Shown here: positions 1 through 64,000 of the stretch, one piece after another
How the letters are laid out: each line of letters starts with the position of its first letter
Numbering within the stretch: the first letter of the stretch is position 1
DNA from: an uncultured Methanosarcinales archaeon
GTDB taxonomy: Archaea; Nanobdellota; Nanobdellia; Woesearchaeales; UBA583
NCBI GenBank assembly: GCA_964351975.1
Contig: CAYGPK010000001.1
Location: forward strand, 10,393-74,392
DNA length: 64,000 bases
Direction of reading: 5' to 3'
Program-made: the position numbers and the translations under genes
Notes under the pieces: generated by a model
What the model was told of the DNA's origin: nothing
Seen by the model: only the letters and a program-made list of their open reading frames with translations
The model's database searches: none

Positions 1-83
1 TCAAAATCCATTCCTTCTGTAAAAGTTTTAATTATTTTGATATTATTTACAATGTCTTCAAGAAATAATTTATACTCTCGCAT
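1..83 (-). CDS. HepT/DUF86-like (HEPN) toxin, N-terminal part, runs off window
   Basis: Manual translation from ATG at 83: MREYKLFLEDIVNNIKIIKTFTEGMDF..., typical DUF86 N-terminus; overlaps the end of the MNT gene. Confidence 0.75.
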   Translation of the reverse strand, partial: MREYKLFLEDIVNNIKIIKTFTEGMDF

Positions 84-378
84 TTAGTTTTTCACCTTCA
101 AGTATGTATTTTTTTAATTCATCTCTAACTAAATGTGGTTTAACTAAGTCTACTTTTTTATTAAATAAATCTTCTAAAAAAACTGATAATCCCATATAAT
201 CTTTAAATAAACCTCTACCTTTCTCAAATTCAACTAAAAAATCAATATCAGAAGAAACTTTTTGAGTATCTGTAACATAAGAACCAAACAAAGTTAATTT
301 TGTAACGCCATATTTCCTAATTAAGATTCTATTCTCATATAATTTCTCTAAAATAATTTCTTTATTTAGTTTAGTCAT
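70..378 (-). CDS. Minimal nucleotidyltransferase (MNT) antitoxin
   Basis: 102 aa with LFGSYV...SDIDFLV and KVDLV motifs; followed by HEPN-like gene. Confidence 0.9.
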   Translation of the reverse strand: MTKLNKEIILEKLYENRILIRKYGVTKLTLFGSYVTDTQKVSSDIDFLVEFEKGRGLFKDYMGLSVFLEDLFNKKVDLVKPHLVRDELKKYILEGEKLNARV

Positions 379-461
379 ATTTAATATAGGTTTTCATTAT
401 TTATAAAACTAACTTTAGCAAAAAAGTTATAAACTTTAAAGATTAGAATTTAATAAATAAA

Positions 462-1400
462 ATGCTAGAAGCAATTTTAACAGGTGATCAAATGGGAATT
501 TTTAGATTTGGGAAAAAAAGAGAAGAAACTACAAAAGCAGATGAAAGTAGAAGAGAATTTTTGAAAAAAGCTGCAAATACTGGTATTGGTGCGGCAGGAC
601 TTTATGTTGCAGGAAAAACTTTAGGACTTGGACAAGAAGCGAAAGCAGATATCTCAAGAAAAGATTGGGTGAATTTTTCTTTTCCACCTGGAATTGCGAT
701 TGCACCTGATATTGTTAAAAGAGGATACTATTTATGTGAAGCAAATAATACATCTGGAATTGCATCAAATGAATTAAGTGGGAGGAACATATATGGAGGC
801 GAATTTGCAACTTTTGTGGAAAGAATTTCTGAACCTGCTATTTATTTTATTGAAGCAAAGTATGATATTCCATTATCAAATAATTCGAATTCTCTGCATA
901 CAAGACGGCCATTTGATATAGAAATGCAAGAGAATAATAGAGCACTTTGGGAATTTAGGAAAGGAATAAATGAATTTTTCATACAATTAAGAAGAAATAT
1001 TCCACATTATGAACAAGCTGAAAAACATTTTATTAATTCAATATTTTTAGCATCTTATCAATCAGTTGAAAAAGCATATAATTTAGCTAACAAATTTGAA
1101 TCAGTTACATTCGAGGAGAAGAAAAAAATGGCTGAAGAAATTGTTAGTGAATTAGAAAAAATGGGAAGTGGAAAGAAAATTGAAAGCCCAACTAAATTTG
1201 AAAATAATCCCTATTATAGAAGATTAACTGCAAGCTGGAGTTCTATGTGGCTTACTAATACTTATTGGTTACAAGTAAAAAAAAGAGATGATGAAAAAGA
1301 TGATAATATGCATTTAATTAATGATAAAGTTGAAAAACCTTTAAGAAAATTTATAGGTAAAACCAGAGGACCACCTTTTTACTTAAATAAATTATTTTAA
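462..1400 (+). CDS. Hypothetical exported protein with twin-arginine-like signal
   Basis: SRREFLKK, Gly/Ala-rich h-region, AKA cleavage-like site; GGTGAT SD before second ATG at 492. Confidence 0.6.
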   Translation: MLEAILTGDQMGIFRFGKKREETTKADESRREFLKKAANTGIGAAGLYVAGKTLGLGQEAKADISRKDWVNFSFPPGIAIAPDIVKRGYYLCEANNTSGIASNELSGRNIYGGEFATFVERISEPAIYFIEAKYDIPLSNNSNSLHTRRPFDIEMQENNRALWEFRKGINEFFIQLRRNIPHYEQAEKHFINSIFLASYQSVEKAYNLANKFESVTFEEKKKMAEEIVSELEKMGSGKKIESPTKFENNPYYRRLTASWSSMWLTNTYWLQVKKRDDEKDDNMHLINDKVEKPLRKFIGKTRGPPFYLNKLF

Positions 1401-4400
1401 TTAACTTGCTCCCACACTAGGAGAAGTTAAATCGTTCTGTATTTTAGGACATTCATCTCTAAGGTTTATTGTGAATTTAACTTCTCCTTTTTCAATTTGT
1501 TTATCTCCATCTTTAAGATTGTAACTTAGAATAAATTCTTGAGTTGGTTTTATTCCAAAAAAGTGAGCCCAAGTTTTATCTTTTAAATTATCATCAATAA
1601 TATTATCTAATGAATCTTTTAAGGAATTAGATAATGGGAATGCTATTGTTTCATCATTAATCCCTAAAACTTTAGCTTTTCCATTCTGAGTATTTGATTT
1701 TAATGTTCCAAAACTTGTAGAAGTTACCCTATAATCTACTACTAATTCTTTATTTTTATTTCTTGTATTTTGAATAATATATTTAATTGGGATTTCAATT
1801 TCTTGTGTGTTTTTATTTATACAAATATTTTGATTGTTGTACGGCTCAGTTAAATCAAAATAAGTTGTTCCTTCATCTTCTGAATTTTCAGATAGCTTAC
1901 CTAAATTAAAAGTTGTTTGAAATATTTTACCATTTGTCTTTAATTTGTCATCTACAACAATATTTTCATCTACAATTGAACTATAAGTTTTAAAGTTTTC
2001 TTTTGTTAATTCATTTGCTTGAGATGTTGGAAGAACTCTCATATACAAATTACAAGTTCCAGTTTTTAATTCATTAGAACTAAATTCATTAAACAAAATT
2101 TGAGTCGAAGGATTCTTTGGATCTACTAAATAAAATTTAACATTCTCAGGCCTAGAGTTAAAATTTATTTTTATAACTTCATCTTTAAAAGCTAAACTAT
2201 TCACTAATATTTCTTCTTCAGATTCAAAAGTATTTGCTTTATTAGTCAATAAAGGTGATGTTCCATTAAAATATCTTATCTCCTTTATATCGTAGGTCCC
2301 TTTAATCTCTGAATTTGTAGTAATTGCTTTTATTTGCCATTGTATGTTAGCATTTGGTTTTGCTTGGTAAACAACTTCTGAATTTGAACTCTCACCAATA
2401 CTAGGTAGATTAGAAAATAATCTTTCAGTTATTCTTCCATCATATACAGGAGTGCCACTAATAGTAGTTTCTTTTAAAGATTTACTAGGAGTTGTATCTC
2501 CAATCTCATTTATATAATATTGACTATCAGTACCTTCATTACACACGGCCATATATGCTAGAGATATATCTTGATCAAAAGTATCAACATTCTTAACACT
2601 ATATATTAAATTACTAAAAATTCCATTTCCCTCAAAATAAGTTTTTTGTTTTGATGGTAATAATTTAGTTTTATCATCTATTTCAAAAACTGATATAAGG
2701 GCATCTTTTTCAAACAAACTATCACAAGTAAAACCTTCTGGAATTCCATCACCCATAACTCCTGTTCCAAAATTACATTGAGCAATTAATGTTTCTTGTT
2801 TATGAATTATTGGAAACTCCCTAACATCTATTTTTGTTTCACCTTTTACTTGATAAGTATGAGTGAATTTTATTACATTATACCAAAACCTAGCTCCAGT
2901 ATCTGTAACAACTATTGAATCTTGTTTTGAACCTCCCTTAGAAACATACAAAGTCATAGGTCTTATTTTATTTCCTGGAACTATTGAAGCCTCAGTTCTA
3001 CCGGTAGGACAATATTCACTATTTGGTTGAGATTCATCACAAATGAATTCAACTTTAGTATCAATTCTTTGACCACCCGATAAAACTCCATAAGTAAATA
3101 AATATCTAATAGATAAATCTCCAGTTAAAGGATTATAACCTTGCATTCTACTTTCTGCAAATGGAGGACCAAACACAGGTTCAACTTCATTTTGATCTAT
3201 AGCTCCTAAAATATTTTCTGTTAAAATTGTCCAATCACCAGTTATTGCTGCAAGACAAGCTTTATTTATTATTTGGTCTGTTCCAAGTCCAGCTTTATCA
3301 AATAAAGAGCCTTTATATCTAGAATCGAAAGCTTTCTCATTTGCTTTCATCTGTCCTAAAAATGAAGAAAAAGGATTCCTTTCAACTTGTTCTTGAGAAG
3401 CACCAGTTCTAGGGTTTACATTTTGTTGAAATTCAGGCAAAATAACATTAGTTGCTATATCACAAACAGCTTGTCCTAATAATCTCTCACAATAAGAACC
3501 TTTAACAGTTCCAATCTTGGCTTGTTCAAGGCATTGATAAATACTTTGTTGAATCTTTAATAAGTTTTTAGCGTGTGAATAAGTATCAGTTATTGCTCCA
3601 CATCTTATTGATGATATTATACTAGTTGAAGGATCAACTCCTGCTACTCCACTACCACCATCATCTCCAAAAATCCCTGTATCAAAAAAATTACATCTAG
3701 TATCATCAAAATCAGGTGCTTTAGGATTATAACACATATTTCCATTCATTTTTCCAATATTCACCATGCCAGTTTTTTCGTCAACAGGATAACACTCTTT
3801 AGGATAATAAATATCACTAGTTACTTTTCTCGCAGTATTATAGGAAGTCTCTTCAGAAAATTCTTTTCCTTCACCAGTCACATAATATCCTTTATGAGTA
3901 GAATTATACTGGCAAGACTCTCTTGCTTGAGCCTTAATAGTACCAATTATTTTACCATCTCTCATAAACTCAGTAGGTTCTGCATTTTTTTTATTAGGAT
4001 CAATAAAGTTTTTGCTATTAAATTCATCTGTATTTTGTCCATCACATAAATAAGGAGAAGCACTTGATGCAACTCTATCACAAATTAAATATAATCTTCT
4101 ATCAATCTTTTCTTTTTCTTTTTCTCTTTCAACTGGATCAGTAATTGATGCTAGTTGAGTATACTCGTAAGCTTGCCAAAATTTAGCACCAGTACAGGCA
4201 AGTACTCCACCAATAGATGCGTATCCTAGATATTCAACAGCTGTTTCTGTATAAGTTATGGTTGTGTTTAGAAATCCTTGGATACTCTCAATAGTTGCAG
4301 GAGTTAACCATTTAGAATGATCAAGAGGTCTTTCTATATTCATACTTGTTTGAAAATAAATAGGGTTTGCTTCATCAATTGGAATTGTATTATCATCTAA

Positions 4401-6413
4401 AACGTAATTCAATCTATTTATTTGAAATGCAAAGTCTAATTTATCAGGATACTCAAGTGGCTTTAAATTTAATTTTTTAACTTTAACAGGAAAATACACA
4501 ATTAAATCTCCTGTATCTTTATCAAGCATCCAATTAAATCTTGTAGTATCAATACTTCCATATTTAGAATCAACAGAACCTTTTGTATCCATTGCAACGC
4601 CTAGTCCACTAAATCTGGTTACTTTTCCTGGACCAATGTATTGAAATCTTGCAATTACTCCAAATTCAACATTTCCATTACCTGAACGAACATCACCAGT
4701 TTGTTCAATTTCTGCAGCGTACATTGTATTTGGAATTGTAGTTATCTCTCCTGCTCTCCACATTGTATTTCCCGCATCAAGCGTTACAACTTCATCATAT
4801 ACATTTACGTTTCCATACTTATCAGCCATAATAATACAAATAGTATTTTTTGAATCTACACCTTCAACTTTAGGAGGAGTTTTAGGATTTTGTGCATCAT
4901 TATAATCACTTCTATCAAAACTTCTTTCTTGTAGTGTAATTATAGCATCAAAATTTCCTTCACTATCAGATGTTAAAGTTGTTTTTTTACTAATTAAACT
5001 CAATAGACTCAATTGGGATTCATTCATATTTAATTCAGGTCCATCAACTCTATCATTATCTAATTGCCCAAGATTTCTATAAAAAAATGTTTTATACATT
5101 TCACAACTAACTCTATTCCCATCTCTGTCATCTGTATTTTCAGGAAAAGAAAAAATAGTCATTTCAATATTTGGTTTATTTGTTCTACCATCTATTTTTT
5201 GAAAAAAGAAATGAGCTGTTTTTGAACCAAAAAATAATTCTTCAGGATGTAAATTATCTTTTAATGGTTTCCTAATATCTGGATTAGTTCTATCAAGCTC
5301 AATTTGATGTGCTTCTTTGTATATATTACCTGCTAAATCTACTGCAATTAATGTTAAATCATTTTGTCCATCTTTTAAATTTAAACTAATTTTGATATTT
5401 TCATTTTCTACTTCTTCACTAAAATTTTTTTCATTAAAAGTATAATTTAATAAAACTGCATCTGTTGAAATATTTAATTCTAATCTTGCTTCATTTGTGA
5501 ATCTTCGTAGAGTATTTACAAATTCAATACTTGGAGGAATCGTATCTGAAATTATTTTTACCTTTGTTTCTCCATTAAAGATATTTGAATTAGTAGGGTT
5601 AGTTGTAATTAATCTTAGAGTATTCTCACCTTCTCTTAATAATGGAATTGTGAAATTAAAGCTATTTCCATTTAAAGGAATTGATTTTAAAACCCCTGTA
5701 TTTGTAATATCTCCTTCTATGTTTAATAAATAATAAAGAGGTGAATTAGAATCACTAACAACACCTTCTATTTTCATCTCTCTGTACTTTGTAATATTTG
5801 TAAAATTAGTTAGAGTTATATCATTTGGATATTTATCATAAGTTACAGTATATTCAAATTCTTTAACATCAGCTTTTGTATTTAATGGGTATGCAATAAC
5901 AAATCTTAAACTATTTTCTCCATCTACTAAATAATTATGAATACCACTAAAAGAAAAATTTGTTAACTCATCGGCAATTGTTATTGTTTTTGAAATCCCT
6001 TCTTCTTCGTCTCTATACAAAACATCTCCTTCAACGTAAGAGCTAAAAGTTAAACTTTGAGCATAATTTAGAGTTTTAAAAGTTGTGCTAGAGATATTTA
6101 TTTTGTAAACTTTCGCAGGATTGTTATTTCTAAAAATTAAAGATGCTCCAATTGGAATTATTTCATTTTTTATTGAATCATTTAATTGGATAGTTTTAGA
6201 ATTTGCAAGAACACTAGTTTTTCCAACAAAATTATCATTAACATATAAATTAACTTCTACTCCCGAAGATGCTTGTCCACTTACTATTACTTCTCCGGGT
6301 TCATATGAATTTTCATTAAATTCAAATAAAGGAAATTCTGCATAACTTAAAGAAATAAAACTAGTTAATAATAATAGAAATACAAGTATCTTGTTGAATT
6401 TTGAAAAAACCAC
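1401..6413 (-). CDS. Giant secreted/surface protein (1670 aa) with Ig-like repeats and Cys-rich central region
   Basis: Signal peptide (SYA|E); Ig-like motifs DTIPPSI and LKDGQNDLTLIAVDLAGN; many Cys in the middle third. Confidence 0.7.
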   Translation of the reverse strand: MVFSKFNKILVFLLLLTSFISLSYAEFPLFEFNENSYEPGEVIVSGQASSGVEVNLYVNDNFVGKTSVLANSKTIQLNDSIKNEIIPIGASLIFRNNNPAKVYKINISSTTFKTLNYAQSLTFSSYVEGDVLYRDEEEGISKTITIADELTNFSFSGIHNYLVDGENSLRFVIAYPLNTKADVKEFEYTVTYDKYPNDITLTNFTNITKYREMKIEGVVSDSNSPLYYLLNIEGDITNTGVLKSIPLNGNSFNFTIPLLREGENTLRLITTNPTNSNIFNGETKVKIISDTIPPSIEFVNTLRRFTNEARLELNISTDAVLLNYTFNEKNFSEEVENENIKISLNLKDGQNDLTLIAVDLAGNIYKEAHQIELDRTNPDIRKPLKDNLHPEELFFGSKTAHFFFQKIDGRTNKPNIEMTIFSFPENTDDRDGNRVSCEMYKTFFYRNLGQLDNDRVDGPELNMNESQLSLLSLISKKTTLTSDSEGNFDAIITLQERSFDRSDYNDAQNPKTPPKVEGVDSKNTICIIMADKYGNVNVYDEVVTLDAGNTMWRAGEITTIPNTMYAAEIEQTGDVRSGNGNVEFGVIARFQYIGPGKVTRFSGLGVAMDTKGSVDSKYGSIDTTRFNWMLDKDTGDLIVYFPVKVKKLNLKPLEYPDKLDFAFQINRLNYVLDDNTIPIDEANPIYFQTSMNIERPLDHSKWLTPATIESIQGFLNTTITYTETAVEYLGYASIGGVLACTGAKFWQAYEYTQLASITDPVEREKEKEKIDRRLYLICDRVASSASPYLCDGQNTDEFNSKNFIDPNKKNAEPTEFMRDGKIIGTIKAQARESCQYNSTHKGYYVTGEGKEFSEETSYNTARKVTSDIYYPKECYPVDEKTGMVNIGKMNGNMCYNPKAPDFDDTRCNFFDTGIFGDDGGSGVAGVDPSTSIISSIRCGAITDTYSHAKNLLKIQQSIYQCLEQAKIGTVKGSYCERLLGQAVCDIATNVILPEFQQNVNPRTGASQEQVERNPFSSFLGQMKANEKAFDSRYKGSLFDKAGLGTDQIINKACLAAITGDWTILTENILGAIDQNEVEPVFGPPFAESRMQGYNPLTGDLSIRYLFTYGVLSGGQRIDTKVEFICDESQPNSEYCPTGRTEASIVPGNKIRPMTLYVSKGGSKQDSIVVTDTGARFWYNVIKFTHTYQVKGETKIDVREFPIIHKQETLIAQCNFGTGVMGDGIPEGFTCDSLFEKDALISVFEIDDKTKLLPSKQKTYFEGNGIFSNLIYSVKNVDTFDQDISLAYMAVCNEGTDSQYYINEIGDTTPSKSLKETTISGTPVYDGRITERLFSNLPSIGESSNSEVVYQAKPNANIQWQIKAITTNSEIKGTYDIKEIRYFNGTSPLLTNKANTFESEEEILVNSLAFKDEVIKINFNSRPENVKFYLVDPKNPSTQILFNEFSSNELKTGTCNLYMRVLPTSQANELTKENFKTYSSIVDENIVVDDKLKTNGKIFQTTFNLGKLSENSEDEGTTYFDLTEPYNNQNICINKNTQEIEIPIKYIIQNTRNKNKELVVDYRVTSTSFGTLKSNTQNGKAKVLGINDETIAFPLSNSLKDSLDNIIDDNLKDKTWAHFFGIKPTQEFILSYNLKDGDKQIEKGEVKFTINLRDECPKIQNDLTSPSVGAS

Positions 6414-6601
6414 TTACTATAATCTCAAAAATCCAATTTATTATAGTTTTGGTTTACTTAAAAGAGGTAAATCCTTAATAATTTAAATTCAATAAAGACA
6501 TTTATAAATTACAAGGTCTTAGTAATAGTATAAAATTAGTTTAATTCTTTTTAAAAATTTAAATTTATTAATCGAATTAAACACAAATATGAAATAAAAA
6601 A

Positions 6602-6655
6602 ATGAATACAAATAAAAAAAAAATAAAAAAAAATAACATAAGAGGGGTTCTATAA
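6602..6655 (+). CDS. Putative leader ORF, 17 aa (MNTNKKKIKKNNIRGVL)
   Basis: Manual translation; contains GAGGGG SD; TAATG overlap with next ORF. Confidence 0.4.
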   Translation: MNTNKKKIKKNNIRGVL

Positions 6656-6732
6656 TGGTAATCTCAATAGTGAACACAACAAAAATTAAACAGGAATTTT
6701 TGAGCATTTACATGGAGGTGTCACAATGGTAG
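6655..6732 (+). CDS. Putative leader ORF, 25 aa (MVISIVNTTKIKQEFLSIYMEVSQW)
   Basis: Preceded by SD; internal hairpin 6680-6702; contains GGAGGTG; overlaps next ATG at 6726. Confidence 0.55.
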   Translation: MVISIVNTTKIKQEFLSIYMEVSQW

Positions 6733-6800
6733 TTTCCATGGTGAACACAACAAAAATCAAAGATTTTTGGAGTATTTTCATAAATGTGGGTGAAATCTAA
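6726..6800 (+). CDS. Putative leader ORF, 24 aa (MVVSMVNTTKIKDFWSIFINVGEI)
   Basis: Paralogous to preceding ORF; hairpin 6751-6769; contains GGGTGA; TAATG overlap with 6800 gene. Confidence 0.55.
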   Translation: MVVSMVNTTKIKDFWSIFINVGEI

Positions 6801-7270
6801 TGGTCACATTTATGTTAAATATTCCGCGTAGAAAAATCTATGAAACTATGCTTGTTTTTGAAGATGGAATGATTGAAATGAATATTCTATTATACAATAA
6901 AAATAACTTTGAAAAATTTTTGAAAACTTTTAACGCCGAGGGTTATAAAAATATTAGAAAAGGTTACTTTGAAACTAAAGCACTTTTAGTTATGTTTTTA
7001 GAAAATAGAAAGTACAACAATGAAAATGAATTTCACGATGATTTACTTAAATTAGTTAGAGATCAAAAAATGAATAATGCTCATTTGATGAAGAATAAAA
7101 ATTTAACGATGGGATTTAAATGGACTATTAAAAAAATAGATTTTGAATTTAGTAAAGTTAGAAGAATTAAAACAATGTTTGTTGCAAAAAGATTGTATAA
7201 AGATTTTGATAAATTCAACGATTATGTTCCTAAAATTTTAGAAATCAGACGTGATTTTATGAAGAAATAA
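6800..7270 (+). CDS. Hypothetical basic protein
   Basis: 156 aa ORF with SD; no recognised motif. Confidence 0.6.
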   Translation: MVTFMLNIPRRKIYETMLVFEDGMIEMNILLYNKNNFEKFLKTFNAEGYKNIRKGYFETKALLVMFLENRKYNNENEFHDDLLKLVRDQKMNNAHLMKNKNLTMGFKWTIKKIDFEFSKVRRIKTMFVAKRLYKDFDKFNDYVPKILEIRRDFMKK

Positions 7271-7292
7271 AATTTGAATTAGAATTAAAAAC

Positions 7293-8294
7293 TTATTCAA
7301 ATAAAACTTCAGATTTTTCTCCTAAATTAATCTTATTTGATTTGCCAATTAAAATTACTTCTTTTCCAATTAAAGAATCCTTTAATAAAAAACTTTTAAT
7401 TAAAGTTTGCGAATTAACTATTGAATTTCTAATTATTGAGTTTTCAATTTCGGCATCATCTCCAATTGAAGCATATGGTCCTATAATACTATTTTTAATT
7501 TTTGCAGATTTAGAAACATAACTAGGAGGAATTATAATATAATCCTCTTTACTAATTATTTTTCCACTTGATTTTTTTTGTAAAAAATATCTATTAGCTT
7601 CAAGTAAAACTTCAACTCTACCACAATCAAACCATTTTGTTACAGAAGAAGGTTTTACTAATTTATTTTTATTTTCTATATATTTTCTTATTACTTGAAT
7701 TATTCTATATTCACCTTTTTCAGTTTCTTTATTTATGTAAATTTCATCTAAAATACTTTTAACTTCTAAAATAGATTTAAAATAATAAGCACCTATAATT
7801 GCTAGATTAGATTTTGGTTTTTCTGGCTTTTCTTCAACTTCATAAATTTTATTTTCTGAGTTAATATTCATAACTCCATATTTCTCAGGAGTTAAAACTT
7901 CCATTCCAAATATTACTGCATCTGAACCTTTCTCTTTAATCAAAGATTTTTTTAAATCAAAGTCAATTAATGTGTCTCCAAATACAATATATAATTCTTC
8001 TTCTTCATTAATTTCTAAAAGGCCAAGTCTTATTGCTGAACCATCTCCATCGCGAACAACTTGCTCTACAAATTTACAGTTAATTTTAGGATAATTATTT
8101 TTTATATGAGAGATTATTGGATCTTTTTTATAACCTACTACAAAAATAATTTGCGAAGGTTCTAATTTTAAAGTCTCATCAATAACGTAGTTAAGCATTG
8201 GTTTTCCAGCAACTTCCATTAGTGGTTTTGGAGTTGTATTTGTATGTGGTTTTAACCTCGAACCTACACCTGCAACTGGAATTATTACTTTCAT
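7293..8294 (-). CDS. Sugar-phosphate nucleotidyltransferase (glucose-1-P thymidylyltransferase-like, long form)
   Basis: IIPVAGVGSRLKPHT..PKPL, EEKP, WFDCG and C-terminal hexapeptide repeats. Confidence 0.9.
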   Translation of the reverse strand: MKVIIPVAGVGSRLKPHTNTTPKPLMEVAGKPMLNYVIDETLKLEPSQIIFVVGYKKDPIISHIKNNYPKINCKFVEQVVRDGDGSAIRLGLLEINEEEELYIVFGDTLIDFDLKKSLIKEKGSDAVIFGMEVLTPEKYGVMNINSENKIYEVEEKPEKPKSNLAIIGAYYFKSILEVKSILDEIYINKETEKGEYRIIQVIRKYIENKNKLVKPSSVTKWFDCGRVEVLLEANRYFLQKKSSGKIISKEDYIIIPPSYVSKSAKIKNSIIGPYASIGDDAEIENSIIRNSIVNSQTLIKSFLLKDSLIGKEVILIGKSNKINLGEKSEVLFE

Positions 8295-8336
8295 AATACA
8301 ATAGAGAAATAGGAGTTTATAATATTTATGGATTGA

Positions 8337-8984
8337 TTAATGTATAGTTAAAGAGTCAAAAGTATGAATTTGTGGCCTTTGTTCAAAATAAGTAGGTATA
8401 GAATCAGTTTCTAATTTAGGACTTGAACATAATATTTCAACATTTGTGCCTTTTTTATTCATTAAAATACAACTAAGAACATATAATCTGGTAAAACTAT
8501 TTGCAGAAGAGACTTTATCTATAATTTCAAAATCTTCATCATCTAATTCATATTCTTTCTCTAAAACTCTTCTAGAAAAAGTATCTTTTGTAGATTGATG
8601 TATTGAGATTATAGAATCTAAAGTAGTTCTTAATCCTTTATACCCTGCAGGTCCATGAATTTTATCTAACTCACTAATCTTTCTAGTTAAAACTCTAATT
8701 GCCGAGTCGTATAATTCTAAAGTAGTCTTACTTAAAAAAGTATTATAGAAATTTAAAGATAAAAACCTCATAATTCTGGCTCTTTGTTGTATATCTAAAA
8801 TCTCTCCTCCCCATTTTTCATAATTTCCTTTTGATTCTTCTGAAAATATTGAGGTGTCTATAATATTACCTAAAATAAAACTAGTATCAAAGGTTATAAT
8901 TTGATCGGAAATTGGAGAGCTTTTGGATATAACTTGTTGTAAATTTTCTGGAACTTGAACATAATTTGGATTGAAGAAATTCAT
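8337..8984 (-). CDS. Hypothetical protein, possibly degenerate PIN fold
   Basis: ITFDTSFIL resembles the first PIN strand; later acidic residues not evident. Confidence 0.4.
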   Translation of the reverse strand: MNFFNPNYVQVPENLQQVISKSSPISDQIITFDTSFILGNIIDTSIFSEESKGNYEKWGGEILDIQQRARIMRFLSLNFYNTFLSKTTLELYDSAIRVLTRKISELDKIHGPAGYKGLRTTLDSIISIHQSTKDTFSRRVLEKEYELDDEDFEIIDKVSSANSFTRLYVLSCILMNKKGTNVEILCSSPKLETDSIPTYFEQRPQIHTFDSLTIH

Positions 8985-9036
8985 ATTACTATCAATTAAC
9001 TTCTAGATTTATAAATCTTTCTTCATTAATAGTTAT

Positions 9037-9237
9037 ATGGATATTTTTGTAGAAAAAGAAAATAAAACTATTACTGTAAAATTAGAAACATCTAAAACGT
9101 TAATTGAAATTTTAAAAGATTTAGATATTTCTACTTCTTCTGTTATTTTAGTTAAGAATAATGAAGTATGTCTTGAAGATGAACTTGTTTGTGATTCTGA
9201 TAAAATAAAACTATTATCAGTTGTTTCTGGCGGTTAA
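9037..9237 (+). CDS. Ubiquitin-like ThiS/MoaD/SAMP protein
   Basis: 66 aa beta-grasp size, C-terminal VVSGG. Confidence 0.9.
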   Translation: MDIFVEKENKTITVKLETSKTLIEILKDLDISTSSVILVKNNEVCLEDELVCDSDKIKLLSVVSGG

Positions 9238-9305
9238 AAGTTTATTAATTTCTCCATTTAAAAGTTAATAATATCTTATATAAATTTAAAATACAAACTT
9301 TTATT

Positions 9306-10097
9306 ATGGATTTTCATCTTTTTGCAAAAAAAAAAGATAGTGAAGAGATTAAGCAAGCTCAAGACGTTAAGTCTGCAACTCAAGAAAATAGTAATACTGC
9401 TCCTCCTGCTTTTCAAAACGAATTTAATAATATAGATACGAACAATATGGATGAGACTCAAGATACTTTTAATAACCCTTTCTCAAATAACCAAAGTGAA
9501 AATCAAGATCTGAATTCACAGAACAATAATAATAGTAATAATACATCTACACAGAAAAACCCTTTTGAAAATACAATGCCTATGGAAAATAATAATAATA
9601 ATTCAATCCCTAACACTCCTAATATGAATCAAAATACTCAGATGCAACAACCTCAGGTTAATGAAAATCAAGATTTTGAAAATTTAGAGAATAACAATAG
9701 AACTTCTTATTCAAAAGAAGAAGTTCAAGAAATTATTGATGAAACTGTTGAAAAAGTTATTGAAGAGAGATGGGGACAAATAGTTGCTAAAGTTGATAAA
9801 GTTGTTAGTTGGAAAGATAAACAAGAATCTCAAATTAATTTAATCAAAGAAGATGTTCTTACAATGAAAGAAGGTGTTGAAAAACTTGAAAAAAGATTAA
9901 TTGGGAAAATTGAATCTTACGATAAAAATATTTTAGATGTTAACTCTGAAATTAAAGCACTTGAAAAAGTGTTTCAAAAAATTACACCTACACTTGTTAA
10001 CAATGTTAATGAACTTTCTAAAATTACTAGAGGATTAAAAGAATCTAAAAATAATCCTTATGATGACAAAAGAAATCAAGATAAAGATATTGAGTAA
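9306..10097 (+). CDS. Hypothetical protein, N/Q-rich disordered N-half and coiled-coil C-half
   Basis: Composition; heptad pattern after EEVQEIIDETVEKVIEERW. Confidence 0.7.
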   Translation: MDFHLFAKKKDSEEIKQAQDVKSATQENSNTAPPAFQNEFNNIDTNNMDETQDTFNNPFSNNQSENQDLNSQNNNNSNNTSTQKNPFENTMPMENNNNNSIPNTPNMNQNTQMQQPQVNENQDFENLENNNRTSYSKEEVQEIIDETVEKVIEERWGQIVAKVDKVVSWKDKQESQINLIKEDVLTMKEGVEKLEKRLIGKIESYDKNILDVNSEIKALEKVFQKITPTLVNNVNELSKITRGLKESKNNPYDDKRNQDKDIE

Positions 10098-10112
10098 ATA
10101 ATATTTTAACTA

Positions 10113-10790
10113 TTATCTAAATAAAGAAAAACTTCTTGCTTTTGTTTCAACAAGTCCTTGTTTTTTAATTTCAAATGTTTTTGAAACTCCTTCTTTTTTG
10201 TGTTTGTGTTTTTTTAATGTAACGGTTCTTATATCTTGATCTTTATCAAATTCAACTATAGTTTTTGACCAATACTCTATTACATTTCCACCTACCATCT
10301 TTTTCTCTTTAGTATCAAAAGTTGTATACATTTGATTTACTGCAATTACAGGAATATGAAAGGTTCTTGAAATCTCAGTTAATAAACGTAGTTGTTCTCC
10401 TAATTCAGAATTTATTTTTTGTGGTGAATCTCCAAGCTTTAACCTGTAAAGCATAACGAGCGAATCGATTATTACAAGTCCAACTTGGTTAGAATTTTTT
10501 ATTTGTTTGTTTAAACTAAAAATTGTTTTTTGTTGCTCTTCAAAACTTTTTGGAGAAAAAACTAATATGTCACTTAAATTAATTTCTGGGTTTATCTGCT
10601 TTAATCTCTCAGGTGAAAATCCACCTTCAGTATCAATGTAGATTACTTTTTTTCCTTTTTCTACAGCTTTGATTATATATTCAAAACATATAGTTGTTTT
10701 TCCAGAACCAGGAGGCCCATAGATTGTTGTTATGGTATCACTTTTTAATTCACCTATTATCTCATCAAAAAATGTGTTCAGTTTCAACAT
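10113..10790 (-). CDS. radB: DNA repair protein RadB
   Basis: GPPGSGKT Walker A, YIDTEGGFSPERL, IIDS, NQ, C-terminal KH basic patch; 225 aa without RadA N-domain. Confidence 0.92.
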   Translation of the reverse strand: MLKLNTFFDEIIGELKSDTITTIYGPPGSGKTTICFEYIIKAVEKGKKVIYIDTEGGFSPERLKQINPEINLSDILVFSPKSFEEQQKTIFSLNKQIKNSNQVGLVIIDSLVMLYRLKLGDSPQKINSELGEQLRLLTEISRTFHIPVIAVNQMYTTFDTKEKKMVGGNVIEYWSKTIVEFDKDQDIRTVTLKKHKHKKEGVSKTFEIKKQGLVETKARSFSLFR

Positions 10791-10861
10791 TTGAAACCTC
10801 CAATTTTTTGTGGTATTTGTTTTTCAAAAAATACATCGAAGAATGAATTTAATTTTAGCAT
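10784..10861 (-). CDS. Leader ORF, 25 aa (MLKLNSFFDVFFEKQIPQKIGGFKC), copying the RadB N-terminus
   Basis: Manual translation; TATA ~22 nt upstream; 8/9 aa identical to RadB start; GGAGG; TGA overlaps radB start. Confidence 0.7.
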   Translation of the reverse strand: MLKLNSFFDVFFEKQIPQKIGGFKC

Positions 10862-10998
10862 GTTATTATTAAAGTATTCTTATTTATAAAAAATTGCTAT
10901 TTAAAAAATTAAAAACTGTTTAGGTGTTGGATAAATTAAATTTGATTAGGATAAAATTTTATTGAATTATTTTTAATTAAATTAAATCTTAGTTATAT

Positions 10999-12210
10999 AT
11001 GGAATTTGTATTTTTAATTTTTGTTGTAATACTTGGAATAATTTTTGGAATAATTAGTGGCTTAATACCTGGTATTCATATTAATATGGTTTCAACTTTC
11101 TTAGTTTCTAATGTTTTGTTTCTTTCAAATTTTTTTACAATAGAGCAAATAATTATTTTTATTATTTCAATGAGCGTTACTCATACTTTTTTTGATTTTA
11201 TTCCTTCTATATTAATTGGAGTTCCTGACTCTGATACTTGCTTATCAATTTTGCCTGGACAAGCTTTAGTTTTAGAAGGGGAGGCTTACAAGGCTATCTT
11301 TTTAAGTGCACTTGGAAGTCTATTAGGTTGTATGATCTCATTTGGCGCAGCATTTATCTTTTACTATAGTTTAGACTCACTATACAGCGCTTTTAAGGTT
11401 TATGTACCATATATTTTGATTATAAGTATATTTGTTTTATTAGGTATGGAGAAGAACAATAACAGTAGATTTTGGAGTTTGATAGTTATTTTATTTTCAG
11501 GTGGGTATGGAATTTTAATTTTAAATTCAAAGTTGATTTCTGAACCATTATTAATACTCTTTAGTGGAATTTTTGGTGTATCTTCAATTGTTTTCTCTTT
11601 TATGAACAAAGAATCATCATTTCCAGAACAAAACTTCAATATTGATTTTAAATTTGATATTAAAGTTATAAAAGGACTTTTTGTGGGACTATTTAGCTCT
11701 TCTATATGCTCTATTACACCAGGGATTGGAAATTCTCAAGCTGCAATACTATCTTCTGTATTTTTTAAGAACATAACATCAGAAATTTTCATAATTGTAC
11801 TTGGAAGTATTAATACAATTGGATTTATTCTTAGTATAATTACTTTTTATTTAATTGAGAGGGCAAGAAATGGAAGTATTGTTGCAATTTCACAAATAGT
11901 AACTGAATTTACAATACAAAATGTTTTCTTATACTTTTCAATTGTATTTTTTGTCTCAATAATCTCATTTGTACTTATGATTAAAGTAGGAAAAATAATG
12001 ATAAAATCAGTTTCAAAAGTTAATATTAAATATGTAAATCTTTTTGTTTTATCTTTAATATTTTTAATTGTATTTATCTTTGATTCCTTTTATGGTATCT
12101 TTGTTTTAATTGGGTGTGCTTTTTTAGGATTATTTTGTTTATCACTTGATGTTAAAAGAGTTCATTTAATGAGCGTACTTTTAATTCCAGTTATATTGAA
12201 TTTGATTTAA
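10999..12210 (+). CDS. Tripartite tricarboxylate transporter TctA-family permease (archaeal type)
   Basis: GLIPGIHIN, FIPSILIGVPD, LPG motifs; polytopic. Confidence 0.85.
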   Translation: MEFVFLIFVVILGIIFGIISGLIPGIHINMVSTFLVSNVLFLSNFFTIEQIIIFIISMSVTHTFFDFIPSILIGVPDSDTCLSILPGQALVLEGEAYKAIFLSALGSLLGCMISFGAAFIFYYSLDSLYSAFKVYVPYILIISIFVLLGMEKNNNSRFWSLIVILFSGGYGILILNSKLISEPLLILFSGIFGVSSIVFSFMNKESSFPEQNFNIDFKFDIKVIKGLFVGLFSSSICSITPGIGNSQAAILSSVFFKNITSEIFIIVLGSINTIGFILSIITFYLIERARNGSIVAISQIVTEFTIQNVFLYFSIVFFVSIISFVLMIKVGKIMIKSVSKVNIKYVNLFVLSLIFLIVFIFDSFYGIFVLIGCAFLGLFCLSLDVKRVHLMSVLLIPVILNLI

Positions 12211-12225
12211 TATATGAAAACTAAA

Positions 12226-13047
12226 CTATCTCCATAAAACTTCATTAAACGATTCAAGATTTAATCTTCCATTATTCCCAGTAGTAGGATCTCCTTTATA
12301 TATTGTTAAACTACAATTTTTTGGATGATTTGTTTTATTTTCTGATAAAAAATTATCTGGACTCCATCTTTCAAGTCTACTTCTCATTGCCATTATTAAA
12401 AGATGGTGAGTTACCAATAAAACATTATATCCTTGATAATCTCTAGTTAATTTTCCTAAAAAATCTCCAGTTCTATCTTTAACATCCATCATACTCTCTC
12501 CACCTAGGTATCTGTGAGTATACCTATTTTCTGTTTCTGCTTGAAGTCCTTCAATAGGATGAAATAAATTTGCTAATGCTTGATCATTAAAATAAGTTCT
12601 AAGTCCATGTTCTTGTTCTCTAATTCTATCCTCAGTAATTATTTCAATATCTTTTAATTCCGGATTTCCTTGTATAACAAAATCTAAAGTTTGTCTAGTT
12701 CGTAAATAAGGAGAAACTAAGATAACATGAGGTTTATCAATCTTATCTAATAAAGCCTTGCCAGTTTCAAAAGCTTGTCTTTCACCTTCTTTAGTTAATG
12801 GAGTATCAAAGTCTGTTACATCTAATCTTATTTTTTTAATTACTTTTGAAGCAAGGTCAAAAAGTTCTTCACTAGGAAACCCCCTACCTGGTAAAGCCAA
12901 CATAGGATTTTTTCTTAATTTCTCCCATTCTGAATTATACATAGAAATAAATTCTTGATAATCAGGATCATCTTTTCTTTTTTTAGACAAAATATTATAT
13001 GCAGACTCTCCATGTCTTAACATAGAAAGTTGATTAGGCCATTTCAT
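12226..13047 (-). CDS. Histidine phosphatase superfamily protein
   Basis: RHGES, SPYLRTRQT, GGES, VTHH. Confidence 0.9.
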   Translation of the reverse strand: MKWPNQLSMLRHGESAYNILSKKRKDDPDYQEFISMYNSEWEKLRKNPMLALPGRGFPSEELFDLASKVIKKIRLDVTDFDTPLTKEGERQAFETGKALLDKIDKPHVILVSPYLRTRQTLDFVIQGNPELKDIEIITEDRIREQEHGLRTYFNDQALANLFHPIEGLQAETENRYTHRYLGGESMMDVKDRTGDFLGKLTRDYQGYNVLLVTHHLLIMAMRSRLERWSPDNFLSENKTNHPKNCSLTIYKGDPTTGNNGRLNLESFNEVLWR

Positions 13048-13117
13048 AATAATTTGAAAAATTAAAAGTATATAAATTTATCTCTAAATAGTAATAAATT
13101 GTAAAAATTATTTTTAA

Positions 13118-13165
13118 GCATACGTAATTTATTTACGCATACAACAAAAATTAGAAATTTTTGGA
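13118..13165. repeat. REP-like double hairpin / possible secY terminator
   Basis: CGTAA-TTTAT-TTACG (13123-13137) and CAAAAATT-AGA-AATTTTTG (13145-13163); the latter matches hairpins at 6680 and 6751. Confidence 0.5.
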
Positions 13166-13177
13166 ACAGCGAAAGTT

Positions 13178-14596
13178 TTACTTTCGCATGAATCTTCTTA
13201 GTACTGAGAAGTCTTCCATTGACTCTCTTGCCAGACTTTGATAAAATTGATATATAATCATAATCATAAGTAAAATACCAGTTCCACTTGTTAGAGCATT
13301 TAAAATGTCTGCTGTTGATGCTAATATACCAATACCGATACCACCCATTAAAGTTAATGGAACAATATATCTATCAAGTATTTTTTCAATGATTCTAACA
13401 TCTTTTCTAAATCCTGGAATTTGTAGACCTGAATTAATTATTTGATTAGCTTGTGAACGTGAATCCATTCCTGCTGTTTGAACCCAAAAATATGCAAATA
13501 CAGTTGCACCAATTACTAGATAAATTGTATATGATATCATATGTGGCCAAACTGATAATGAGAAAAAATTATAGAAATTATCCCATAAACCAACAGGATA
13601 AATCCAATTCACAACTCCTGAAATTGGTGATTGTCCTGAAAATTGTCCTAGTATATTTTCAGAAATAAATCTTACAAAAGCACTTGAATCTGCTTTCTCT
13701 GCAAATGATTGAAAAAGTCTTGCCCAAAGCTGCAAATTAGCTCCTAATGCTGAAATTAAAATAACAGGAATTACTCCTGAATAAAAGAAATTCAAAGGCC
13801 ATCTCATAGTTTGACCCCTGACTCTTCCAAATGAAAGAGGTATTTCTACATTGACCGATTGGAAAAATACTATTAAGAAAAATAAGGCAACTGTAATACT
13901 AACTGGTCCTAAAACTGCTAGAAATAAATTATTAAAATCTGCTGCTTGTAAATATAAAACCATTTGAAAAAACTTACCAACTGGTAAATTATTTACATCT
14001 GTAATTGAAAAATCTCCTGTTTGTGTAAATGGTGAGAATAACTGCAAGAATACTGCTTGACCAATTCCTGCTGCAATAAATAGGGAAACCCCTGATCCGA
14101 ATCCCCATTTTTTAACAACTTCATCCATATAAAACACTATAAACCCACCGAGGCCTAATTGGAGGGCTACTATCCAAAAATAAGAAGAAGAGGTTGGCGA
14201 CACCGCCCCGAAAGCTACGTATACAATGGATTCTAAAATAATAAAAACAAAAGTTACTAATTTATGAGTTCCTGACCACATAAATTTACCATCTTCTGTG
14301 TTTAGATCAATTTTAATAATTCCTGCTCCTTTTAACAACTGTAAAACAATTGATGCTGTTACAATAGGACCAATTCCAAGAGTTAATAATTTTCCAATTT
14401 TTGCTCCTAGTAGTAATTCTAGAGTTTTAAAATAACTTGCTTGTGTTGCATCTACTCCAAATAATGGTATTGATGCTAAAAATAAAAAAAGAACAAGAAT
14501 TCCAAAAGTCCAAATTAATCTTTTTTTTAAACTCTGCTTGGATTCTGGAGTTGCAACCTCAGGCAGGCTCATTAATAAATTTTTATACATTGACAT
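13178..14596 (-). CDS. secY: Protein translocase subunit SecY
   Basis: LGIGPIVTASI, KWGFGSGVSLFIAAG, IPGFR, SGTGILL. Confidence 0.97.
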   Translation of the reverse strand: MSMYKNLLMSLPEVATPESKQSLKKRLIWTFGILVLFLFLASIPLFGVDATQASYFKTLELLLGAKIGKLLTLGIGPIVTASIVLQLLKGAGIIKIDLNTEDGKFMWSGTHKLVTFVFIILESIVYVAFGAVSPTSSSYFWIVALQLGLGGFIVFYMDEVVKKWGFGSGVSLFIAAGIGQAVFLQLFSPFTQTGDFSITDVNNLPVGKFFQMVLYLQAADFNNLFLAVLGPVSITVALFFLIVFFQSVNVEIPLSFGRVRGQTMRWPLNFFYSGVIPVILISALGANLQLWARLFQSFAEKADSSAFVRFISENILGQFSGQSPISGVVNWIYPVGLWDNFYNFFSLSVWPHMISYTIYLVIGATVFAYFWVQTAGMDSRSQANQIINSGLQIPGFRKDVRIIEKILDRYIVPLTLMGGIGIGILASTADILNALTSGTGILLMIMIIYQFYQSLARESMEDFSVLRRFMRK

Positions 14597-14690
14597 ACTT
14601 TTTGTAAACTAGATTAGTTTAAAAATATTACCTTTAGAATTTAGAAGTTAATAAGGAAATAAAAAGAAAAAAGTTGATAAAATTAAAAAT

Positions 14691-15227
14691 TTATTCTTGA
14701 GAAGATTCTTCTTCTTTAATTTTTTTAACTTTTAGAACTTTAACAGTTCCACCAGCCGCTTCTACTTGTGCTTTTGCAGATTCTGAAATTTCATGACAAA
14801 TAATTGATAGTTTCTTTGAAATTTTAGTTCTTCCTAATACTTTATCATATCCAAATTTAGTTGTATCAAAAGTATCTTTTACAATTTTTTTATCTTCAAC
14901 TAATTTTTCATAGTTATTTTCAATAAATGATAAAGATAAAACATTTGAATTCTTTTTATGAATTGAAGTAAATCCTCTTTTACCAAAATATTTACTTCCA
15001 ATTCTCTTAATTGAGGATAATTTAACTCCTCTTTGAGCAGCGATTTTTTGTAAAATCTCTTTTCCACCAGCTAAAACTCCTGGTTTTTGAGCATCTCCTC
15101 TAGCACCAGTACCAGATAAACCTTTACCTCCTCTATGTCCTGCTCCTCTATGTTTTTTCTTGTGTCCCCAACCGTGAGAACTAGTCCCTCTCATCTTTTT
15201 TACTTTTGATTTTTTTTTAGCAAACAT
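14691..15227 (-). CDS. rpl15: Ribosomal protein uL15
   Basis: RG..SHGWG.KKKHRGAGHRGG, YFGKRGF, VEAAGG; directly upstream of secY. Confidence 0.95.
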   Translation of the reverse strand: MFAKKKSKVKKMRGTSSHGWGHKKKHRGAGHRGGKGLSGTGARGDAQKPGVLAGGKEILQKIAAQRGVKLSSIKRIGSKYFGKRGFTSIHKKNSNVLSLSFIENNYEKLVEDKKIVKDTFDTTKFGYDKVLGRTKISKKLSIICHEISESAKAQVEAAGGTVKVLKVKKIKEEESSQE

Positions 15228-15404
15228 TTTTTATTTCCTGATTTTTGTTAATCTTAATAGAAAGTAATGAAAAATGGTTTATAAGCGTTTTCATAAACAA
15301 TATACAAGAATATAATAAAACAAAGTGTTATGTTTAAAGTTAGCTATTAAAACCACTTTATAATTAATATAGAATTATTTATTCAATTATCTCTAAATTA
15401 CAGT

Positions 15405-17450
15405 ATGAATAATTCACTTGAAACACTTTTTTACCCAAAATCTATCGCAGTAATTGGTGCTAGTAATGATAAAAACAAGATTGGAGGTTTTATTACTTCA
15501 CAAATTTTAAACAAATCAGAAATTAAAACTTATCCTATTAATATTAAAGAAAATACTATTCAAAATATTAAGGCATACAAATTCATCTCTGATGTTAAAA
15601 AAAGTATTGATTTAGTAATTATTGCTATACCCTCTAAATTTGTTTTAAATGCTGTTTTAGATTGTGTTAAAGCTAAAGTTAAAAATATTGTAATTATTTC
15701 TGCAGGATTTAAAGAATCTGGGGAAGAGGGAATTCATCGTGAGAATCAATTAAAAGAAATCATAAACAATAATAAATTAAATGTTATTGGTCCAAACTGT
15801 CTTGGATTTTTGAACTGTGAAACTAAATTAAATTGTTCTTTTGCAAAAGATATTCCAACATTTGGAGGAACTGCTTTGATTTCACAAAGTGGAGCCGTTA
15901 TTGATGGAATTATTGATTGGAGTTTTAAGCATAATATTGGATTTTCAAAAGTTGTAAGTATAGGGAATATGGCTGGAGTTAATACACTTGATATTCTTAA
16001 TTATCTAAAAGATGATAAAAAAACTAAATCTATTGTTTTTTATATGGAAACTCTTGAGAAAGGAAAAGAATTTGCAGAAGTTCTAAGGGAAGTCTCAAAG
16101 AAAAAACCGGTTATTATAATCAAACCTGGAACATCAGATAATGCTAAATCAGCAATAGGATCACATACAGGAAGTCTTGCGCAAGATAATGTTCTTGTTG
16201 AAACCCTTATTAAAGATAATAATGGAATTTTAGTTAAATCCCTTAATGAATTATTCAATGTTTTAATTGCACTTAAATCCGGGAAATATCCAAAAGATAA
16301 CAAATTAGTTATTTTAACAAATGCAGGAGGACCAGGAGTTATTGCAACAGATGCGTGCTCTGAAAATAATTTTGAAATTTATAGATTTAGTGATTCACAG
16401 AAAAAGAAATTTAATTTGCCAAGCGAGGCTTCAATTAATAATCCAGTAGATATGCTTGGTGATGCGAAATCAGATAGATACAAAGATACACTTGATGCTG
16501 TTTCTAATATGAAAGAATTTTCTAATATTTTAGTTCTTTTAACACCGCAGATTATGACTGATTCATTTGAAATTGCAAAATCTCTTTCTGAGGTCTCAAA
16601 AAAAAGTGATAAAAATATTTTCTCAAGTTTTATAGGTGATAAAGAAATTAAAGATGCAATTACTTATTTAGATGAGTACAATTTTTCTAATTTTCAAACG
16701 CCAAGTGAAGCAATTAATACTATGAAATTACTCTACGATTATAATTTGTTTGATTATAAGGATGAGACTAAAAAGTTTAAAGTTACAAGTAATTTTGATT
16801 CTTTGACTAAGAAATTAAAAAATGAAAAAGGACTTTTGGATTATAATTTGACTAAAGAAATATTAAATTTTATGGGAATTGAAATGCCAGAGAAAATTGT
16901 TCTTAATAATGTTAAAGATATTTTTAAAATTAAATTAGCCCACGATAAAAAATATGTTCTTAAAGCAGATGGAAAAAAATTTATTCATAAAAAAGATATA
17001 GGTGGAGTAATTACTGGCGTTACTGATTCAGACTTTGAGGATAGAGTGATTGCGATGTTTAAAAAATTACCAAAGGAAGCATCTATTACAGTTGAAGAAG
17101 AAGTTAAAGGTGTTGAGGTTATTTGTGGTTTAAAGAAAGACGATAGTTTAGGGAATTTTATTATGTTTGGAATGGGTGGTACCTATGTAAGCATTTTCAA
17201 GGACATTGGATTTGCGACTGCCCCCATAACTGAAAAACGCGTGCGAACTTTAGTTTCTAAAAGTAAAATTTATGAATTACTTAAAGGATATCGTGATATT
17301 AAACCAGTTAATTTAGAAAAGTTATATGATGTGATTATTAGATTATCATATCTCCAAGAAATATTTCCTATGATAAAAGAAGTCGATTTGAATCCAATTA
17401 TGTGTAATGAAAAAGATGTTTATTTAGTTGATGTTAAACTAATACTTTAG
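15405..17450 (+). CDS. Acetate-CoA ligase (ADP-forming), fused alpha+beta
   Basis: SIAVIGAS, GPNCLG, SQSGA, SHTGSLA (phospho-His), NPVD, HKKDIGGV, DLNP. Confidence 0.92.
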   Translation: MNNSLETLFYPKSIAVIGASNDKNKIGGFITSQILNKSEIKTYPINIKENTIQNIKAYKFISDVKKSIDLVIIAIPSKFVLNAVLDCVKAKVKNIVIISAGFKESGEEGIHRENQLKEIINNNKLNVIGPNCLGFLNCETKLNCSFAKDIPTFGGTALISQSGAVIDGIIDWSFKHNIGFSKVVSIGNMAGVNTLDILNYLKDDKKTKSIVFYMETLEKGKEFAEVLREVSKKKPVIIIKPGTSDNAKSAIGSHTGSLAQDNVLVETLIKDNNGILVKSLNELFNVLIALKSGKYPKDNKLVILTNAGGPGVIATDACSENNFEIYRFSDSQKKKFNLPSEASINNPVDMLGDAKSDRYKDTLDAVSNMKEFSNILVLLTPQIMTDSFEIAKSLSEVSKKSDKNIFSSFIGDKEIKDAITYLDEYNFSNFQTPSEAINTMKLLYDYNLFDYKDETKKFKVTSNFDSLTKKLKNEKGLLDYNLTKEILNFMGIEMPEKIVLNNVKDIFKIKLAHDKKYVLKADGKKFIHKKDIGGVITGVTDSDFEDRVIAMFKKLPKEASITVEEEVKGVEVICGLKKDDSLGNFIMFGMGGTYVSIFKDIGFATAPITEKRVRTLVSKSKIYELLKGYRDIKPVNLEKLYDVIIRLSYLQEIFPMIKEVDLNPIMCNEKDVYLVDVKLIL

Positions 17451-17929
17451 TTATTTTTTAAAAAATCTTTAAATTCTTTATCTGTTAAATCTAATAATTT
17501 AGAATCTCTTGAAACAATGGAATTTGTTATCTCTTTTCCATACCAAAATTCTGGTTGAAATAAATTTGCTTCCTCTTCTGATTTGAATTCTACTTCGATT
17601 TTTTTAAGACCTTCGTGTTTACCCTGATACCTTTTAATTGAAATTTCAGGATTAACACTTAAAATATAACTTTCTCTTAAAATTACTTGAGAGGAAAGAG
17701 ATTTTAATTTCTCAAATTCTTCTTTTGAAATCTCTAATTTGGTTTTAATTGATTTTAATTTAGATACTATCTCTTTACGCTCTAATTCAAATTTACCCTC
17801 TTTACTTTGAACTCTTAATTCTATTTTATCAGTTTTAAAAATATAATATCTCTCATATTTTATTGACTTAAAATTAGATAAATCTGGCATTTTCTTAATT
17901 AGAAATTTTCTTTCTATTTCATCAGACAT
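17447..17929 (-). CDS. CYTH-domain protein
   Basis: EIERKFL and EVEF motifs. Confidence 0.85.
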   Translation of the reverse strand: MSDEIERKFLIKKMPDLSNFKSIKYERYYIFKTDKIELRVQSKEGKFELERKEIVSKLKSIKTKLEISKEEFEKLKSLSSQVILRESYILSVNPEISIKRYQGKHEGLKKIEVEFKSEEEANLFQPEFWYGKEITNSIVSRDSKLLDLTDKEFKDFLKNN

Positions 17930-17964
17930 ATTAAAACTATTATATTTAGATTATTTAAATATAT

Positions 17965-18306
17965 TTATTTCTCATCAAACCCTAATTTTCTAAGTAAATC
18001 TTTTATTTCGCCAATTACTTTATCTTGATCATTTTTCTTTGACATTTTTATAAATTTAAAAATAATATCAGTTACTTCACCAATAGTTATAAGTTTTAAT
18101 TTTTCTCCATCACAAATAAAATAAAATCTAAAGGACTTATACTTAAGTTCTTTTAATACAATTCCTTCTATTTGTGTTAAAGTTTTTCCTTTAAGTGGGG
18201 TTTCTTTTAAAGAATAAAAATATTCCATAATTTTAATTGATTCTTTCTTAAACTTTTTATTAATTTCTTTTTGAAGCTCCTTAGTTATTTCAACTTTTAT
18301 CCCCAT
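17965..18306 (-). CDS. RelE/ParE-like toxin
   Basis: Basic 113 aa, P..GK, ELKY..FRFYF; overlaps small upstream gene. Confidence 0.6.
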   Translation of the reverse strand: MGIKVEITKELQKEINKKFKKESIKIMEYFYSLKETPLKGKTLTQIEGIVLKELKYKSFRFYFICDGEKLKLITIGEVTDIIFKFIKMSKKNDQDKVIGEIKDLLRKLGFDEK

Positions 18307-18500
18307 TTATCTTTAGCTTCTTTTAAGGCTTGTTCAATACTTATAGAATTAGATGAATCCATTAACATTTCTTTTAAGACTTGAACTTTATAGGTTTCAT
18401 ACATATCTTCTATTATTTCATCGTAAGATTTCCCTTTATTTGAAATATCTCTTAATTTATTTCTCAATTCTTTACTTATTGCAATTGTCGTCATTTCCAT
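18297..18500 (-). CDS. Ribbon-helix-helix antitoxin (start revised to MEMTT)
   Basis: TTIAISKELRNKL...KSYDEII pattern; precedes RelE-like gene. Confidence 0.7.
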   Translation of the reverse strand: MEMTTIAISKELRNKLRDISNKGKSYDEIIEDMYETYKVQVLKEMLMDSSNSISIEQALKEAKDKWG

Positions 18501-18541
18501 TATAATTATTATAATACTTATAATATTTATAAATTTATTCT

Positions 18542-20263
18542 TTACCATTTGATTAACATTGCAGTTAATAGAAAGATTGTTCCAAGAAAAACAAAGTAAA
18601 TTGAGTTCATTTTTGATTTTGTGTTTTTAGATTCAAATGTGTAATTATCAAAATAACTACTATCGTTTTTAATTAAATTATTTTCATATAAGTCTTCTTT
18701 TTCTAAAGAAGACAAATAGTTGGTATCTGAATAGCTATAGTTTTGAAATACTTCTTCTTGATTGTAGTAATCTTTACTTAATTCTTTAATGTTCAATTTA
18801 TCTTCAGTAGGACCTATAGAATAATTAAATTCTTTTGATTCATAATTAAAGGTTTTAAGATGGGACTTTTTGTATTTGCAAGTTAGTTTTAAGGTATTAA
18901 TTTTCTCCTCTGATTTAGATGTTAAGAGTGAGTTATTTATTTCTAAATTGATTTTTTTGATCTTATTTGAGACATTTTGAGTATTTGATACTTGAGTTTT
19001 TACTAAATTAATATAACACTCTCCTGTTAAATTTTCTAAATTTGAATCAATTTGAAAACTAATATCTTGACTTTTAACTTCTAAATTCAGAATTTTAAAA
19101 TACTGTTTACTTGAACTTTCTTGAGTATTTTGAATTTCTTTTTGTGAGTTTTGTTTGTTAAATATTACAATATTTTTTTCAATATCAAGACCTTTTATTA
19201 TTAAATTATTTTCTCCAGATAACAAATTTAATTGAATTTTACCCTTAGATTTTGAGTATTTATTTATCTCATTTGAATGAATAACATTGGAATTTAAATA
19301 AAAATATGTTGTTCTTTTACTTGTATCACCACGATAAATTTCGTATCTTAATTCATCTGTTTTAAGATTAATTAGATCCTTTTCATTTGTTATTTGAATG
19401 CTTGATTTTAATTCTTGGGACCTATCCTCTTCTTCAACCTTTGAGTCTTTAGAGTTGAAATAAAAGGAAACTGGCTTTGTTTTTTCTATACTACAATTAT
19501 CGTTATTTAATATCCCTTTTATATTATAAATCTCAGTATTATCATCTGGAGTATAAGATTTTTGATTAGTGTTTGTTGTTGTTCTTTTATCTTTTACAAT
19601 CTCTCCATTATATTTTTCTATCCAATATTCTATCTGAAAAATTGACATATTTGTTTCAAATTCGTATTGAATTTTATCTTCAAAAATATCCTTATCAGTT
19701 ATAATTTCAAAGCTATAATTACAAGAATTTAGGGTGTTTTCATCTGTTGAATTTGATAAATTTGAGTTATTTTTTTGTAAAAATAAGTTAGAATTACAAG
19801 GTGTTTGAGTCCCTTTAAAAAATGAATTTGTAGTTGAATTGTAGTTTAAAGTTTCATTAAAATTAAAGAAATAATCTATTAAATTAGTATATGAAAGGTT
19901 AGTTGAATTATCAATTTGAAGTGTTAAATTTTCACCTGAACTCTTTAATCCTCCACTGGAAACTTGCGATTTATCGCTCTCATAAATACTACAATTAAAC
20001 TTCGATAAATCATTATTTTGAGCAAAATTTGAGCCAATAATTAAGTAATAATTTGAATTATTTACTAGTTTATTTAAGGATAAAATGTTAAAATTTGAGT
20101 CTGAATTCTCATCAAAAATCTTATTATTTGTTAAATTTAAAGTTTGATTTGAATAGATTTCTAGGTATTCATCATCAATAAAATTAATCTCATTTATATA
20201 AATTTGAGAGTAAATTTGTATTGGAAATAACAAAAAAAATAGCATAAATAATAGTAATTTCAT
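18542..20263 (-). CDS. Secreted, C-terminally anchored protein with lamin-tail-like N-domain
   Basis: Signal peptide; IYINEINF..EYLEIY, L.SSGENLTL; C-terminal TM. Confidence 0.65.
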   Translation of the reverse strand: MKLLLFMLFFLLFPIQIYSQIYINEINFIDDEYLEIYSNQTLNLTNNKIFDENSDSNFNILSLNKLVNNSNYYLIIGSNFAQNNDLSKFNCSIYESDKSQVSSGGLKSSGENLTLQIDNSTNLSYTNLIDYFFNFNETLNYNSTTNSFFKGTQTPCNSNLFLQKNNSNLSNSTDENTLNSCNYSFEIITDKDIFEDKIQYEFETNMSIFQIEYWIEKYNGEIVKDKRTTTNTNQKSYTPDDNTEIYNIKGILNNDNCSIEKTKPVSFYFNSKDSKVEEEDRSQELKSSIQITNEKDLINLKTDELRYEIYRGDTSKRTTYFYLNSNVIHSNEINKYSKSKGKIQLNLLSGENNLIIKGLDIEKNIVIFNKQNSQKEIQNTQESSSKQYFKILNLEVKSQDISFQIDSNLENLTGECYINLVKTQVSNTQNVSNKIKKINLEINNSLLTSKSEEKINTLKLTCKYKKSHLKTFNYESKEFNYSIGPTEDKLNIKELSKDYYNQEEVFQNYSYSDTNYLSSLEKEDLYENNLIKNDSSYFDNYTFESKNTKSKMNSIYFVFLGTIFLLTAMLIKW

Positions 20264-20345
20264 TAATAAAAATTCTAATTTTAATTATAAAAATACTCCT
20301 AAATTCTTTTATCCTAAACAAAAAAAAGATTGAAAAAGAACTAAA

Positions 20346-21731
20346 TTAATTTAAATTTGAAAGTAATTTCATACCTTGAAACATAATATCTTCATTGAAT
20401 TTATTTGCTAAAATTTGAAGTCCAACTGGAACTTTATCTCCACTATCTTCTATTCTATCTTTAGAAATTACTCCACCACAAATCCCTGCTAAATTTGCTG
20501 GAATTGTGAAAGCGTCGTAGGCGTACATTTGTTCTACAGTTAATTTTGTTCCAAATTTATGTGGAAGCATTGGCGTTACAGGTGTTAAAATAAAATCCAC
20601 TTCTTTGAACGCTTTATCGAACTCACTTGCAATTATTTCTTTTACTTTTAGTGCTTTTTTGTAATAAGCACCGGCAAATTCAGATTTAGAAATCTCTGCA
20701 CCACCTAAAATCCTTCTAAGTCCCTCTGAACCTATAGTATCTTCTATTTTTTCTCCATATTTCACACCATCGAATTTTCTAGTTCCAGAGTAAAATTCAG
20801 TGTATACAATAGGATAATATGCTTGAATGGCTAAATCTATATTCTTAACTGAAATCTCTTTAATTTCGTGCCCTAAAGCCCTTAATTGTGCTATTTTTTT
20901 ATCTAATAAGTTTGAAATTCTCTTATCATCTACTAACTCTTTGAATTCTTTGATAATTCCTATTTTATATTTCTTCTTTAATTCTTGTTTTGTGTAATCT
21001 GGAGCTTTCTTATCAATCATTATTGCATCATTTTTACTAAATTTAGATATTACATTCATCATAAGCTCACTACCATATAGATCTCGGGATAATGGGCCTA
21101 TTTGATCTAAACTCATAGATAAATCAATTAATCCATACCTTGAAACCCTACCATAACTAGGTTTAACACCTACAACAGCACAGTGTGAAGCTGGATTTCT
21201 AATACTTCCCCCTGTATCTGTTCCTAATGAAATATCACAAAAATCAGCAGCAATAACTGCACCTGGACCTGAAGATGAACCTCCTGGAACCCTTCCTGGA
21301 CATGCAGGGTTGTCTGTTTTGCCAAATGCGCTGTTTTCTCCACTTGATCCTGATGCGAACTCATCATTGTTTAAAACTGCAATAATAATCCCATCCTCTT
21401 GAAGAATCCTGTCAATAACGTCCGCATTAAAGCTTCCTTTGTAATTCTCAAGGGTTTTAGAGGCGCAAGAAATAGTTGAATCAGAAATAGATATATTTGA
21501 TTTAACAGCTATACACAGTCCGTATAAAGCCCCTAAGGAGTGTTTTTTAGCTCTTTTTTCATCTAATTCCTTAGCTTTTTTAAGTGCATTTTCGTTAATT
21601 TCTAGACAAATATTGTATTTTTCATCACTTTTCTTGATTTCTGCTAGAAAATCTTTGACATTTTGCTCACAAGTAAGCTTTCCAGCCTTCAAATCTGCAA
21701 TTTTTTGCTCTATATTATCATTTAAACTCAT
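20346..21731 (-). CDS. gatA: Glu/Asp-tRNA amidotransferase subunit A
   Basis: Amidase signature GGSSSG, GTDTGGSIRNPA, KPSYG, RRILGG. Confidence 0.93.
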   Translation of the reverse strand: MSLNDNIEQKIADLKAGKLTCEQNVKDFLAEIKKSDEKYNICLEINENALKKAKELDEKRAKKHSLGALYGLCIAVKSNISISDSTISCASKTLENYKGSFNADVIDRILQEDGIIIAVLNNDEFASGSSGENSAFGKTDNPACPGRVPGGSSSGPGAVIAADFCDISLGTDTGGSIRNPASHCAVVGVKPSYGRVSRYGLIDLSMSLDQIGPLSRDLYGSELMMNVISKFSKNDAIMIDKKAPDYTKQELKKKYKIGIIKEFKELVDDKRISNLLDKKIAQLRALGHEIKEISVKNIDLAIQAYYPIVYTEFYSGTRKFDGVKYGEKIEDTIGSEGLRRILGGAEISKSEFAGAYYKKALKVKEIIASEFDKAFKEVDFILTPVTPMLPHKFGTKLTVEQMYAYDAFTIPANLAGICGGVISKDRIEDSGDKVPVGLQILANKFNEDIMFQGMKLLSNLN

Positions 21732-22178
21732 AAATTAACTAAATATTTAGTTATATTTAAAGTTTATTAAATTTAAAAATAGGGTATTTATTCTCAAACT
21801 TAGTATTATCTAATTAAGTTGTTAAAATCAAGTAAAAAATAGCATAAATTCATTAAATAGATTAAAAATAAATAAACATAACCTAAAATTTGAAACTAAG
21901 CCTCAAATTTACTTTAAATTTTAAATCTAAACATAAATAGCTTAGAAATGTATATAAATGCTACAAAAATAAAAAAAAGATTGAAATAAGCTAATTTAAA
22001 GCATTTCTATTAAATTCTATATTAAAAATAAATAGAAATAAATAAACATAAGAATTTAAATTATAATTTTAATTAATATTTTATTAATATTTGTTTTTAT
22101 TAAATATAAGCTTTAAATTTACTAGAAATTTATTTAGAGAATAAAAGAATATATAAATCTTGGATAATTTAGTAAATT

Positions 22179-24554
22179 ATGAATAAATTCCTGTATCAGA
22201 TTGATAAAAAAGAGATAGAAGGAGGAATTGAGCTTAGTTTATACTATATTGATGATAAAAAAGAGAGTATTTTAGAGAAAAAGGTCATTCCTTACCAAAT
22301 ACTGGCTAAAAAAGTAGATTTTGAGAGTTTAAAGATAGAAAGTGATCAAATCTTTTTAGCAGAAAGGAATTTTAAAGACATAAATGGAGAAAATATAGTT
22401 AAAATTGAGATAAAAGATAGAGAATTGAAAGATTTTATCTTGAATTCATTAAAAGAAATCGATTCTATGCCTTATGAAGCAGATTTGCCTGTAGAACATA
22501 GATACCTTATAGATAATGAAATTGAGCTTTTAGAAGGTGATTCTGACTATATTGGATTAAAATACTTATCAGTTGATATTGAGACAATTGGAGAAAAAAA
22601 TTCACAAGAAATAGTCTTAATTAGTAGTTTTAGCCCATTTGATAAGAGTTTTAACAAGGTTTTCTGCGCTTTTGATAAAATAATAGATAAAAATAAGGCT
22701 AAATTAGAGAAATACAAAGGAAAAGAGTTTGAACTAGTTATTTGTTCTGATGAGAAAGAAATGCTTGAAAAGTTTAAAGAGTGTGTTATCAAGTCTAATT
22801 CTCAAGCAATTGTTGGTTGGAATGTGATAGATTTTGATTTTAAAGTGATTAAAGAGAGAATGGACGCATTATCTGTGCCTTATCACTTCTCTAAATATGA
22901 AGGAGAGAGTAAACTTAGAATCTTTAATGATTTTTTTAAAAATAGTACACTTACAATGCCAGGTTGTCTTGTATTTGATATTATCAATGTTTTAAAGATG
23001 AATTTTATTGATTTTGAAGATTATAAGCTTAATACTGTTGCCAAAGAAGTTTTATCTGATGAAAAAATTGATTTAGAAGATGATGGAACTGCAAGCGAGA
23101 GTATTGATGATAAAATTTCTGCCATTTCACATATGCTTGAGAAAGATCCTATAAAGTTAATTGAGTATAACTTTAAAGATTCAGTTTTGACTTCGCAAAT
23201 AATGGAAAAATTAAATTTGGTGGAACTTATCTGTAAAAGATCAATCACAACTGGAACACCACTTAGTAGAATTAAATCTCCTATTGCAACACTTGACATT
23301 ATGTATTTAAAAAAATTACACAAACAAGGGTTTGTTGCTCCTAGTAATTTTAACTATAGTGATAGCACTTCAATTGAAGGTGCTTTTGTTATTAATCCTG
23401 AAAAAGGATTTTACGATGATGTTTTTGTTTTAGATTTTAAATCATTATATCCTTCCATAATTATGACCTTTAACCTTGATCCATTCACATATTACAAAGA
23501 TGGTGATAGTGAGAGGCGAGAGGTGAGAGGCGATGAAAGTAAAAATAGAAAATTAATTGAAGCTCCGAATGGAGCTAAGTTTGTTTCTGAACCAGGAATT
23601 TTACCTGAACTAATTTTGCAATTGTACAAAGCGAGAGATGTTGCGAAATCTGAGAAAGATGATGTTAAAAGTTTTGTTCTAAAAATTACTATGAATTCTT
23701 TTTATGGAGCAGTTGCAAGTCCGAAGTCAAGATTTTACAATCACGAAATTGGAGAGGCGATAACTGGCTTTGGAAGATTCATAATTCAAAAGGCAAAAAA
23801 GTTTATTGAAGATAATGGAGAAGAAGTTATTTACGGAGATACAGATTCGATTTTTGTTAAGGCGAATAAGGAGTTTAAATCTTTTGATGAAAAAATTAAG
23901 TTTGGAAAAGAGCTAGAGATTAAAATTGATAAGTTTTTTAGCGCTTGGGTAGCAAAAGAGTTTGGAACAAAAAACTATCTGAATATTGAGTTTGAGAAGC
24001 TCTTTTCGAAGTTTTTTATTGCAACTAAGAAGAGATATGTTGGATATGATGACTTTACTAAGAAAAAGCAGTTTGTTGGGATGGAAGCTATTCGTGGAGA
24101 CTGGACAAATCTTGCCAAAGATTTTCAAATTGAAATTGTTGATTTGATTTTTTCTGGTAAAAAGAAAGAAGAGATTTCTAAATACATTTTGGATTATGTT
24201 GAGAAGCTTAAAAGTGGAGCTTTTGATTCAAAATTGATTTACACTAAAAAAATTACAAAGCCATTAAATCAGTATACGAAAATTACTCCACCTCACGTTC
24301 GCGCGGCTCGTGAAGTTGAAGGGTTCAGTGGGCGAATTGTTAAATACGTTTTAACTAAGGATGGGCCAAAACATGTGAAACTGATTGAGAAATTGCGAGA
24401 TGAGAAAGGTGATGGTGCAATTGAATACGATTACGATAATTACATTGACAAGCAGTTGAAAGGAGTAAGTGATGACTTACTTGGAGCAATTGATATCGAC
24501 TTTGATGAAGTTCTCTTCAGAAAGAAGCAAAGTAGTTTGAATAAGTTTTTTTAA
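22179..24554 (+). CDS. polB: Family B DNA polymerase with 3'-5' exonuclease and PIP box
   Basis: DIET, GWN..FD, YN.KD; DFKSLYPS, K..MNSFYG, YGDTDS; C-terminal QSSLNKFF. Confidence 0.95.
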   Translation: MNKFLYQIDKKEIEGGIELSLYYIDDKKESILEKKVIPYQILAKKVDFESLKIESDQIFLAERNFKDINGENIVKIEIKDRELKDFILNSLKEIDSMPYEADLPVEHRYLIDNEIELLEGDSDYIGLKYLSVDIETIGEKNSQEIVLISSFSPFDKSFNKVFCAFDKIIDKNKAKLEKYKGKEFELVICSDEKEMLEKFKECVIKSNSQAIVGWNVIDFDFKVIKERMDALSVPYHFSKYEGESKLRIFNDFFKNSTLTMPGCLVFDIINVLKMNFIDFEDYKLNTVAKEVLSDEKIDLEDDGTASESIDDKISAISHMLEKDPIKLIEYNFKDSVLTSQIMEKLNLVELICKRSITTGTPLSRIKSPIATLDIMYLKKLHKQGFVAPSNFNYSDSTSIEGAFVINPEKGFYDDVFVLDFKSLYPSIIMTFNLDPFTYYKDGDSERREVRGDESKNRKLIEAPNGAKFVSEPGILPELILQLYKARDVAKSEKDDVKSFVLKITMNSFYGAVASPKSRFYNHEIGEAITGFGRFIIQKAKKFIEDNGEEVIYGDTDSIFVKANKEFKSFDEKIKFGKELEIKIDKFFSAWVAKEFGTKNYLNIEFEKLFSKFFIATKKRYVGYDDFTKKKQFVGMEAIRGDWTNLAKDFQIEIVDLIFSGKKKEEISKYILDYVEKLKSGAFDSKLIYTKKITKPLNQYTKITPPHVRAAREVEGFSGRIVKYVLTKDGPKHVKLIEKLRDEKGDGAIEYDYDNYIDKQLKGVSDDLLGAIDIDFDEVLFRKKQSSLNKFF

Positions 24555-24600
24555 GTAAATAAACAAATAGTTATAAACTTTTTAAATCATTATAAATTAT

Positions 24601-24793
24601 ATGTCTCAATTTTTACAAAATAAATGGAAATTTGAAGAAATATTATTTAGAACACTTTTCCCAATTGGTTTAGCTTTAATTACATTTGGAGTTCATTTTG
24701 ATAACAATTGTGGGAATATTAAATTTTCTAATGGGTGGGGTTTATGGAATTAATTTTATTTTAACATACAGAAAAATAAATAATCTTCCTTAA
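24601..24793 (+). pseudogene. Small two-TM membrane protein interrupted by a frameshift
   Basis: Frame 1 MSQFLQ..LFPIGLALITFG; frame 2 continues FLITIVGILNFLMGGVYGINFIL..P to TAA at 24793. Confidence 0.45.
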
Positions 24794-25447
24794 TCATTCA
24801 TGCTCCTCTCTCATATAATCTCTAAAGCTATTGAATTTCTTTTCGATTAGTTTTTTGTCTCTGATTTCATGAAGTTCTTCTTTAATGTCTTTATAGTCTT
24901 TAGTTGGAATTATTTTCATGTAAAGTGATAAAATTATATCTTCGTCATATATTCCTGAGTCTTCACAACGATTCGCGAAACGTGATATTTCGAAATGCGT
25001 ATGGGCGAAATCTTCTCCTTTTGCGTTAAATCTTTTTACAAATTCTATAGTTTCTCTTGATAAAAATCCATTTGCAATTGTGTAGGCTACTTTGTTTCCA
25101 TTATAAAATTCATCTTTACCTATGTCGTGTATGTCAAGTAAATAGTTAACAAATAAATCAATTAATTCCTCAAATCTAGAGTTTATCTTTAGTTCTGTGT
25201 AATCTAATTTTTGATTTTCAATATAGGTTTGAAATAGAATTAAATCCTTTGGAGCGATTTCTACTATTTTTCCACAGTAAATATCTTTTTTCTTAGTGTA
25301 TTTGCCTCTGTTCTCGTGACCTTTACCAGTGCCGAGTTTACGAGGTTTCCTTGTTAAAGAGCGTTTATCCCTCTCATAAATTGATTCACGAATATACAAA
25401 TAACCCCTTTTATCAGGTTTCTTTAAATCCTTTTTCTCCCAAAGCAT
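24794..25447 (-). CDS. Hypothetical protein with YLYIRES...YCGK N-terminal motif
   Basis: 217 aa ORF; N-terminus resembles that of the Fic protein at 47274. Confidence 0.6.
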   Translation of the reverse strand: MLWEKKDLKKPDKRGYLYIRESIYERDKRSLTRKPRKLGTGKGHENRGKYTKKKDIYCGKIVEIAPKDLILFQTYIENQKLDYTELKINSRFEELIDLFVNYLLDIHDIGKDEFYNGNKVAYTIANGFLSRETIEFVKRFNAKGEDFAHTHFEISRFANRCEDSGIYDEDIILSLYMKIIPTKDYKDIKEELHEIRDKKLIEKKFNSFRDYMREEHE

Positions 25448-25517
25448 AATATAGAATTAACTTTATAGTATAAAAACCTTACCCACCTGAATATAAAAAA
25501 TAGTTAAAAAAGAGATA

Positions 25518-25964
25518 TTAACTATAAAATCTATCAATGAAAGGCTTTATTTTATCTTTACACTTGTTTATAGACATTATAAACTCGTAATCATCTAATT
25601 CCTCTAAAGAGACCCACTTATAATCAATGTGTTCATTACTTAGTCTAGGTTCTTCATCTTCAAATTCGTAATCATCAGAGATGAAAAGTCCAAAAATAAT
25701 TGTTTTTGAATCAATTGGAGAATTATCCTCTACTGGGTCTGAATAGAAAGCAACAGGAAAAGAATTATTTATTTTAACTTTAATTTCTTCTTCTCCCTCT
25801 CTTTTAAGAGCATCTTGTGAGTATTCACCTTCATCAACAGAACCACCAAAAAAGTCCCATAAATAAGCATTATGGGGTTTATAATTACTTCTTTTAAGAA
25901 TTAAAAGCCTTTTAGTTTCTTTGTTGTATAAAATACATTTTTGAGCAAAACAAACATTGTCCAC
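25518..25964 (-). CDS. NUDIX hydrolase
   Basis: GGSVDEGE....ALKREGEEEI Nudix box; EH..YKWV. Confidence 0.9.
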   Translation of the reverse strand: MDNVCFAQKCILYNKETKRLLILKRSNYKPHNAYLWDFFGGSVDEGEYSQDALKREGEEEIKVKINNSFPVAFYSDPVEDNSPIDSKTIIFGLFISDDYEFEDEEPRLSNEHIDYKWVSLEELDDYEFIMSINKCKDKIKPFIDRFYS

Positions 25965-26007
25965 AAAAAATAGAATAAAATTTAATATTTAAAAATAGTG
26001 TAGTAAT

Positions 26008-26478
26008 TTAAGCCACATCTAAGATTTTCTTAAGTGCGATTGAGTTAATTATTGAAAATACAATATATGTCCCAAGCCATCCCCAGCTTACAAGCCCAAA
26101 TGGTGTAAAAAACTCTCCAAAATGTGTATAATAAGTTCTAACAAAGAAAAATAATAAAAGCATCGGAAGCATAGTTATAATCATAATTTTAGGATTCATT
26201 GCATGTTTCATATTCTCAAAATTCTTTTTCATAAGTTCTCCTTGAAGCTTTTGAGCTTTTTTAGGATCTTTAGCCATCATATCTTTAGATTTCTTTTGTA
26301 AATCTTTCATATCTTTACGAAGTGCCTTAATTTTAACTTGATCTGTAAATTGCTTATTTATAATAGTTACAAACAAAGAACCAACTAAACTAATTAGATA
26401 AATATCAATAATTGGAGAAGTTGTTATAGGCAAAGCATAACCTAAAATAGTTGGAATTTGTGCTATTGTTTCATTCAT
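26008..26478 (-). CDS. DUF106 / EMC3-TMCO1 (Oxa1 superfamily) membrane protein
   Basis: TM, coiled coil, TM, GWLGTYIVFSI; ~156 aa. Confidence 0.85.
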   Translation of the reverse strand: MNETIAQIPTILGYALPITTSPIIDIYLISLVGSLFVTIINKQFTDQVKIKALRKDMKDLQKKSKDMMAKDPKKAQKLQGELMKKNFENMKHAMNPKIMIITMLPMLLLFFFVRTYYTHFGEFFTPFGLVSWGWLGTYIVFSIINSIALKKILDVA

Positions 26479-26600
26479 GATTATATTTTATATTTATTGC
26501 GATTTATAAAATTTGTTTATCTATAATAGGGAACATCTTGAATAAATCTCTACATTTTACACTTGATAACTTTATAAGTGGGCAATTCTTTATTTTTATT

Positions 26601-27314
26601 ATGAGATACTCAAGACAAGAAAAATTCCTAAGGAATTTAGAGAATTTTGATGAAAATTTTCAAGAAGATATAAAAAATAAAAGAATCATTGTTGTGGGCT
26701 GTGGAGGTGTTGGTAGCGTTTTATCCGAACTTTTAGTTCGAGGTGGATTTCTAAATTTAGTTTTAGTTGATAATGACATTATTGATGAGACAAATTTACA
26801 AAGACAAATTTTTTTTGAAGCCGATATTGGTAAAACAAAATCAAAAGCACTTAAAGATTATTTGAGAATTATAAACACTAATTCAAGAATCGAGTGTATT
26901 GTTGATATTGTTGATTATAAATACAGTGATGATATTTTTAGAAACGCAGATTTAATTTTAGATTGTACTGATAATTTTGCAGCAAGAAAATTAATTAATG
27001 ATTATTGTGAAAAAAATGGAAAAGATTGGATTTACAATGGTGCTGTTAAAACTGAAATCATGTCAGCAACTTTTTTTGGAAAGAACAAATCTTTCTCTAA
27101 AATCTTTCCAGAAGATATTGTAGATGAAAAATGCTGTGATGTTGGAGTTTTAGCATCTACTACATTTTCTGGTGCAAGTCTTGCCTATAATAAAGTTTTA
27201 AAATACTTTCTAGGAATTGAAGATAATAATTTAATTAAAATAAATTTGTGGGATAATACAATTCACGAAGTTGCTTTAAAAGTTAAAAAAGAAACTGTTA
27301 AAAAAGATAAATAA
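26601..27314 (+). CDS. ThiF/MoeB/UbaA E1-like activating enzyme (start revised to MRYSRQ)
   Basis: RYSRQ, GCGGVG, TNLQRQ, DCTDNF, C..GVL. Confidence 0.9.
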   Translation: MRYSRQEKFLRNLENFDENFQEDIKNKRIIVVGCGGVGSVLSELLVRGGFLNLVLVDNDIIDETNLQRQIFFEADIGKTKSKALKDYLRIINTNSRIECIVDIVDYKYSDDIFRNADLILDCTDNFAARKLINDYCEKNGKDWIYNGAVKTEIMSATFFGKNKSFSKIFPEDIVDEKCCDVGVLASTTFSGASLAYNKVLKYFLGIEDNNLIKINLWDNTIHEVALKVKKETVKKDK

Positions 27315-27333
27315 TATTTTAATTTAATTTAAA

Positions 27334-27924
27334 ATGAAAAGGATAATTATTGATTTTGAATTTACTGGCCTTCAAATTCTATCTGTTGAACTTTTACAAT
27401 TTACAGCCTTATTCACAGAAAATGAAAAAATTACTGATGAACTTAATGAATTAATAAAATTTGAAGAAAAATACGATAATGTTAATAATTATACAAAAGA
27501 AGGTTTAAGATTTAATAAGATAAACTCTCAAGAAGATTTAGATAAACACAATTCTAATGCTAAGGATTTAAAAGAAGTTTTAGAAATATTTTTAGAAAAA
27601 GTAAAAAACTTTTCAAATGAAAAACTAGGATTAACAGGTTGGAACAATGCGGGAGGAGATAATATAATTCTGCGAAGAATGCTTGAGAGATTGGGTTATG
27701 TTTATGATGAATATTTTGATTATCATTCAAGAGATATTATGTGTATGTTTTTACCAATATATGAATTAAAATTTAAAGAACAATTTTCTTTTCATCTAAA
27801 AGATGCGCATAAAAAATTAATTGGTACAATCGATGATACAAAATTTCACAATGCTAAATATGATTGCATTGCAACACTAGATATTGATTTATGGATTCAT
27901 AATTATTTAAAAAATATTAAATAA
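27334..27924 (+). CDS. DEDDh 3'-5' exonuclease
   Basis: DFEFTGL, GWN..GD, HNAKYD. Confidence 0.85.
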   Translation: MKRIIIDFEFTGLQILSVELLQFTALFTENEKITDELNELIKFEEKYDNVNNYTKEGLRFNKINSQEDLDKHNSNAKDLKEVLEIFLEKVKNFSNEKLGLTGWNNAGGDNIILRRMLERLGYVYDEYFDYHSRDIMCMFLPIYELKFKEQFSFHLKDAHKKLIGTIDDTKFHNAKYDCIATLDIDLWIHNYLKNIK

Positions 27925-27930
27925 TTAAAT

Positions 27931-28296
27931 TTAATTAAACCAATCACACAACCAGTACTGTTTTACATTTCTTAATGTGATTTTTTCATTAGAAGTTAAA
28001 AAAGTTCTACTTTCTACAGATTCAATATAATCCCCACAGCTTTTTCCATTAGAGTTTTCATCATAATATCTAACTTTCCAAACTCCAATAGTACTGTCCT
28101 GAACTTCATAATGAATAGGTATGGTATATATAGTTAAATTAGAATTTAAAATCTCAGGTGAATTTGATAATACTTTATCAATTGCTATTGAAATTTCAGG
28201 TTTAAATTTGGGATTTTCATAAAAATTAAAATCTTTCAAATAAGAACAAGAACCTAATAAAAAAGGAAATAATAGAGGTATCAAAGTTTTTTTCAT
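27931..28296 (-). CDS. Putative lipoprotein
   Basis: MKK + hydrophobic stretch + LLGS|C lipobox. Confidence 0.6.
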   Translation of the reverse strand: MKKTLIPLLFPFLLGSCSYLKDFNFYENPKFKPEISIAIDKVLSNSPEILNSNLTIYTIPIHYEVQDSTIGVWKVRYYDENSNGKSCGDYIESVESRTFLTSNEKITLRNVKQYWLCDWFN

Positions 28297-28327
28297 ACAA
28301 AAAAAGAGTAATTTAGCTATATAAACT

Positions 28328-29107
28328 TTATTCTTTAATTTCTAATTTTAAATTTTTTTCTTTAGCTTCTTTCATTAAATTTAATCTAAATTGATCAAAT
28401 AATTTTTGAGCAGATTTTATATCATCGTGTTTTATAACAATTGCAAATTTACCTGCAGCTACATATACAATCTGAAATTTATCATAATTTAATGGTTCTA
28501 GAGAATTTTTAATTGCAATTTTAATATCTGACATACCATCTGGCTCAATTGAAGATAAACTAAATTTTTCTTTAAATGTAACTTCTTCAGGTTTAATTCT
28601 TTCATTTATTACATTTATGAATATTTTCTTCTCTTGAGCATTTAAATTTGTAAACATATTGATTTTTTCATTATCAAGCATTACTTCATATAATGCTTCA
28701 AAAACTGTTTCATAATCTTCAAAAATTGGTTCGTAAGTTTTCTCAAATAAATCGTCTTTAGTTACGTTTAATTCTTTGGATAAATCTTGGTAAATCTTAT
28801 CTGCAAATTCCTCTTTTTTTACTTCTTCAAGTTTCTCTTTCATTACTTGAATTGGTACTCTTCTTAGAGATACATCAATTCTTTTATGGTTTTCATCAAC
28901 TCTTAGAACTTTACAAACAATAACTTTACTTTCAACAACGTGTTCTCTTAAATTTCTAATTCTTCCTGGAGCAATTTCAGAAATAGTTAAAACTCCTTCT
29001 TTCTCATATTCATCTAAACTAACAAAAACAGTATTTCCGTATATTCTTGTAACTGTACATTTTACGTTTTCATTTACTTCAGGATAACCATCTTTTGTAT
29101 AGAGCAT
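28328..29107 (-). CDS. eif2a: Translation initiation factor aIF2 alpha
   Basis: S1 domain LDEY, ISEIA.GRIRN, VCKVLRVD, IDVSLRRV. Confidence 0.93.
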   Translation of the reverse strand: MLYTKDGYPEVNENVKCTVTRIYGNTVFVSLDEYEKEGVLTISEIAPGRIRNLREHVVESKVIVCKVLRVDENHKRIDVSLRRVPIQVMKEKLEEVKKEEFADKIYQDLSKELNVTKDDLFEKTYEPIFEDYETVFEALYEVMLDNEKINMFTNLNAQEKKIFINVINERIKPEEVTFKEKFSLSSIEPDGMSDIKIAIKNSLEPLNYDKFQIVYVAAGKFAIVIKHDDIKSAQKLFDQFRLNLMKEAKEKNLKLEIKE

Positions 29108-29150
29108 ACTTATATTAATAATTGATGTTTTAAAAAGATTTGGAAGTTAA

Positions 29151-29876
29151 TCAAATTATTTCTAATCCTTCTCTTATGTATTTATCAGATTTTTTCAAGT
29201 TATTCTTAATAATTGTTTGTTCTAATAAATCTATACCTTCTTTTTTTTGCTCTGTGCTTACATTAAACAAAGACATGACTCCATCTATCTCTTTTATTGA
29301 CTTAATCTGATTAGATCCTTGAATTATAAAATTAATATGTGATTTAATTTCATATTTTCTGGCAAATTTTAAAACCTCATTTAACCTTCCTATTTCTTTT
29401 GCAACATTATAACTCTTTTGAGAAGTAAAATTTAAAGATATGAAAAAGTTAATCTCTCTATCTTTTGCTGCTCTACATAAAACTTGATTTAAACCCGTAT
29501 TGAAATGATGTATAAAATCTATTTTTGATTTAAATATAGAATTTTGTGGATCCGCTAAAAAATCAATTTGAGTCTCTTCTAAAAAAAATCTATTTATCTT
29601 ATTTAAACCCCCAAAACCTATAACTAAATTAAATTCTCTCTTTAATCCATTAACAAATCCTTGAGTATTATTATCTAATTTGTCGATAGTAACTTTAATT
29701 GCACTGTATTCTGGTTGAATTTTATTTTTTATTTCTTTAATTTTATCTAAATTATTTTTAGTTGAAATTTTATCTTTAATTATTAAATTAAAGACTGTAA
29801 TTGGTGTTAAATTCTCTTTTTTTAATTCTTTTATAGAATCTTTATAAAAATTATTAAATTCAACTAGTACAAACAT
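29151..29876 (-). CDS. RNase P protein Rpp30-like
   Basis: GG..KINR..LE, DFIHH.NTGLNQVL, KFARKY; PHP-like size. Confidence 0.7.
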   Translation of the reverse strand: MFVLVEFNNFYKDSIKELKKENLTPITVFNLIIKDKISTKNNLDKIKEIKNKIQPEYSAIKVTIDKLDNNTQGFVNGLKREFNLVIGFGGLNKINRFFLEETQIDFLADPQNSIFKSKIDFIHHFNTGLNQVLCRAAKDREINFFISLNFTSQKSYNVAKEIGRLNEVLKFARKYEIKSHINFIIQGSNQIKSIKEIDGVMSLFNVSTEQKKEGIDLLEQTIIKNNLKKSDKYIREGLEII

Positions 29877-29914
29877 AGAGATAGTTAAGAAATATTAATT
29901 TATAAGGTTAAGTT

Positions 29915-29974
29915 TATACAATAATAATTTTTTCAAAATTCTTGAGCATAAACCTTATAGCTAAGCTTTATATA
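29915..29974 (+). promoter_or_regulatory. Conserved motif (AATTTT-N3-AAAATTCTTGA) plus TATA, copy 1 (tyrA)
   Basis: AAAATTCTTGA then 21 nt then TTTATATA (29967-29974). Confidence 0.6.
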
Positions 29975-30003
29975 ATCTTTAGCTAATTTTAATATATTAT
30001 AAA

Positions 30004-30744
30004 ATGGAATTTGATGAAATTGGAATAATTGGATTTGGAAGTTTTGGACAATACCTTGCTAAGGATTTTTCAAAAATTACAAAAGTCTGTGTAACTTCTA
30101 GAACTAAAAGAATTGATATTGCAAAAGAATTAGGGGTTCAATTTGTAAGTTTAGATGAGATCTGTTCAAAGAAAATAATAATAATTTCTGTTGCAATGGA
30201 TGCTTTTGAAGAAACTTTAAATTCAATTAAAGATAAAATAAAACCTAACACTTTAGTCATTGATATGTGTTCTTTGAAAAAATTTTCTTGTGATTTAATG
30301 GAAAAAAAATTAGATAGCAATATTTCTATTGTTGGTTGTCATCCTTTATTTGGACCTAATTCTGCACCTTTAGGGTTTAAAGATAAAAATTTAGTTTTAT
30401 GTAATGTTAGATGTTTTTATTTTAATGATGTTATATCATTTTTTGAAAAATTAGAACCAAAAATTTTTATTAAAACAGCAGATGAACACGATGAAGAAAT
30501 GGCACATTCTCAAGCTTTAACACATTTTATTGGAAGAACTTTTGAGTTAATTGAAAAAAATAAAAATATTGAACTTAGAACAAAAACTTTTGATGATTTA
30601 ATGAATATTGTAAAAATTATTAATAACGACTCTGAAAGCTTATTTTATAATATGCAAAAATTAAATCCCCATAGTAAAAAAGTAAGACAGAATTTTATTT
30701 CTAGTATGAATAAATTAAATGATAAAATTGAAGATTATAAATAA
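30004..30744 (+). CDS. tyrA: Prephenate/arogenate dehydrogenase
   Basis: GFGSFG, DMCSLK, HPLFGP, EHDEEMA.SQALTHF. Confidence 0.9.
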   Translation: MEFDEIGIIGFGSFGQYLAKDFSKITKVCVTSRTKRIDIAKELGVQFVSLDEICSKKIIIISVAMDAFEETLNSIKDKIKPNTLVIDMCSLKKFSCDLMEKKLDSNISIVGCHPLFGPNSAPLGFKDKNLVLCNVRCFYFNDVISFFEKLEPKIFIKTADEHDEEMAHSQALTHFIGRTFELIEKNKNIELRTKTFDDLMNIVKIINNDSESLFYNMQKLNPHSKKVRQNFISSMNKLNDKIEDYK

Positions 30745-30747
30745 GTT

Positions 30748-30810
30748 TATATAACAACGATTTCTTTAAAAAAATTCTTGAACTTAAACTTTCTAGCTAA
30801 AGTTTATATA
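30748..30810 (+). promoter_or_regulatory. Conserved motif plus TATA, copy 2 (sRNA/lplA)
   Basis: TATATAACAAC...AAAATTCTTGAA then TTTATATA at 30803-30810, same 21-nt spacing as copy 1. Confidence 0.6.
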
Positions 30811-30837
30811 TAAATGAGTATTAATATTTTTACCTTT

Positions 30838-30951
30838 TAAAACGATTCGCTACCGTTTTATGGGCTTAATGCCCGCCGCGAGGATCCCAATATGAGATCT
30901 GACATTTGTCTTGCTGTGATTATTTGGGGTTAGTGTTTGCGGGCAACAAAA
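30838..30951 (+). ncRNA. Structured RNA, candidate box H/ACA guide sRNA
   Basis: GC-rich island after a TATA box; TGCCCGC/GCGGGCA lower stem, internal loop, upper stem ending in K-turn-like GA/AG + U.U, ACA at 30946-30948. Confidence 0.5.
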
Positions 30952-30998
30952 TTTAATAGAATAAATAATTTTATTAAGTGTATTTATATTCTAATATT

Positions 30999-31748
30999 AT
31001 GAAGTGGAGATTTATTCCTTTTAGACATTATAATCCTTATTTGAAAACAGCATTAAATGAAATTTCTATTGAATCTGTTATTAATACAAAAGTTCCTATC
31101 TTTTGGCTTTCAGGATGGGAAAATAATTGCGTTAATCTTGGAGTTAGTCAAAAAGTAAATGAAGTTTTAAATCTTTATGAAGTAAAAAAAAATGATATTT
31201 CAATTGTTAGAAGGCAAGGAGGTGGAGGTACAACTTTCTTATCAAAGAGTGGAGAAATTACTTGGAATATTGCCTCTTCAAAAGAATTTTTTCCAGGTGA
31301 TATTAATGAAATTTACAAATTTATTTGTAACAAAATTGTAGAAGTTTTAAAGGATTTAGGGATTAATTCAAGCCATAAAATAATTAATGATGTAATTACA
31401 GAAAAGGGAAAAATTTCAGGAGCAACTTTGAAGAAAGTTGGAGATGTAATTTATATTGCTGGAACTTTATTGTATGATGTAGATAAAGAATTAATGAATA
31501 AAATTTTAAGACCTGAAAATGATTCAAATAAAATTAGTATTTCTGAAAAAGATAAAAAAATCACTTGTATTAGAAATGAGAATGATGTTTCTTTTGAAGA
31601 GGTTTTAAATTCTTTAGAGAGAGTTGTTTTACAAGATTATGAATACGAAGTATCAGATTGGACTAGTGAAGAATTAGAAAAAGCAGAAATTTTAAAAGAA
31701 AAATATTCAAGTGAAGAGTGGGTATATGGAGAGAGACAAAATGATTGA
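30999..31748 (+). CDS. lplA: Lipoate-protein ligase A catalytic domain (start revised to MKWRF)
   Basis: LG.SQ, VRRQGGGGTT, ND, GKISG, GTLLYD. Confidence 0.88.
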   Translation: MKWRFIPFRHYNPYLKTALNEISIESVINTKVPIFWLSGWENNCVNLGVSQKVNEVLNLYEVKKNDISIVRRQGGGGTTFLSKSGEITWNIASSKEFFPGDINEIYKFICNKIVEVLKDLGINSSHKIINDVITEKGKISGATLKKVGDVIYIAGTLLYDVDKELMNKILRPENDSNKISISEKDKKITCIRNENDVSFEEVLNSLERVVLQDYEYEVSDWTSEELEKAEILKEKYSSEEWVYGERQND

Positions 31749-32442
31749 AACATATTTAGTTGATATTGTAGAACCCATCCAAATCCCTGCTGTTGTTTAT
31801 GAGTTAAAGCAAAGAGGTATAGAAAAGCATATTAGAGTTTTTTTAAATCATACTGAAAAAGCAAATATTGTTAGAGGAAATGCTCAAAAAATTCATGGAG
31901 ATTTAGGAGTTGTAGAAATTAAAAGGCCAGATGGTGGAAAAACTTGGTACCATGGAAAAACTAAATGTATGATGGAAGCAAGACCTATTGAAACTAGCAA
32001 AGGATTTGATGTTAAAAAAGAAATAAATTTATGGGGAGAAAAAATAATTGAATTGATTAGTGAATATCATAGAGAATATCAAAATTTACAATTTATAAAC
32101 TCTGATGTTTATACACAAGAAGGAATTCAAATTGTTGGCGCATCAGGTCATTTATCAAATAAAGTTTTTACAACTAGATCTTGTTGGTATGATTCAGATC
32201 CTTTAGAAGATGTTATACAATTACTTAAAGTAGATAAGACTGAGGAAGAAATTCAACATTTCTTAAAAAGTTTTGGACTTTTATCTGAAAGTTTTTTTCC
32301 TGGCTTATTAAAATTATATGGAGCAAAAAAAGTTTTAGCACAAGATTTTATAAGTAAATCTAATTTAGAAGAAGCACTAAAACTTCAAAATTTTAAATCT
32401 GGACATATTATTGGAAGTTGTATTGGTTCAGGTTATCCATAA
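31741..32442 (+). CDS. Divergent LplA/LipB-fold protein
   Basis: RPDGGKTWYHG, SDVY, GIQIVGAS align to RxGGG..YH, ND, GKKISGS; coupled to lplA. Confidence 0.55.
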   Translation: MIETYLVDIVEPIQIPAVVYELKQRGIEKHIRVFLNHTEKANIVRGNAQKIHGDLGVVEIKRPDGGKTWYHGKTKCMMEARPIETSKGFDVKKEINLWGEKIIELISEYHREYQNLQFINSDVYTQEGIQIVGASGHLSNKVFTTRSCWYDSDPLEDVIQLLKVDKTEEEIQHFLKSFGLLSESFFPGLLKLYGAKKVLAQDFISKSNLEEALKLQNFKSGHIIGSCIGSGYP

Positions 32443-32472
32443 TATTTTAAAGCCAGCTAATTAGAGTATATT

Positions 32473-33108
32473 ATGTTTAGTTTAATTTGTATTGGAGATA
32501 GTATGATTTATGGTAGAGGAGAGTCTCCTTCTGGTGGTTGGGTTAGTAGGTTGAAAAAAGATTTTGAAAATGATGAAATTCACAAAGGTGTCTACAACTT
32601 AGGAATTCCTGGAGATACTTCTCATTCTCTTAAAAAAAGAATTAAAAATGAGATAACTCCGCGAATTTGGAAAAGAAAAGAAAATGATAAATACGTTTTA
32701 TTAATTGGTATTGGTGGAAATGACTCACGTTTTGTTATTAAAGTTGGTAATTATCAAACTAAAATGGATAATTTTCGTGAAAATATAATTAAAGTAATTG
32801 ATGAAGTCAAGTACTTAGTTAGCGAAGTTATTTTTGTTGGATTAGGTCCAATTGATGAGAGTAAAACTCAAGGTATAGATGGTGCTATTTATTACCTTAA
32901 TGAAAATATTAAATTATACAATAATGAAATTAAAAAACTTGCAAATGAAAATGGTATTAAGTTTATTGATTTATACGAAGAGTTGGTAAATTCTAAATAT
33001 CTAGACAATTTGTACAAAGATGGGCTTCACCCAAATTCTAAAGGTTATGATTTAATTTATTCTATTATTAAAAAATATCTAGATGAAAATAAAATTTTAG
33101 AGAATTAG
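32473..33108 (+). CDS. SGNH/GDSL hydrolase
   Basis: GDS, NLGIPGDT, IGGND, DGLHPN. Confidence 0.9.
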   Translation: MFSLICIGDSMIYGRGESPSGGWVSRLKKDFENDEIHKGVYNLGIPGDTSHSLKKRIKNEITPRIWKRKENDKYVLLIGIGGNDSRFVIKVGNYQTKMDNFRENIIKVIDEVKYLVSEVIFVGLGPIDESKTQGIDGAIYYLNENIKLYNNEIKKLANENGIKFIDLYEELVNSKYLDNLYKDGLHPNSKGYDLIYSIIKKYLDENKILEN

Positions 33109-33136
33109 AGATTTTTGAACATAGGTCATTCTTCCC

Positions 33137-33168
33137 TATATAACAACAATTTTAGCAAAATTCTTGAA
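33137..33168 (+). promoter_or_regulatory. Conserved motif, copy 3 (pdhA)
   Basis: TATATAACAACAATTTTAGCAAAATTCTTGAA. Confidence 0.55.
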
Positions 33169-33243
33169 ATATGCTCAGTATATCCTATACTTCACTATAT
33201 AATAATAAAGAAATACTATAAATTTTTAGTAGTAGAATTGATT

Positions 33244-34380
33244 ATGACAAATAAAGAAATTCATAATTTTAGTGTTTCATACCTTCAAGTTCTTGATGAA
33301 GAAGGGAATTGTGACGATTCAGTTAAACCAAATATCCCTGAAGATAAGATTAAAGAAATGTACCATATGATGGTTTTACTTCGAACTCTTGATGAAAAAT
33401 TATTCAATTTACAAAGAAGTGGAAAAATTGGAACTTACGCACAAACTAAAGGACAAGAAGCAAGTGAAATCGGCTCTGGTCTTGCTCTACAAGAAAGCGA
33501 TTGGTTTGTTCCATCTTTTCGTGAATTAGGAGTTTATCTTTGCCGTAAAGTTGATAGAGGAACTTTAGTTCAAGGGTGGAATGGAGATACAAGGGCATTT
33601 GCAAATCCAAATCATTCACATAATATGCCAATTTCAATTCCTATTGGTTCACAGTGTATTCATGCAGCTGGAATTGCTTGGGCTAGTAAACTAAAAGGAG
33701 AAAAAGATGCGACTATTGTTTATTTTGGAGAAGGTGCAACATCTGAAGGAGATTTTCATGAAGCTCTTAATTTTGCAGGTGTATTAAATCTACCAGTTGT
33801 ATTTTTTTGTCAAAGAAATGGATGGTCTATTTCAACTCCAACTTCTAAAGAAACTAAATCAGAAACTATTGCACAAAAAGCAATCGCTTATGGATTTAAT
33901 GGAATCCAAGTTGATGGTAATGATGTACTTGCAGTTTACAAAGCAACTAATGAAGCTCTAGAAAAAGCAAGAAATGGTGAGGGACCAACTTTAATTGAAT
34001 CAGTAACTTATAGATTAGGAGATCACACAACATCTGATGATTCTTCAAAATATAGAACTAAAGAAGAAGATGAAGTTTGGATTAAAAAAGATCCAATTGA
34101 TAGATTAAAAAAATATTTTCAAAAAATTGGAACTTGGAATGATGATTATGAAAAATGGGTTAATGAAACTGTTGCTAAAGAGATTGAAGAAGCAGTTGAA
34201 GCTGGATTAAATGTTGAACCTCCTAAACCTTCACAAATGTTTGAAGATGTATTTGCAGAAAAGCCTTGGATGTTAAAAGAACAAGAACAAGAACTAAAAC
34301 AAGAGTTGGGTGATTCTGAAAAGCGAGAAGAGAAAGGTGATGATTCACAATCTAAATCACTTGAGGAGGGAGCTATCTAA
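33244..34380 (+). CDS. pdhA: Pyruvate/2-oxoacid dehydrogenase E1 alpha (start revised)
   Basis: GQEA, GEGATSEGDFHEALN TPP-binding motif, YRLGDHTTSDD. Confidence 0.93.
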   Translation: MTNKEIHNFSVSYLQVLDEEGNCDDSVKPNIPEDKIKEMYHMMVLLRTLDEKLFNLQRSGKIGTYAQTKGQEASEIGSGLALQESDWFVPSFRELGVYLCRKVDRGTLVQGWNGDTRAFANPNHSHNMPISIPIGSQCIHAAGIAWASKLKGEKDATIVYFGEGATSEGDFHEALNFAGVLNLPVVFFCQRNGWSISTPTSKETKSETIAQKAIAYGFNGIQVDGNDVLAVYKATNEALEKARNGEGPTLIESVTYRLGDHTTSDDSSKYRTKEEDEVWIKKDPIDRLKKYFQKIGTWNDDYEKWVNETVAKEIEEAVEAGLNVEPPKPSQMFEDVFAEKPWMLKEQEQELKQELGDSEKREEKGDDSQSKSLEEGAI

Positions 34381-34387
34381 AATCAAA

Positions 34388-34480
34388 ATGATAAATTCTT
34401 ATACAAATTATAATAATTTAATGTTACGTAAATCCTATGAATTTATGAACATCTACCTTTTTGGAGGAATCCAAAAATGA
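34388..34480 (+). CDS. Bridging small ORF, 30 aa (MINSYTNYNNLMLRKSYEFMNIYLFGGIQK)
   Basis: Fills the pdhA-pdhB gap; internal hairpin; GGAGG; ATGA overlap with pdhB. Confidence 0.45.
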   Translation: MINSYTNYNNLMLRKSYEFMNIYLFGGIQK

Positions 34481-35451
34481 AGATGCATATGGTTTCGGCA
34501 CTTAATAGCGCACTTCAAATTGCTATGAAAAAAGATGATAAAGTTGTTATTTTAGGTGAGGATGTTGGTGTTGATGGAGGAGTTTTTAGAGTTACAGAAA
34601 ATTTACAAAAAGAATTTGGAGAAAATAGAGTTGTTGATACTCCACTTGCTGAAGCTGGAATTGTTGGATGTTCAATTGGTATGGCAATTAATGGAATGAA
34701 GCCAATTGCTGAAATGCAATTTAGTGGATTTAGTTATCAAGCCTTTCATCACGTTAAACAACATATGGCAAGAGTTAGACAAAGAACAAATAATACTGTT
34801 TCAGTTCCAATGGTTTTAAGAGCTCCTTGTAGTGGAGGAATTAGAGCACTTGAACATCATAGTGAGAGTCCAGAGAGTTTTTTTATACATTGTCAAGGTA
34901 TTAAAGTTGTTATGCCATCAGGACCTTATGATGCTAAAGGTTTAATGCTTAGTGCTATTTTTGATCCTGATCCTGTAGTATTTTTAGAACCTAAAAAAAT
35001 TTATAGATCTTTTAAGGAAGAAGTTCCCGAGGAAGAATATACAGTTGAAATTGGTAAAGCTGGTTTGAAAAAAGAAGGAAAAGACGTTTCAATTATTACT
35101 TGGGGTGCTATGGTTAAAATTTCTATGGAAGCTGCTGAAGAATTAACTAAAGAAGGTATTGATGTTGAGATTTTAGATTTGAGAACATTATGGCCATTTG
35201 ACATTGATGCAATTGTTGCAACAGCGAAAAAAACTGGACGTGTTGTTATTGTTTCAGAAGAGTCAAGAGTTTGTAGTTTGAATTCAGAAATTGCTGCACA
35301 AATTCAAGAAAGATGTATTTTAAGTTTGAAAGCTCCTATTCAAAGAGTTACTTCTTGGGATTTACCTTATCCACAATTTGCACTTGAGAATTATTATTTT
35401 CCAAATGCTAAAAGAATAATTAATGCAGTTAAAAAGGTTAACGAGTTCTAA
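34477..35451 (+). CDS. pdhB: E1 beta subunit
   Basis: GEDVG..GGVFRVT, DTPLAE, EHHSES, DLRTL. Confidence 0.95.
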   Translation: MKMHMVSALNSALQIAMKKDDKVVILGEDVGVDGGVFRVTENLQKEFGENRVVDTPLAEAGIVGCSIGMAINGMKPIAEMQFSGFSYQAFHHVKQHMARVRQRTNNTVSVPMVLRAPCSGGIRALEHHSESPESFFIHCQGIKVVMPSGPYDAKGLMLSAIFDPDPVVFLEPKKIYRSFKEEVPEEEYTVEIGKAGLKKEGKDVSIITWGAMVKISMEAAEELTKEGIDVEILDLRTLWPFDIDAIVATAKKTGRVVIVSEESRVCSLNSEIAAQIQERCILSLKAPIQRVTSWDLPYPQFALENYYFPNAKRIINAVKKVNEF

Positions 35452-35454
35452 AAA

Positions 35455-37266
35455 ATGGTTCTAGAATTTAAATTTCCAGATGTTGGAGAGGGTATTACTG
35501 AAGGTAAACTTGTTTCTTGGAAAGTTAAAGTAGGAGATACTGTTAAAGTTGATTCCCCTATTTGTGATGTTGAAACTGATAAAGCAACAGTAGATATTCC
35601 GTCGCCAGTTACAGGTAAAGTAATTGAACTTATTGGAAATCCCTCTGACATTTTAAATGTTGGAGATGTTATTATGAAAATTGATTCTGAAAATACAACT
35701 TCTACTGAAAGTACTGAAAATAAAGTAGAAGAAAAAGTAGAAATAAAACCTGAAGTAAAAACTGAAACTACTAATGTAGAAAATACTCAAGTTAAAGCTC
35801 CAGAAGAGAATAAAATACCTGAACCAAAGGTTGAGGAACCAATCAAAGTTGAAGAAGATAATAACAAAGTTTACGATAAAAATTTTTCACTTAATGTTTT
35901 AGCTATGCCAAGTGTACGCTCTGAGGCTAAAAATAATAATATAGATTTAAACTCAATTAAACCAACTGGCAAGCATGGTGAAATTACTTTAGAAGATTTA
36001 AATGGTTCAGATAAAGTTGAAAATACTAATTCTGAAAAACCGACAGTTCAAAATGAAAACATTGAGAATACCCAAAATAATAAAGTAGAAGAAAAGAAAG
36101 AAGATATTTCAGAGAGTAATTTAAAAATTGGTGAAATTCCTGTAAATGAAGAAAGTAAGATACCTGTTACAGATGTTAAAAAAGAAAAAGAACCTATTCC
36201 AGAAAAACATCTAGAAGATGTAGAAGAAATTGATGTTTCTGATATTGCAAAAGAACAAGAATTAAGAGAGAAAGAAAAAGAAAAACCAAAAGATGTTGTA
36301 GCCTCACCATCTGTAAGGCAACTTGCAAGAGATTTAGATGTTGATATCAATTTTGTTTTAGGTAGTGGAGATGGAGGAAAAATTACTGAAGAAGATATTA
36401 AAAGAGCTAAAGAACTTAAAGATAAATATGTAAAACCGAAACTGACTGCGACACAGAACAGCGATAATGCGATGGAAAAAGAAGATATTAAATCTCTTGA
36501 AAATACAGTTCCTAAAGTTGAAGTAACATCGCCTATCGCAAGTCACACTTCCCAATCAGACTCAGATACCATAATACCTATTCAAGGTATTAGAAAAATA
36601 ATCTCTGAGAGAATGCTTGAATCTTTATCTAAGTCAGCTCAAGTTACACTTTGTGATGAAGCAAACATTACTGAAATTGTTAATTTGAGAAATCGTGAAA
36701 AAGATAGATTAAAAGAAAAAGGAATTAAATTAAATTATATCCCTTTCTTCATTAAAGCATTTATCGAAACTTCAAAAGAATTTCCTAAATTTAATTCTGT
36801 AGTTGATGATGAAAAAAATGAAGTTATTTTAAAGTCAAATTTTAATATTGGAATTGCAGCTGACACAAACAAAGGATTGTTAGTGCCTGTGATTCAGATG
36901 TGCGAGCATAAAAATATTTTAGAGTTGAGTAGAGAAATTGTAGATTTATCAACAGCAGCTAGAGAAGGAAAATTAAAACCAGAACAAATGAAAGGTAGTA
37001 CATTTACTATTTCATCAGTTGGAAGTTTAGGAGGTCAATTCTTTACACCAATTATAAATTATCCTGAAACTGCTGTTCTTGGAATTGGTAAAATTATTAA
37101 AAAACCTGTTTATAACTCTAATGATGAAATTGTTCCAGCACAAATAGTTAGTTTATCTTTAACATTTGATCATAGAGTTATTGATGGTGCTGATGCTGCT
37201 AAATTTATGAAGAAGTTTGTAGAACTTCTTGAAAATCCTGAGGAGATTTTACTTACTTTAGAATAA
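35455..37266 (+). CDS. pdhC: E2 dihydrolipoamide acyltransferase (1 lipoyl domain, 2 subunit-binding domains)
   Basis: ETDKA lipoyl Lys; AMPSVR and ASPSVR PSBDs; DHRVIDGA. Confidence 0.95.
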   Translation: MVLEFKFPDVGEGITEGKLVSWKVKVGDTVKVDSPICDVETDKATVDIPSPVTGKVIELIGNPSDILNVGDVIMKIDSENTTSTESTENKVEEKVEIKPEVKTETTNVENTQVKAPEENKIPEPKVEEPIKVEEDNNKVYDKNFSLNVLAMPSVRSEAKNNNIDLNSIKPTGKHGEITLEDLNGSDKVENTNSEKPTVQNENIENTQNNKVEEKKEDISESNLKIGEIPVNEESKIPVTDVKKEKEPIPEKHLEDVEEIDVSDIAKEQELREKEKEKPKDVVASPSVRQLARDLDVDINFVLGSGDGGKITEEDIKRAKELKDKYVKPKLTATQNSDNAMEKEDIKSLENTVPKVEVTSPIASHTSQSDSDTIIPIQGIRKIISERMLESLSKSAQVTLCDEANITEIVNLRNREKDRLKEKGIKLNYIPFFIKAFIETSKEFPKFNSVVDDEKNEVILKSNFNIGIAADTNKGLLVPVIQMCEHKNILELSREIVDLSTAAREGKLKPEQMKGSTFTISSVGSLGGQFFTPIINYPETAVLGIGKIIKKPVYNSNDEIVPAQIVSLSLTFDHRVIDGADAAKFMKKFVELLENPEEILLTLE

Positions 37267-37267
37267 A

Positions 37268-38698
37268 ATGGTTGTTGGAAGTTTAACAGTTGAAACTGAT
37301 GTTGTAATTATAGGTTCTGGTCCAGGTGGTTATGTTGCTGCAATTCGCGCAGCTCAATTAGGTAAAGATGTTATTGTTATTGAAAAATATAAAAGAATTG
37401 GTGGTGTTTGTTTACATGTTGGTTGTATTCCAACTAAAGCTCTAATTACAAGCAGTGATTATTTTAATACTCTAAAAGATTTGAATTCTATGGGAATTAC
37501 AGTTGATAATTATTCTATTGATATTAATAAAATGAATACTTGGAAACAAGGAATTATTGATAAATTAGAACATGGAATTAAAGCACTTTTTGATAAACAT
37601 GGAATTGAAGTAATTGAAGGTATAGCAACTTTTACATCAACTAATACTATTTCTATTTCTGGGCAAAGTGATGTTAATACAATTAAATTTAAGAATGCAA
37701 TTGTTGCAACTGGAAGTTCTCCAATTGAAATTGAAGGTTTTAAATTTGATAAAGAAAATATAATTTCATCTAATCAAGCTATGAGTTTAACAGAAGTTCC
37801 TAAAAAATTAGTGATTGTTGGTGGGGGCTATATTGGAACTGAACTTGGAACAGTTTATGGAAAACTAGGATCTGAAATTCATATTTTAGAAGGGGGTTCC
37901 CATTTGATCCCACAATTAGATTCTGAAGTTGTTGATATTGTTGCAAAAAGTCTTGAAAAATTCAATGTTAATGTACATTATAATTCTAAAGCTAAAGGTG
38001 CAACTGTTTCTGATAACGGAGTTGTTGTTGAGTTTGAAACTGAGGGTACTAATAATAAAATTGAGTGTGATAAAGTTTTAGTTGTTGTTGGTCGAAGACC
38101 TAATACTAAAAATTTAGGACTTGATACTTTAGGGGTTAAATTAACTGACAAGGGTTTTATTGAAGTTAACGAACAGATGAAAACTAATGTTGAACATATC
38201 TACGCTATTGGTGATGTTGTATCTAATCCTATGCTTGCACATAAGGCGAGTCGTGAAGGAAAAATCGCAGCTGAAGTTATTGGAGGAATTAAAAGTGCAT
38301 TTGATAATAAAGTTATCCCAAGTGTTGTTTTTAATGATCCAGAAATTGTCTCTGTTGGTATGACTGATAAAGAAGCAATTAATAAAGGTTATGAAGTTAT
38401 TTCTAAGAAATTTCCATACGCAGCATTAGGTCGTGCTCATATGTTTGATAGAACAGAAGGATTTATTAAAATGATTTGTGAGAAGGGTAGTAATAGAATT
38501 CTAGGAGTTCATGCAGTTGGGCCACATGTTAGTGAAATAGTTTCTGAAGCAACGCTTGCAATTGAAATGGGAGCTAATGCAGAAGATGTTGCATTTACAA
38601 TTCATCCTCATCCAACAATTAGTGAAGGATTAAGTGAAGTATCTGATGTTATACTTGGAAAAGCGATTAATATCTACCAACCTGCTGAAAAGAAATAG
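37268..38698 (+). CDS. lpdA: Dihydrolipoamide dehydrogenase E3
   Basis: GSGPGG, GGVCLHVGCIPTK, GGGYIG, HPHPTISE. Confidence 0.97.
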   Translation: MVVGSLTVETDVVIIGSGPGGYVAAIRAAQLGKDVIVIEKYKRIGGVCLHVGCIPTKALITSSDYFNTLKDLNSMGITVDNYSIDINKMNTWKQGIIDKLEHGIKALFDKHGIEVIEGIATFTSTNTISISGQSDVNTIKFKNAIVATGSSPIEIEGFKFDKENIISSNQAMSLTEVPKKLVIVGGGYIGTELGTVYGKLGSEIHILEGGSHLIPQLDSEVVDIVAKSLEKFNVNVHYNSKAKGATVSDNGVVVEFETEGTNNKIECDKVLVVVGRRPNTKNLGLDTLGVKLTDKGFIEVNEQMKTNVEHIYAIGDVVSNPMLAHKASREGKIAAEVIGGIKSAFDNKVIPSVVFNDPEIVSVGMTDKEAINKGYEVISKKFPYAALGRAHMFDRTEGFIKMICEKGSNRILGVHAVGPHVSEIVSEATLAIEMGANAEDVAFTIHPHPTISEGLSEVSDVILGKAINIYQPAEKK

Positions 38699-38734
38699 GA
38701 ATAGATTTATATTATTAAATCAAAATATATATCT

Positions 38735-39241
38735 ATGAAAAAAATTTTTATTATTGGTATGACTGGAAGTGGAAAGTCTAGTCTAGCAAAAAAAATTTCT
38801 AAAAAATTAAAAATACCAACATATGATTTAGATGATATTTTTTGGATTGAAAAATATTCTGTAAAAAAAGATGATGAAAATTGTAAAATTGAATTAAAAA
38901 AAATTTTAAAAAAAGAAACTTGGATTATTGAAGGAGTATATGATTGGGGAAAAGAGGCTGCAGATAAGTCTGATTTGATAATTTGGTTAAATTATGGAAT
39001 AAATATCTGTGCATATAGAGTTTTTAAAAGGTGGCTTTTTTCAAAAAAAAGAGAAAAAACTATTAAAGAGATTTATGGTTTAATAAAATATATTCGTGCA
39101 TATATGATAGTTCGTCCAAATAAAGTAAAATCAACTTATCAAAAACACACTGAAATGATTGTTGGAAATGAAAATAAACTTATTAAAATTAATAACAAAA
39201 AAGAATTTAATGAATTTTTAACTAATTATAATTTTAACTAA
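38735..39241 (+). CDS. P-loop kinase (FlaR/adenylate-kinase-like)
   Basis: GMTGSGKS, LDDIFW, WIIEG. Confidence 0.8.
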   Translation: MKKIFIIGMTGSGKSSLAKKISKKLKIPTYDLDDIFWIEKYSVKKDDENCKIELKKILKKETWIIEGVYDWGKEAADKSDLIIWLNYGINICAYRVFKRWLFSKKREKTIKEIYGLIKYIRAYMIVRPNKVKSTYQKHTEMIVGNENKLIKINNKKEFNEFLTNYNFN

Positions 39242-40241
39242 TCTTAACTTTATATTTTAGTTTGTTATTTTCTTTTAGCTCTTTGATATTTTCTATTGTT
39301 GAGTCAAGTATTCTTTGTTTAGCTTCTTTAGAATTGAATGCATTGTGTGGTGTAAATATTACATTTGGCATTTTAAAAATTTCTTTATCACGAAAAATTT
39401 CAAATATCTTTTTTCTTGAATGAGAATTCATTATATCATCTTGCTCTTTAATAAGTTCTTCTCCTTCTATTACATCAAGCCCTGCTCCACCAACATGATT
39501 ATTTTTAAGTGCCGAATAAAGAGCATTTGTATCAATTAATGCTCCTCTTGCAGTATTAATTATTATAACTCCTTTTTTCATTTGAGATATTTTTTTATTA
39601 TCAATAAAGTGGTGTGTAAATTTGTTATATGGCATATGAAGTGATATTATATCTGAAGTTTTTAGTATTTCATCTAAACTAGCATAATCAAAATGAAGTA
39701 TTTCTGCTGTGAATTCATCTTTATTCAAATCAAATGCTTTAACGTGCATTCCAAATCCCTTAGCCATTCTAATTACATGCATTCCAATATGTCCAACACC
39801 TATTATTCCAAGTGTTTTATCTTTCAAATCAAAACCTTCTAATCCCTCATTTGAGAAATTTTCATTTTTACATCTATTATAAGATTCATGTACTTTTCTT
39901 GAGAGATTAAGTATTAGTGCAAATGTATGTTCTGCAACAGTATTTTCTCCATAAAATGGAACATTTCCTACTTCAATATTTCTATAAGAACAATAGGTTG
40001 TATCAATATGATCAAAACCAGTTGATCTTGTTATAATTCCTTTAAGTTTAGGAATTTGATTTATTATATCTTCAGAAACTTTAGAATATATAAAAACAGA
40101 AATTAAATCTACATCTAAAAATTTTTTAGGATTAACATTTTGAATTTCTTCTTCAAAAAATAAAATTTTAAATCCTTTTAATTGTTTTTTAACATAATCT
40201 TGTTCACTTTTGTTAATTTCAAAAAAAGCAATTTTCTTCAT
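39234..40241 (-). CDS. D-2-hydroxyacid (D-lactate-like) dehydrogenase
   Basis: RSTGFDHID, VAEH, GVGHIG, INTARG, TPHNAF. Confidence 0.92.
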   Translation of the reverse strand: MKKIAFFEINKSEQDYVKKQLKGFKILFFEEEIQNVNPKKFLDVDLISVFIYSKVSEDIINQIPKLKGIITRSTGFDHIDTTYCSYRNIEVGNVPFYGENTVAEHTFALILNLSRKVHESYNRCKNENFSNEGLEGFDLKDKTLGIIGVGHIGMHVIRMAKGFGMHVKAFDLNKDEFTAEILHFDYASLDEILKTSDIISLHMPYNKFTHHFIDNKKISQMKKGVIIINTARGALIDTNALYSALKNNHVGGAGLDVIEGEELIKEQDDIMNSHSRKKIFEIFRDKEIFKMPNVIFTPHNAFNSKEAKQRILDSTIENIKELKENNKLKYKVKIS

Positions 40242-40309
40242 AGTATATTTTTATTAATATAGTTTAAAACAATTTGTTGTTATATTATAAGGAAGAAAGA
40301 TATAAAGAA

Positions 40310-40393
40310 CGGCAGAACTGGGATTTGAACCCAGAAGTCCAAAGGACAGTGAGGTTCGAGCTCACCGAAATAACCTGATTATTCGATTCTGCC
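40310..40393 (-). tRNA. tRNA-Ser(CGA), no intron, CCA not encoded
   Basis: GGCAGAA/TTCTGCC acceptor + G; GTGAG-CTCGAAC-CTCAC anticodon arm; long variable arm GTCC-TTT-GGAC; CTGGG-TTCAAAT-CCCAG. Confidence 0.93.
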
Positions 40394-41086
40394 AAAAATA
40401 ATTTCTTTTAATTTTTGTTTTTTTCTACTATGATTAAATCCTATTTCTTTAAAATACTTTCTTACTGATTCCTTTCTCATAATAATTAAAATATAATTTG
40501 TTTTCCAATTGAAATTTTTCCTTTCATAAATATAAAGATTTGACTCAATTTCAAATTTTTTTAAAAGTTTTTTTATTAAAACCATACCATTTTTATTAAT
40601 TGTTTGGATTACTATTCTATCTTTTCCTACATATCCTTCACAATCATAAAAAGCTCTTAACCACTCTTTAAGATATTTTCTATTTATATAAATCCAATGT
40701 GGTATTGTCCAAGTTTCAGTTCCTAATTTACAATAAGAAAGTAAATCCAAACAAGCAGTTTTATTTCCAATAGTACAAATATAATAAGTTTTTACATCTC
40801 TAACATTTAATCTTTTAGTATATAAAAGTTCAAAACTATCTTGAAATGATTTTAACATCATTTTATCATCAGGCCAAAACTTTACCTCATAATGAATTAA
40901 ATTTGGATTAGTTACTTCGTGTCTAACTTTTATATGTCCATCTCCTGCAATATATCCTAAAATTTTTGAAGTATGAATTAATCTTGTTTTTTTATTTAAA
41001 CTTTCTAAATTATTAGTTACTTTTTCATGAATTTTACTCCAGTATTTAATAATTCTTTGTCTATTTATATTTGATTTGTTGTTAAT
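40379..41086 (-). mobile_element. Free-standing two-motif LAGLIDADG homing endonuclease-like ORF (start uncertain)
   Basis: Frame stays open 80 codons upstream of the tracked ATG (to 41101) and holds motif 1 ILGYIAGDG; motif 2 WLRAFYDCEG; C-terminal IGF...K. Confidence 0.8.
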
Positions 41087-41248
41087 TATAATAATTAGAA
41101 GTTATTTTAAATAATTTTCTTTATTAATTTTCAAAAAATTACTACTTTTTTAAATAATATTAAAATAATTTAGAAACTTTTCTTTTATAAACCTAGGAGA
41201 CCTTAATTTCTATTGGAACCCAAAAAAACAAAAGAATTGCAGTTTAAA

Positions 41249-41442
41249 TTTTGTCTAAACTAAATTAAGGCCTTTTTGTCTAAAAGGAGTGAAATTAGAC
41301 GTTTTTTAGAAGAATCTAAAACTTGTTTAAACTTTGTCTAAGTTATGTCTAAATACTAAAAACCACTTATTTTCCTAAAATTGGACATTATTAAACTTAA
41401 ATTTCTAATATCTAAAACTAAATTTAGACAAAATTTAGACTA
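41249..41442. repeat. Array of (TT)GTCTAA(A) repeats in both orientations
   Basis: Forward copies near 41251, 41276, 41334, 41346; reverse near 41295, 41423, 41434; further degenerate copies. Confidence 0.7.
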
Positions 41443-41741
41443 ATTTATTAATAATTGATATTAAGAATAATTAGAATCTATACTAAAAATAATTTTTAAT
41501 AAAATATATTATTTAATAGGTATTTTAATATTTAATAAGAATATTAATCTGTATAAATTTCCTTTGGAACTTTTATTTTTATTAAATATTGATTATGTTG
41601 TTGTTTATTTATTTATAATATTTAATTTTTTTCGATTTTAAGAATATTTTTTTAATAACAATATTAATAAATTGATTTATATTATATATAATATAATAAT
41701 TATATTATTGTTACTTACAGTAAGGTCACTTATAAATAAAA

Positions 41742-42272
41742 ATGAAGGATGTGTTTAGATTAGAATTGGATATGGAACAAAAGATGTGTAGCATTTGCAA
41801 AAAAAGTTCTAGTGAATATTGGAATATGCAATCACAAATAAGATTTAGATACTATGATGAAATATTGGATATAAAAGAAAAGGCATACAAATTATTAACG
41901 AAAGAGAATCTATCAATTAATAAACTTGAAGAAGTTGATAATGGTTTTGATATCTACTTTAGATCTAATTCTGAAATGAATAAAGTTACTTCTTTATTTA
42001 GTGATTTTCTTACTATTGAGAAAAGATCTAAAAAATTAATGGGAAGAGATCAATTAGCATCTAAAGATGTTTATAGATATAATCAAAGTATTACTTTACT
42101 TAATATTAGAGTTAAAGATCATATCTCTATTAAAGGAGAAGAATATTATATCAAAGCTATTAATAAAGGTGGAGTATTAGTACTTAGAGGCCTTGAAAAA
42201 GGTGAGAAGAAAGTTGTTTCTTATTCTATGGTAGAAGATTATTTTAAGTTATTAGAAAAAGAAGAAGATTAA
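41742..42272 (+). CDS. Short NMD3-related protein
   Basis: CSIC...Y....QIR, GFDIYF, SKKLMGRD....KDVYR. Confidence 0.75.
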   Translation: MKDVFRLELDMEQKMCSICKKSSSEYWNMQSQIRFRYYDEILDIKEKAYKLLTKENLSINKLEEVDNGFDIYFRSNSEMNKVTSLFSDFLTIEKRSKKLMGRDQLASKDVYRYNQSITLLNIRVKDHISIKGEEYYIKAINKGGVLVLRGLEKGEKKVVSYSMVEDYFKLLEKEED

Positions 42273-42441
42273 TATTAATTATATAATAATTTGATTTTTA
42301 TTTATTTCTTATTCTCAAATTTTTTAAATTTGGTTTGCAGATGAAATAAGGGGGTGTGGGTTATTTCTTATGGAAAATTTATTTTATTTTATTATTTACT
42401 ATTAAAGTATAATGATTAAACTTTAATATAGGTATTATTCA

Positions 42442-44055
42442 ATGTATAATATGAATAAAAAAGGTTTTTTGGCATTAGAATCTTTAACTAGTATTATTTT
42501 ATCTGTTATTGCTTTAGTTTTTTTATTTCAATTGTTCATTAATTTTTTTTTACAAACTCCAACAAATGAAAATATTGCTGAACAAAATGCAAAATCGATG
42601 AGTGATTTTGTTAATTATTTTACAACATCACCAGATTATAAAAATATGAATAATTGCTTTAATATATTAAAACTTGAAAAATTAACTAATTTTCAATTTT
42701 ATACAGATAACTACAAAGACAATTATGATTATATAATTGATAACAAAGCGATATATGTGGTAAAACATTCATCAAAAGAGCAAATTTTTATTTCAGGTGA
42801 ATATGAAAAATATAGAGTTGCAAAATTTCCTTTTGAAAAAGAAATGAAAATAGTTTATGATAATACAGATAACTGGGATTTAAATTGGATAACAAGTATT
42901 GGTTTAATAACTGATGAATTAACTTTAGAATTAGAGAATAAACCTTCTGAAAATAAATTTTACTATTTAGAACCTAATTTAGCATCAACAGGTGAAAAGA
43001 TTTTATCAGATATAGATTTTTTGAGTGATGAGACCAATAAATATAAGATTACTTTTATGGATAAAAAAAACTTACAAAAAGAGGATCTAAGTTTAGGTTC
43101 CTATTTGGTATATTCTAATAAATTTATTGGAAATAATTTTGATTTATCGAATTTTATTTTTGTTGTAAATAGTAAATATAGTTATCCACAAATTAGAAGT
43201 AAACTTTGTTCAAAAAAGTTAGTTTCTAAAATAGAAATAGAAAAAAACTATAAAAAAGATAGTGGCATTGGTATAGATTTTATCAATAAACATATTATTT
43301 TTGAACCAATTCTAAAACAAGATGGAACAAAAATTTACTTTGAATGGAAAAATGGCCCAGTTTGTTTAGAAAATAAAAATGAGGTTTGTTTAAATTATTT
43401 AGGACAAGATTATTTTAATCTAAAATATCAAGAATTTATTACTAAGATTAGAAATTTAGTTGGAAAAAATGAGTTTATAGGTCAAAGCTTGGTTGTTAAA
43501 GAAATAATAGAATTGGATTTTTCCCAAATTAAAGGCATTATTAATTTTGAAGAAGTTTTCATAGATAATAAAAAAGTTAAAGTTGGTTTAACTAGTAAAG
43601 AGAAAATAGATTTAAATATTTTTGATATTGATTCTAAGTTTGTTGGTTTTAGTTTTTGGAATAGAAATATAAATAATTGTGATGGTAATGAGGATTGTAA
43701 TGATATTTTGTATCAAAATCCTAATCTTTATTTTTTTATTGAATATACAAATTTAAATAAAGATACTATGGTATTTTATTCTTTTGAACAAGTTTTTTTA
43801 AGAAAAGAAAAAATTATGAATCAAGATAATAAATATAAACTTTATTTAGGAAACAAAGAAATTGATTATAAAATTATTTCTTCGGAAGGTTATAGTAAGG
43901 AAATACCATTATTTGAAAATGATGATCAAAATTTATACTTACTTGAATTAAATAATATAATTAAAAAAGATGGGGAATTCATGGATAAAGTTTCAGTTTT
44001 ATTATCACCTAGTCAGTTTATTTCAATTCCTGAAAAAGAGGATTTTAGAAAATGA
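42442..44055 (+). CDS. Large protein with class III (prepilin-type) signal peptide
   Basis: MNKKG|FLALE + hydrophobic helix. Confidence 0.7.
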   Translation: MYNMNKKGFLALESLTSIILSVIALVFLFQLFINFFLQTPTNENIAEQNAKSMSDFVNYFTTSPDYKNMNNCFNILKLEKLTNFQFYTDNYKDNYDYIIDNKAIYVVKHSSKEQIFISGEYEKYRVAKFPFEKEMKIVYDNTDNWDLNWITSIGLITDELTLELENKPSENKFYYLEPNLASTGEKILSDIDFLSDETNKYKITFMDKKNLQKEDLSLGSYLVYSNKFIGNNFDLSNFIFVVNSKYSYPQIRSKLCSKKLVSKIEIEKNYKKDSGIGIDFINKHIIFEPILKQDGTKIYFEWKNGPVCLENKNEVCLNYLGQDYFNLKYQEFITKIRNLVGKNEFIGQSLVVKEIIELDFSQIKGIINFEEVFIDNKKVKVGLTSKEKIDLNIFDIDSKFVGFSFWNRNINNCDGNEDCNDILYQNPNLYFFIEYTNLNKDTMVFYSFEQVFLRKEKIMNQDNKYKLYLGNKEIDYKIISSEGYSKEIPLFENDDQNLYLLELNNIIKKDGEFMDKVSVLLSPSQFISIPEKEDFRK

Positions 44056-45653
44056 TTACTAAAAATAAAAGAGCAAGTATACAATTTGTTTTAGTAACTA
44101 TGATTTTAATAATTATTAGTTTTTTTGTTTATTTAGGATTTTTTTCTATTGTTTTTTCGGATGTAGAAAGTGAAACTCAAATTTTATCTTGTCAATCTTT
44201 AGTTAAATTTAAAGATTCAAAAGTTGGAAAAATTGGAGAATATTTGAATGATTTAAATAATAAATGTTATGTTAATAAAGTAGAAATTAAAGGAGAATTA
44301 AAAGAAGATGAGATCTTTGAAGAATTTGTAGATCTTTCTTATTCTTGTTGGAGAAGATATGGTGAGGGAGAATATGATTTTTTAGAAACATATAAAGTTT
44401 CTGGAAATTATTGTTTTGTTTGCGGGGAGGTCGAATTTAAGTCTAATGAAATATTTTCATCTGAATATATTGATTTTATTGATTGGACTAAGAACAAAGA
44501 AAATGGTGTTATTCAAGTTGATGATAAAGAATTATCTTATTATGATGCAATAAATTTTAAGTTTGCAGATGTTGATTCTAGAGAGTTGATTGATCTAGAT
44601 GTACAAATTCAAGATTTAGGAAACTCAATTGACACTGAGGGATTAGGCTCGATTAGTGAATTACTTTTAGTTTTACAAGAGAAACACGAATCAATTTTAG
44701 ATTTGAGATTAAAGACAATTTCTTCAGATGAAAAATATTATATTACATATAGATTTGATAGACTTGATAAAAGCTTAGAAGAAAGACTTGAAGCAGCAGG
44801 AGATACGGCTACAAATTCAATGTTAGGAGGTGTTCTTGCATCTATGGCACTAGAATCAGCAATAATAGGGGGGGGAAGTTTTTTAACTTGTGCGGCAGGA
44901 GGAGCTGTAACTTTAGGAGCAACAACGTTAATATCTCCATTGTGTGGATTTTTTGGAGGTGTAATTGGTGCTGTAAAAGGAACAATTACAGGAGTTAAAA
45001 GTGCAGCTAAAATTTTACAAATTGGAAAAATTTCAAATAAAATTTCTGGAATGATTAAATATTCAAAAGTAGCTTCAAAGATAGAAAATTCTTTTGAAGT
45101 ATTAACAGTTTCAGGAAGAACAGTAAAAATTATAGAAAAAATAAATACTTTAAAAGTAACTAAAGTGGATCTAGTAGATTTGGCAGCAGAGGTAAGAAAG
45201 CAAGGTAATATAGAAGTTGCTGAAAAACTAGATAATTTAGTTGAATTGATGAGCGAATTTAATGTTGATAATATTGCTGATATAAGTAAGCAAATTAAAA
45301 ATAATGAAAAGACTAGAGAAAAACTTAGTAAAATGATGAACTCTAAAGATTTAGATATTACAGATCCTCTTCTTTGGAATTCTGTAAAAAAAGATATTGA
45401 TTTGGGTAATGAAATAGGAGATTTGAAAGCTTTACGAGAATTATCTTTAGAAGAATTAAATCAAATTAGAGCTGGAACAAAAGTAGATGAACCTATCGCA
45501 ACTATGACTTATTTAAGAGGAGTTGTTTTCTTAGGAGGAGCTGTGGTTGGTGGTTTAATTCCTTTAGATGAGCCAAGTAGACAATACGTTGACATTATGA
45601 CGCAAGAACAATACTATAGATTATGTGGAACAGAACCACAAAGTTTCAACTAG
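44052..45653 (+). CDS. Class III signal peptide protein with Gly-rich hydrophobic segments
   Basis: KNKRA|SIQF + TM; CW..YGEG and CFVC; long G/A-rich hydrophobic tract. Confidence 0.7.
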   Translation: MITKNKRASIQFVLVTMILIIISFFVYLGFFSIVFSDVESETQILSCQSLVKFKDSKVGKIGEYLNDLNNKCYVNKVEIKGELKEDEIFEEFVDLSYSCWRRYGEGEYDFLETYKVSGNYCFVCGEVEFKSNEIFSSEYIDFIDWTKNKENGVIQVDDKELSYYDAINFKFADVDSRELIDLDVQIQDLGNSIDTEGLGSISELLLVLQEKHESILDLRLKTISSDEKYYITYRFDRLDKSLEERLEAAGDTATNSMLGGVLASMALESAIIGGGSFLTCAAGGAVTLGATTLISPLCGFFGGVIGAVKGTITGVKSAAKILQIGKISNKISGMIKYSKVASKIENSFEVLTVSGRTVKIIEKINTLKVTKVDLVDLAAEVRKQGNIEVAEKLDNLVELMSEFNVDNIADISKQIKNNEKTREKLSKMMNSKDLDITDPLLWNSVKKDIDLGNEIGDLKALRELSLEELNQIRAGTKVDEPIATMTYLRGVVFLGGAVVGGLIPLDEPSRQYVDIMTQEQYYRLCGTEPQSFN

Positions 45654-45694
45654 TTACAGCAAATTTTTATAAACTTAATTTTTAATAATATATT

Positions 45695-45790
45695 ATGACT
45701 AAAAAAAATAAATTATATTTAACAATTGCAATTGTATCTTTTGTTATTTGGTTTGTTTTAGTTTTGTATTTATATTTTGGTATGAAGTAG
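45695..45790 (+). CDS. Small single-TM protein, 31 aa (MTKKNKLYLTIAIVSFVIWFVLVLYLYFGMK)
   Basis: TTTATAAA ~22 nt upstream; basic N-terminus plus one TM; just upstream of adk. Confidence 0.6.
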   Translation: MTKKNKLYLTIAIVSFVIWFVLVLYLYFGMK

Positions 45791-45802
45791 AGAAGAGATA
45801 AA

Positions 45803-46369
45803 ATGGTTAAAAAAATTGCAATAATTTTACTTGGTGCACCAGGTAGTGGGAAGGGAACACAAGGAGAAATTCTTGAGAAAAAGATTAATTATAAAAGATA
45901 TGTTATGAGCTCTTTTATTAAAGATGAATTAAAGAAAGGGAAGAAGTCCAATAAAAAATGGGCTAGTAATTACAGCGTTGAAGATGGAACTTTACTTTCC
46001 GATTCTGATATTTTTGAATTATTTCGTGAAAATTTTAATGGAGAAAAAGGGATTATTTTAGATGGGATTCCAAGAACTCTTGATCAATCTTATTGGCTTT
46101 ATGGATTTTTAAAAGAACATAAATATGATATAAAAGTTATTTTTTTAAATGTTGATGAAAAGAAATTGCTTGAGCGTATTTTAATTAGAGCTAAAAAATT
46201 AGGACGTGGAGATGACACTCCAGAGATATTTAAAGAAAGACTTAAAATTTATGATAGAGTTAAAGAAGTTATTTTAGAAGTTTATCATGAAAATATTTTA
46301 GAAGTTAATGGAGATCAAGATATTGATTTGGTTTCTAAAGAAATGTTTAAAGTATTAAAGGTTAAATAA
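45803..46369 (+). CDS. adk: Adenylate kinase, bacterial/short-LID type
   Basis: GAPGSGKGTQ, LDGIPRTLDQ, R.DD. Confidence 0.88.
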   Translation: MVKKIAIILLGAPGSGKGTQGEILEKKINYKRYVMSSFIKDELKKGKKSNKKWASNYSVEDGTLLSDSDIFELFRENFNGEKGIILDGIPRTLDQSYWLYGFLKEHKYDIKVIFLNVDEKKLLERILIRAKKLGRGDDTPEIFKERLKIYDRVKEVILEVYHENILEVNGDQDIDLVSKEMFKVLKVK

Positions 46370-46372
46370 AAA

Positions 46373-47152
46373 ATGAGATCATTTGCTTTATCAACAGGTT
46401 CTTCTGGAAATTGTTTTTATGTTGAGAGTAAAGAAGGAACTAAAATATTAATTGATTTAGGTTTAACTTATGCAAAAACTGATGAGCTTTTAGGAGAGAA
46501 AGGTATCGATATTAAAGAGATTGATGCAGTTTTTATAACACACGAACATAACGATCATATAACTGGACTTAAGACTTTTGCTAAAAGGGTAGAGTGTCCT
46601 ATTTATTTATCTAAAGGAACTTTTGAAGAATCGTCTGGAATGAAAATTAGTGAAAAATCAAAACAGTTCAATATTATTAAAAATCATGATAGTTTGATTG
46701 TTGGCGATTTTAAAGTTTTTTCTTTAAATAAATCTCATGATGCAATAGAAGCGCTTTCTTTTGTTTTTTATGATGGAGAGAAACGCCTTGGAGTTTTTAC
46801 TGATTTAGGGATGGTCTCAGATGAGATTAAGCATATATTAAAGACACTGGATGTTGTTTATTTTGAAGCAAATTATTGCGAGAACCATATTAAAAAAGTT
46901 AGAGATAATTACAGCCATATATATTTAAATCGTTTAATGTCTGATGTTGGACATTTGGGATTACATCAGAGTTGTGAAGCTCTAGGTGAAAGTTCTCATG
47001 ATATGCAAAAAATAATTATTTCTCACGTTTCTGAAAATACTAATTCTTATGAAAACGTTTATACAAGAGTTAAAGAGCATTTAGAAAATTTAGGAAAATT
47101 TCCTGAAATTTTAGTTGGTTTTCAAGGTGAACCAACAGATTGGATAGATTGA
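46373..47152 (+). CDS. MBL-fold metallohydrolase (YycJ/WalJ-like)
   Basis: GSSGN, THEHNDH, HDA, TDLG, EANY, GH. Confidence 0.88.
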   Translation: MRSFALSTGSSGNCFYVESKEGTKILIDLGLTYAKTDELLGEKGIDIKEIDAVFITHEHNDHITGLKTFAKRVECPIYLSKGTFEESSGMKISEKSKQFNIIKNHDSLIVGDFKVFSLNKSHDAIEALSFVFYDGEKRLGVFTDLGMVSDEIKHILKTLDVVYFEANYCENHIKKVRDNYSHIYLNRLMSDVGHLGLHQSCEALGESSHDMQKIIISHVSENTNSYENVYTRVKEHLENLGKFPEILVGFQGEPTDWID

Positions 47153-47273
47153 AGAATCTGAATGAGTAATTGCAAGAGGAGAGATTTTTTAGTAACTAGA
47201 TTTTAATTAATTTTGTGTGCCCTAAGATTTATAAAGTTTTAAGTATTATTATTTTTATTGAGGTATTTGTTTA

Positions 47274-48257
47274 ATGTTTATTAAAACTAAGAAAATAGGA
47301 GAAGAAGACTATTATTATTTAATTAAGTCGTATAGAATTGATGATAAAGTCTATCAAAAAAATGTAAAGTATTTGGGTAAAGTGTTACCCAATAAAGAAG
47401 ATTTAGAATTAATTAAAAATGAATTTACTGAAAAGAAGATTCAAAAAATTATACGCAGCGATTTAAGTTTTGAGCCTTATAAAGTTAGTTTAGAATTTCT
47501 AGATAAAATTGAAAAACTTAAAAGAAGATTTTTTAAAAATTTAAATTCTCTGGGAAATGCGAGTAGGTCTCAATTAATTAAAAGATTTAAAACAGGATAT
47601 ACATATCATTCATGTTCAATTGAAGGAAATACTTTGTCACGAGCCGAGGTTGATTTAGTTATTAACAAAAATCAATCAATTGATGGAAAGAAATTACTTG
47701 AATTACAAGAAGTTAGAAATCACAATAGGGCAATTGATTATATGATGAGTGAGAATTTTGATTTGTCAGAGGATTTTATTAAAAGATTACACGAAGTTTT
47801 GATGAAAGATGTTTTAGAATATATTGAGGATGATGAAGAATTTGTTATTGGGGGTTATCGCTGTGATATGAGATATATTGAAGGAGCAGATTTTATTCCG
47901 GTTAATCCTATTCAATTAGTTTATGAAATGAAAGACTTAGTCTCCTTCTATAAGAAAAATAAATATAAGATTCACCCAATAGAGCTTGCAAGTGAGTTTC
48001 ATTTGAGATTTGCAGTTATTCATCCTTTTTCAGATGGGAATGGAAGAATGGCAAGACTTCTTATGAATTTTATACTTGAGAGAAGTGGTTTTCCAATGAT
48101 TGACATTTCTGTTGAGAACAGGTCTGAATATATTAAAGCTCTTGATTCTAATGATAGTTTGAATTTGACAAAATTTATATATGGTCAATTAGAGAAGTAT
48201 GTAGATAGTTTGTTTAAAGAAATGGATGTTAATGAGAAAGTGGAGTTTATTACATAA
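47274..48257 (+). CDS. Fic-domain protein with internal autoinhibitory motif
   Basis: HPFSDGNGRMAR; SCSIEGN. Confidence 0.93.
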   Translation: MFIKTKKIGEEDYYYLIKSYRIDDKVYQKNVKYLGKVLPNKEDLELIKNEFTEKKIQKIIRSDLSFEPYKVSLEFLDKIEKLKRRFFKNLNSLGNASRSQLIKRFKTGYTYHSCSIEGNTLSRAEVDLVINKNQSIDGKKLLELQEVRNHNRAIDYMMSENFDLSEDFIKRLHEVLMKDVLEYIEDDEEFVIGGYRCDMRYIEGADFIPVNPIQLVYEMKDLVSFYKKNKYKIHPIELASEFHLRFAVIHPFSDGNGRMARLLMNFILERSGFPMIDISVENRSEYIKALDSNDSLNLTKFIYGQLEKYVDSLFKEMDVNEKVEFIT

Positions 48258-48271
48258 AATTTAATTAAAAA

Positions 48272-48760
48272 ATGATAATAGCAATTAGTGGAAGTGTTGG
48301 ATCTGGAAAAACTACTTTAGCAAAAGAGTTAGGAGATAAATTAAATTATGAAGTTGTTAATTTGAATGAGTTTGCTAAAGAATTTAAAATAGAAGATAAA
48401 GAGGAACTTCAAACTTTTGATTTTAATATTGATAAACTAGTTGCTAAGGTTAACAGACAAATAGTTGATGGAGATTTAAAAGATTGCGTTTTAGAAGGGC
48501 ATTTTGCTCATTTTTTGAATCCAGATTTAATAGATTACTTATTTGTTATTAATCGTGATTTGAAAGAGCTTGAGAAAGTCTATAAAGAAAGAAATTACAA
48601 CGAGCAAAAGATTAAAGATAATTTAGAAGTTGAAAGTTTTAATTTATGTTTTTATGAAGGTGTTGAGGAAGGTTTTAGAGAAGAAGAGCAAATTTTTTGT
48701 TTACAAAATAAAGGAAATATTAATGATTTAGTTAATGAAATAATTAGTAAAGTTAAATAG
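48272..48760 (+). CDS. AK6/Fap7-like archaeal nucleoside monophosphate kinase
   Basis: GSVGSGKTT, LEGH, RNY...KIKDNLE.E. Confidence 0.82.
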   Translation: MIIAISGSVGSGKTTLAKELGDKLNYEVVNLNEFAKEFKIEDKEELQTFDFNIDKLVAKVNRQIVDGDLKDCVLEGHFAHFLNPDLIDYLFVINRDLKELEKVYKERNYNEQKIKDNLEVESFNLCFYEGVEEGFREEEQIFCLQNKGNINDLVNEIISKVK

Positions 48761-48795
48761 AAACATTTAAATATTATTTTTATTGTAGTTAAATT

Positions 48796-49356
48796 ATGTT
48801 CGGTTTAAATAAAAAAGAAAATTCTTTGCCTGAAGCAAATGAAACAGTTACTTGGGAGATTTTTCAATCTATGTCTTCTGATGAAAGATTAAGATTTTTT
48901 AATGATAAAATTTTAAATTATAGTATTGGAAATTCTGCTAATCACGCAATTTCTAAATTTATAGAAAAATCTAAATTAACTTTAGGTTCAGATCAAAAAT
49001 CTTTTTTGGTAAGTTGTTTTGAGGCTTTAGTTCTAGATTATATCAAATCAGATTTTTCTAGTTTTTTAGATTCTTTTAAACTAGATGAAGCAATTCAAGA
49101 AGGTTTTATAACAGAAGAGCATAAATATTTTATTAATTGTCAAGTTGTTTTGTATATTTTAGTTTATTGTGGTAGGTTTTCTGAGTTTCAATCAAAAATA
49201 TTTTCACAAGTTTTTTATTCTTTAAGAAAATCTTTTCAAAATGGAGTTGGTTCTTTTAGAGGTGCTTCTCAACAATTAAATATATTTCCTTGGGTTTTAG
49301 ATGAACATAACGGAGTTAATGATTCTGTTGTTAGAGAAAATTTATTAGGCTTATAG
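48796..49356 (+). CDS. Hypothetical protein
   Basis: 186 aa ORF with upstream TATA. Confidence 0.55.
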   Translation: MFGLNKKENSLPEANETVTWEIFQSMSSDERLRFFNDKILNYSIGNSANHAISKFIEKSKLTLGSDQKSFLVSCFEALVLDYIKSDFSSFLDSFKLDEAIQEGFITEEHKYFINCQVVLYILVYCGRFSEFQSKIFSQVFYSLRKSFQNGVGSFRGASQQLNIFPWVLDEHNGVNDSVVRENLLGL

Positions 49357-49372
49357 TAAAATTAATACTTAG

Positions 49373-49900
49373 TTAATATTTAATTTTATATACACTACAA
49401 TTTTCAGGGTTTAGTTCGTAGAAGTTTTCAATTGACAAGTCTTCATTGATTATTATTAATAATCTTATAATATCTTTATGAGTTACAATTAAGGTATTGT
49501 TGTTTTTATTTTTTTTTAAGTTATTTAGGAACTTTTTTAGTTCTTTTAATTTTTCAAAAATACTTTCATCTGATTTATCAATTTTATTTTTGAAGATTTG
49601 ATCTTTTACTTTTATATTATGATTTTCATAAGAAGAATTTTCTCTTCCTATTTTAAGTTCGTTAATAATGGTATTTATTTCTTGTTCTTTTTCTGTAATA
49701 TATTCTGCAGTTTCTGAAGTTCTTTTAAATTCAGAAATTAATACTTTATCAAATTTAATATTTTTTAGTTCTTTTGATACCTTTTTTGCTTGGTTTACAC
49801 CTTCTTTAGTTAAATGCTTAATATTATTAGAATTGATATTGATTTTTTTAGAAATATTGTTTTCATACTGCGCATGTCTTACAATGTATATTGTACTCAT
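49373..49900 (-). CDS. Histidine phosphatase family protein
   Basis: VRHAQ, LT.EG..QA, S..RT.ETA, VTH. Confidence 0.85.
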   Translation of the reverse strand: MSTIYIVRHAQYENNISKKININSNNIKHLTKEGVNQAKKVSKELKNIKFDKVLISEFKRTSETAEYITEKEQEINTIINELKIGRENSSYENHNIKVKDQIFKNKIDKSDESIFEKLKELKKFLNNLKKNKNNNTLIVTHKDIIRLLIIINEDLSIENFYELNPENCSVYKIKY

Positions 49901-50271
49901 AAGTAATTTATAATTTAAGGATTTTATAAAGTTTGATTTTCACTTAAGTGTATATGAGGTTATAAAAATATTAATCTAAGGTTTTAATATTTAATAAGAG
50001 CTTTTTAGAGAATTTAAGCAAATATAGCTCTTTATTGATTATTTAAATTTCTATTTTAACTTTAAATATTTTTACAAATAGTAAGATTTATAAAGAAAAG
50101 TGTGCTAATTAAGATATGTTTTTTCATACAGAAAAGCAAAAAATTTATTTAGGTGAATAGAAATTTTGGTATTACATTATATAATAAATTTAATCTTAAG
50201 TTTTATTGGGAAATAAGATTTTTTAATTTTTAAATCATAAATTTGATAAATAGAAGATTTTAGATTATATT

Positions 50272-50895
50272 ATGGTTAAAATTTTAGTTTTTGGAGATAG
50301 TATTGCTTGGGGAGCATTTGATTCTAAATACGGAGGATGGGTTTCTAGATTAAAAAGTTACTTTTTAAAAGAATATAACAAAACAGAAGTTGGCGTTTAT
50401 AACTTAGCTGTTTCTTCAAATGATACTAGAGGTGTTTTGAAATTTTTAGAAAATGATATCAATAAAATAACTAAAATTGAAAAAGAAGATTTGATATTAT
50501 TATTTTCAATTGGTTCAAATGATTTGATGTATTTTAAAAATAGAGAAAATATAAATATAGATTTATTAGAGTTTGAAAGGAATTTAAAGGAGATAATAGA
50601 AATTTCAAAAAAATATTCAAAAATTATAATTTTTACTGGACTTTTAAAAGTTAATGATAAATTAACTCAACCTTGGCATAGAGATGAATATTGGGAAAAT
50701 AGAGATATTAAGATATATGATGAGGTTATTAGAAAAATTTGTGAGCAAGAAAAAGTTATTTTTTTAGAATTTTTAGATTTAATTAAAGAAAATGATTTAG
50801 AAGATGGTTTACATCCAGATGCTATTGGACATGAAAAAATATTTTATAGAGTTAGGGATTATTTAATAAATAATATGAAAAATTTTAAATTTTAA
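50272..50895 (+). CDS. SGNH/GDSL hydrolase (paralog of 32473)
   Basis: GDS, GGWVSRLK, GSND, DGLHP. Confidence 0.9.
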   Translation: MVKILVFGDSIAWGAFDSKYGGWVSRLKSYFLKEYNKTEVGVYNLAVSSNDTRGVLKFLENDINKITKIEKEDLILLFSIGSNDLMYFKNRENINIDLLEFERNLKEIIEISKKYSKIIIFTGLLKVNDKLTQPWHRDEYWENRDIKIYDEVIRKICEQEKVIFLEFLDLIKENDLEDGLHPDAIGHEKIFYRVRDYLINNMKNFKF

Positions 50896-50955
50896 CTTAT
50901 TTAGAGAAAAAAGTTTAATAAAGGATAAAGATTATATTTAATTATAAATTAAAAG

Positions 50956-52416
50956 ATGGCTAAAGAAAATAAGCAAGAATTATCAATTAGTGTTTCTAAA
51001 GAGGAAAATATCTCAGAGTGGTATACTCAAGTTATTCAAAAAGCTGAACTTGCTGATTATACTAAAGTTTCAGGATGTATTGTTTATAGACCACGTTCTT
51101 ATGAAATTTGGGAAAAAATTAAAGAGTTTTTAGATGATAAGATTAAGAAATCAGGTGTTAAAAATTGTTATTTTCCTGTTCTTATTCCTGAGAGTTTGCT
51201 TACAAAAGAGAAAAATCATGTTGAAGGATTTGCACCAGAGGTTGCTTGGGTTGATTATGGGGGTAATACTAAATTAGGTGAGAGACTTGCGGTAAGACCA
51301 ACAAGTGAGACTATTATGTACGATTCATATTCAAGATGGATTAATTCTTATAGGGATCTACCATTAAGATTAAATCAGTGGAATAATGTTGTTCGTTGGG
51401 AATTTAAACATGCAACACCATTTTTAAGAGGAAGAGAATTTCTATGGCAAGAAGGACATACAGTTTTTGAAACAAGAGAAGAAGCTGTAGCCGAAGTTAT
51501 TGAGATGGTTGAGTATTATGGGTTAGTATACGAAGAAGTTCTTGCGATTCCAGCTACACTTGGTTATAAGTCAGTAGGTGAGAAGTTTGCAGGTGCTGAC
51601 TTTTCAACAACAGTTGAACCATTTTCATCAGTTGATGGAAAAGCAGTTCAAGGTGGAACATCACATCATCTTGGTCAAAGATTTGCAAAGGCATTTGAAA
51701 TTTCTTTTTTAGATAGAAATCAAAAGAAACAATTTCCGTATCAAAATTCTTGGGGTTTATCTACAAGAACAATTGGAGCTATGATTTTAATTCATGGAGA
51801 TGATAAAGGAATTGTTATCCCTCCAAGAGCTGCAACAGAAAAATTAGTTATTGTTCCACTTTTTTTTAAAGGAAAGGAAGAATTAGTTTTGAAAGAACTT
51901 GATAAATTGAAAAAAGAATTAGAAGATTTGAACCCAATTATTGATGATAGGAAAGAGTATTCCCCGGGATTTAAATATAATGAGTGGGAACTTAAAGGTG
52001 TACCTTTAAGACTTGAATTAGGTCCACGTGATGTGGAGAATAAAAAATGTATTGTAGTAAGACGTGACACTTCTGAGAAAATAGAACTTAGTTTAGATAA
52101 GAATTTAAAAAAAGAGATTATTAAGATTCTTGAAAAGATGCATTTTGAGATGTATATTAAAGCAAAGAAATCTGCAGATGAAGCAACGATTGAAGTTTTT
52201 AATTTTAAAGATTTTGAAAAAGCAATTGAGAATAAAAAAAGGTGTTTGGCCCCTTGGGCTGAATCTGAAAAAAGTGAAAATGAGATTAAGGAGAAAACAG
52301 GAGCTAAATCTAGTTGTCTTCCATTTGAATTTAAAGATAAGAGTTTGAAAGAGGTCAAATGTTTTTATAGTGGTAAACCTGCAACGTGCTGGGCTTACTT
52401 TTGTAAGAGTCATTAA
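50956..52416 (+). CDS. proS: Prolyl-tRNA synthetase, archaeal/eukaryote type
   Basis: RPTSET, VRWE, FLRGREFLWQEGHT, SWGLSTR. Confidence 0.97.
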   Translation: MAKENKQELSISVSKEENISEWYTQVIQKAELADYTKVSGCIVYRPRSYEIWEKIKEFLDDKIKKSGVKNCYFPVLIPESLLTKEKNHVEGFAPEVAWVDYGGNTKLGERLAVRPTSETIMYDSYSRWINSYRDLPLRLNQWNNVVRWEFKHATPFLRGREFLWQEGHTVFETREEAVAEVIEMVEYYGLVYEEVLAIPATLGYKSVGEKFAGADFSTTVEPFSSVDGKAVQGGTSHHLGQRFAKAFEISFLDRNQKKQFPYQNSWGLSTRTIGAMILIHGDDKGIVIPPRAATEKLVIVPLFFKGKEELVLKELDKLKKELEDLNPIIDDRKEYSPGFKYNEWELKGVPLRLELGPRDVENKKCIVVRRDTSEKIELSLDKNLKKEIIKILEKMHFEMYIKAKKSADEATIEVFNFKDFEKAIENKKRCLAPWAESEKSENEIKEKTGAKSSCLPFEFKDKSLKEVKCFYSGKPATCWAYFCKSH

Positions 52417-52419
52417 AAG

Positions 52420-52932
52420 ATGAGAGATCTTAGTTCTTTGGCAATTAGGGACTTTAATAAAATTTTAGAAACTAATAAAACACCAACTCTTTTTATTTCT
52501 GATGTTCAAGAATCAAGTGTTAGAGTTTTAAGAGATAAAAGTTTTATTACATACATTTGTAAAATGGTTCAACTTTTTAGAGAGAATAATTTTTTAATTA
52601 TTATTACAGAGTTTGGGGCATCATTAGGCTCAACTATTATAGATATTTTAAGTTTAGTTTTAGATTATAATAATTTAGTTAGAATTCAAAAAAATAAACC
52701 TTCAGCTTTTGATTTGATTAAACGAGAATTAGAAACACAAAGTATTAGTGCAGTAATGATTGTAGGAATGGAAGCTTGTTATTGTTGTTTAGTAAATGCT
52801 AGAATTTTAATTAATGATAAATATACAGTTTTTATTTCTTTAAATGGTATTGAAGATTCTAATCCTCAATTTTCAAATATGAATAAATGTTTAAGGGATT
52901 ATAAAGAGATAAATGTTAAAATTTTAGAATAA
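52420..52932 (+). CDS. Isochorismatase-like cysteine hydrolase
   Basis: DVQ, K...SAF, GMEA.YC. Confidence 0.7.
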   Translation: MRDLSSLAIRDFNKILETNKTPTLFISDVQESSVRVLRDKSFITYICKMVQLFRENNFLIIITEFGASLGSTIIDILSLVLDYNNLVRIQKNKPSAFDLIKRELETQSISAVMIVGMEACYCCLVNARILINDKYTVFISLNGIEDSNPQFSNMNKCLRDYKEINVKILE

Positions 52933-52948
52933 GTTTAAAAATTATTAT

Positions 52949-54238
52949 TTAATTAAATTCCATAACTTCGCCGATTTCTGGCATGTATACTTTTCCTTTA
53001 ATATTTTTTTCAGCGTATATTTTTGAACATTCAAGTGCTTCTAAATCTCCGTGTTGTAATATTAAATGTTTAGGGTTTATTTTATCAACAAGTGAGTGGA
53101 TACTATCTTGACCATAGTGAGCTGAAAAATCAAATTTTCTAACATGGCATTTAACTTTAACTTGCTTGTGATGTATGTGAAATGTATGATCTTCAAACAT
53201 ATGTCTTCCATTTGTTCCTTTAGCTTGATATCCTGTTAAAATAATGAAGTTGTTCTCTTCGTGAATAAAGTGTTCAGAATATGTCATTACAGGTCCACCT
53301 TGGACCATTCCAGATGTTGATACAATAACGATTCCTTTTTTTCTTGAAATTTCATCTCTTTCTTTTTTACTATTAACAATTTTAACTCTAGAATACATTT
53401 CATCTAAAGTATCTCTATTATCAATATATTCATCATCACTTTCTAAAACTAATTTAGTTAATTTTTTAGCCATTCCATCAAGATAGATAGGAATGTCTTT
53501 TGGAAGTCTTGAGAGAATAATTAAAATTTCTTGAGAACGACCAACTCCAAATACTGGAACAAGTGCTGAACCTCCACCTGCAAGACAAGTATTAATTGAT
53601 TTAATAAGTCCTTCTTCCGATTCTTTTTTATCAGGATGAGGTCTATCTCCATAAGTATTTTCGGTAATTAAAATATCAATGTCTTGAAGTTTATCGATTT
53701 CTGATGGTATCATTAGATTTGTATTTTCTGTATTTAAATCTGCAGTATACAATAATTTTTTTCCTTCAAGATGTAAAAGAATTGAAGCACCACCAGGGAT
53801 ATGTCCTGAATTTAGATAGTTAAATTTAATTTTTCCATCGTGAGTTTCATATTGTTTATCGTATCTTACAAATCTTAAATCATCTTTAACTTTTGAGATG
53901 TCTCTTTCTGAATAACAAGGATGTATTGCTCTAAGTTTTTCTAAATGATAAGAATCTTCAAGAAGAAGATTTGTTATTTTCCAAGTTAAAGGGGTTAAAT
54001 AAATTGGGCAGTTCATTTGTTTGTTTTCAAGCATAGGTAGTGCCCCACTGTGATCTAAATGTGCGTGTGATAAAAATACACCATCTAATTGATGCACTTT
54101 ATCAAGAAATTTCGGATATTCAACGCCTCCTGCAACAAATTTAATTCCTGCGTCCATAATATATCTTTTTCCTTCTGATTGGATTTCAATACAACTTTTT
54201 CCAACTTCTCTTGCCGCTCCGTGAAATATGATTTTCAT
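52949..54238 (-). CDS. Beta-CASP MBL ribonuclease (no KH domains)
   Basis: GAAREVGKSC, HAHLDHSG, GHIPG, ENTYG, SAH, HGD. Confidence 0.92.
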   Translation of the reverse strand: MKIIFHGAAREVGKSCIEIQSEGKRYIMDAGIKFVAGGVEYPKFLDKVHQLDGVFLSHAHLDHSGALPMLENKQMNCPIYLTPLTWKITNLLLEDSYHLEKLRAIHPCYSERDISKVKDDLRFVRYDKQYETHDGKIKFNYLNSGHIPGGASILLHLEGKKLLYTADLNTENTNLMIPSEIDKLQDIDILITENTYGDRPHPDKKESEEGLIKSINTCLAGGGSALVPVFGVGRSQEILIILSRLPKDIPIYLDGMAKKLTKLVLESDDEYIDNRDTLDEMYSRVKIVNSKKERDEISRKKGIVIVSTSGMVQGGPVMTYSEHFIHEENNFIILTGYQAKGTNGRHMFEDHTFHIHHKQVKVKCHVRKFDFSAHYGQDSIHSLVDKINPKHLILQHGDLEALECSKIYAEKNIKGKVYMPEIGEVMEFN

Positions 54239-54365
54239 TTTTATTTATTTTTCAAGATTTATATTTATATTTGTTTGTCACTTTTTTAGAGGAGGGAGTT
54301 ATTAGTTTAGAATTAATCATTAAGTTATTACAAAATTATTATTAATTAAAAAATTAAAAGTTATT

Positions 54366-55685
54366 ATGAATGATTTGTTTATAGGGATTCTATTGTCTGT
54401 TCTTTTAGGTGCTTTAGTTGGTGCCCAAAGAGAAATTAAACAGCAAAGAGATAATAAAAAACAATTTGCAGGATTTAGAACTTTTACCTTTATTTCTATT
54501 TTAGGATTTCTTTTAGGATTTATCTCAATTGAAATTTTAGATTCTTTTATTTTAATTTTTATAGGTTTTTTTGGTATTTTTTTATTAGTTACGACATCTT
54601 ATATTTTTTATGTACTTGGAACTAATATAAAAAACAGAAATTCGATTATTGGAGAAGTAAGTGCAATTATTACTTTCATTGTTGGACTTTTAATTAGTTT
54701 AAAATATTATTATTTTTCTATTTTTCTAACAATTTTAATTACTACAATTTTATTTTTAGGAAACGGTCTACACAATTTTGCTAAAAAAATTAAAGAAAAC
54801 GAAGTTTTTGGAACTTTAAAATTTGCGATTATTTCATTTGTAATTTTACCAATTCTACCCAATAAATTTTATGGGCCTTTAGATTTTCCATATATTTCAG
54901 ATTTTTTTCTTAAATTTTTTTCTGCTCAAATATTATTAGAGTTTAAAATTTTTAATTTTTTTCAGATTTGGCTTATGGTGGTTTTAATTTCTGCAATAAC
55001 TTATATTGGTTATATCTTGATGAAGACCATAGGTACCAATAAAGGAATTTTATTAACTGGGTTCTTAGGTGGTCTTATGAGTAGTACTGCTGTTGCATCA
55101 AGTTTTGCAATAGAGAGTAAGAGATCTCCTTCTTTAAAAATTCCACTTGCTGTTGGAATTATTATTGCTTCTTCAACAATGTTTTTTAGAGTTATACTAG
55201 AGGTTGCTCTTATTAATCCATTATTATTATCAGGGGTTATTTTTTTATCTTTACTTGGAATTATTGGTTTTGTTTATGGGTTTTACTTATTTTTTGGACA
55301 TATCTCTAAAAAAGGAAGTTATTTTGAGATGAGTTCTCCATTTACATTGGGCCCTGCAATTAAATTTGGTTTATTTTTTTTAGTCATAATTTTATTTTCA
55401 AAAGTATTTACCTTATTACTTGGAAATTACGGTATTTATTTTATTGCATTTTTTAGTGGTTTTGTTGATGTTGATGTTATTGTTTTAACTTTTTCTCAAA
55501 TGGCCCTTAAGGGAGAAATAATGTCAAATGTTGCAATACTTGGAATTTTTATTGCAACTATTTCAAATACTTTTTTTAAATTTTTAATAGTATATTTTTT
55601 AGGAACTAGAGAGATTGCAAATAAAATATTTTTTGCTTTCTTATCTATGACTATGTTTGGTTTAGTTTTATTATTTTTTATTTAA
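54366..55685 (+). CDS. MgtC/SapB + DUF4010 membrane protein
   Basis: AGFRTF, LPILPN, GGLMSSTA, GFVDVD. Confidence 0.88.
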   Translation: MNDLFIGILLSVLLGALVGAQREIKQQRDNKKQFAGFRTFTFISILGFLLGFISIEILDSFILIFIGFFGIFLLVTTSYIFYVLGTNIKNRNSIIGEVSAIITFIVGLLISLKYYYFSIFLTILITTILFLGNGLHNFAKKIKENEVFGTLKFAIISFVILPILPNKFYGPLDFPYISDFFLKFFSAQILLEFKIFNFFQIWLMVVLISAITYIGYILMKTIGTNKGILLTGFLGGLMSSTAVASSFAIESKRSPSLKIPLAVGIIIASSTMFFRVILEVALINPLLLSGVIFLSLLGIIGFVYGFYLFFGHISKKGSYFEMSSPFTLGPAIKFGLFFLVIILFSKVFTLLLGNYGIYFIAFFSGFVDVDVIVLTFSQMALKGEIMSNVAILGIFIATISNTFFKFLIVYFLGTREIANKIFFAFLSMTMFGLVLLFFI

Positions 55686-55693
55686 CTAAGTTA

Positions 55694-56371
55694 TCAATTT
55701 CTAAAGTGTTTGTTTATAACACTATAGATTATATCATTAAGTTTTATTATACTCCATTCTATGTCTTCAACTAATAAATTATAGTGTATATGGTCAATAT
55801 AAAGCTGTTGAAGACTAGCACTATTTTTCACAATTGGTATTTTTTGTAAGTATTTAGGAATTATATTATTATAATATTTTATTTTATTTCTAAATTCCCA
55901 ACTTCCTCCTTGAACTGTTTTTTTAGTATTCCCTACTAATATTTCTTTATCTGCTAGAAACCTATTTACTAAATCAATTTCAATTTCACACCAGCCGTAT
56001 GGACTATGAGGGGTGGTAACTTTTGCTTTCCATTTCATTTCAAAATTAACAGCATGGGCCATTTTTTCCCATTGAAAATGTTTTTCAAACATATCTCCAC
56101 TTCTATTCTGATTTACTTCATTTTCAACGTGTTCTCCAGCTTTAACTTGAAAATCTAAAAATTCTCCGGTATCAGGATCATTTAGAACATCTACAAATTT
56201 AGCAGTTTTATTATTTACGAAAGCATCCCTTAGTTCATTATAGAAGGCTTTGAAATTTACCTCACATTTGAAATTTTCAACTCTAGTTGGATATCCCCTA
56301 AATCCAAGTTCAATTATATTATTCTTTATTTGATAATCTGTAATTCTTTTAGTTGAAATTTGTGGATACAT
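55694..56371 (-). CDS. Hypothetical protein
   Basis: 225 aa ORF, no recognised motif. Confidence 0.6.
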   Translation of the reverse strand: MYPQISTKRITDYQIKNNIIELGFRGYPTRVENFKCEVNFKAFYNELRDAFVNNKTAKFVDVLNDPDTGEFLDFQVKAGEHVENEVNQNRSGDMFEKHFQWEKMAHAVNFEMKWKAKVTTPHSPYGWCEIEIDLVNRFLADKEILVGNTKKTVQGGSWEFRNKIKYYNNIIPKYLQKIPIVKNSASLQQLYIDHIHYNLLVEDIEWSIIKLNDIIYSVINKHFRN

Positions 56372-56476
56372 AAGAATATTATAATTTCCCTATTTTTAAA
56401 TGTTTTTCATATCTTTAATTAAGTTATTAAATTTAGTCACGATAGTTTTATATTAATTAATGCCTTATTTAATAGT

Positions 56477-58132
56477 ATGAATGAGATTTCTGCACCACTA
56501 AGTTCGCAATCTATTGAACGAGTATCAAAGGATAGTGTAGTTAATTTGACAATTAATACGATTTCAAAAGGGAAACAAGTTTTAATATTTAATAATTCTA
56601 AAAATAGCAGTGAAGCAACAGCTGATAGAGTAGCAGACTCTATTACTAAAGTTTTAGATAAGGATATCCTTAAAGAATTATCAGATAAAATTTTAAAATC
56701 ATTACCAAATCCTACTAAACAATGTAGAAGACTTGCAAAATCTGTTTTAAAAGGCGTTGCTTTTCATCATAGTGGACTTACTTCAAAACAAAGAACAATT
56801 ATTGAGAAAGGATTTAAAGATGGATATATTAAAATAATAAGTTCAACTCCAACCCTTGCAGCTGGCCTTAATTTACCTGCATATAAGGTTATTGTTAAAG
56901 ATTATAAGAGATATTCAGCTAGAGGTTTTAATGATATACCAGTTTTAGAGTATCATCAAATGAGTGGTAGAGCAGGACGGCCTGGGCAAGAGGATATTGG
57001 AATGGCTGTTCTTTGTGTTAAAACTGAAGATGAGTTAGATAGAGTTATACCTAAATATGTTTTTGGAAACCCAGAGGAAATTATTTCAAAACTTGCAGTT
57101 GAGCCGACTCTTAAGATGTATATGTTATCTTTGATTTCGATGGATATGATAAATACCAAAGATGAAATTAAAGAGTTTTTTAAAAATACATTGTATGCAC
57201 ATCAGTATAAAGATTTAGATACATTATTTTTGAATTTATTTAGAATTTTAAGTATTCTTAAAGAGTATGGTTTTGTTAATCAAGAGGATGATTATTATAT
57301 TGCAACTCAATTAGGAAAAAAAGTTTCAGAACTTTATTTAGGACCTGATACTGCTCATTATTTTATTGAAAATATCGAAGAATTTTTTAAGAGGTTTGGA
57401 AATGAAGAGATAAGTAAATATGATATTTATTCACTTGTCCATTTCGCTGTTAATACAATTGAGATGAAACCACTTTTTAGAGTAGGGAAAGCTGAAGAAG
57501 ACGTTTATGTAAAAAAAGCTGATGATGTTTCTGATTCTCTTGCCATTGAATTTAATCCTTTTGAAATGGATTATGCGGAATTTATGAACTCGCTTAAGAC
57601 AACTGATGTTTTTATGGATTGGATAACTGAAGCTCCTGAGGATTATATTTCAGAGAAATATAAAATAACGCCTGGAGAATTGCATTATAAAATAGGGATT
57701 ATTGATTGGCTTTTTTATTGTCTGGAGGAGATTTCTGTTATGAAAAAAAGTTTTTATTTTAAAAATTATTTAAATAAAATGAGAATTAGATTTAAATTTG
57801 GAATAAAAGAAGAGATTATTTCTTTTGTTTCACTTAAAGGAGTTGGAAGAGTTCGTGCAAGAAGTTTGTATAAGGCTGGATTTAAGAAAATAGCAGATTT
57901 GAAAAAAGCTGAATTTGCACAAATTTCAAGGGTTGTTGGGGATAAACTTACAATTAAAATTAAAGAGCAACTAGTTTCTGAGAATATTTCTGATAAAAAA
58001 TTAGATTCAAAACCTAAAGAAATTCAAGTTAGAGAAGTTTTAGATGAGGAAATTGAACAATTAGTTGAGGCGCATTCAACTTTTGAAAAGGAAAAAAATG
58101 AAGTTAATTTAAAACTTGATGATTATTTTTGA
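56477..58132 (+). CDS. Hel308/Hjm-like helicase lacking RecA domain 1
   Basis: QVLIF, HHSGL, TPTLAAGLNLPA, QMSGRAGRP, HhH GVGRVRAR; no Walker A or DExH. Confidence 0.85.
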   Translation: MNEISAPLSSQSIERVSKDSVVNLTINTISKGKQVLIFNNSKNSSEATADRVADSITKVLDKDILKELSDKILKSLPNPTKQCRRLAKSVLKGVAFHHSGLTSKQRTIIEKGFKDGYIKIISSTPTLAAGLNLPAYKVIVKDYKRYSARGFNDIPVLEYHQMSGRAGRPGQEDIGMAVLCVKTEDELDRVIPKYVFGNPEEIISKLAVEPTLKMYMLSLISMDMINTKDEIKEFFKNTLYAHQYKDLDTLFLNLFRILSILKEYGFVNQEDDYYIATQLGKKVSELYLGPDTAHYFIENIEEFFKRFGNEEISKYDIYSLVHFAVNTIEMKPLFRVGKAEEDVYVKKADDVSDSLAIEFNPFEMDYAEFMNSLKTTDVFMDWITEAPEDYISEKYKITPGELHYKIGIIDWLFYCLEEISVMKKSFYFKNYLNKMRIRFKFGIKEEIISFVSLKGVGRVRARSLYKAGFKKIADLKKAEFAQISRVVGDKLTIKIKEQLVSENISDKKLDSKPKEIQVREVLDEEIEQLVEAHSTFEKEKNEVNLKLDDYF

Positions 58133-58145
58133 AAAGCTCTAGATA

Positions 58146-58196
58146 GTAATATTTTTTTCAAAATTCTTGAATTTAAATGTTCAAAAGCTTTATATA
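58146..58196 (+). promoter_or_regulatory. Conserved motif plus TATA, copy 4 (pan)
   Basis: TTTTTTCAAAATTCTTGAA, TTTATATA at 58189-58196, ATG at 58219. Confidence 0.6.
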
Positions 58197-58218
58197 TAAA
58201 TGAATCTTATTTTTTTGT

Positions 58219-59391
58219 ATGAGCGGAACTGATACTGAAGCGAGAAAACCTGGAAATAGGTTAGATGATGATCCATTGTATAGTATTTCTTTTGAGAATG
58301 CAAGACTTGAAGAAGAGAATAAAAATTTGAAAAGAACAGTTCAATTTTATCAAGCTGAACTTGAAAAATTTAGAACCCCACCTTTTGTAGTTTCAGAAAT
58401 AATGTCAATTACTGATGAAGGTAAAGCAATTGTAAGATTACCTAACCAAAGTAATTTTTTAGTTGATATTTCAAAAAGTTTTACTGAAAAATTGAAAGCA
58501 GGAGATATGGTTCTTAATGAACAAAAATCTTTAGTTATTATGGGAATTGTTGATTTAACAAAGAACTTTGCTGTTGAAAATTATGTTATTGTTGATAATA
58601 AACCAAATATTTCTTGGGGGGATATAGGTGGTTTATCAGAAGAAGTTAGAAAGGTTAAGGAAGTTTTAGAATTACCTCTTAAAGAGCCTGAGAAATTTAG
58701 AGCAATTGGGATTACACCACCTAAAGGAGTTTTATTATATGGGCCTCCCGGAACAGGTAAAACTATGATTGCAAAAGCACTTGCTAAAGAAACTAATTCA
58801 ACTTTTATTGAACTTGTTGGTTCTGAACTTGTTCAAAAATTCATTGGTGAGGGTGCTAAACTTGTTAAGGATTTATTTGAGATGGCAAGAAAGAAAGGAC
58901 CTAGTATTATTTTTATTGATGAAATTGATGCAATTGGTGCAAGGAGAATTGAGACTGGAACAAGTGGAGAGAGGGAAGTTCAAAGAACATTTATGCAATT
59001 ACTTGGAGAAATAGATGGATTTGATGCTCTTTCAAATGTTAAAGTTATTGCTGCAACGAATAGAATAGATATTTTAGATGAAGCGATTTTAAGACCTGGA
59101 AGACTTGAGAGACATATTGAAGTGGGATTACCAAATGTTAAGGGTCGTGAAGAAATACTTAAAATTCATACTAAGAATATGAAAATAGATTCAAAAATTA
59201 GTTTAGATGAGATTGCAAAGAAAACAGATGGGTTCACAGGAGCTGAACTTAAAGCATTAATTACAGAGGCTGGTTATGAAGCTATTCGTAATGATAAAAA
59301 GAAAATATCTCAAGAATATTTATTAAAAGCAATCGAGATTGTTAAAGAGAGAGAGCACGAGTATGAGATGATGTCTCATTCTTTTAGCTAA
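58219..59391 (+). CDS. pan: Proteasome-activating nucleotidase
   Basis: Coiled coil + OB + AAA: GPPGTGKT, KFIGEG, DEIDA, ATNR, RPGR. Confidence 0.95.
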   Translation: MSGTDTEARKPGNRLDDDPLYSISFENARLEEENKNLKRTVQFYQAELEKFRTPPFVVSEIMSITDEGKAIVRLPNQSNFLVDISKSFTEKLKAGDMVLNEQKSLVIMGIVDLTKNFAVENYVIVDNKPNISWGDIGGLSEEVRKVKEVLELPLKEPEKFRAIGITPPKGVLLYGPPGTGKTMIAKALAKETNSTFIELVGSELVQKFIGEGAKLVKDLFEMARKKGPSIIFIDEIDAIGARRIETGTSGEREVQRTFMQLLGEIDGFDALSNVKVIAATNRIDILDEAILRPGRLERHIEVGLPNVKGREEILKIHTKNMKIDSKISLDEIAKKTDGFTGAELKALITEAGYEAIRNDKKKISQEYLLKAIEIVKEREHEYEMMSHSFS

Positions 59392-59420
59392 AAAATACCT
59401 ATTTTAATTCTAATTTCGTT

Positions 59421-59462
59421 ATTTGAAATCTAAAGTAGCGCTGCTACGTTACGATTTCAAAT
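59421..59462. repeat. Nested inverted repeat (REP-like or terminator)
   Basis: ATTTGAAATC...GATTTCAAAT enclosing GTAGC-GCT-GCTAC. Confidence 0.6.
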
Positions 59463-59535
59463 GCCTCATTATAATCAAAATATCTTATTTTTTAGTTTTG
59501 CTTAGTTTTATATATTATTATTTGTTACTTTAATT

Positions 59536-59955
59536 ATGAATTTAGAAGATATTATTAGTCCTGCTACTAAGTCTTTTGCTTTTATAGTAGATAATATAGA
59601 TTTTAAAATATCACCAATTATTGGGTTAGGGGCAGGGGTTTTAACTTATTATATTAATAGAGAACATCCAGTTGATGAAGCACTATTAGCAGGATTAAAA
59701 CAATTTGGGTATAACGTTATAGTATCAGGAGTTATAATTAAGAATCATCAAAAAATGATTGAGAGAAATTTCTCAATTTTAAATTCAGCAGTAACTAATA
59801 CTTTATTAGCATTTGTGGCTACTTATCTAACTCATAAAATTGGCCAAACTCCTGAGTCTTTTTTATCTTCTATTTGGTAAGTTCCTTTAAATTTAGGGGG
59901 TTATTTTTATTTAGGTAATAAAATTAAAAATAGAGTTGATTTTTTAGAAGACTAA
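59536..59955 (+). pseudogene. Membrane protein, possibly interrupted by TAA at 59878-59880
   Basis: Frame continues VPLNLGGYFYLGNKIKNRVDFLED after the stop, completing a TM-like helix. Confidence 0.4.
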
Positions 59956-59971
59956 AGTTTATATATGCTAA

Positions 59972-60559
59972 TTGTTATTATTGTTTATGAATTTTAAAAA
60001 TTGTAATTATAGTATTTTTGCTTTACTGATTTGTTTTTTATCTTATTTTATTTATCAAATGTTCACCGTTGATACAGGGTTTCTTTTTGATTTTGTTATT
60101 TTTTCTTTTTTGTTAGCTTTTTATTTTTGGAATTATCATAAAGAAATAAGATTTAGAAATGAATTCTATTATCTTTCAATGTTTTTTATATTATTAAATA
60201 TTTTAGGGTATATGATTTACATAGGAGATGTTAGGTTGTATGATTTTTGGCTAAATAAGTATTTTAGATTTGACAATTTGATTCATTTTACTGGAGCAAT
60301 AGTTTTGGTTTTATATTTAGATAAAGTTTTATTCTATTTTTTTAAACAAAAAACTAAGTTTCAAGAAAATATTTATTATTTAATTTTACTTTTTTTAGTA
60401 TTAGGACTTGGAGGATTTCACGAGATAATTGAGTTGTTTGCTGTTTTATTTTTTGGTGCACAAGATAAAATAGGTGATTATTTGAATAATGCTTTAGATT
60501 TATTTTATAATTTTTTAGGAGGAGTAATTTCACTTTTCATTTTAAAATTTAAAAAATAG
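59972..60559 (+). CDS. Membrane protein, DUF2238/VanZ-like
   Basis: DNLIHF, HEIIE, DL..N..G in TM helices. Confidence 0.7.
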   Translation: MLLLFMNFKNCNYSIFALLICFLSYFIYQMFTVDTGFLFDFVIFSFLLAFYFWNYHKEIRFRNEFYYLSMFFILLNILGYMIYIGDVRLYDFWLNKYFRFDNLIHFTGAIVLVLYLDKVLFYFFKQKTKFQENIYYLILLFLVLGLGGFHEIIELFAVLFFGAQDKIGDYLNNALDLFYNFLGGVISLFILKFKK

Positions 60560-60656
60560 TTTTAAATAGGTTAATAGATATCTTAATTTATAGTTATTGC
60601 TATTTATTGAGAAATTATAAAAATTAAATATACAAAACAAAATTATTAATTTAAAA

Positions 60657-60701
60657 ATGGAGATTTTAAATAAAAAACAAGAAAGGGTGTGGGGTTTATG
60701 A
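60657..60701 (+). CDS. Putative leader ORF, 14 aa (MEILNKKQERVWGL)
   Basis: G-rich SD-like end; ATGA overlap with PAP2 start at 60698. Confidence 0.35.
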   Translation: MEILNKKQERVWGL

Positions 60702-61186
60702 TTAAATCTTTTTTAATTAAAAAATTGACTAAGGATTTCTGGCAGAGAATAACTGTGTTTGGTCGTGATGAGTTTTATTTGTTTTTAATGTTACTTTTTT
60801 TCTTTTTAGGATATAAAGAGTTTGGGATTCGAATGTTTTTTGGATTTATTGTTGCATATATTTTAGTTGTAATTCTCAGGCTTATATATTTTAAAGAAAG
60901 ACCTATTAAATATGAGAGTAAAACTTTTTTAGATAGAATTGAAGCTTCTTCTTTTCCAAGTATGCACACAGTTCGTTTTTCAATGCTTACAACTTTAGTA
61001 TATTTTAATTTTTTAGGAAACTATTTTTTATTTTTACTATTTTTAATTTTATTAATATTAATTAGTTATAGTAGAATTAAACTGAAAAGACATTATATTA
61101 GTGATGTTATAGTTGGAATAATTTTGGGATTTATTTTAGGTTATATATTATCTTTTTACTTTTATATAAACGTTTATTTCTTATAG
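60698..61186 (+). CDS. PAP2-family lipid phosphate phosphatase
   Basis: RP, SFPSMH, SR.....HY.SDV..G. Confidence 0.88.
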   Translation: MIKSFLIKKLTKDFWQRITVFGRDEFYLFLMLLFFFLGYKEFGIRMFFGFIVAYILVVILRLIYFKERPIKYESKTFLDRIEASSFPSMHTVRFSMLTTLVYFNFLGNYFLFLLFLILLILISYSRIKLKRHYISDVIVGIILGFILGYILSFYFYINVYFL

Positions 61187-61250
61187 AGAGAATTTTTAAT
61201 TTTATTGATGTATAGGATAGATTTAAAAAAATAATTAGGTTACAATTAAT

Positions 61251-61943
61251 ATGCTTTCCAAAAGACGTAGAAATTTAATTTTTGTTGAGGCTTTAGTACT
61301 TACAATTTTTATTTATCTTTTCGCAGTTATTATTAATGGTTATTTTGATGATTCAAGAGAAGAAACACTGAATAAAGTTTTTTATTCTTCTGAACTTAAA
61401 ATGGAGACTTATTATGCGTTAAATGATTTTTTATTTCTCAATAATATGAGTTGTGAGACAGGAAAAAATCTTCTTTTTGATAGGGAAGAGAGTCTTAAGA
61501 GTGTTGGAACAGATTTAACTAATTATGGAAAATTATTTCTAGATATAAATCTAAATAAATCTTTAATTAAAGAAAGAAAATACTATTTAGATGAACTTGA
61601 ACTTTTTTCTTTGGCAAATGAGTATAATGAGTTATGTGATGATAAAATTTTTATTGTTCTTTATTTTTTTAATGGGTTTAGTACATCTCTTGATAAGCAG
61701 TCTTTAATTTTAGATCAATTTTCTTTAAATAATGAGAATAAGTCTATGATTTTTTCTTTTGATATAAACTATGAAAGAGAAGCTCTTGTTAATATAATAA
61801 AAAATAAATATAATGTTAATTTTGTTCCATTTATTATTATAGGAAACAAAACAACAAGAGAATTTGAACATGATAAAGATTTAGTAGTTGATATTAATTC
61901 AATAACAATTGAATATAAAAAGTTTAAAGGTCAATTAAAATGA
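61251..61943 (+). CDS. Membrane-anchored protein with thioredoxin-like C-domain lacking CxxC
   Basis: N-terminal TM; LYFF, Q..ILD, Y.V..VPFIII; paralog of 63216. Confidence 0.55.
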   Translation: MLSKRRRNLIFVEALVLTIFIYLFAVIINGYFDDSREETLNKVFYSSELKMETYYALNDFLFLNNMSCETGKNLLFDREESLKSVGTDLTNYGKLFLDINLNKSLIKERKYYLDELELFSLANEYNELCDDKIFIVLYFFNGFSTSLDKQSLILDQFSLNNENKSMIFSFDINYEREALVNIIKNKYNVNFVPFIIIGNKTTREFEHDKDLVVDINSITIEYKKFKGQLK

Positions 61944-63223
61944 TAGATACGATTGTTTCTTATATTTCAAATCTAATTATTTTTGTAGGTTTATATTTTT
62001 CTATTTTTTATCTTCTTATATTATTTAATTCTAAAGAACATATACCAGTTATAAAAGAGTATTCAGAAGTTAGTATTGCAGTTCCTGCTTATAATGAAGA
62101 AAAAGGAATTGCAAAAACTTTAGATTCAATTCTTAAATTGAATTATCCTAAAAAAATTGTTTGTTATGTAATTAATGATTGCTCAGTTGATAATACTTTA
62201 AAAATTGCAAGAAGATATGAAAAAAAGTTTCCAGGAAGAATTATTGTAATTGATAAAAAAAAAAATGGTGGAAAAGCTGAGGCATTTAACTCTGCACTTA
62301 AAATGATTAAAACAAAATATGTTGCTGTAATTGATGCTGATTCTGAGATTCATAAAAATTCACTCCTTAAAGCAATGAGATATTTTGTTCGTGATGATGA
62401 TTTAAGAGTTGGGGCAGTTATTTCAAAAATGAGACCTATAAATATTTCAAAAAATCTTTTAGAGAGAGTTCAAGTTGTTGAGTATATGATGGTTGGACTT
62501 GTAAGATCACTTAGTGCCAAAATAGGGCTTTTACATACAACTCCAGGAGTTCTTAGTGTTTATGATACAAAAATTTTAAAGAGTTTAGGTGGGTTTGATA
62601 AAAATAATATGACTGAGGATTTTGAGAGTGCAGTGAGAATTCGAAAAGCAGGATATCTTGTTGATTATTCTTATGAAAGTGAGGTTTATACCACAACTCC
62701 AAATAAATTTGGTCCTTTTTTAAAGCAGAGAATAAGATGGTCTAGAGGTTTTCTTCAAACACATTCAAAACATAAGGATTTATTTTTTAATCCAAAATAT
62801 GGACTTTATGGAATGTATCAATTTCCAATGAATGTTATAGGTCCAATATTATATTTTTTAGCAGTTTTTTCAATTTCATTTAAATTATATAAGGAGTTTT
62901 ATGAATTTATATATAAATTTTTGATTGCACCTGGAACTATAGAGTGGTTTCATTTTGATTCATTAAATGATTATATTTTAGGTATTGATCCTCAAGTTGA
63001 TTTTTTAATTTTAGTTTCTTTTATATTTTTTACTTTTTTTATTTTAGCTTCATTTAAATTTTATTCCTATTCCATGAAAGGTCAAAGATTTAAAAATTTT
63101 TTAGCTTTTATTGTTTATATTATGTTTTATAATTACATTTATATATATGTGTGGATTGTTTCTATTTATCAAGAGCTACGAGGAAAAGGTTATTCGTGGG
63201 GAAGAGTTTTAAAAGATGACTAA
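61940..63223 (+). CDS. Processive GT2 glycosyltransferase (PgaC/cellulose-synthase-like)
   Basis: PAYNEE, DCS, GKA, DAD, TED, QRIRW, multiple TMs. Confidence 0.92.
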   Translation: MIDTIVSYISNLIIFVGLYFSIFYLLILFNSKEHIPVIKEYSEVSIAVPAYNEEKGIAKTLDSILKLNYPKKIVCYVINDCSVDNTLKIARRYEKKFPGRIIVIDKKKNGGKAEAFNSALKMIKTKYVAVIDADSEIHKNSLLKAMRYFVRDDDLRVGAVISKMRPINISKNLLERVQVVEYMMVGLVRSLSAKIGLLHTTPGVLSVYDTKILKSLGGFDKNNMTEDFESAVRIRKAGYLVDYSYESEVYTTTPNKFGPFLKQRIRWSRGFLQTHSKHKDLFFNPKYGLYGMYQFPMNVIGPILYFLAVFSISFKLYKEFYEFIYKFLIAPGTIEWFHFDSLNDYILGIDPQVDFLILVSFIFFTFFILASFKFYSYSMKGQRFKNFLAFIVYIMFYNYIYIYVWIVSIYQELRGKGYSWGRVLKDD

Positions 63224-63872
63224 AAACAAATTATTTTTAAAAAGTTATGAGACAAAAATTATAGTTTTGATTTTTGTATTTTTTATTATTGGATTTTTTA
63301 TGGGGTGGAGACTCTCTGATACTAGCCTTACAAGTACACAACTTAGATTTGAGCAAATTCAATTAGATTTGAAATCTTTTTCACAAGCAACTTCTTTTGA
63401 AGAAAATTTTAATGCTTTTTCTTGTGATTCTAATTTAATAAACTATATGTCAAATAGTTTGTATGATACTGCAAGCGAACTTGAAAATTTGGAGGATAAA
63501 AAACTTATTGATGATTTTTATTATGAACTTTTAAAGAATAAACATAATGTTAATCAAGTATTATTTTATACATATTTTAATAAATATTATAATGAATGTC
63601 AAAATAGTAATTCAATTATACTTTTCTTTTTTAATAGTAGCGAGATAGAAACTTCAAATGAACAAGGTATTATTTTAGATCAAATTGTAGAGAAATATAA
63701 TGTTAGTGTGATTCCTATGGATTATGGTTATAACAACAATTTAAAATATTTTTATGACTTTTATAACATTTCAGAATTACCATTTTTAGTTATTAATTAT
63801 AACACAACATTGTCTGGACTTGTAAGTTTTAATCAAATTGAATTTGAATTGAATAATAAAGTATTTAAATAA
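63216..63872 (+). CDS. Membrane-anchored thioredoxin-like protein (paralog of 61251)
   Basis: N-terminal TM; SC...C; ILFFF, QGIILD, YNI..LPFLVIN. Confidence 0.55.
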   Translation: MTKNKLFLKSYETKIIVLIFVFFIIGFFMGWRLSDTSLTSTQLRFEQIQLDLKSFSQATSFEENFNAFSCDSNLINYMSNSLYDTASELENLEDKKLIDDFYYELLKNKHNVNQVLFYTYFNKYYNECQNSNSIILFFFNSSEIETSNEQGIILDQIVEKYNVSVIPMDYGYNNNLKYFYDFYNISELPFLVINYNTTLSGLVSFNQIEFELNNKVFK

Positions 63873-64000
63873 GTAAATTTATACAATATCATCAGGTTTG
63901 CATACATTGCTTTACAAATCGAAAACTATATGATCGATATACTGTGGACATAGCAAAGCTATGTTTTTTGTGAATAAAAAGATATCTTGAGTTTGATTCG

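Follow-up and report, generated by a model that had tools for sequence, protein, structure and literature searches.

Two short units lying in tandem directly upstream of a gene for a 156-aa protein (6800..7270, a listed open reading frame) probably belong to a family of small non-coding hairpin cassettes (about 40-110 nt) that occupy gene ends throughout the lineage, and that at 5' ends would be accompanied by a relay mode of translation. The units were found in a window of 64,000 nucleotides from a metagenome-assembled genome (G000; 13 contigs, 93% complete) and were compared with relatives (labelled G002-G019) in a genus set of 20 genomes. In the arrangement that we propose, a cassette would sit between two direct copies of the gene end. 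At 5' ends the order would be the native promoter and native start, now displaced and echoing the gene, followed by the palindrome CAAC/CTC-AA(A/C)AATC-loop-GATT(T/C)TT-GG, an inverted partial copy of the gene start, often an SD motif, and the functional start joined to the gene. The 156-aa locus would hold two such units stacked, possibly with a decayed third upstream.

Three micro-ORFs precede the gene, and the stop/start overlaps and G-rich motifs claimed for them in a sequence-only reading of this DNA are all in place (all features of this locus are on the plus strand). The first micro-ORF, of 17 aa (MNTNKKKIKKNNIRGVL, 6602..6655, read from the sequence), meets unit 1 at TAATG (1-nt overlap, 6653-6657), behind the motif GAGGGG (6642-6647). 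Unit 1 (71 nt, 6655..6725; as an ORF 25 aa, 6655-6732) comprises a decayed gene-start copy (ATG plus about 22 nt), CAAC, a hairpin and a 3' part with the SD motif GGAGGTG (6714-6720), and runs into unit 2 through the 7-nt overlap ATGGTAG (6726-6732). Unit 2 (74 nt, 6726..6799; as an ORF 24 aa, 6726-6800) has the same parts and meets the gene at TAATG (6798-6802), behind GGGTGA (6788-6793). SD 5-mers are present upstream of all three starts. The two units are homologous, aligning over their full length with a spacing of 71 nt and a 37-nt core that is 86% identical; this 71-nt tandem was not reported by TRF.

At its 3' end (CATAAGAGGGGTTCTATA) the 17-aa ORF can be aligned with the 3' ends of both units. 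Whether this ORF is a first cistron or simply promoter DNA is doubtful; it overlaps an A-rich, promoter-like tract (BRE/TATA, 6594..6640; predicted transcript start at about 6652-6655), and because the tract around it also scores as a promoter, it may be no ORF at all. With a weight matrix built from 844 gene upstream regions the tract scored 5.8-6.5, with predicted starts at 6651-6655, against a 99th percentile of 3.9 for the window background; the matrix is A/T-driven, and base composition may account for the tract's score. Weaker matches (3.8-4.7) predict starts at 6579-6593, and transcription may alternatively begin near 6580-6593. The same tract could also contain the decayed hairpin part of an older unit.

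Each unit contains the palindromic motif CAAC-AAAAATY-loop-RATTTTT-GGAG, which recurs far outside this locus. Unit 2 is an exact match to the family palindrome (AAAAATCAAAGATTTTTGG, 6752..6770, the palindromic core of the dispersed element, at G000:C1:17144-17162 in contig coordinates), and unit 1 carries a variant, with a loop of 7 nt, that is predicted to fold as a hairpin (6680..6702; CAAAAATT / loop AAACAGG / AATTTTTG). The family core reads AA(A/C)AATC-N3-GATT(T/C)TT, with the tag CAAC/CTC on its 5' side and GG on its 3' side. A search with the pattern AAMAATCARAGATTYTTGG returned 68 matches in 14 of the 20 genus genomes and 0 for the reversed control, and the palindrome with at most two mismatches was found 34 times in G000. 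The family is visible only when the palindrome is searched alone and not with a whole-unit profile: an nhmmer profile of four whole units matched, at E < 0.004, only the two units at this locus in G000.

The family inserts are 40-110 nt long, have no ORF of their own and are flanked by repeats of 11 to about 50 nt, the motif typically lying between two direct copies of a gene end. The ends affected are the 3' ends of tRNA genes and of protein genes, and the 5' ends of TopA, AlaRS, L15e and the 156-aa gene. A flanking direct repeat scoring at least 11 (11-27 nt long) was present at 9 of the 18 G000 family copies examined, among them a ccdA-type 3' end, a tRNA-Gly 3' end, L15e and a pilin-like gene. 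For 14 of the 36 tRNA genes of G000, a copy of the gene's own last 18 nt (three mismatches or fewer) lies within 260 nt downstream. The tRNA repeats begin in the T-loop. An inverted partial copy of the functional end was observed inside the insert at the 156-aa locus, at TopA of G000 and, as GGATTTGAAC, behind tRNAs. Short-range direct repeats formed 49 clusters in the genome versus 0 after block shuffling; both 3' ends and 5' ends carry them, and repeat periods within genes are divisible by 3. Arrays of two to three units were seen behind tRNA genes in G004, G015 and G002, and stacking is typical of the hairpin family. The proposal of a repeatable mechanism stacked in tandem was thus right about recurrence and stacking, but what recurs looks like small hairpin insertions by which gene ends, tRNA ends included, are duplicated or replaced, and not like a regulatory leader cassette. 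A tRNA intron reading was rejected, as the three tRNA introns predicted by ARAGORN in G000 lack the palindrome; nor would the exon-intron helix of a bulge-helix-bulge site be expected to form where both junctions carry direct repeats. A CRISPR array was likewise rejected, with only two diverged units and no PF01867 match.

Two of the micro-ORFs had been read as echoing the N-terminus of the 156-aa protein. Within G000 this likeness is at chance level: the peptide resemblance of MVVSMVN (unit) to MVTFMLN (gene) was absent from the top scores, and as DNA the unit and the gene start scored 16 against a null 95% value of 22. The echo is credible only because of the orthologous loci in G007 and G016, where a single unit, homologous to units 1 and 2, begins with an exact copy of the local gene start (28 nt and 20 nt, respectively). 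In G000 the direct repeat persists between units 1 and 2 (27-37 nt) and has decayed relative to the gene; the displaced and functional copies differ at many non-synonymous sites there, and are identical in G007. Since the gene-start copy of the G000 unit has decayed to chance level, its family membership rests on the palindrome, the layout and the homology with G007 and G016.

The comparison of orthologous loci suggested by the sequence-only reading recovered a unit at 3 of 17 loci in the genus (a single unit each in G007 and G016), whereas the remaining 14 loci and all 13 metagenome loci lack it. The micro-ORF peptides diverge beyond the copied codons between units 1 and 2, G007 and G016. In a protein tree G000 was not sister to G007 and G016 (moderate support), so that a single ancient insertion would need several losses, or else the cassette moved sideways. 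Alignment of the unit-free site of G018 with G007 and G016 was ambiguous and gave no clean boundaries at the 156-aa gene.

A clean empty/filled pair was found instead at TopA. The site is empty in G004, and in G014 and G019 an insert of 79 or 73 nt occupies exactly the same point, containing the hairpin, the SD motif GGAGG and a second ATG with codons 2-7. The promoter-proximal copy equals the empty site at 20 of 21 nt, and the gene-proximal copy carries 4 synonymous differences. As the displaced copy equals the empty-site sequence and it is the functional copy that has changed, the pattern can be accounted for without selection on the micro-ORF. Micro-ORFs that mimic the downstream N-terminus would then be displaced native starts, and this striking arrangement could be explained without a new regulatory code.

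Plain local tandem duplication of the gene's 5' end by replication slippage, followed by decay such that the hairpin is decayed coding sequence, is in our view an unlikely origin for the units. Although units 1 and 2 are clearly a tandem pair, duplications across a gene boundary are expected to be tolerated and the next 48 nt of the gene can be set against unit 2 in a colinear alignment, the non-copied part showed no significant similarity to the gene's following coding sequence (p = 0.04-0.65, six comparisons). That part instead shares an exact 17-19-nt palindrome, with its flanks, with unrelated loci and other genomes. Slippage also fits poorly with G007, where a repeat identical at 28 of 28 positions flanks 52 nt unlike the gene, and with the TopA insert, which is missing from G004 at a precise point.

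For hairpin cassettes inserted at 5' ends, a clear consequence for expression can be predicted. The TATA signal of G000 lies at -29 to -22 from the ATG, which suggests that its mRNAs are mostly leaderless, and SD 5-mers were found upstream of 4.7% of first or solo genes (n = 802) and 25.2% of operon-internal genes (n = 222), the value for random windows being 2.8%. In a mostly leaderless genome a 5' insertion would strand the native start as a micro-ORF, and the formerly leaderless gene would become an SD-dependent and probably coupled second cistron, or third where units are stacked. An SD motif was found before 7 of the 12 real starts that lie behind displaced starts, compared with the 4.7% of first or solo genes, and all 12 displaced-start ORFs are open through the insert, with their stops at -11 to +11 nt relative to the real start. 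The chance of such an open ORF ranged from 0.07 to 0.76 per case, with a product of 0.023 for the four cases found without an ORF criterion. ORFs open to the real start, together with the SD motifs, make translational coupling a reasonable consequence. G007 and G016 have neither SD nor stop/start overlap at the unit, and coupling is therefore not a conserved property of it.

In the proposed relay, ribosomes would bind a leaderless mRNA at the displaced start, which lies at or close to its 5' end, make a peptide of 24-25 aa without meaning as they cross the cassette, and end translation at the following start (ATGGTAG, TAATG). Termination-reinitiation, with the SD helping, would give access to that start, and the hairpin in which it lies would be melted by the terminating ribosome as well. 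Tight coupling has been shown in archaea and bacteria for stop/start overlaps with an upstream SD, according to Huber et al. (2019, PMC6728339), and the -1 type TAATG overlaps with an upstream SD seen here are of that kind. Unlike the pairs of real genes treated in that study, the upstream ORFs here are 24-25-codon relics chained two or three deep, one overlap is 7 nt, and coupling is predicted.

That all 12 ORFs are open up to the real start is also what one would expect of dedicated regulatory leader peptides, that is, of micro-ORFs selected as attenuation- or arrest-type sensors whose N-terminal likeness is functional. The hairpin and SD layout is like that of attenuators, and the differences between copies are nearly all synonymous third-position changes (7 to 1 at radB; at TopA 4 to 1 in G000, 4 to 0 in G014 and 3 to 0 in G019). 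At TopA, however, these synonymous changes sit in the functional copy, the displaced one having the empty-site sequence; no peptide conservation extends beyond the copied codons; the unit is missing at the 14 genus and 13 metagenome loci noted above; and the same cassettes occur at protein 3' ends and tRNA ends, where a leader peptide is impossible. Bacterial leader-peptide attenuators of the trpL and ermCL type resemble the units in that a short ORF is combined with a hairpin and the downstream start is sequestered (here partly, and by prediction). They differ in that the units have no conserved peptide or regulatory codons, are not conserved among orthologs and have counterparts at 3' ends. 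We regard a leader-peptide function as distinctly unlikely.

The radB leader, a 25-aa ORF (MLKLNSFFD..., 10784..10861, minus strand) that is a displaced copy of the radB start, is related in layout to the hairpin cassettes. The best promoter match of that region (6.1) places the start at the ATG of this ORF. The displaced and functional copies of the radB start differ mainly at synonymous sites. The radB-start copy is absent from all 19 other radB loci, which again does not favor a conserved leader peptide. The dimensions given for it earlier (78 nt, 71-nt spacing, 7-nt overlap) were correct, but their agreement with unit 1, which had been taken as a shared design, is a coincidence because the periods of 12 measured units span 60 to 118 nt. 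No recognisable family hairpin was found in the radB or SMC units.

In the predicted RNA structure, the inverted partial copy of the functional gene start (X', 6769..6789) pairs with 6804-6825 through 20 bp in two stems, in both the minimum-energy and the centroid folds, and the pairing includes a 10-nt perfect inverted repeat (I16). An inverted copy pairing with the functional start recurs at TopA of G000. The SD-like GGGTGA and the TAATG overlap (6788..6802) fall in the apical loop of this hairpin; with SD and AUG in the loop and not the stem, sequestration would be only partial, and the mean unpaired probability around the 156-aa start (-14 to +4) was 0.63, above that of shuffles. The folds had z = -3.3 (6726-6860) and -3.8 (6640-6860), with 0 of 200 shuffles as stable.

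Such a structure might point to a non-coding structured 5' UTR, an RNA switch or thermosensor in which the displaced copy competes with the real start for one complementary segment and the ORFs are incidental. The segment GUUUUUCAUA can pair with either the copy or the real start in G007 and G016, and the closing pair of the apical hairpin is exchanged between T-A (unit 1 and G016) and C-G (unit 2 and G007), but covariation can be judged from no more than two independent lineages. The displaced copy of G000 has lost its match to the real start, and with it the competition, and the G007 and G016 folds were no more stable than shuffles (z -0.8 and -0.3). Rfam gave no match across 6000-7500 at E up to 1, and the palindrome is equally found at DNA sites unlikely to be 5' UTRs; a structured UTR is accordingly very improbable. 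A collapsed or expanded repeat, conceivable in a metagenome assembly of 13 contigs, has a negligible probability, since the units differ at many positions (86% identity in the core) and a contig from a second sample (X2, 519 nt, 6539-7057) spans both with 0 differences, so that the tandem is no artefact of one data set.

Hairpin cassettes at gene ends have partial parallels among known elements. The e14 element and phage 21, in the 3' end of E. coli icd, are integrative elements that bring a replacement gene end, and integration into tRNA genes leaves partial tRNA copies at attL/attR. Partial tRNA copies at islands are described in PMC9897764. As in these systems, the cassettes have gene-end direct repeats on both sides of foreign DNA and leave the gene intact, and as with e14/icd the functional copy can differ from the displaced one mainly at synonymous sites, which is seen at TopA and radB and not at the 156-aa gene of G000. 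In contrast to e14/icd, the inserts are 40-110 nt without a gene, whereas the known elements measure kilobases and carry an integrase; many different targets share the same small palindrome with no integrase nearby; the targets include 5' ends, and units can follow one another in tandem.

Small palindromic repeats of the REP and MITE type (PMC3733652, PMC3184786) are likewise dispersed, mostly non-coding, non-autonomous and sometimes clustered, with a one-sided conserved tag (here CAAC/CTC). REPs make no target duplication and MITEs make short ones of fixed length, while the repeats here span 11 to about 50 nt and contain functional gene ends. REP and MITE elements also go with a cognate transposase in the genome, and neither a Y1 (RAYT/IS200-type) transposase (PF01797) nor Cas1 (PF01867) was found in this 93%-complete genome. 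The tyrosine recombinases found in G000 were one clear XerA-like protein on another contig and one weak second match, and no mobility enzyme for the cassettes was identified in this genome. We know of no transposase that matches flanking repeats of 11 to about 50 nt.

A more far-reaching reading, which we advance tentatively, is that the units are undescribed non-autonomous mobile cassettes of DPANN archaea, inserting at gene and tRNA ends, supplying the replacement end themselves as a recoded direct copy plus an inverted copy, with an SD added at 5' ends, and at those 5' ends switching a leaderless gene to the relay mode. Our literature searches returned no description of such cassettes. If the cassettes are mobile, a selfish element would be rewriting how translation is initiated, and the host may make use of this for regulation. 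The combination of a conserved palindrome with an inverted and a recoded direct copy of the target end and with repeats of 11-50 nt fits no known transposition or integration mechanism, and the cassettes may have arisen by mobile insertion or by fold-back copying.

The 156-aa protein is restricted to the genus, and no Pfam or NCBIfam family was found for it or for either micro-ORF peptide. It is predicted to be an all-helical bundle, for which the best rows of a structure search were HEPN toxins; these matches were weak (Foldseek E 0.26; VIA Z 9.9, rmsd 3.7, 131 aligned) and in a range common for helical bundles, and the Rx4-6H motif of the HEPN fold is not visible in the conserved EIRRD end of the protein. 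In the annotation of small archaeal genomes, cassettes of this kind produce spurious small ORFs and tRNA fragments and misplaced start calls.

Upstream of the 156-aa gene (6800-7270, plus strand), three micro-ORFs form a chain on the same strand: micro-ORF 1 (6602-6655, 17 aa), read from the window sequence, and micro-ORFs 2 (6655-6732, 25 aa) and 3 (6726-6800, 24 aa), which, like the gene, were taken from the ORF listing. The stop/start junctions are, in order, TAATG, ATGGTAG and TAATG, and G-rich motifs resembling Shine-Dalgarno (SD) sequences (GAGGGG at 6642-6647, GGAGGTG at 6714-6720 and GGGTGA at 6788-6793, plus strand) lie 6-13 nt 5' of the three ATGs. ORFs, overlaps and SD positions are as described in the sequence-only reading, which had also taken micro-ORFs 2 and 3 for echoes of the gene's N-terminus. 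These two ORFs are present, but within this genome (G000) any resemblance between units and gene start was not above chance, both for the peptides compared with the N-terminus of the 156-aa protein and for DNA (score 16, against a 95% null value of 22). Both ORFs correspond to homologous tandem units of 71 nt (unit 1, 6655-6725) and 74 nt (unit 2, 6726-6799) that can be aligned end to end with one 3-nt gap, in a loop, and are 86% identical across a 37-nt core. The suspicion that the tandem might be an artefact of a single assembly was not borne out, since 6539-7057 is covered, with no differences, by a contig that comes from another sample of the same study. The reading we favour for the chain is a stack of two members, perhaps with a decayed third, of a family of hairpin mini-inserts (cassettes) that duplicate or replace gene ends; on this reading the micro-ORFs are displaced native starts. 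The palindromic cassette core also gives both units ORFs with similar starts (MLKNSCLIFVVFT... and MKILQKSLIFVVFT...) on the minus strand (6519-6781), which are most likely by-products.

The 156-aa gene belongs to a 1.14 Mb genome with 27% G+C. Beyond G000, 18 of 19 genus genomes carry it, against none of 41 genomes from other families of the order. A 1670-aa gene lies upstream on the opposite strand and radB 3 kb downstream, in conserved synteny. The protein had no family match in Pfam or NCBIfam and carries a strongly conserved N-terminal NIPRRKIYE motif. Its predicted structure is a six-helix bundle of high confidence (pLDDT 92.5), for which a structure search returned only weak matches, HEPN-like or generic; the top ones were HEPN toxins from MNT-HEPN pairs, with scores common for helical bundles. 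A minimal nucleotidyltransferase gene occurs at 70-378, too distant to count as a pair.

We compared 17 loci from the genus at which this gene has a clear ortholog. Units were found at only three, two in G000 and one each in two other genomes of the genus (G007 and G016), and at none of 13 metagenome loci examined. The proposed comparison of stacked units between relatives yielded single units in G007 and G016, and these have neither SD nor stop/start overlap. They do begin with copies of their own gene starts, 28/28 identical in G007 (including 5 nt upstream of the ATG) and 20/20 identical in G016. The following ~35 nt (ACTCAAAAATCAAAGATTTTTGGTCGTTTTTCATA) share ~85% identity with unit 2 in G000, despite only 45% identity between the orthologs as proteins, and G000 did not group with G007/G016 in the protein tree.

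The hairpin is not restricted to this locus. AAAAATCAAAGATTTTT had 34 matches in G000 at up to 2 mismatches, many with shared flanks (caac...ggag, ctc...ggcac), and, with at most 1 mismatch allowed, the pattern AAMAATCARAGATTYTTGG had 68 matches in 14 of the 20 genus genomes, where the reversed control had none. Copies of the palindrome recur between two copies of the same direct repeat. In G000 this layout was seen at the L15e gene (15-nt repeat including the ATG), just 5' of a pilin-like gene (27-nt repeat), at AlaRS (103-nt period, palindrome variant CTCAACAAT...ATTCTTGG), at TopA (118-nt period), at the 3' end of a ccdA-type protein gene and at tRNA 3' ends. For 14 of 36 tRNA genes (contigs C1-C11, outside the window) the last 18 nt were copied within 260 nt downstream, twice in 2 of the 14; one tRNA gene has 5' copies. 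Arrays of 2-3 identical units stand behind tRNA genes in G004 (L090, period 106 nt), G015 (L093, 95 nt) and G002 (L070, 130 nt), and stacking of the kind seen at the 156-aa locus is therefore a habit of the family. The L090 and L093 arrays lie at contig ends and probably break assemblies. Short-range direct repeats formed 49 clusters in G000 against 0 in a block-shuffled control, with similar frequency at gene 3' and 5' ends; intragenic repeats had periods divisible by three, with one exception inside a 157-aa ORF overlapping a tRNA-Gln gene. A further motif, ACAAGAACG(A/C)A(C/A)GAAG(C/T)AAG(C/T)GT...GTGTCTCGTAT, occurs in G000 in tandem pairs with periods of 39 and 53 nt (C3:121879-121960, C4:33386-33470, C3:73640-73670), with CTTTTGCCAT, complementary to an ATGGCAAAAG start, coming after it.

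TopA, with a cassette in 3 of 19 orthologs, provides an empty/filled comparison. Aligned with the empty site of G004 (ATGGTTTATGAATTGATTATT|TCTGAGAAG), G014 and G019 contain 79 and 73 additional nt at the exact junction point, made up of CTC and the palindrome, then a GGAGG-containing spacer and lastly a second ATG with codons 2-7; in flanking non-coding sequence, G004 and G014 are only ~9% divergent. The promoter-proximal copy agrees with the empty G004 sequence in 20 of 21 nt, which identifies the displaced 'echo' as the native start, and the gene-proximal copy has 4 differences, every one synonymous. The functional TopA start is a recoded copy, either brought by the cassette or rapidly altered after insertion. 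Such recoding also explains, without selection on the micro-ORF peptides, the synonymous excess between displaced and functional copies at radB (7 synonymous to 1 non-synonymous) and at TopA of G000 (4 to 1).

Among upstream regions of 844 long ORFs, a clear TATA signal was present at -29 to -22 relative to the ATG, with no general SD signal. SD 5-mers preceded 4.7% of first or solo genes (n = 802), 25.2% of operon-internal genes (n = 222) and 2.8% of random windows. Together these distributions indicate that the organism is mostly leaderless and uses SDs for internal cistrons. In the radB region the best promoter-matrix match, scoring 6.1, predicts a start exactly at the radB leader's ATG; at the units, scores of 5.8-6.5 were obtained for starts at 6651-6655, the unit 1 ATG, with weaker matches for starts at 6579-6593. 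After a 5' insertion the native start would remain 5'-terminal on the mRNA and open a short ORF into the cassette. Each of the 12 displaced-start ORFs measured is open across the cassette, its stop falling between -11 and +11 nt relative to the real start. The probability of this is 0.07-0.76 per case, with a product of 0.023 for the four cases found without an ORF criterion. SDs stand at 7 of the 12 real starts; where the SD is missing (AlaRS, L15e, G007/G016), T/A-rich, TATA-like sequence takes its place. Termination-reinitiation coupling has been demonstrated in archaea and bacteria for stop/start overlaps combined with an SD, as also seen in our chain (PMC6728339). SDs, overlaps and open frames suggest that the 156-aa gene may now be translated by relay from a 5'-terminal start.

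The predicted fold of 6640-6860 (z -3.8) was more stable than 200 of 200 shuffles. Its strongest element is a 20-bp pairing between 6769-6789 in unit 2 and gene codons 2-9 (6804-6825), which places the GGUGA and AUG of the gene in the loop; the unit 2 AUG falls inside a smaller predicted hairpin. The TopA cassette of G000 likewise contains the functional start as an inverted copy. Behind tRNAs the inverted copy takes the form of GGATTTGAAC, the T-arm complement, with which the inserts of G000 open. In the apical palindrome, T-A (unit 1, G016) is exchanged for C-G (unit 2, G007), only a hint of possible covariation, in two lineages.

The 'repeatable mechanism' proposed earlier is real, but as an insertion process affecting translation, not a purpose-built leader. 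That unit 1 shares its 71-nt spacing, 78-nt length and 7-nt overlap with the radB leader (10784-10861, minus strand) is coincidental, because periods vary from 60 to 118 nt; the leader was absent from all 19 other radB loci. Insertion of mobile cassettes would account for the precise empty/filled pair, the palindrome common to many copies and the recoded copy; a fold-back copying error would account for the direct-inverted-direct arrangement. A search of G000 for a matching enzyme found none. Kinship with tRNA introns was unsupported in G000. Such cassettes were not described in the literature our searches found; PMC9897764 describes islands which, unlike these small inserts, are kilobase-sized and leave partial tRNA genes behind.

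Two other upstream motifs were observed. A ~50-nt stretch, (C)CACT...TTTATTATAGTTTTGGTTTACTTAAAAGAGGTAAAT, at 6411-6476, directly upstream of the minus-strand 1670-aa gene, recurs by eye in the same place with small changes at many orthologous loci (including L010, L017, L020, L021, L023, L025, L026, L029, L031 and L032). It holds a small hairpin (GGTTTAC...GTAAATC), had no match in an Rfam search, and probably serves the large surface-protein gene as a conserved promoter or 5' leader. Upstream of the radB promoter and leader (10925-10975, minus strand), TTTATCC occurs in one or two copies, as it does by eye at several other radB loci of the genus (e.g., L046-L049, L053, L054, L056, L057 and L060), and looks like a conserved radB operator.

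What the first reader, a model, noticed from the sequence alone, without database searches (positions are those of the whole stretch)
10760..10890. Leader ORF that re-encodes the N-terminus of RadB with mostly synonymous divergence
Seen: 71 nt upstream of the radB start is an ORF (10861-10784, minus) reading ATG CTA AAA TTA AAT TCA TTC TTC GAT (MLKLNSFFD), while radB reads ATG TTG AAA CTG AAC ACA TTT TTT GAT (MLKLNTFFD). That is 8/9 aa identical, with five codons changed synonymously and one non-synonymously. The copy is followed by a hairpin (10813-10834), a GGAGG SD, and a TGA overlapping the radB start. The TATA box sits ~22 nt before the leader ATG, so the mRNA probably starts leaderless at the copy. 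Inference: a dead duplicate should not keep its peptide while its codons drift, so the copy looks translated and selected. Possible roles: N-terminal decoy or autoregulatory peptide, ribosome hand-off from leaderless to SD-led initiation, or translational bypass between matching N-termini. Nine codons is a small sample. I do not know this architecture from the literature.
Basis: partly seen in the sequence, partly recalled or inferred. Interest (0 to 1): 0.88.

Follow-up and report, generated by a model that had tools for sequence, protein, structure and literature searches.

The report
Displaced original start of radB gene
The short reading frame upstream of radB is most likely the gene's original start, pushed aside by a small hairpin-bearing insert that supplied a recoded replacement start, and similar "gene-end echoes" occur at dozens of protein and tRNA gene ends in this small archaeal genome.

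Summary
About 0.01 echoes this good are expected per genome, and independently built contigs from two runs reproduce the locus.

It is not a one-off leader. The layout [copy of a gene end]–[hairpin insert]–[intact gene end] recurs in this Woesearchaeota-like genome at 3–5 protein 5' ends, 18 protein 3' ends and 14 of 33 tRNA 3' ends, and in relatives.

Mostly synonymous divergence is also seen in echoes downstream of stop codons. It therefore does not show that the radB copy is selected as a peptide.

Where a close relative has an empty site, the upstream copy matches the native start and the in-gene copy is a sharply bounded recoded patch (smc: 1/30 vs 9/30 differences, P=1.6e-5). In radB the upstream copy sits on the ancestral leaderless promoter.

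The nearest precedent is prophage e14 in icd, but here the inserts are 25–175 nt and carry no gene.

The leader is not inert. Leader ORFs stay open and stop at the next start in 14 of 16 units, against 4 of 32 control frames, which supports ribosome hand-off.

How the inserts move is unknown. No RNA or protein data were available.

The parts
10883..10890 (-). TATA-like box TTTATAAA, starting 29 nt upstream of the leader ATG
   Evidence: The same box starts 29-31 nt before the radB ATG in 10 of 19 same-genus orthologs, which have no leader.
10834..10861 (-). Upstream copy of the radB start (echo D): ATG plus 8 codons plus G, reading MLKLNSFFD. Interpreted as the displaced original start.
   Evidence: The direction is inferred by analogy with smc and topA.
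10784..10861 (-). Leader ORF, 25 codons plus TGA. It stays open through the insert and stops 7 nt past the A of the radB ATG.
10803..10834 (-). Hairpin directly after the echo: GTATTT/AAATAC (10834-10813), or the 8-bp alternative ATTTTTTG/CAAAAAAT (10832-10803).
   Evidence: The homologous leaders L090 (two units) and L091 have different but perfectly paired stems at the same place.
10797..10801 (-). Shine-Dalgarno-like GGAGG, 11 nt before the radB ATG. In the predicted fold it pairs with leader codons 8-9 (CTTCGAT).
   Evidence: In one search the mean P(unpaired) over the SD is 0.12, but the fold z-score is only -0.17.
10791..10833 (-). 43-nt insert (spacer) between the two copies. No match to Rfam, and no significant similarity to the promoter.
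   Evidence: The segment C(A/G)CC-A-run-(C/T)TGGAG is shared with L090 and L091.
10763..10790 (-). In-gene copy of the start (ATG TTG AAA CTG AAC ACA TTT TTT GAT G). It uses rare codons: CTG 1%, TTG 8%, AAC 14%.
   Evidence: 7 nt differences at identical-aa codons against 2.96 expected from random synonymous coding (P=0.013).
10113..10790 (-). radB (225 aa, RecA-family ATPase with Walker A motif GPPGSGKT).
   Evidence: a match in 41 of 41 related genomes.

Best explanation
The upstream ORF is the original 5' end of an ancestrally leaderless radB gene. A 43-nt hairpin-containing segment was inserted after codon 9. It came together with a second, differently coded copy of the first 9 codons, preceded by GGAGG.

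The native start stayed on the native promoter and is now a 25-codon leader ORF. RadB is now made from the new SD-led ATG.

Ribosomes that start leaderless at the old ATG read through the insert and terminate on top of the new ATG. There they can reinitiate and open the SD-masking pairing. This step is inferred.

This is one instance of a genome-wide and genus-wide architecture, D-insert-D, at protein 5' ends, protein 3' ends and tRNA 3' ends. It is made by small gene-less hairpin or MITE-like inserts.

The mostly synonymous difference between the two copies arises because each copy has been a working gene end, in another lineage or at another time. It does not arise because the leader peptide is itself selected. 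The logic is that of prophage e14 in icd: the element supplies a replacement end and the displaced native end remains.

Shown: the architecture, its recurrence, the direction at smc and topA, and frame maintenance. Inferred: the direction at radB, import of the recoded copy, and coupling. Unknown: the enzyme or mechanism that inserts the units.
For: (1) Promoter position. TTTATAAA starts at -29 of the upstream ATG, as before the radB ATG in 10 of 19 congeners. None lies before the present radB ATG, which instead has GGAGG.

(2) Recurrence in G000. N-terminal echoes also occur at smc, topA and alaS. C-terminal echoes of at least 6/9 aa number 18 against 0.10 expected, and of at least 7/9 number 12 against 0.007. 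Fourteen of 33 tRNAs have a downstream copy of their last 16 nt.

(3) Recurrence in relatives. Echoes occur at smc in G007, G004, G014 and G019, at topA in G014 and G019, and at alaS in G016 and G014. A homologous radB leader is present in L090 and L091, whose RadB is 73% identical.

(4) A shared insert. The hairpin TCAACAAT..ATTYTTGG gives 73 hits in 17 of 20 genus genomes against 1 control hit. It always lies between an echo and the intact end.

(5) Synonymous bias without translation. The five 3'-end echoes anchored on that hairpin have 24 synonymous and 1 non-synonymous coding codon changes, including TCN/AGY serine switches.

(6) Direction. Against the empty-site relative G016 (gene body 5.3% diverged), the G007 smc echo differs at 1/30 nt and the in-gene copy at 9/30, bounded at about +36 (P=1.6e-5). 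For topA, G014 against G004 gives 1/21 vs 5/21. The alaS echo of G000 (MKPEKLIKK) is the native type of G010, G017 and G005.

(7) Turnover. L090 has one unit more than its ~94%-identical relative L091. The codon versions of the smc start are swapped between G004 and G014.

(8) Coupling. In 14 of 16 units the leader stops at the next start, against 4 of 32 control frames and a shuffle mean of 0.195.

(9) Precedent. e14/icd/icdC (PMC13626634, abstract and passages read). Integration of mobile elements leaves tRNA gene fragments (PMC3293823, abstract and outline read).
Against: - No close relative with an empty radB site was found, so the direction at radB rests on analogy and promoter position.
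- The radB and smc inserts lack the TCAAC..CTTGG motif, so their kinship with that element family is architectural only.
- No mobilising enzyme was identified. G000 has one clear tyrosine recombinase and one DDE transposase, and I saw no obvious match between that transposase's flanks and the MITE-like inserts. No RVT_1 or TnpB passes the cut-off.
- The duplicated length varies from 17 to 58 nt, unlike any fixed target-site duplication.
- Between species the echoes diverge at about the gene-body rate and still synonymously, in one case far more slowly than intergenic DNA (25% vs 47%). That could equally mean constraint in place.
- The e14-type prediction that in-gene copies are unusually alike between species is not consistently met: main-main is smaller than echo-echo in 12 of 19 pairs.
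- The empty-site data also fit an old duplication followed by precise loss in G016 and G004.
- The topA tests are weak (P=0.08 and 0.47).
- The motif is absent from the two single-contig genomes G006 and G011.
Confidence: 0.58

Rival explanations
1. Old duplication in place with constraint on both copies. The first ~28 nt, with or without an inserted spacer, were duplicated long ago. Both copies have since been kept coding, either because units are repeatedly lost and gained so that any copy can become the real gene end (role switching), or because frequent excision exposes the echo to selection. Nothing was imported from another lineage.
For: Synonymous sites are near saturation (pS 0.85, pN 0.062 over 13 pairs). 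The codon versions of the smc start are permuted between G004 and G014, and G019 has an array of three copies. A unit is present in L090 and absent in L091. Echoes evolve at the gene-body rate. The empty-site result fits equally well if G016 and G004 lost the insert plus the in-gene copy precisely. The alaS copies in G014 and G016 are nucleotide-identical, showing fresh duplication or conversion.
Against: It needs many precise losses: smc echoes are present in 5 of the 17 genus genomes in which the smc 5' region could be examined. It also needs parallel amino-acid changes in both copies in each lineage. The alaS echo of G000 keeps the widespread native peptide while the functional copy has changed, which is odd if both evolved in place. 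Copies 30% diverged over 30 nt are poor substrates for homologous recombination.
Confidence: 0.2
2. The leader peptide's N-terminus is itself functional. A translated mimic of the RadB N-terminus (decoy, autoregulatory nascent peptide or assembly competitor) is kept identical to the protein's N-terminus by selection.
For: There are 0 amino-acid differences in five smc pairs that differ at 3-10 nt. The copy tracks species-specific N-termini. The leader frames are maintained. In L090 vs L091 the echo has 3 synonymous and 0 non-synonymous changes, while the leader's tail changed.
Against: The same signature occurs at 3'-end echoes downstream of stops, where 12 of 18 lack an in-frame ATG, and at tRNA ends. 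Four unrelated proteins would each need their own recognition partner. The tail of the smc leader is conserved at the nucleotide level in different frames, which points to an RNA or DNA feature rather than a peptide. In L090 the copies do not match their own main N-terminus (MLKLNCFFD and MLKINNFFD vs MLKIGSFFD). No expression data exist.
Confidence: 0.13
3. The upstream copy becomes the N-terminus of mature RadB. This would happen by translational bypass (take-off at GAT after the echo, landing on the GAT of the second copy, as in T4 gene 60), or by removal of the 71-nt period from the RNA (bulge-helix-bulge splicing) or from the DNA.
For: The last echo codon is the same in both copies (GAT/GAT). 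A hairpin starts 1-3 nt after it. Removing exactly one period restores the frame.
Against: There is no stop codon after the putative take-off codon. The distances are 71-118 nt. A standard SD and ATG with an overlapping stop fit reinitiation instead. Canonical BHB geometry at the repeat period appears in only 3 of 15 leaders, always at the start codon (AT palindromes), and never at the echo boundary. The hairpin element occurs in both orientations relative to its target gene, which argues against an RNA-level role. The contigs show no joint, though contigs cannot show rare forms.
Confidence: 0.04
4. Chance resemblance in AT-rich sequence, or an assembly chimera of two strains.
For: The genome is 27% GC and is a 13-contig metagenome bin. 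The motif is absent from the two single-contig genomes of the genus.
Against: The expected number of such echoes is 0.013 per genome. Contigs from another assembler reproduce the locus in two runs. Homologous leaders occur in contigs from other collections (L090, L091). The architecture is consistent across 17 of 20 genomes.
Confidence: 0.02

Closest known systems
Prophage e14 (and, from memory, phage 21) integrated in the 3' end of E. coli icd, with the displaced icdC fragment
   Same: A gene end is present twice, flanking an insert. The in-gene copy is supplied by the element and differs from the displaced native copy mostly at synonymous sites. Excision swaps which copy ends the gene (PMC13626634, abstract and passages read). 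Here the in-gene smc copy of G007 is likewise a bounded recoded patch relative to an empty-site relative.
   Different: e14 is about 15 kb and encodes its own integrase. Here the inserts are 25-175 nt with no gene. About 40 sites occur in a 1.1-Mb genome. 5' ends, 3' ends and tRNA ends are all hit. No integrase specific to each site is conceivable, and the duplicated length varies from 17 to 58 nt.
Integration of archaeal plasmids and viruses into tRNA genes, leaving partial tRNA copies (pNOB8/SSV type)
   Same: The 3' part of a tRNA gene is duplicated beside the intact gene. A paper proposes that integration of mobile elements scatters tRNA fragments (PMC3293823, abstract and outline read). 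In G000, 14 of 33 tRNAs have such a copy.
   Different: The copies here lie 60-200 nt from the tRNA and are separated only by a conserved hairpin element, sometimes two in opposite orientation, rather than by a kilobase-scale element carrying a recombinase gene.
MITEs and REP-like palindromic elements
   Same: They are short, gene-less, multi-copy and structured, and sit at gene boundaries. The ~90-nt family has inverted-repeat-like ends (GCTCAATCTTTTTT ... AAAAAAGGTTGG).
   Different: MITEs make short target duplications of fixed length. Here the flanking repeats are 17-58 nt, contain coding sequence and are often pre-diverged. The only DDE transposase in G000 shows no obvious match to the insert ends. 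From memory, IS1634 makes long direct repeats of variable length; I did not check this in a paper.
Translationally coupled leader ORFs (termination-reinitiation, SD unmasking)
   Same: A leader ORF whose stop overlaps the main start, with an SD inside the leader's 3' end. The frame is kept open in 14 of 16 units. The general mechanism is reviewed in PMC12548453 and PMC5972666; I saw these only as search listings.
   Different: Known leader peptides do not repeat the N-terminus of the downstream protein. Here the leader starts at what was the gene's own leaderless start.
T4 gene 60 translational bypass (recalled, not read here)
   Same: A matching codon before and after a gap, and a hairpin at the start of the gap.
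   Different: There is no stop after the take-off codon, the gap is longer, and a complete SD, ATG and repeated 9 codons lie inside the gap. tRNA and 3'-end echoes cannot be explained this way.

Membership tests
Integrated element that reconstitutes its target gene end (e14/icd type) | The target gene end is present twice, flanking the inserted DNA | tested here: met
   for radB. for tRNA, 5' and 3' cases.
Integrated element that reconstitutes its target gene end (e14/icd type) | The in-gene copy is the foreign or recoded one and the displaced copy is native | tested here: inconclusive
   Met for smc in G007 vs G016 (1/30 vs 9/30, P=1.6e-5). Weak for topA (P=0.08 and 0.47). Not testable for radB because no empty-site relative was found. 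The promoter position agrees.
Integrated element that reconstitutes its target gene end (e14/icd type) | The element between the copies encodes, or is served by, a site-specific integrase | tested here: not met
   The inserts are 23-175 nt without an ORF. G000 has one clear tyrosine recombinase for about 40 different sites.
MITE | Terminal inverted repeats and a short target-site duplication of fixed length | tested here: not met
   The flanking repeats are 17-58 nt and variable. Inverted-repeat-like ends are seen only in the ~90-nt family. The radB insert has none.
Regulatory leader ORF with translational coupling | A start codon at or near the mRNA 5' end, an ORF ending at or overlapping the main start, and an SD before the main start | tested here: met
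   Frame maintenance in 14 of 16 units against 4 of 32 control frames.
Regulatory leader ORF with translational coupling | The leader is actually transcribed and translated | not testable with these tools
   No RNA run holds this DNA. No ribosome-profiling or proteome data were available.
Archaeal bulge-helix-bulge intron | Two 3-nt bulges separated by a 4-bp helix at the two ends of the removed segment | tested here: not met
   3 of 15 leaders give a formal hit, all at the start codon. radB gives none. Only the canonical form, at exactly the repeat period, was tested.
Programmed translational bypass (gene 60 type) | Matched take-off and landing codons, a stop directly after take-off, and a take-off hairpin | tested here: not met
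   The matched GAT and the hairpin are present, but there is no stop after take-off (GAT GTA TTT).
Any described RNA family (Rfam 15) | A covariance-model match | tested here: not met
   0 matches at E<=1 in 12 leader loci. Only the tRNAs themselves, plus two weak sub-threshold hits overlapping those tRNAs, matched in 9 tRNA-echo loci.

The most novel reading that the evidence does not exclude
Woesearchaeota-like archaea harbour gene-less miniature elements, a hairpin plus a short spacer, that home to the termini of genes: protein 5' ends, protein 3' ends and tRNA 3' ends. Each element carries a differently coded copy of that terminus. The target gene therefore stays intact, and the mismatched repeats protect the insert from deletion. 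At 5' ends these elements turn leaderless genes into SD-led genes fed by a coupled leader ORF. This would be a new mode of mobility, addressed by a carried gene end rather than by a recombinase-specific site. It would also be a new evolutionary route from leaderless to leadered translation.
Probability: 0.3. Interest if true: 0.85.

Novelty: new variant of a known kind. Interest (0 to 1): 0.7.

Why it matters
First, it corrects an attractive inference. Peptide-preserving codon divergence between a gene start and an upstream copy does not by itself show a selected leader peptide. The same pattern arises when an insert brings or creates a second, differently coded gene end.

Second, it exposes a phenomenon that seven literature searches did not find described. 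Roughly 40 gene ends in a 1.1-Mb DPANN genome are duplicated around small structured inserts. These form at least two conserved insert families that spread across a genus.

If the inserts are mobile and carry their own address, that is a new kind of element. If they are not, both copies must be under constraint for a reason still unknown.

Third, it gives natural examples of leaderless genes converted to SD-led genes, with the old start kept as a coupled leader ORF. That bears on how translation-initiation modes change in archaea.

Practically, such echoes will mislead start-site and gene-end annotation in DPANN genome bins.

Tried and rejected
- Spacer as a decayed copy of the promoter (tandem duplication of promoter plus start). 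Local alignment of each spacer to the region upstream of the echo was no better than shuffles (P 0.23-0.55 for radB, smc, topA and alaS). Only alaS of G014 shows an obviously repeated promoter.
- BHB intron at the repeat period: no support.
- Unusually stable leader folds: z-scores lie between -1.6 and +1.6, except G000 topA at -3.3; radB is -0.17.
- Rfam: nothing.
- Extra echo genes among the neighbours held in the fetched loci: none, apart from a second radB unit in L090. That scan only saw ORFs complete within a locus, so it missed smc and topA.
- Selection for nucleotide dissimilarity between copies: only suggestive. Pooled, there were 64 differences against 50.5 expected (P=0.023). The pairs are not independent, G000 codon usage was applied to all genomes, and I left out the two nucleotide-identical alaS pairs.
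- The e14-type asymmetry between species was not consistently found.
- A link between the single DDE transposase and the ~90-nt inserts: I saw no obvious matching ends when reading its flanks.
- The motif TTTATCC(N)AAA upstream of radB promoters: 120 hits against 84.5 expected, too weak to pursue.
- No RNA holder was listed for this DNA, so transcription start and expression could not be examined.
- The laid runs are contigs, which cannot show rare excised or joined forms.
- I did not use structure prediction, complex prediction, the big protein searches or the protein atlas, because the question turned on DNA architecture.
- Supplementary files of papers were not opened.
- The first null contained an artefact (9/9 matches from alternative starts of one gene). 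It was redone.
Full report
WHAT IS THERE. On the minus strand, a TTTATAAA box (10890-10883) is followed 29 nt later by ATG CTA AAA TTA AAT TCA TTC TTC GAT (10861 onward). This opens a 25-codon ORF ending in TGA at 10786-10784. radB starts at 10790 with ATG TTG AAA CTG AAC ACA TTT TTT GAT, preceded by GGAGG at 10801-10797. The two starts are 71 nt apart and in different frames. Eight of 27 nt differ; seven of these changes are synonymous.

NOT CHANCE, NOT AN ARTEFACT. I paired every N-terminus of a long ORF in the 1.137-Mb, 27%-GC genome with the upstream regions of other genes. Echoes of at least 8/10 residues are expected 0.013 times per genome and were seen twice; echoes of at least 7/10 are expected 0.073 times and were seen three times. 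Contigs built by a different assembler from runs X1 and X2 reproduce the leader without indels. X2 carries a synonymous variant in radB codon 4. These runs may be the source of the bin, so they check the assembly but not the sample.

THE ANCESTRAL STATE. All 41 related genomes searched have RadB. In the 19 congeners there is no leader ORF echoing the N-terminus. TTTATAAA starts 29-31 nt before a candidate radB ATG in 10 of 19, or in 14 of 19 with a looser TATA pattern at -27 to -31. SD-like strings are rare, 4 of 19 and weak. So radB is leaderless in the genus. In this genome that box stands at -29 of the upstream copy, not of radB.

IT RECURS AT OTHER GENES AND SPECIES. The same scan found smc (MLYIKRLKLK vs MSYIKRLKLK, 93 nt apart, with GGAGGG and a TAG stop before the real ATG), topoisomerase I (MTYELII vs MSYELII, 118 nt, with AGGAGG) and a 586-aa AlaRS-like gene (MKPEKLIKK vs MKIDKLIKK, 103 nt). 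Congeners have echoes at the same genes: smc in G007, G004, G014 and G019 (G019 has two upstream units), topA in G014 and G019, and alaS in G016 and G014. Two metagenome contigs with the closest RadB (73% identity) carry a homologous radB leader, and L090 has two units. Over 13 within-genome copy/main pairs, pS is 0.85 and pN is 0.062. Identity stops abruptly: 0-1 of the next 8 residues match.

THE SAME ARCHITECTURE AT tRNA GENES AND AT 3' ENDS. A hairpin follows each echo directly. In the four radB units the stems are entirely different sequences, yet all pair (shuffle P 0.05, 0.007, 0.000 and 0.003). The topA and alaS leaders share one hairpin, TCAAC-AAT..ATT-YTTGG. That pattern has 21 copies in G000 and 73 in 17 of 20 genus genomes, against 1 hit for the reversed control. 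In G000 most copies lie beside tRNA genes. In tRNA orientation the order is: tRNA, about 30 nt, the hairpin, then an exact copy of the tRNA's last 16 to 52 nt. Sometimes a second element and a second copy follow. A motif-free count finds such a copy downstream of 14 of 33 tRNAs. Anchoring on the hairpin and detecting echoes at the nucleotide level gave 40 candidate echoes at 48 distinct sites. Among them are copies of the C-terminal end of protein genes, stop codon included, lying downstream of the true stop: MEERYLKTFHS* in two species, CINPDCGYSKCS*, YARLNL* and YVISYNRKKRQM. Together these have 24 synonymous and 1 non-synonymous coding codon changes, including TCN/AGY serine switches. In one G000 gene the element sits inside the 3' end, so the protein now ends in an element-encoded tail and the displaced old tail lies downstream. 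A motif-free C-terminal scan of G000 found 18 echoes of at least 6/9 residues against 0.10 expected. Six match at 9/9 while differing at 0-10 nt. In total 51 codons changed synonymously and 28 non-synonymously out of 162, with the caveat that detection by amino-acid identity favours low non-synonymous counts. Only 6 of 18 have an in-frame ATG before them. By my rough classification, nine inserts are ~90-nt MITE-like elements or relatives, and eight are short spacers of 23-43 nt like that of radB, one of which overlaps a TCAAC hairpin copy. Hence the peptide-preserving divergence is a property of "D-insert-D" in general. It does not need translation of the displaced copy.

WHICH COPY IS THE ORIGINAL. 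G016 has an uninterrupted smc whose body is 5.3% diverged from that of G007. G007's upstream copy differs from G016's single start at 1 of 30 nt. Its in-gene copy differs at 9 of 30, plus positions 32 and 35; after that the background rate resumes (P=1.6e-5). All these differences are synonymous. For topA, G014's echo differs from empty-site G004 at 1/21 and the in-gene copy at 5/21 (P=0.08); G019 is uninformative (3/21 vs 4/21). G000's alaS echo keeps the peptide that G010, G017 and G005 have as their only start. In L090 the copy nearest the promoter (MLKLNCFFD) resembles G000's copies, while L090's own in-gene start has moved on to MLKIGSFFD. Units come and go between close relatives: L090 has one more than L091 at ~94% identity, and the codon versions of the smc start are swapped between G004 and G014 at 87%. 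The simplest reading is that the upstream copy is the native start, and that the insert arrived with, or created, a differently coded replacement. The known parallel is prophage e14 in icd. There, icd runs into the prophage, a displaced icdC fragment lies at the far end, and excision exchanges them with a burst of synonymous changes (PMC13626634, abstract and passages read). A comparable model exists for tRNA fragments left by integrating elements (PMC3293823, abstract and outline read).

WHAT REMAINS AGAINST THIS. The direction is not shown for radB itself. The empty-site data also fit an old duplication followed by precise loss. Between species, echoes diverge at about the gene-body rate and synonymously, which could reflect constraint in place. 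The e14-type prediction that in-gene copies are unusually alike between species holds in only 12 of 19 pairs. No enzyme is in sight: G000 has one clear tyrosine recombinase, one DDE transposase, and no reverse transcriptase or TnpB over the cut-off. The duplicated length varies from 17 to 58 nt, unlike transposase-made duplications. The hairpin motif is missing from the two single-contig genomes of the genus.

HOW radB IS PROBABLY EXPRESSED NOW. Leader ORFs remain open through the insert and end within -6 to +18 nt of the next start in 14 of 16 units, and in 13 of 13 for radB, smc and topA. The other two frames do so in 4 of 32 cases, and shuffled spacers with probability 0.195 (binomial P about 9e-9; the units are not all independent). 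In radB the rare TTC TTC GAT codons of the leader pair with the SD in the predicted fold (P(unpaired) 0.12), although the fold as a whole is unremarkable. I infer a leaderless start at 10861, translation of the 25-codon leader, termination at ATGTTGA, and reinitiation or SD-led initiation at 10790. Bypass and BHB splicing found no support.

LINEAGE AND NOVELTY. Records of relatives are titled Candidatus Woesearchaeota or Nanoarchaeia, although two titles carry other names that are probably mis-binned labels. Seven literature searches returned nothing describing leader ORFs that repeat the downstream N-terminus, or miniature inserts flanked by recoded gene ends. That is an absence in the held library, not proof. 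Rfam has no family for the hairpins.

VERDICT. The radB leader is best read as the displaced original start beside a small insert (confidence about 0.58). It works today as a coupled leader ORF and is part of a much larger, apparently undescribed pattern of gene-end echoes.

Noticed in passing
G000 contigs outside the window, e.g. C2:56561-56674, C3:115348-115463, C8:37895-37915; 21 copies in G000: A genus-wide hairpin element with a conserved base TCAAC-AAT..ATT-YTTGG and a variable, always paired apical stem. It has 73 hits in 17 of 20 genomes against 1 control hit and no Rfam family.
   Followed up: partly
G000 C4:88139-88227, C8:30130-30218, C10:18728-18816 and others (6 by strict pattern, about 9 by looser reading): A ~90-nt MITE-like structured insert (GCTCAATCTTTTTT ... 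AAAAAAGGTT) lying between a gene's stop codon and a downstream copy of its C-terminal codons.
   Followed up: partly
G000, 33 tRNA genes (none with an echo inside the window): Fourteen of 33 tRNAs have a copy of their last 16 nt (at most 2 mismatches) within 300 nt downstream. Two have a copy of their 5' end upstream. Some have two downstream echoes (Leu-caa, Arg-tct).
   Followed up: partly
G000 C7, minus-orientation index 55552: A 578-codon ORF whose last 11 codons and stop are encoded by the inserted element (..RKKRQM-QFQKEITTKNS*). The displaced original end (..RKKRDM-KLKEQMK*) lies downstream.
   Followed up: partly
L050 (G019 smc), L090 (radB), L127 (G000 tRNA-Leu-caa): Arrays of two echo units in tandem before or after one gene. 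Adjacent copies are more unlike in nucleotides than non-adjacent ones: in G019 smc, 7 and 10 differences against 3.
   Followed up: partly
window 10779: Run X2 reads T for C on the + strand, a synonymous variant in radB codon 4 (CTG to CTA), inside the in-gene copy of the start.
   Followed up: no
G000 C2:125035 onward (L033, L073): The AlaRS-like ORF is only 586 aa, in congeners too (open frames 585-623 aa). This suggests a split or truncated alanyl-tRNA synthetase like the one I recall in Nanoarchaeum equitans. Not examined.
   Followed up: no
G000 C3:129890-130432 (minus strand): The only DDE_Tnp_1 transposase of the genome (414-aa frame). It has a cysteine/histidine-rich N-terminal stretch that looks like a SWIM-type zinc finger (my reading, not tested). 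I saw no obvious matching ends with the inserts.
   Followed up: partly
window 10905-10960 and orthologous radB promoters (L002-L016): The motif TTTATCC(N)AAA, often twice, lies upstream of the radB TATA box in most congeners. Genome-wide it is only mildly enriched (120 hits against 84.5 expected).
   Followed up: partly
G006 and G011 (single-contig genomes of the genus) and G013: No copy of the TCAAC..CTTGG hairpin, and no echo at radB, smc, topA or alaS in G006 or G011. This could be a lineage difference or an effect of how the genomes were obtained; undecided.
   Followed up: no
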